NCBI GenBank assembly: GCA_011364905.1
Contig: RDNZ01000053.1
Span: 1 to 16,600 of the forward strand
DNA from: Candidatus Thorarchaeota archaeon
Lineage (GTDB): Archaea > Asgardarchaeota > Thorarchaeia > Thorarchaeales > Thorarchaeaceae
Length of the DNA stretch: 16,600 nucleotides
Reading direction: 5' to 3'
Part shown: one piece after another, positions 1 to 16,600 of the stretch
Numbering within the stretch: position 1 is the first letter of the stretch
Layout: the number at the start of each line of letters is the position of its first letter
Notes under the pieces: model-generated
Databases searched by the model: none
What the model saw: only the letters and a program-made list of their open reading frames with translations
What the model was told of the DNA's origin: nothing
Made by a program: the position numbers and the translations under genes

Positions 1-1716
1 GGCCCAATTGGGATCAACCGTTACTTCGTAGAAGTCACCAGCTTGCATATCAGTAAACTTGAATGGACCGCAAGTGACAAACGGATCATCAGGGTTGTAT
101 CCTGGGTTCCAAGAGGCCCATCCCTCGTAACCGATACCTGCACCAGGCTCGAAGATGTGCTTCGGGATGATGGAGTTGTACATGGTCAAGTCAAAGTTCC
201 AGTAACTCTCTCTCCCAAACTCGACAACGACTTGGTACGGTGACGGAGCGTATGCAGATAGTAGTTGCGACGCAGTCAGAGTTGAGCTAGATGGATTGCC
301 TAATGGTGCAGTCTCCAAGAGATAGTTGAAGGTGAATGCAACATCATCAGCAGTGAGCGGAACATCGTCACTCCAAGTAGCGTTCTGGATAATGTTAATG
401 GTGAACCTCTCATGTCCTGCAGGCACAGCATCATTATCCGCATGGGTCTCCCGAACATAACTCTCTGCCAATACTGGGTATGGGTTCAAGTCAGGACCGA
501 AGTCATACAGTGATGAGTACAGGCAATCGAAAATGTTAGCCGAGTAAGCCGAACTTGAAGTGAACAGATTGAAGCTGTCTGGCTCCTGACCAATTCTGAG
601 TGATATTTGGCCGCCATAGGTGTTGTCTAGCTTAATCATCTGTTGAAGGTTCCACTTACTATTGAGGTACCTGCCTCTGTCAACGATCCAACCGTGGAAC
701 TTGTCAGTTCTGTAGCCTTGGAGGTAATAGTTCTCATAGGTGATCAATATTGGTACTTGGTACTGCAATACTTCCTGTAATTGGGCAGCTGCATCATATG
801 TCTCTTGAAATGTAGTTGCTGAATCGATGTCATCAATGAGGCCATCTACAGTCTCGTTTCTGAAGTTTGCACGGTTCAAAAAGGGCTGATCTGCATTGCT
901 AGAATAGAACATACTCCTTAGCCATGTTAGGCCCTTGCCATAGAAGGTAGTAGCGAAGAAAACCATGTCATAGTCACCGTGACTATTCAGGTTTGCAAGA
1001 TATGTATTGAAATCTGCTTGGTTCGTTTCAGCCTTGATGTGCAGAGCCGTGAGAGCATCAACACCTATTTGAGCGGTACCACCAGCAATAGCAACTGATG
1101 ATGGTGAGAATGCAATTTCAATGTCAATTGGATTGCCGTTCGGGTCGGTGCGGTATCCAGTAACAGGATCAAAACCGAAACCTGATGCGTTCAATAACGC
1201 GTTTCCGGCTTCATGCTCATCGTTGTAGTAGTGGTATGAAAAGTCGCTTTCAATACAAAACAGATCGTTTGTTTCAACAATGAGTGAGTCGTGTAATACG
1301 CTTAAGCCCTCAAAGAGCTCGTTTTGAACTCTGGTCTTGTCAAAAGCCATTGCAAAAGCCCTGCGAAAAGCAGTCCAGTTCATGGGTGCTTTAGCATTGT
1401 TCATATAGATGTGGCCGTACCCGTTACGGAGGATACTTTCACTTATTTCGATATTGGGATCCGCGGTAAAGACGGGGATGGTTGATGGTTCAATGAAACT
1501 ATCATGTAGATCAATTGCCCCGCTCTGTAGCGCGAGAATCATGTTGTCCTCAGTGGATATCACCTTGAACACAACTTTGTCAACATTTGGAGCCACATTC
1601 AGCTTGTCCAGTCTGAATACTGGCTGGGCGTCGGCTAATACAGGCGAGCCCACCATAAAGAGAAAAGCTGTGATAAGGCAGATAGCAAGAAGACGATTTT
1701 TCTCAGTTTTATTCAT
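1..1716 (-). CDS. oppA: Peptide/nickel ABC transporter substrate-binding protein (SBP family 5), circularly permuted; 3' end runs off the window
   Basis: Absent from the ORF track because there is no stop in the window. Manual translation from ATG at 1716 stays open to position 1: MNKTEKNRLLAICLITAFLFMVGSPVLADAQ (signal peptide)...PNVDKVVFKVI...LALQSGAID...RNGYGHIYMN...FRRAFAMAFDK...YGGQISLRIGQEPDSFN...PVLAESY...WSDDVPLTADDVAFTF...VTCGPFKF...VDPNWA. AGGAGA RBS at 1732-1727. Adjacent to oppB/oppC. Confidence 0.93.
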   Translation of the reverse strand, partial: MNKTEKNRLLAICLITAFLFMVGSPVLADAQPVFRLDKLNVAPNVDKVVFKVISTEDNMILALQSGAIDLHDSFIEPSTIPVFTADPNIEISESILRNGYGHIYMNNAKAPMNWTAFRRAFAMAFDKTRVQNELFEGLSVLHDSLIVETNDLFCIESDFSYHYYNDEHEAGNALLNASGFGFDPVTGYRTDPNGNPIDIEIAFSPSSVAIAGGTAQIGVDALTALHIKAETNQADFNTYLANLNSHGDYDMVFFATTFYGKGLTWLRSMFYSSNADQPFLNRANFRNETVDGLIDDIDSATTFQETYDAAAQLQEVLQYQVPILITYENYYLQGYRTDKFHGWIVDRGRYLNSKWNLQQMIKLDNTYGGQISLRIGQEPDSFNLFTSSSAYSANIFDCLYSSLYDFGPDLNPYPVLAESYVRETHADNDAVPAGHERFTINIIQNATWSDDVPLTADDVAFTFNYLLETAPLGNPSSSTLTASQLLSAYAPSPYQVVVEFGRESYWNFDLTMYNSIIPKHIFEPGAGIGYEGWASWNPGYNPDDPFVTCGPFKFTDMQAGDFYEVTVDPNWA

Positions 1717-1776
1717 GTTCTCTCTATCTCCTTTCTAATCCGAGTCGAATTCGGATGCAGTTCAGATGCGAGAGGC

Positions 1777-1804
1777 GAATAAAAGGGTTACGAATGTCGT
1801 AACC
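1777..1804 (-). promoter_or_regulatory. Candidate oppA promoter (TTTTATTC TATA-like) with adjacent perfect palindrome GGTTACGA-N3-TCGTAACC
   Basis: 8-bp perfect inverted repeat at 1786-1804 lies immediately upstream, on the minus strand, of an AT-rich box at 1784-1777, about 60 nt before the oppA ATG. Confidence 0.5.
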
Positions 1805-1881
1805 GTTGTGTACGGTAGTGCACACACTTTGAATTAAAAATCAAGGTCCAAATGATTCAGTCATTTGTTAAAGAATTCTGC

Positions 1882-1911
1882 AAAATGAAAGGGGGGAGTT
1901 TCCCCCTTTCA
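1882..1911 (-). terminator. Stem-loop plus U-run after oppB
   Basis: Perfect 10-bp stem TGAAAGGGGG (1886-1895) / CCCCCTTTCA (1902-1911) with a 6-nt loop, 4 nt past the oppB stop and followed by TTTT on the minus strand. Confidence 0.7.
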
Positions 1912-1915
1912 AAAG

Positions 1916-2977
1916 TTACCCGTACTTGATTCGTGGATCAAGTACTCCATATAACAGGTCTGCAACAAAGTTTGCCAAGATTGCAGTAATCGCGATTATC
2001 ATGAAGATTGCCTGAACCACAGGGTAATCTAGTGCCACTAGGCTTTCAAAGATGAAACGTCCTAGTCCCCGCCACGTAAAGACAGTTTCTGTTAGTGTTG
2101 CTCCATTTATCAAGAAACCAAAGGTCATTGCAATGATGGTAACCATGGGCAACATAGCGTTTTTCATTCCGTGTTTGTAGAGTACTTGGTTTTCATCCAA
2201 ACCCTTTGCCCGTGCTGTCAAGATATAGTCTTCAGTCATAACATCTATGAGATTGTTACGCATATAGAGGAAATAGCCACCATAACCGCCAACTCCCAGA
2301 GTAATCATGGGCAGGAATAGGTGATGAAGCACATCCCCTGCTACCATAAAGGCACCCCATGGACTTGTCCTTGCCACTTCCCACACCTCATAACTGATAG
2401 TACCAAACTGCGGGAATCCAATAGCAACACCAAATGTATTTTGAGTCCAAACAGGGAGCATATAACCAAAAATCATGAGAAGCATCATGCCCAACCAAAA
2501 GACCGGTAAGGAGTAGATGAACAGAGCCACAGTCACTGCACCAATATCTTTCTTCGATCCTGGATTGGAAGCCACCTTGACACCTGTCCAGATACCAAGA
2601 AGAATCGCAACCATCGAGGATGTACCCATCAACAGAAGTGTGTTGGGTAGACGATCGACGATTGATTCCATCACTGGCTGCTTGGTCAGAAATGATACTC
2701 CGAAATTGCCAGTGAACATGCTTACGATGTAGCGCCAGAACATATAGATCCAATCAAAAATGTCAGGATTCATGACAAGACCGAAATTGGCATACATTTG
2801 CTCCAACAAGTCTTGTGTCAAGGTCTGACGAAGATTATCGCTAATCATCAGACTAATTGGATCCGCCCCAAAAAAGAAGGTCGGGAGTCTGAACAGGAAG
2901 AAGTTGAAGCACACTACAGCTATTATTAGGAGAAACATGTAGATGCTACGTCTTATAACATACTCACGAAGTCCCAT
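1916..2977 (-). CDS. oppB: Peptide ABC transporter permease (OppB/DppB family)
   Basis: GNFGVSF...VMESIVDRLPNTLLL, HLFLPMITL, EAA-type motif EDYILTARAKGL..VLYKH, DYPVVQA, ADLLYGVLDPRIKY. ATG at 2977 is preferred (GGAG about 10 nt upstream); the ORF track start is 2992. Confidence 0.95.
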   Translation of the reverse strand: MGLREYVIRRSIYMFLLIIAVVCFNFFLFRLPTFFFGADPISLMISDNLRQTLTQDLLEQMYANFGLVMNPDIFDWIYMFWRYIVSMFTGNFGVSFLTKQPVMESIVDRLPNTLLLMGTSSMVAILLGIWTGVKVASNPGSKKDIGAVTVALFIYSLPVFWLGMMLLMIFGYMLPVWTQNTFGVAIGFPQFGTISYEVWEVARTSPWGAFMVAGDVLHHLFLPMITLGVGGYGGYFLYMRNNLIDVMTEDYILTARAKGLDENQVLYKHGMKNAMLPMVTIIAMTFGFLINGATLTETVFTWRGLGRFIFESLVALDYPVVQAIFMIIAITAILANFVADLLYGVLDPRIKYG

Positions 2978-3049
2978 TATCTGATGCTCCATCGCTTCTA
3001 GTACATAGTGATACTAAGTACTAAGATGCTTCGTGAGTAGGCCAGTGAC

Positions 3050-3057
3050 TTATAAAA
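3050..3057 (-). promoter_or_regulatory. TATA box (TTTTATAA) of a probable internal oppB promoter
   Basis: Archaeal TATA-like consensus in the oppC-oppB intergenic region, about 70 nt upstream of the preferred oppB start. Confidence 0.5.
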
Positions 3058-3095
3058 GTAGTGTTCAAGGCGGGTGATTGGAAGGAGAGTGAGAA

Positions 3096-3119
3096 GAGAG
3101 ATGGAAAAATCCATCCCTC
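3096..3119 (-). terminator. Stem-loop downstream of oppC
   Basis: Minus strand GAGGGATGGA-TTTT-TCCATCTCTC forms a 10-bp stem with one G-U pair, 20 nt after the oppC stop, followed by a pyrimidine-rich tract. Confidence 0.45.
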
Positions 3120-3139
3120 ATACTCCGTCCCGGAGATTA

Positions 3140-4714
3140 CTATCTCTCTCTCAGCCTTGGGTTCAGTACTTGGTCAAGCGTGTGGCCAACGAATGTGAAA
3201 GACAGGGAGAGAAGCGTTATCATCAAGCCAGGGAAGACAACCACCCACCATGCACCCCTGATAAACGCAGCTCCATTTTGAGCATCCGCAAGCATCCTTC
3301 CCCAACTGGGTACCTCGACATCGGTCAGACCGAGGAATGATAGACCAGCTTCAGAGAGGATTGCCCCGACCACTCCAAGGGTGATGTTCGCAAACAGGAT
3401 AGGAGTCACATTCGGCAAAACATGCCTGAACATGATGTAGGTGTCAGTGGCACCAATTGCCCTCGCAGACTCAACGTAAGCTTTGTTCTTCTCTGCAAGG
3501 ACCTGAGATCGTATCAACCGAGCAGTCCCGGTCCACCCTAATACAGCTATCACAACAATGATGACTGTTTCAGACTTTCCAAGGAAAATAGCCAGTACCA
3601 TCATTAGAGGCAAGCCGGGGATGACCAAAAGGAAGTCAACAAACCGCATAAGCACCTCATCAACCTTCCCACCATAGTAGCCTGCGACAAGTCCGACTAT
3701 TACGCCTAGAATGGTTGAGAGAGCTGTTGCGAGAATTCCGATTGTTAGCGAAACCCGACTTCCATAGATGAGCTGAGAGTATGCATCGGAACCCCAGAAA
3801 GTGGTCCCAAGTCTTCCATAGTAGTTTCCGTAAGCTGTTAGCTTGATACCTGTGACAGTGAATGTGACACTACCAGTATAATTCTCCCACGGGTGGATAC
3901 CACCGTAACTCTCGAAGTTATGATAGGCTGCCATCCCAACGTAGACCTTAACAGTGCTGTTTGTGTAGGTCGGCGTTCCATTTTCAGCAACCATTCCCTG
4001 AAATACGTCTAACACGTCAAGGTATGAGAATGGAATACGACGTTCTCGTATGGGTGTTGAGTATGTGGCATCTAATGTCTCATAGACTTTAAACCACTCA
4101 TTTGCGGGGGTAACAACCCAGACATAAAGTCGGAACATCAGGTTGTTGTAGAGGTGTGCACCTTCAGCGAAGTCGCCAGTCCTAGTAGTTCCAAAGGAAA
4201 TTGACATGTTGACAGCATTTGGCAAGCCATTCCACGGCCAATTAAAAGCCTGTTCGAAGTAGACAAAGTCACTGTAATCAGGTAAATTCCCAGATGGGTC
4301 GATGCCAGTATAATTCAATTTTGTTCCGGCTGTATGTTGCCATGTTAGATTCACATAGTTACCAATACTAGATTCACTTTCCGGCACGTACGTGGCATTA
4401 AACTCGCCACTTGTCCCATTGATATGTATTGGAGGCGCAGTGTTCAGGTCCGCCTTTGTCAGATAATTATTCGTGACAACGCCCTCTGGATCAAAGACAC
4501 TCATCCACGACGGTGCTAGATATGATGGAGCCACAGCCTTCAGTGGGTTGGGACTCCCAGTCCCCAAATAAGGTGCAAATACAGCCATTCCAATGAAGAT
4601 GAGCAGAATACCAAGGCCTATCACTCCGATCTTATGCTTGCGGTATTCTCTGAAGAAGTTCGACAGACCATGGTACCAGTTACTATCTCTCCAACCTTTG
4701 TGTGTCTTTGACAA
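3140..4714 (-). CDS. oppC: Peptide ABC transporter permease (OppC/DppC family) with a ~230-aa extracellular insertion
   Basis: N-terminal RKHKIGVIGL..FAPYL, LGT..GSD..SQLIYGSRVSL, YYGGKVDEVLMRFVD, AYVESARAIGA..IMFRHVLPN, EAGLSFLGL, PSWGRML, LNPR. TTG start with GGAGG at 4726-4722. Confidence 0.95.
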   Translation of the reverse strand: MSKTHKGWRDSNWYHGLSNFFREYRKHKIGVIGLGILLIFIGMAVFAPYLGTGSPNPLKAVAPSYLAPSWMSVFDPEGVVTNNYLTKADLNTAPPIHINGTSGEFNATYVPESESSIGNYVNLTWQHTAGTKLNYTGIDPSGNLPDYSDFVYFEQAFNWPWNGLPNAVNMSISFGTTRTGDFAEGAHLYNNLMFRLYVWVVTPANEWFKVYETLDATYSTPIRERRIPFSYLDVLDVFQGMVAENGTPTYTNSTVKVYVGMAAYHNFESYGGIHPWENYTGSVTFTVTGIKLTAYGNYYGRLGTTFWGSDAYSQLIYGSRVSLTIGILATALSTILGVIVGLVAGYYGGKVDEVLMRFVDFLLVIPGLPLMMVLAIFLGKSETVIIVVIAVLGWTGTARLIRSQVLAEKNKAYVESARAIGATDTYIMFRHVLPNVTPILFANITLGVVGAILSEAGLSFLGLTDVEVPSWGRMLADAQNGAAFIRGAWWVVVFPGLMITLLSLSFTFVGHTLDQVLNPRLRER

Positions 4715-4843
4715 ATTTGTTCCTCCAATGATTTCGCTACTTGTTCAATTATAGGAAGATGCATTCTCTTGGAATTGAAGTGAATGCTCTAGTGTGCTCG
4801 TCAATACGTCGAAAAACTCAGAGATTCCCTAAAAAAGCAATTG

Positions 4844-4875
4844 GTTCGGGTAGGCAAAATAGTTCGGGTATGCAA
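4844..4875. repeat. Direct repeat GTTCGGGTA(G/T)GCAA x2, period 18 bp
   Basis: Copies at 4844-4857 and 4862-4875 are identical at 13 of 14 positions. Confidence 0.75.
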
Positions 4876-4884
4876 CTGATAGTT

Positions 4885-5220
4885 TCAATCACCATCAAGA
4901 GTTTCCTCAAATGGATCCTCCATCAAATCTTCTTCACCTTCATCGGGAAGGCCCTTTTCTTCTCGAGCCTTGATTATCTGTGTTGTCCTTCTGTGAGCTG
5001 CCCACAAATCTGCAAAGACCATTCCAACAAGAAAGATTGTCAAGACGCCTGTCAAAGATAGAACTGCACCAATCAGCTGGAGTGGTAAGAAACCAAAAAT
5101 CCACCATTTGACCAACATCAGATATCCAAGCACAATTAGTATGATGGGAATCAAGAGAATTCGTTTGCGGGGTTCAGTTCTTGTTATTGGAAATGATCGT
5201 ACCTCTGGCATTCTAATCAT
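4885..5220 (-). CDS. Hypothetical small membrane protein (2 TM helices, acidic C-terminal tail)
   Basis: Two hydrophobic stretches (ILLIPIILIVLGYLML; LQLIGAVLSLTGVLTIFLVGMVF) and tail PDEGEEDLMEDPFEETLDGD. It fills the gap between oppC and oppD. Start uncertain (5223 TTG, 5220 ATG or 5211 ATG). Confidence 0.75.
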   Translation of the reverse strand: MIRMPEVRSFPITRTEPRKRILLIPIILIVLGYLMLVKWWIFGFLPLQLIGAVLSLTGVLTIFLVGMVFADLWAAHRRTTQIIKAREEKGLPDEGEEDLMEDPFEETLDGD

Positions 5221-5331
5221 CAAGCATGGACAAGAAGGAATACGCCTTTTACTTTTTCTAAGCAGGTGAGTTAGGTTCCTATGAACAGCCCGTGAATTTC
5301 ATTAAACACGATTACTGTGTCTTTGCATCGA

Positions 5332-5358
5332 TGTCTTGAAAGGAACATATTTAAGACA
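5332..5358 (+). promoter_or_regulatory. Candidate oppD/F promoter (AAAGGAA + ATATTTAA) embedded in an inverted repeat
   Basis: A purine-rich BRE-like run followed by an AT box at about 5347-5354, flanked by TGTCTTGAA / TTTAAGACA arms. Confidence 0.45.
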
Positions 5359-5439
5359 ACCAACCCGCAGCGGTATCTCAATAGGGCGAGGTGATTCCCT
5401 CCTCCTAGTGTAACAGCAAGCTTGATGGAGATTACAAAC

Positions 5440-6429
5440 ATGCCCCTGCTCGATATTAGGAGTCTGAGAATGTACTATACGACACATAGAGGCTTGGTCA
5501 AAGCGGTTGATGATGTGTCTCTCACACTTGAGGCAGGAGAAGCAATAGGGCTTGCAGGCGAGTCAGGCTGCGGAAAAAGCAGTCTTGCATACTCAATCAT
5601 GCAACTGCTTCCGCCTGCTGCAAACATTATTGGTGGAAATGTATACTTTAAGGGTGATGACCTAATCAGGAAGACAGCCAGAGAGATGCGAGATATCCGT
5701 TGGAAGAACGTAGCCATCGTCTTTCAAGGTGCAATGAACGCCTTGAATCCCGTCTTTGAGATAGGAGAACAGATTGCCGAGGCAATCCTTATGCATGAAA
5801 ACGTGACCGAGGAAGAAGCTCTTGACCGTTGCGCAAAGCTCTTTGAAATGGTCGGACTTGATCCTGCTCGTATCCATAACTATCCACATGAGTTCTCAGG
5901 CGGAATGCGTCAGAGAGCTATGATTGCAATGGCGTTGGCATGCAATCCGGATTTAGTGATTGCGGACGAACCAACTACAGCGCTAGATGTCACAATTCAG
6001 GCCCAAATCCTAAAACTAATGCAAAAACTGCAAAAAGACCTAGGCTTATCGCTCATTCTAATAACGCATGACTTGAGTGTAATCGCTGAAACTTGTGACA
6101 AGACAGCAATAATGTACGCTGGAAGAATAGCAGAACTTGCTGATGTAGTGTCGGTTTTCAAAGACCCTATCCATCCATATGCTACTGGTCTAGTGGGAGC
6201 AATTCCAAGCATGGTGAGGGCAGAAAAGAAGAGTCTCACCTCGATTCCAGGATCTCCCCCTGATCTTATAGAGCCTCCATCAGGGTGTCGCTTCCATCCT
6301 CGGTGTCCGTATGCACAAGATATCTGTTCGAGAGAAGAACCGTCTTTTGATGAGATTGAGCCGGATAGATTTGTAGCCTGTCACTTTGCTCACCAACTCA
6401 AAGGCGAGATAGGGCTAGATTTGGAGTGA
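5440..6429 (+). CDS. oppD: Peptide ABC transporter ATP-binding protein (OppD/DppD)
   Basis: Walker A GESGCGKS, Q-loop VFQ, signature YPHEFSGGMRQR, Walker B IADEPTTALD, ITHD, C-terminal HPY and Cys cluster GCRFHPRC..C..VACH. ATG 5440 has GGAG at 5427-5430; the ORF track start is 5422. Confidence 0.96.
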   Translation: MPLLDIRSLRMYYTTHRGLVKAVDDVSLTLEAGEAIGLAGESGCGKSSLAYSIMQLLPPAANIIGGNVYFKGDDLIRKTAREMRDIRWKNVAIVFQGAMNALNPVFEIGEQIAEAILMHENVTEEEALDRCAKLFEMVGLDPARIHNYPHEFSGGMRQRAMIAMALACNPDLVIADEPTTALDVTIQAQILKLMQKLQKDLGLSLILITHDLSVIAETCDKTAIMYAGRIAELADVVSVFKDPIHPYATGLVGAIPSMVRAEKKSLTSIPGSPPDLIEPPSGCRFHPRCPYAQDICSREEPSFDEIEPDRFVACHFAHQLKGEIGLDLE

Positions 6430-6435
6430 TTAATA

Positions 6436-7494
6436 ATGACAGTTGAGAAATCAAGAGTCTTGCAAGGTTCTGTTAATATAAGAGACGGTGAAGTTTTGAT
6501 TTCTATCAAGAACATGCGCAAATGGTTCCCTGTTAATACTGGTTTTCTCTCCTCTTTGTTGTACAGACAAGAGTTGTATGTGAAGGCTGTCGATGGAGTC
6601 ACATTCAATATCATCAAGGGAGAAGTCCTTGTGCTTGCAGGGGAAAGTGGATGCGGAAAGACGACAACTGGGAGATGTGTACTGCATCTAGAAATCCCAA
6701 CTGATGGTGATGTGGTGTATGCTGGGCAGAATCTATCTACACTAGATCGCAATGAACTCAAAGAACTACGAAAGAGGATGCAAATCACATTCCAAGATCC
6801 CTATGAATCACTCAATCCTAAGCAGAGTATTTTCAGTATTGTAGAAGAACCACTATTGGTCCATAGAATTCCTCTTAGTCCAAGTCAAAGACGTCAACGG
6901 GTTCTAGAGGCATTAGAGAACGTGGCACTCACTCCAGCTGAAGATTATATCGATAGATTCCCTCACGAACTCTCTGGTGGTCAAAGGCAGAGAATTTCGG
7001 TTGCAAGAGCGCTCATTCTTCACCCAGAGTTCATGGTAGCTGATGAGCCGGTCTCAATGCTCGATGTATCAATCCGCGCGGAAATCCTAAATCTGCTACT
7101 GACATTGAGAGAAGAACTTGGTCTTACATTTCTGTTTATTACTCATGATCTGGCTGTAGCCACATATATCGCAGATAGGATTGGAATTATGTACTTAGGT
7201 AAAATCATGGAGATCGGACCAGCACACGAAGTGGCATTCAATCCTATGCACCCATACACCCGAGCCCTAATCTCAGCAGTCCCATCGGGAGATCCAACCG
7301 TAAAAAGACGAGTTGAATCACTTAAAGGTGAACCACCTAGTCCAATCAATGTCCCATCAGGTTGTAGATTTCACCCGCGATGCCCATATGCCCAGGAAAT
7401 ATGTGTAAGAGAGATTCCTGATGACCGTGACATGGGAGAGGGCCGCTTGGTGGCATGTCACTTTGCAGGCGAGTTACCTGAAGCTCAGCTGTGA
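6436..7494 (+). CDS. oppF: Peptide ABC transporter ATP-binding protein (OppF/DppF)
   Basis: GESGCGKTT, FQDPYESLNP, FPHELSGGQRQR, VADEPVSMLDVS, ITHD, HPYT and the C-terminal Cys cluster. Starts 6 nt after the oppD stop. Confidence 0.96.
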   Translation: MTVEKSRVLQGSVNIRDGEVLISIKNMRKWFPVNTGFLSSLLYRQELYVKAVDGVTFNIIKGEVLVLAGESGCGKTTTGRCVLHLEIPTDGDVVYAGQNLSTLDRNELKELRKRMQITFQDPYESLNPKQSIFSIVEEPLLVHRIPLSPSQRRQRVLEALENVALTPAEDYIDRFPHELSGGQRQRISVARALILHPEFMVADEPVSMLDVSIRAEILNLLLTLREELGLTFLFITHDLAVATYIADRIGIMYLGKIMEIGPAHEVAFNPMHPYTRALISAVPSGDPTVKRRVESLKGEPPSPINVPSGCRFHPRCPYAQEICVREIPDDRDMGEGRLVACHFAGELPEAQL

Positions 7495-7569
7495 TAATAA
7501 TGATGCAAAGGCATGGATTACCTGCTCTCAGTATGTAATTCATCTATCCTAATTCAATGAGGCTGTAGT

Positions 7570-8007
7570 ATGACTGACATTGATGATAGACAAAGAATTT
7601 TGCGTGCAATCAAGAAGTGTCTGATGGATGGAGATAAGCATTTTCAAGCGGCTCAAGATTCTCTTGATGAAGCTTACAGAGGATCTGTCGGAGTTGGAAT
7701 GACACCTCTATTAGGAGGGTACGCAATCAAGAACCCAAAGGACAATTATAGGCGAGCCTTGATCAATGTTGATTCTGCCGAAAAGTCATTGCTTCCTTTA
7801 ATAAAACGCTTCAGAGATGGAAGAGTCAATGCATCTCATTTCAAATCAGAAAAAGCAATGGTGATTCTAGGAGACCTCGCAGGGATGGACTATAATCTTC
7901 TCATCCACAAACTTGGCGAACAAAAAGGTCGTGAATCCACGTGGTATCGGTTGAAAGAGCTGAGAACTAAGATTGCAGAACTCGTGGACCTAATTGCAGA
8001 TCAGTAG
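7570..8007 (+). CDS. Hypothetical protein, predicted alpha-helical (145 aa)
   Basis: ATG with GAGG upstream, amphipathic helical pattern, co-oriented with neighbours. No family recognised. Confidence 0.8.
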   Translation: MTDIDDRQRILRAIKKCLMDGDKHFQAAQDSLDEAYRGSVGVGMTPLLGGYAIKNPKDNYRRALINVDSAEKSLLPLIKRFRDGRVNASHFKSEKAMVILGDLAGMDYNLLIHKLGEQKGRESTWYRLKELRTKIAELVDLIADQ

Positions 8008-8088
8008 TCTGCTGCAGAGCTAACAAAGATAATAACGATTCAATTGCAATCCCTGCTATCGGGGAAATCTGGAGAGTGGTCTTGTCCA

Positions 8089-8757
8089 ATGAGTAAATCC
8101 GGAAGCCATCCGCAACTTCTCGAAGAACTAGAGAGAGCTGAATCAGTTCTAGGGGATTTACTCGCAACTCTTGTGAGTTTAAACGCTGTTTTGAAACCAA
8201 TTGAACAAGATATGAAAGTGACCGATTTTGCTTCAAATGGAGAGTATGTTCAAGGAGTATCGAGGGGAATTGTTTGTGTACCATCGGGTCTGATCCAGGG
8301 TGATCCATTACAACAGATTATCGCAGAACGAGAGAAAGGCCGGAAATTTCCAGCGCTTATTAAAGCTGGAAACAGAAGCGAGTCGCCCGTTATTGTTGAG
8401 AGTATTGTTAACATGCTCCATGCAGAAGATGAGAAGAAACTCCTTGAGTTTGTGATTAATCTAAGATGGGCGGAGTTTCCTGCAGTTCTGGAGAAAGAGA
8501 ATACTATCATAATCGGAAATAGATACATGTCCGGAAGCCCGACTGAAATGGCCAATTTGCAGAAAAGATTGGAGGATCTAAACTTCTTAGTACTTAGAGA
8601 TAATGGGGAGTTTGGAGGTGGACCACTTATTTATGAAATAATCAAGTCATTCGAGGATAGACTAAATCTCCTGGTTGTGGAGTTGACTCTCTCTCGTAGT
8701 TCTGCAAATAAGCGCGAATCAGTGGTTGATATATTGGAGATGCTTGCAACCCTCTAG
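8089..8757 (+). CDS. Hypothetical protein with a degenerate N-formylglutamate amidohydrolase / Zn-exopeptidase-like fold
   Basis: ATG 8089 with GGAG upstream (ORF track start is TTG 8044). Motif order GIVCVPSG / PALIKAGNR / FVINLRW / IIIGNRYMSGS / LEDLNFLVLRDNGEFGGG / VVELTLSRS follows the FGase pattern PHSG / a.li.a..SR / llD.HS / d..lG...G.S / gy.v..N.pf.GG / a.QiEi.r. The CDS itself is well supported; the fold call is by eye. Confidence 0.6.
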   Translation: MSKSGSHPQLLEELERAESVLGDLLATLVSLNAVLKPIEQDMKVTDFASNGEYVQGVSRGIVCVPSGLIQGDPLQQIIAEREKGRKFPALIKAGNRSESPVIVESIVNMLHAEDEKKLLEFVINLRWAEFPAVLEKENTIIIGNRYMSGSPTEMANLQKRLEDLNFLVLRDNGEFGGGPLIYEIIKSFEDRLNLLVVELTLSRSSANKRESVVDILEMLATL

Positions 8758-8767
8758 GTGTTCAAAC

Positions 8768-11700
8768 ATGGGTTCAGAAAAGGAAAGCTCGGAGATGCAA
8801 TTGCCGTTTCCCCATGGAATAGAAATTGAGCTCCAAGTCATCCGAAAAGACGGCACCTGGATCCGTGGTGAAGATATTCTACAAGTCTTTGATGGGATAG
8901 TTTCAAGCGCAAAAGGCATCCTAGATAAGAAGATTCGAACATCATCTGTTGAGTCTGTGAAAAGAAAGTACAAGCAGTCAGCTCAGACGGAGGAAGGGGA
9001 GAGAGGGTCAAGAATAGTTGCAATCTATGACGACCCAAACAATGAACCTAAGGAGTATACGCTCTTAGGACACGACCCTAATGTGACCAGTCTAACTTGG
9101 ATTCTTGAAGTTGCCACACCACCCTGCACCACACTTGAGGAGCTCGCCTGGTGGGTTCAAACTCTTATAGCAATATCACAGGAATCGCTTCCCACTGATT
9201 CAAAGGCAATCTTGATTTCCACAGGCTTGAATCCAACTCAGGAATACGTGCGAAATCTATCTTTTGGAGAACATCATCATATACTCGGAAAAGCCAGTGA
9301 TGAGAGAACGAAGATTGCTGTTTACAATATGATCAGGAATTTTCTCCCACATTTGATTGCCCTCTCCGTCAACTCACCATTTGAGAACAAAAAACCAAGT
9401 GATGAAGTAGCAATATCAGAAGATGGAAGACTGCGTGCTCCTCGCTGCAAGAGATCAATCAGATTGTTCAGAAACACAACGCAAATGGGACCAACGAATG
9501 AGTTTGAATTGATTCCGTATTTGCGTGAGCCGGATAAGGAAGCATTTGCGCGTCATGTGAATCGAAGCTATGCCCGAATGGTTGACATGTATCCATTCAC
9601 TGACTATGGGACCATAGAGATACGTGTATTTGACACTCAATTGTCAATTCCGCGACGCATGGGCTTGGCATTACTGTTGCAGGCTCTAGCACTTAAAGCC
9701 AAACGTATGGTTGAACGTGGTGAAACTATTCCTGATGTTGGTTCAAAGTGTCTGGCCGCAAACAGAGACTCAGCATTATCAGCTGGCTTATGGGGGCCAT
9801 TCCGACCTGGAGAAGAAGACAAGAACTCAGACTATGTCAAAATATACAACCATAGCATTTCCGATGATGGTCTTGTCAAAGAGGGAAAGAAAAATCGCTT
9901 TCTTGGAGATGCAGTTGTTTCAATGCTTTATCTCATCAGAGATGAGCTCGAAGAGCTAAACATAATCGAGAATCCGTTCATCCAAGCTTTACTTGTCTCA
10001 GTTTTTGGTAGCGAATATGTTGAGGCAAGAACAACCGGTGCAGAATTCCAACTGGAGGTCTTCGCTCAGTCGGATAATAACATGGTCGTTTTAATGAAAC
10101 GCCTTTCAGAAGTAACAAGAGAGTGTAGTACAAATTGGTTGTATGATCCGCTTGAAGGAGCGCCTCATTTACCAACATGGTTGTGCTGGTGGAAAGGACT
10201 TGAACCTGAGATTGTCATCGGTGCAGAAAGAGTATTTGCTGGCCAAGATGTTCAATTCAGCATAATTACTCGAAACTCTACTGGGAAACAACTTGAGAAC
10301 ATTTCAATCTCCTATAGAGTCGAAGATTCGGAAAGAAACATCGTTGAGAACAATGTCCTAGCAATTTCCAGTATACATAATGGAGAAATCCAGGTTTCCG
10401 ATGTTTCTTTCAAGACACGGAAAAACATCACAGCATACAACATCATTGCTGAGGTTGCATTTGTTGGAAGAGTAATCAACCTGACAAGTACAATCAACAT
10501 GTATTGGATGAAAGCATCAATCAGACCAAGGACAACAACCCAATTCGCAGATGGAAAGACTCCAGTCCTATTTGATGGACAAATAGAAACAAACTATCCT
10601 ACTCAGACTAGCGTTCAATGCCAGATCAGTGTTATAGCCCCAAGTATAGAGAAAGTCTTGGTTTCATCTCGTGATGCCATGCTGGTTGAAAGTGGCGAAG
10701 TAACTAATTTGGACAATACAAAGTTTCGCCCAATCTTGGTCCCATCTGACAGTGCAGAGGGTGTCGAAAGGTGCATTCTTAAGCTTAGCCTCTTCAATAA
10801 TGATGGGACAGAAATCGCAGAAGCTATGTCAAAGCCATTCTATGTTGGATTTGTTAAAAGAGGACCACAAATCATCTTAGAAACAGAGCTGAAAAACGAA
10901 TATCAAGTGGGGGATTTGATATCTGGAGCCATACTCGTGACCAACTTGCAAAAACGAGTTGCTGCTGATACGAGGTTACTTCTGGAATTTAAAAGCGATT
11001 CTGGTAGAACACACATCATTGAGGAGTTCCTCAAAGAGGAACTCCAAAGCGGATCTGTTAGCTTTGCGTGGAAAGTTCCAGCCATATCCTTTGAAATCTC
11101 AGCCGACCGCGTAGGAGTACTCAAAGCTTCCTTAAAACAAAAGGGAGAAGTGATTGCATCAACCGAGTCTGAGAGATTGCGGATTGAACAGGTAACAACA
11201 AGAGTCAACATCGACTCTCTTAGAGTCACTAAACGTTCACACATTGGTGGGAAGGTTTCAGGATGGTTGAGAGTCCGCCGTAATACAGAAACTGGCGAGC
11301 CCGCCGTGCTTAATATGATGTTTGTTTTTCCTGATGGCGATGAGCATCATGTACTTAGTCAACCCGTGAAGCAGAGCAAGAACCTTTCAGTTGCGTTTGG
11401 TCCAATAGTTGTGCCTGCGCCAAGAACAAACACAAATCATAGAGTAATCACCTTGATAGCCGCCTTGAGTTATAATGGCGTTGAGGTTGATAAGCGTTCA
11501 AGCGATATAGATCTGATGGGCGGACCTCTAATCGAAATAGCCCAGATCGAATTCGTCGGTCTGCCCACCTTCACAGCTCCTGATGAGCTCATTCGGCCAA
11601 CTATCAAAGTAACAAGCAATGTTGATAGAAGAAGCAATTGCATTCTCTCAGTCGAGCTTGAATCTGTCGGTGGAAACAGGGAAATACTCAGTCAGGATTT

Positions 11701-12205
11701 GGAACTCAATCCTGGAGTGGAGCGACTGTTCCCGGTTCCTTTCAGGGTCCCATTGGGAGCAGAGATGAGCACAGCTCATTTGAGAGCAACATTACGATGC
11801 GATGAAAAATCGTACGAGAAAAGACAAAGATTCAAGATCAAAGCAATTGAGTCGCCGCTTTTCAAAATAAGATTTTCAATCCTGAATGAAGCAGGTGAAG
11901 AAATCCCTGGTCTAGTAGCAAGATTATCCACTGTGGAAATAGTGACAACTGTTGAGAGTATACGCGAGAAGATTGGAGAATTGACAGTCAAATTAAGAAT
12001 AATGTCACGGCGAGATGTCGTCAAGGAGTTTGAGGTTCAATTGCCTGATCCTGAGTCGAAGGTTAATGTTGTAAGAATTAGATGGATTACACCTCCAATC
12101 GACGTTGTGACAGGATATTACTTAGACGCCATTGTTCTGCAAGCTGAGAAGCAGTTACCCTCGAGGGCTGTAGATTTGGTCAAACGACAATTCACCGTGT
12201 ATTAA
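8768..12205 (+). CDS. GCS2-family (glutamate-cysteine ligase 2/YbdK-like) carboxylate-amine ligase fused to about 6 C-terminal beta-sandwich domains (~1145 aa)
   Basis: GIEIELQV (GxExE), LEVATP, STGLNP, FGEHHHI, LPHLIALSVNSPF, SIR, GTIEIRVFD and ANRDSALSAGL match GCS2/YbdK motifs in order. The remaining ~665 aa are beta-strand rich. ATG 8768 follows AGGTG and lies 10 nt after the upstream stop. Confidence 0.88.
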   Translation: MGSEKESSEMQLPFPHGIEIELQVIRKDGTWIRGEDILQVFDGIVSSAKGILDKKIRTSSVESVKRKYKQSAQTEEGERGSRIVAIYDDPNNEPKEYTLLGHDPNVTSLTWILEVATPPCTTLEELAWWVQTLIAISQESLPTDSKAILISTGLNPTQEYVRNLSFGEHHHILGKASDERTKIAVYNMIRNFLPHLIALSVNSPFENKKPSDEVAISEDGRLRAPRCKRSIRLFRNTTQMGPTNEFELIPYLREPDKEAFARHVNRSYARMVDMYPFTDYGTIEIRVFDTQLSIPRRMGLALLLQALALKAKRMVERGETIPDVGSKCLAANRDSALSAGLWGPFRPGEEDKNSDYVKIYNHSISDDGLVKEGKKNRFLGDAVVSMLYLIRDELEELNIIENPFIQALLVSVFGSEYVEARTTGAEFQLEVFAQSDNNMVVLMKRLSEVTRECSTNWLYDPLEGAPHLPTWLCWWKGLEPEIVIGAERVFAGQDVQFSIITRNSTGKQLENISISYRVEDSERNIVENNVLAISSIHNGEIQVSDVSFKTRKNITAYNIIAEVAFVGRVINLTSTINMYWMKASIRPRTTTQFADGKTPVLFDGQIETNYPTQTSVQCQISVIAPSIEKVLVSSRDAMLVESGEVTNLDNTKFRPILVPSDSAEGVERCILKLSLFNNDGTEIAEAMSKPFYVGFVKRGPQIILETELKNEYQVGDLISGAILVTNLQKRVAADTRLLLEFKSDSGRTHIIEEFLKEELQSGSVSFAWKVPAISFEISADRVGVLKASLKQKGEVIASTESERLRIEQVTTRVNIDSLRVTKRSHIGGKVSGWLRVRRNTETGEPAVLNMMFVFPDGDEHHVLSQPVKQSKNLSVAFGPIVVPAPRTNTNHRVITLIAALSYNGVEVDKRSSDIDLMGGPLIEIAQIEFVGLPTFTAPDELIRPTIKVTSNVDRRSNCILSVELESVGGNREILSQDLELNPGVERLFPVPFRVPLGAEMSTAHLRATLRCDEKSYEKRQRFKIKAIESPLFKIRFSILNEAGEEIPGLVARLSTVEIVTTVESIREKIGELTVKLRIMSRRDVVKEFEVQLPDPESKVNVVRIRWITPPIDVVTGYYLDAIVLQAEKQLPSRAVDLVKRQFTVY

Positions 12206-12293
12206 TTGAGATAGAGTTCTACGTCCATAAAATAGTCATAACTCTCATTTCCTCAAAACAAGGATTATGGAGTCGCTTTTTTAATGAAGGGGA

Positions 12294-12365
12294 GATTACG
12301 ACCTTTGCCGATTGATTCTTCGTGAAAATACGATTCGACATTTGCCGATTATTTGATGAAAATAT
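12294..12365. repeat. Imperfect tandem duplication, ~37-bp period
   Basis: GATTACGACCTTTGCCGATTGATTCTTCGTGAAAATAC (12294-12331) and GATTCGACATTTGCCGATTATTTGATGAAAATAT (12332-12365) share CGAC.TTTGCCGATT and TGAAAATA. Confidence 0.7.
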
Positions 12366-12405
12366 GCATATTGGCTAAGAAATTAACTGGAATTTGAGTC
12401 CCTAA

Positions 12406-12420
12406 GGAAAAGCTATAAAT
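12406..12420 (+). promoter_or_regulatory. BRE-TATA-like element (GGAAAAGCTATAAAT) upstream of the DUF92 gene
   Basis: Purine-rich BRE directly followed by TATAAAT, in the intergenic region on the sense strand of the next gene. Confidence 0.45.
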
Positions 12421-12552
12421 GCGAACTTTGAGCGGCAGATTGGTAACCGGACGAAACAACTAGGATATGATATATACTCATAGAACATTCAATGATGACT
12501 TCGACAATAATGATCCGAAACTGAAATCTTGAAAATGCTTGGATGTGAGAGA

Positions 12553-13479
12553 TTGTTCGATATATTGACCAATCCGGCCGTATCCGGATTATTGGTAATG
12601 GTGGTAGTCGGAGCTTTAGCATACAAGCTTCAATTTGTCGATATATCAGGCCTGATCAGTGCGTTTGTTGTTGGATTTACAATTTGGTATACCGGCGGAG
12701 TCGTATCCTTTGTTATCATCTTGTTCTTCTTTTTGAGCGCGGGCTTGGCAACGAAGATGAAATACAAAGAAAAAGCCCAGAAGGATTTGGCTCAGGAGGG
12801 AAAAGGAAAACGTTCGTGGATCAATGTGCTTGGTAGCGGCGTAATCCCGATGATGTTTTCAATTGCAGTATATATGACAGGACTTTCACCTGAGCTTGCA
12901 GCAGCAGGATGGCCATTTCTGTTGTTTGGCGGCTATGTTGGTGCTGTTGCAACAACAACTGCTGATACGCTAGCTAGCGAGATTGGGGTATTTAGTAAAA
13001 GCAAACCGCGACTCATAACGAATCTACGGCGGAAGGTACCGCGAGGCACCATAGGCGCAGTTTCACTTCTTGGTGAAGGCGCTGCTCTTTTTGCAGGTCT
13101 GTTTATCGGTGTTCTTGTTCTCTTCTTTGCGTTGCTCGCCCCAGGAGTGGTGCCAGCAATTACGACTACTGAGCAGTTGATTGTAATCGTTCCTTTGTCA
13201 ATGTTAACGGCATTCATTGGTTGTAATCTTGATAGTCTGTTTGGAGCTGTCCTTCAGAACAGATTCGTTTGTGAGATCTGCGGTGCAATCACAGACAAGG
13301 AATTTCACTGCAACTATGAAACGAAATATGTGGGAGGCTTCAAGAGTTTCTCAAACATGCATGTAAACTTAGGATCGTCTGGTATGGGTGCAACTCTTGG
13401 TGTTGTCCTCGGTGCAGGTCTCTTTGTTTGGATTCTTGGTAGTCTATTCTTTTGGGTAGCAGCATCATCCAGTAGCTAA
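12553..13479 (+). CDS. DUF92 (TMEM19/COG1836) integral membrane protein
   Basis: GKGKRSWINVLGSG, ADTLASEIG, PRLIT..RKVPRGTIGAVS..G, DSLFGAVLQ, CEICG..HC, FSNMHVN, multiple TM segments. TTG 12553 is preferred; alternatives are 12529 and 12535. Confidence 0.9.
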   Translation: MFDILTNPAVSGLLVMVVVGALAYKLQFVDISGLISAFVVGFTIWYTGGVVSFVIILFFFLSAGLATKMKYKEKAQKDLAQEGKGKRSWINVLGSGVIPMMFSIAVYMTGLSPELAAAGWPFLLFGGYVGAVATTTADTLASEIGVFSKSKPRLITNLRRKVPRGTIGAVSLLGEGAALFAGLFIGVLVLFFALLAPGVVPAITTTEQLIVIVPLSMLTAFIGCNLDSLFGAVLQNRFVCEICGAITDKEFHCNYETKYVGGFKSFSNMHVNLGSSGMGATLGVVLGAGLFVWILGSLFFWVAASSSS

Positions 13480-14814
13480 ACGAGTTGTTTCATCTTTGAT
13501 GGCAGCTTCCAGAGCCTCTGGAATCGTAAAACCATCTACAGATTTTTGCATGATTCCTGCAACCACCCACTCACTAAGTTCATTGGTGCCATTATCACAT
13601 TCTGCAAACTGCTGCGTTTCACCCTCAACCAGACGATACTTGTTAGCGGCTTCTCGAATTAATAGTAGAGCATCTGTAATCCGTTGAATTCTTCGGATTG
13701 GATTGGGTTTCAATGTTTTCTTGAGATAATTCCATGCACGATGTGAGATCAAGAGTATATCTACCTGAGAAAGAACAGGCTTCAGACGTTCTAGCCCGAG
13801 TTCCCAAAAGGGGATAGAGCACCTGTAGAAGACGGGAATGCCATTCGCTTTTGCGTTGGCTGCTATTGAAGACGCCACTTCGACGAATATTTCTCCGATA
13901 TAGACCGATTTAGCTCGTTCAAGAACTTTCCAAGGTACTTGAGAAGGGGATGTTATTGATAATGAAGTTGAGGGACTTATTCCCACAAGAATCCGAGAGC
14001 CCTTAGGCTCATCAATGATGATCGACTGATTTGTCTGTTTTCCATCCTCTACGAAAATGTTACGAACATCCACATCACCTTGAATTAGATTGGTTATCGT
14101 GCTCCAACCATCCATGTCATTGCCTACAGAGGAAACGAATGTCACCTTGGACCCGGTGCTTGCCAGAGCGAGCGCCAGTTCAGCAGAAGGACCACCAGAA
14201 TGTCTAGTAGGAGAACTACAACTTGTAAGTCCTCCAGGAGATGGTACCTGCTCGCATATTATGTTGGTATAATATGCAGATGCGCCGAATAGAAGAAAAT
14301 CAGGATTGGGGTAGTTTTTGGATCCATCGAGAATCGCTTTTGCTCTTGTTCGTGCAAAGATTTCGAAAAGCGTTGTTTCAGGTAACTGTTCATCACGGAA
14401 CAGGGTTGCTAATCGGATTAGGTAGTCTTCGAGTAGAAAAGCGGTCAGCTCTTCGACATCCGAAGGTAAGCCCTCAAAGAAGAACCGCGAGAGGCCCCAT
14501 CCATTTTTCGTTAGTTGATGATAGACAACTCGTTTGCCATTATGTATCGTACTTCCAGATGTAATTAGACCATAACTGCTGAGCGTCTTTAGATAGGCGA
14601 GGATGCTTTTATTCGAGTGTGGCAAGTTCTCAATAAGGTCTCTCTGCAATACGCGTCCGGTTTCATCGAAACTGGAGAGCACAGACCTAGCTAGTTTGGA
14701 TGCAAGAATTGACCGGATGAAATCATCACGCTCATCAGCATCAACAGGGAGGAAGAGAAGATAGGGCCAAAGAGACCCGTTTTTTTCTGTGGCTGTCATT
14801 CCCAACATCTTCAT
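13465..14814 (-). CDS. Winged-HTH transcriptional regulator fused to a degenerate PfkB/ribokinase-family domain
   Basis: N-terminal wHTH (QRDLIENLPHSNKSILAYLKTLSSYGLI...KRVVYHQLTKNG) and PfkB signature 1 (GGPSAELALALASTGSKVTFVSSVGNDMDG). The DTxGAGD motif is absent. Start 14814 or 14799. Confidence 0.8.
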   Translation of the reverse strand: MKMLGMTATEKNGSLWPYLLFLPVDADERDDFIRSILASKLARSVLSSFDETGRVLQRDLIENLPHSNKSILAYLKTLSSYGLITSGSTIHNGKRVVYHQLTKNGWGLSRFFFEGLPSDVEELTAFLLEDYLIRLATLFRDEQLPETTLFEIFARTRAKAILDGSKNYPNPDFLLFGASAYYTNIICEQVPSPGGLTSCSSPTRHSGGPSAELALALASTGSKVTFVSSVGNDMDGWSTITNLIQGDVDVRNIFVEDGKQTNQSIIIDEPKGSRILVGISPSTSLSITSPSQVPWKVLERAKSVYIGEIFVEVASSIAANAKANGIPVFYRCSIPFWELGLERLKPVLSQVDILLISHRAWNYLKKTLKPNPIRRIQRITDALLLIREAANKYRLVEGETQQFAECDNGTNELSEWVVAGIMQKSVDGFTIPEALEAAIKDETTRLATG

Positions 14815-14879
14815 ATATCGGTTTTTTCTATAGATTCAGTGTACAAAGCTGCCTATGTAGTTTACTAAAATACACTACA

Positions 14880-15677
14880 ATGGTGAAGAAGATGTCAGGA
14901 TTTACACGATCAATTGCCTACCCTTGGGCTCTTACTGGAATATTTGCGGCGGTGCATCTTGTTATTACACTAATTCCATTCAACCTAAGCGTGGGCGGAG
15001 GAGGAGAAATCTCGTTTGGTTTGGTTTCTGCACCAATCATTGGATTTCTGTTGGGCCCGATTTTCGGAGTGATTGCGGTTATGGCTGGTTCGCTGCTTGC
15101 AATGACTATCAATCCGCTGATAGCACTTCTAGGTCCATTTACCGCATTAGCTACGGCTGCTGGAGCCTTTGCAGCGGGTGCAATGAGGACTAGGATAAGA
15201 ATCAGTGTGCCTGTCATCTTCGTGATGGCCATGATAGTATATCTGGCCAGTCCGGTCGGGATTGCTGTACCAGTCTTTATTTGGTTCCATCTTTTTGCAT
15301 TCTTTCTTTCATTATTATACTTCATTCCCAAATTATCTACAAGTTTAATTAGCCCACTTAATCTTAAGCCGGGTGTTCAGAGAACAAGAGTATTTGCTAG
15401 TATTTGGGTATTCTGTCTTGTCGCAGTGACATTAGATCAGGCAGTAGGCTCTGCAATAGGAGGGTGGTATCTTCCACCTTTCTTTGGTCTAGCCACGATT
15501 GTAGGATTCTTTCAAAGTGCCGTCCTATTGTATGCATTTGAGCGAATTGTAGCATCCTTGATAATTGCTGTAGTAATATCAGCACTACTCGAGGTTCTCT
15601 CGAAAGCGGATTATGGTTTGCCACTAACGCGAATTGGTGGTTTTGAGTTGCTTGAACTACAAGATGAGGAAATCTAG
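14880..15677 (+). CDS. ECF transporter substrate-specific (S) component-like membrane protein
   Basis: TM1 GIFAAV, loop IPF..GGGGEISFG, APIIGFLLGPIFGVIAVMAGS (S-component LLGP motif), about 7 TM segments, C-terminal ERIVA. Substrate unknown. Confidence 0.75.
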   Translation: MVKKMSGFTRSIAYPWALTGIFAAVHLVITLIPFNLSVGGGGEISFGLVSAPIIGFLLGPIFGVIAVMAGSLLAMTINPLIALLGPFTALATAAGAFAAGAMRTRIRISVPVIFVMAMIVYLASPVGIAVPVFIWFHLFAFFLSLLYFIPKLSTSLISPLNLKPGVQRTRVFASIWVFCLVAVTLDQAVGSAIGGWYLPPFFGLATIVGFFQSAVLLYAFERIVASLIIAVVISALLEVLSKADYGLPLTRIGGFELLELQDEEI

Positions 15678-15711
15678 ACAGCACGAAGGAGTGGAGTGAA
15701 GAGCTCACACA

Positions 15712-15741
15712 GTCGGAGGAAATAACGGGAATTCCTCCGAC
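15712..15741. other. Perfect 10-bp stem-loop in the intergenic region after the ECF gene
   Basis: GTCGGAGGAA (15712-15721) / TTCCTCCGAC (15732-15741) with a 10-nt loop. Confidence 0.65.
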
Positions 15742-15882
15742 ACCACTTGTTCAAAAGTTCGTTGTCCTGAGACGAAGCTTCTTAAGACTTCACACGAAAT
15801 AGCCAATTGAAATAATGTCTTCGGACTCGTTTCGACCAACCCTCTACACAGTCAGGTCTGTTGAAGGAAGGAGAAATTAGAA

Positions 15883-16600
15883 TTGCAGTTTGGAATTGAA
15901 TCAATATATTGGTATATGTTGCTCATCGTACTCGCATTCTTCGTATTGATGTTCGTTGCGAGTGGGATTAAAGTACTCAAGGAATGGGAACGAGTAGCCA
16001 TACTCAGATTGGGTAAGTTCAAGCATATCAGAGGCCCAGGTGTGATATGGGTAACGCCACTACTTGATAAAGTTGCTATGAAAGTTTCACTCAGACTTCT
16101 AACATATGCTTTCAAGACAGAGAGGTCATTGACGAAGGACAACGTACCAGTCGTGGTTGACGCTGTAATGTATTTCCGAGTCATTGATGTTGAGAAAGCC
16201 ATCCTGAGTGTTGAGCGCTACACAGTCGCCGTGGAGTTGGCTGCTCAAACGACTCTGAGAGAAACCACTGGTAAGGTGACTCTAGATCAACTCCTATCTG
16301 AGAGAGACCAGATTGCTGGCCACCTTCAAGAACTAATAGATGAGAAGACTGAGCATTGGGGTGTTAAGGTGTCAAGTGTTGAGATTCGTGATGTTGTTAT
16401 CCCATCAGCCCTTCAGGACGCTATGAGCCGAGAAGCACAGGCAGAGAGAGAACGCAGAGCTAGGGTAACACTAGCCACAGCTGAGCTGGAAGCATCAGAG
16501 AACATGCTCAAGGCTGCACGTATCTATGAGGAATCCGCGGTTGGTTTCCAGCTTCGTCAATGGAACATCATGCAAGAAATCTCAAAGAACGCGAACTTGA
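15883..16600 (+). CDS. SPFH/band-7 stomatin (slipin) family protein, 3' partial
   Basis: Absent from the ORF track because it is open at the edge. TTG 15883 with AGGAG 9 nt upstream. Translation: TM segment, then SGIKVLKEWERVAILRLGK..RGPG..LTKDNVPVVVDAVMYFRVID.EKA..AQTTLRE..LDQLLSERD..WGVKVSSVEIRDV..AMSREAQAERERRA. Confidence 0.95.
   Translation, partial: MQFGIESIYWYMLLIVLAFFVLMFVASGIKVLKEWERVAILRLGKFKHIRGPGVIWVTPLLDKVAMKVSLRLLTYAFKTERSLTKDNVPVVVDAVMYFRVIDVEKAILSVERYTVAVELAAQTTLRETTGKVTLDQLLSERDQIAGHLQELIDEKTEHWGVKVSSVEIRDVVIPSALQDAMSREAQAERERRARVTLATAELEASENMLKAARIYEESAVGFQLRQWNIMQEISKNANL

Follow-up and report, generated by a model that had tools for sequence, protein, structure and literature searches.

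A conserved Asgard archaeal gene pair encoding an apparent deep-branching carboxylate-amine ligase and a hydrolase-like partner

Two adjacent genes, here called B and C, in a 16,600-nucleotide stretch of Thorarchaeota DNA (contig RDNZ01000053.1; the whole stretch is referred to as the window) form a conserved pair that we regard as the probable core of an Asgard ligase module. In our preferred reading, to which we assign a probability of roughly 60%, B is a non-catalytic partner of the ligase C, the bond is reversed by a separate Amidohydro_2 hydrolase and the upstream gene A does not encode a tag. The combination of a GS-fold amidoligase with a hydrolase is a known design, represented by glutathione-type syntheses, FluG and pupylation, and the enzymes PafA/Dop share the GS fold and follow a writer/eraser logic. 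The ligase/hydrolase/vWA gene set is unstudied across Asgard archaea. No description of the C-type ligase family was found in the literature searched, to which the amidoligase survey PMC3268129 does not belong, and one study provides only a count of Asgard matches to the GshA InterPro families (PMC7278568).

Results

Genes A (7570..8007, 145 amino acids, last residue Gln), B (8089..8757, 222 amino acids counted from the ATG common to the orthologues) and C (8768..12205, 1145 amino acids counted from the ATG at 8768) lie on the + strand, and the ORF coordinates confirm the preliminary description of three co-oriented genes with gaps of 81 nt (8008-8088) and 10 nt (8758-8767). The longest ORFs of B and C open earlier, at TTG 8044 and TTG 8726, respectively. 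As each of the three is conserved at the protein level in dozens of genomes, we consider them real genes. The junction between the B stop and the C Shine-Dalgarno sequence (8755..8770, + strand) is, from its sequence, of the translational-coupling type. The B stop codon TAG (8755-8757) overlaps AGGTG (8756-8760), the ribosome site of C located 7 nt ahead of its ATG, exactly as had been proposed, and TAGGTG is the same in 13 of the 13 orthologous loci examined. Since its stop codon lies inside the ribosome site of C, B is expected to be made in step with C.

We then characterized the distribution of the pair in a survey of 121 Asgard genomes. The ligase is present in 52 of these and B in 27, all of which are ligase-positive. 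Every located B lies immediately upstream of the ligase form of ~1140-1200 amino acids, and B is found directly 5' of C at Thor, Jord, Frey and Asgardarchaeum loci. The conserved neighbourhood suggested for all three genes therefore holds for B and C, which are co-conserved in five Asgard families, while A is confined to one Thorarchaeota family. B-C is thus a real conserved pair, with a co-occurrence that rests on about 5-8 family-level lineages because kin are not independent. B is not obligatory, as three Thor genomes keep A and C adjacent with no B found anywhere in the genome in a search run with a control. B was likewise not detectable for the ligase paralogue or the short Heimdall-type homologues, which are ligase-only proteins of about 550-590 amino acids.

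Further proteins were inspected around the ligase loci. The 575-amino-acid product of a gene upstream of one Heimdall-type short ligase weakly resembles B at its C-terminus (hhalign E 0.007, probability 6%), which serves as a lead only. N-terminal extensions of ~700-amino-acid ligase homologues, considered as candidate B fusions, are actually TM-anchored domains. The upstream protein in Jord/Frey has 400 amino acids and a coiled-coil, and that in two other lineages has 800 amino acids and ends in an ESCRT-II-type EAP30/Vps36 winged helix.

Based on matches to PF04107, TIGR02050 and PDB profiles, residues 1-475 of C (8768..10192, + strand) comprise an ATP-dependent carboxylate-amine ligase domain of the YbdK/GCS2 superfamily. 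The match to PF04107 (Pfam GCS2) reaches 26.4 bits against a cut-off of 21 and spans residues 163-207 only; TIGR02050 is matched with an E of 3e-17, but with 62.9 bits against a cut-off of 176.4, and C falls far under every curated cut-off of the YbdK/GshA equivalogs (NF0100xx, NCBIfam). The best PDB relative by profile is YbdK (1r8g, E 1.6e-13), to which the metal/ATP motifs of C (ExE, E, HxH, NSP, ExR) can be aligned. In an alignment of 13 Asgard homologues the motifs GIExE, ILE-x-TPPC, H-x-H, NSP and GT-x-E-x-R-x-x-D-x-Q are invariant, so that the proposed GS-fold ligase of YbdK/GCS2 type stands, with an intact domain and invariant catalytic motifs. A quick tree places the C-type ligases in a clade apart from YbdK proper (SH-aLRT 100) on a long branch. 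Of the phylogenetic comparison that had been proposed, the tree covers the part with YbdK, and GshA, EgtA and PafA/Dop are set apart by HMM and PDB searches only. The named relatives recovered are all from Asgard except two contigs labelled Bathyarchaeia and Thermoproteota. Judged by its motifs, C apparently contains an active, deep-branching YbdK/GCS2-type ligase domain.

The suggested kinship with pupylation finds no sequence tie in these data. A Pfam scan of C at E up to 0.1 gave only GCS2 and MG2 and no Pup-ligase family, and the profile search of C against the PDB, at E up to 10, listed no chain of PafA/Dop.

Protein and small-molecule substrates are both possible for C. In a small-molecule pathway, a reading that we consider unlikely though a serious contender, C would make gamma-Glu-Cys or another gamma-glutamyl/acyl amide in thiol synthesis or amine handling, Amidohydro_2 would cleave a related metabolite and the C tail would act as oligomer or scaffold. 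The ligase-only Heimdall-type homologues are consistent with this, as are the closest characterised relatives of C, YbdK and the haloarchaeal GshA, which act on free amino acids (PMC7278568), and the known metabolic pairing of a PF04909 hydrolase (Amidohydro_2) with a functionally tied GS-fold ligase in FluG (PMC6478659). However, the scores far under the YbdK/GshA cut-offs and the separate clade argue against such a role. The vWA, Zn-ribbon, HhH, coiled-coil, TM-anchor and MG-array additions found on members of the ligase family are also odd for a metabolic enzyme, and the constant companion of the ligase, a protein with a vWA protein-docking domain, speaks against the reading too.

The remainder of C (residues 476-1145, 10193..12205, + strand) consists of six tandem beta-sandwich domains of the macroglobulin/Ig-like type according to AF2, Foldseek and Pfam. 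The ~475-residue ligase is thus followed by a large non-catalytic tail of ~670 residues, in good agreement with the ~665 given in the preliminary description. The AF2 model of the tail (pLDDT 84.2) is all-beta without a helical domain. Its top Foldseek matches are the MG-domain arrays of C3/C4/C5, A2M, CD109 and TEP1 (E 1e-15 to 4e-20) at low global TM-scores of 0.13-0.28, and Pfam adds a weak MG2 match; the likeness to MG arrays may reflect repeated Ig-like sandwiches alone. The CGEQ thioester motif is absent from C, and neither a signal peptide nor a TM segment is predicted. The tail is probably a scaffold or target-docking arm, while mere oligomerisation could be its alternative role.

The AF2 model of B (pLDDT 80.9) shows a long N-terminal helix (residues 7-41) and a phosphorylase/hydrolase-like alpha/beta core (residues ~50-222). 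VIA matches of the model comprise pyroglutamyl peptidase I (Z 10.8), N-formylglutamate amidohydrolase (2q7s, Z 10.1), M42 peptidase (Z 10.1) and MTAN (Z 10.0), with rmsd values of about 3 Å over 140-160 residues across Z 10-10.8. The top Foldseek match is PbaB/PbaA (E 4e-6, TM about 0.5), which lies outside the VIA top 50. As the structural matches are tied, no one family can be named for B, whose modelled fold is c.56-like. No Pfam or NCBIfam family matches B, and a language-model lead to N-formylglutamate amidohydrolase/PghP (PF05013) reaches 0.87 only.

The orthologue alignment of B reveals the motifs DRSES, NLRW, GEFGGGP and ELTLS and no conserved Cys or His; for the Zn ligands of PF05013 (His/Glu/His), no invariant or nearly invariant His is seen. 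An HbYX tail is likewise absent, the protein terminating in ATL without a Tyr. The pseudo-hydrolase label proposed for B is hence plausible, given a hydrolase-type fold without the catalytic Cys/His or the metal ligands that its structural neighbours possess. It is improbable, in our view, that B instead has hydrolase activity of an unrecognised type and itself acts as eraser or editing subunit. Nucleosidases of this fold type function without Cys or His, and the nearly invariant polar residues D72, R96, E98, N124, R126, R145, D171, E198, T200 and S202 map to strands of the predicted sheet or to the positions immediately following them. The conserved pocket could still support such a chemistry. 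This is opposed by the missing Cys, His or metal-ligand set and family match, by the faster evolution of B (about 60% identity within a genus versus 85% for the C ligase domain) and by its loss from the three genomes that retain C.

A candidate enzyme for reversing the bond is encoded by another gene. An Amidohydro_2 orthogroup is present in 53 of the 121 Asgard genomes with the same family pattern as the ligase, and in two copies where a genome has two ligases. Its protein matches PF04909 (E 5e-13 to 3e-17) and keeps the metal ligands HxH, H, H and D, with D29, H31, H33, H184, H252 and D310 invariant. Together with the vWA gene it adjoins the ligase in Jord/Frey, and it is also found beside the ligase paralogue; in Thor it lies 9-13 kb from the ligase on the same contig. 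In the genome that supplied the window, the hydrolase gene occupies 40700-41860 of contig C18. One protein (P0232) is a vWA-ligase fusion. We infer that the bond-reversing enzyme is probably this intact hydrolase paired with vWA, and not B.

Gene A encodes a basic protein (pI 9.2) with no match among Pfam or NCBIfam families. Its homologues form 333 clusters, of which those with a name are nearly all from Thorarchaeota. It is presumed helical from a weak helical-hairpin similarity to CesA (E 0.006), the sole basis for this. In profile comparisons A shows no relation to the ligase domain, to the Jord/Frey upstream protein or to the 800-amino-acid EAP30 protein. A weak GCS2 similarity in 4 of 22 orthologues (E 0.0055 and weaker) and a 30-nt A/C repeat were judged to be noise.

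The A-B spacer harbours a conserved promoter-like (TATA/BRE-like) element (8017..8044, + strand) with the core AAAGATAATAAC at 8025-8036. An exact 14-mer of this element occurs once within the window and in the same spacer in 28 loci, and near-identical boxes lie upstream of B also in lineages without A. From its sequence, the box may act as a promoter of B-C.

These data bear on the earlier proposal of a pupylation-like three-gene tagging system, with A as tag or substrate, B as reader or adaptor and C as writer, which we now regard as very improbable. The GS fold is indeed found in PafA/Dop, the three genes stand side by side in one orientation at almost every locus of a single Thorarchaeota family, and A still adjoins C in the three genomes that lost B. 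Against this, the last residue of A, the Gln that had suggested a tag, takes 11 identities among 55 orthologues (A, E, Q, L, N, T, I and others), and neither Lys nor Glu is invariant in its conserved Gly-rich loop. Five B-C genomes, among them the closed chromosome CP070658, yielded no A in a search run with a control, and the A-like gene of a sister family is on a different contig from B-C. The idea of a Pup-like tag fails on these five genomes and on the variable C-terminal residue, and the promoter-like box separating A from B, the missing Pup-ligase match for C and the absence of proteasome or Mpa/ARC ATPase genes from the window speak against it as well. We consider A unlikely to be a tag and doubt that it belongs to the system; at most, it is an optional accessory specific to its lineage, comparable to the unrelated genes found upstream in other classes.

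The window neighbours of A-B-C are opp transporter, DUF92, PfkB-like and SPFH genes. As B-C persists without the importer in other lineages, the adjacency to the peptide importer is incidental, as had been suspected. PADLOC gave no defence matches for any of these three genes, nor for the hydrolase or the vWA protein. The region contains no Rfam families or meaningful repeats, and Atlas feature searches led back only to the clusters of the query proteins themselves.

Discussion

Our preferred reading of B-C as the core of a ligase module suggests the following mechanism. By analogy with the YbdK/GCS2 superfamily, the N-terminal domain of C would convert a carboxylate into an activated acyl-phosphate and couple this to an amine, with the six macroglobulin/Ig-like sandwiches serving as scaffold or target-docking arm. 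B, which would bind C, is most likely a non-catalytic substrate-binding or regulatory subunit in which a polar pocket is still conserved, alongside a docking helix at the N-terminus. The separate Amidohydro_2 metal hydrolase, travelling with the vWA protein, would reverse the bond. A would be a neighbour restricted to Thorarchaeota, lying 5' of the promoter-like box that belongs to B-C.

It is tempting to extend this to a reversible amide modification of proteins that is specific to Asgard archaea, an idea that we put forward as speculation. Here the ligase with a substrate-presenting B would be the writer, Amidohydro_2 the eraser and vWA a docking adaptor, and lineage-specific upstream proteins would aim the system at its targets (A in Thor, the 400-amino-acid coiled-coil protein in Jord/Frey and the 800-amino-acid EAP30 protein in two lineages). 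If true, this would amount to ubiquitin-independent protein marking in the archaea most closely related to eukaryotes, and a protein substrate would define a new reversible modification system in the lineage ancestral to eukaryotes. A metabolite substrate would define a new Asgard-specific compound. For either substrate class, the analysis provides a concrete four-protein set for expression and assay.

Several known systems share parts of this architecture. The C tail has an MG-like array in common with the alpha-2-macroglobulin/complement C3 family, whereas C is cytoplasmic and without the thioester domain. The core shape of B is shared with pyroglutamyl peptidase I, N-formylglutamate amidohydrolase and PghP, and Glu amides are the substrates of several such neighbours. 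B is also similar in shape to the PAC2-type PbaA/PbaB, which are non-enzymatic scaffolds and from which it differs in lacking HbYX. Compared to phosphorylase/hydrolase-like proteins in general, B has an extra N-terminal 35-residue helix and neither a sequence-family match nor catalytic Cys/His or Zn ligands. In FluG, whose activity is itself unproven, the ligase is of GS type I; the hydrolase and ligase described here are separate genes with vWA and B partners, and the ligase belongs to the GCS2 branch. The PafA/Dop-Pup system of actinobacteria likewise uses a GS-fold amidoligase, but neither a disordered tag resembling Pup, with its conserved terminal Gln/Glu, nor a proteasome linkage is seen here, and the proposed eraser belongs to the TIM-barrel amidohydrolases instead of being a ligase paralogue. 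The sole solved sequence relative of C is E. coli YbdK, with which GIExE, HxH, NSP and ExR align; the ligase domain of C is ~100 amino acids longer, fused to a 670-amino-acid MG/Ig array and coupled to B. What distinguishes the C branch is its equipment for protein interaction (MG arrays, vWA, Zn ribbons, HhH and membrane anchors) together with a dedicated hydrolase-shaped partner devoid of the usual catalytic residues.

B and C form a conserved two-gene unit

The contig is from a Thorarchaeota (Asgard) genome; public records assign close homologues of C to Candidatus Thorarchaeota. Three genes lie in series on the + strand, A (7570-8007, 145 aa), B (8089-8757, 222 aa) and C (8768-12205, 1145 aa), with an opp-type peptide ABC importer ahead of them and DUF92, PfkB-like and SPFH genes behind. 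Their coordinates confirm the arrangement given in the preliminary description, with gaps of 81 nt (A-B) and 10 nt (B-C), and also the overlap of the B stop with the ribosome site of C: the TAG stop (8755-8757) overlaps an AGGTG located 7 nt ahead of the ATG of C, and the hexamer TAGGTG is the same in 13/13 orthologous loci inspected.

We compared the neighbourhoods of 80 loci, one genome per species. B lies directly upstream of C not only in Thorarchaeia but likewise in Jordarchaeia, Freyarchaeia and Asgardarchaeum. Among 121 Asgard genomes with a completeness of at least 80% the ligase is present in 52 and B in 27; all 27 B-bearing genomes carry the ligase, while B was found in none of the 69 ligase-negative genomes. 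Every located B adjoins a ligase of 1140-1200 aa with a macroglobulin (MG) tail (families f1, f2, f6, f7 and f19), and in the same set no B was found with short Heimdall-type ligases, forms of about 1000 aa or the 1230-1410 aa paralogue. Three Thor genomes have A adjoining C and no B anywhere in the genome (positive control run); B is not obligatory. B-C is a genuine two-gene unit.

Gene A and the region upstream of B

The orphan A matches no family, and those of its 333 clusters that bear a name are nearly all labelled Thorarchaeota. The three genes had been proposed to form a pupylation-like system with A as tag or substrate. This model is not supported: the last residue of A varies (11 identities among 55 orthologues), its conserved Gly-rich loop contains no invariant Lys or Glu, a controlled search did not find A in five Thor genomes with B-C, one of them a closed chromosome, and the sister family has an A-like gene on a separate contig. 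Tandem duplications of A occur in two Thorarchaeota loci (L051:2099-3178 and L054:5184-6191).

The A-B spacer contains a box (core AAAGATAATAAC, 8025-8036) that is strongly conserved across loci. Its exact 14-mer is found in 28 loci, and close variants precede B, including where A is missing; we read the box as a putative promoter of B-C itself. In Jord and Frey genomes the slot upstream of B is occupied by a coiled-coil protein of about 425 aa unrelated to A, the stop of which likewise overlaps a GGTG site. In two further, distant Asgard lineages it holds a protein of about 800 aa (L013:3462-5879 and L096:3925-6309). These two proteins are full-length relatives of each other and comprise a coiled coil in the centre, a CarboxypepD_reg-like sandwich and, at the C-terminus, an ESCRT-II-type EAP30/Vps36 winged-helix domain (E 3e-19).

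Further upstream, the oppF-A spacers of 12 orthologous loci (within L002-L020) harbour, after the oppF stop, a conserved hairpin (CACGGGTG, 6-10 nt, CACCCGTG) and a T-rich run, resembling a terminator or processing site. The hairpin is not present in the spacer of the window (7495-7569).

A wider ligase/hydrolase/vWA module

Downstream of the ligase, Jord, Frey and Asgardarchaeum loci encode a vWA protein and then a PF04909 amidohydrolase, and both also stand beside the B-less ligase paralogue; in the genome of the window this pair is found on contig C18. Of the same 121 genomes, 53 contain the hydrolase orthogroup, which is distributed over the families as the ligase is and has two copies wherever a genome has two ligases. 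In Thor genomes hydrolase and ligase share a contig, 9-13 kb apart. Its metal-ligand set (HxH, H, H, D) is invariant. Literature searches found no description of this ligase family; the B-C unit belongs to a hitherto undescribed Asgard ligase/hydrolase/vWA module.

Contig C18 (locus L107) also carries, divergent from the Amidohydro_2/vWA pair, an 883-aa ORF (L107:7861-10512, minus strand) weakly similar to both queries and with no Pfam match, and just upstream a second vWA gene cluster (L107:4191-7604). In a Jordarchaeia locus (L097:3415-6409) a Cdc48-type AAA ATPase and an ArsR-type winged-helix regulator precede the B-less paralogue.

B has a hydrolase-like fold

B has no match in Pfam or NCBIfam. 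Its AF2 model (pLDDT 80.9) shows an N-terminal helix of 35 residues followed by an alpha/beta core, for which a predicted phosphorylase/hydrolase-like fold emerged both when structures were searched exhaustively and on a second look. The matches are all tied: pyroglutamyl peptidase I (Z 10.8, rmsd 3.0 Å over 142 residues), N-formylglutamate amidohydrolase (Z 10.1), M42 peptidase (Z 10.1) and MTA nucleosidase (Z 10.0). Foldseek ranks PAC2-type PbaB/PbaA scaffolds first (E 4e-6). An alignment of 31 sequences contains no conserved Cys or His; B therefore lacks both the catalytic dyad of pyroglutamyl peptidase and the Zn ligands of FGase/PghP. Measured against peptidases, 'pseudo-hydrolase' is thus a fair description. 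A polar residue set and a GGGP loop, which in the model lie on strands of the predicted sheet or just after, are nearly invariant in this alignment. B could still carry out some different chemistry.

The C-terminal 90 residues of a 575-aa protein encoded ahead of a short Heimdall-type ligase (L018:4628-6355) are weakly B-like and have their motifs in the same order (hhalign E 0.007, probability 6%).

C combines a YbdK-related ligase domain with a macroglobulin-like tail

Residues 1-475 of C match GCS2 (PF04107) with 26.4 bits (cut-off 21). By sequence, solved structures exist for just two relatives, E. coli YbdK (1r8g) and its Salmonella homologue 1tt4 (profile E 1.6e-13), with no PafA/Dop, GshA or GS chains among the solved-structure matches of the profile. 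The motifs GIExE, ILE-x-TPPC, H-x-H, NSP and GT-x-E-x-R-x-x-D-x-Q are invariant in 13 homologues from five Asgard families. C looks like an active enzyme. A profile run against 1.84 billion representatives retrieved about 100 clusters with this domain at E < 1e-30, in which all members bearing a name are Asgard; among named relatives overall, two contigs labelled Bathyarchaeia and Thermoproteota are the exceptions. The architectures of these clusters are highly diverse. Some consist of the ligase alone (about 470-600 aa) or are TM-anchored (about 700 aa), a further one fuses vWA to the ligase and another has a Zn ribbon; giants of 2200-3800 aa contain HhH and coiled-coil regions. In the giant homologues P0206, P0217, P0227 and P0234 the ligase domain is close to the C-terminus, in addition to HhH motifs; one of the four is annotated at source as SbcC-like.

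The tail (residues 476-1145) is predicted to form six beta-sandwiches (pLDDT 84). Its best Foldseek matches are the macroglobulin-domain arrays of C3/C4/C5, alpha-2-macroglobulin, CD109 and TEP1 (E down to 4e-20); in contrast to these proteins, the tail lacks the CGEQ thioester motif, and neither a helical domain nor a hydrophobic segment was found in it. In the closed chromosome CP070658 the C orthologue (L076:6827-10432) is split within the tail by an in-frame TAA (9203-9205) into ORFs of 792 and 408 aa, which could reflect a nonsense mutation, a sequencing error or readthrough.

The interaction domains and the vWA partner would point to a macromolecule as the target of the ligase, the enzyme family of C and the FluG precedent to a metabolite as substrate.

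With respect to YbdK, the invariant ligase motifs of C line up with their equivalents, but C scores only 63 bits against a cut-off of 176 with the YbdK subfamily model TIGR02050 (E 3e-17) and sits in a separate clade. A quick maximum-likelihood tree groups the long ligases in a single clade, and a long branch (SH-aLRT 100) separates this clade from bona fide YbdK and from an intermediate group of about 350 aa.
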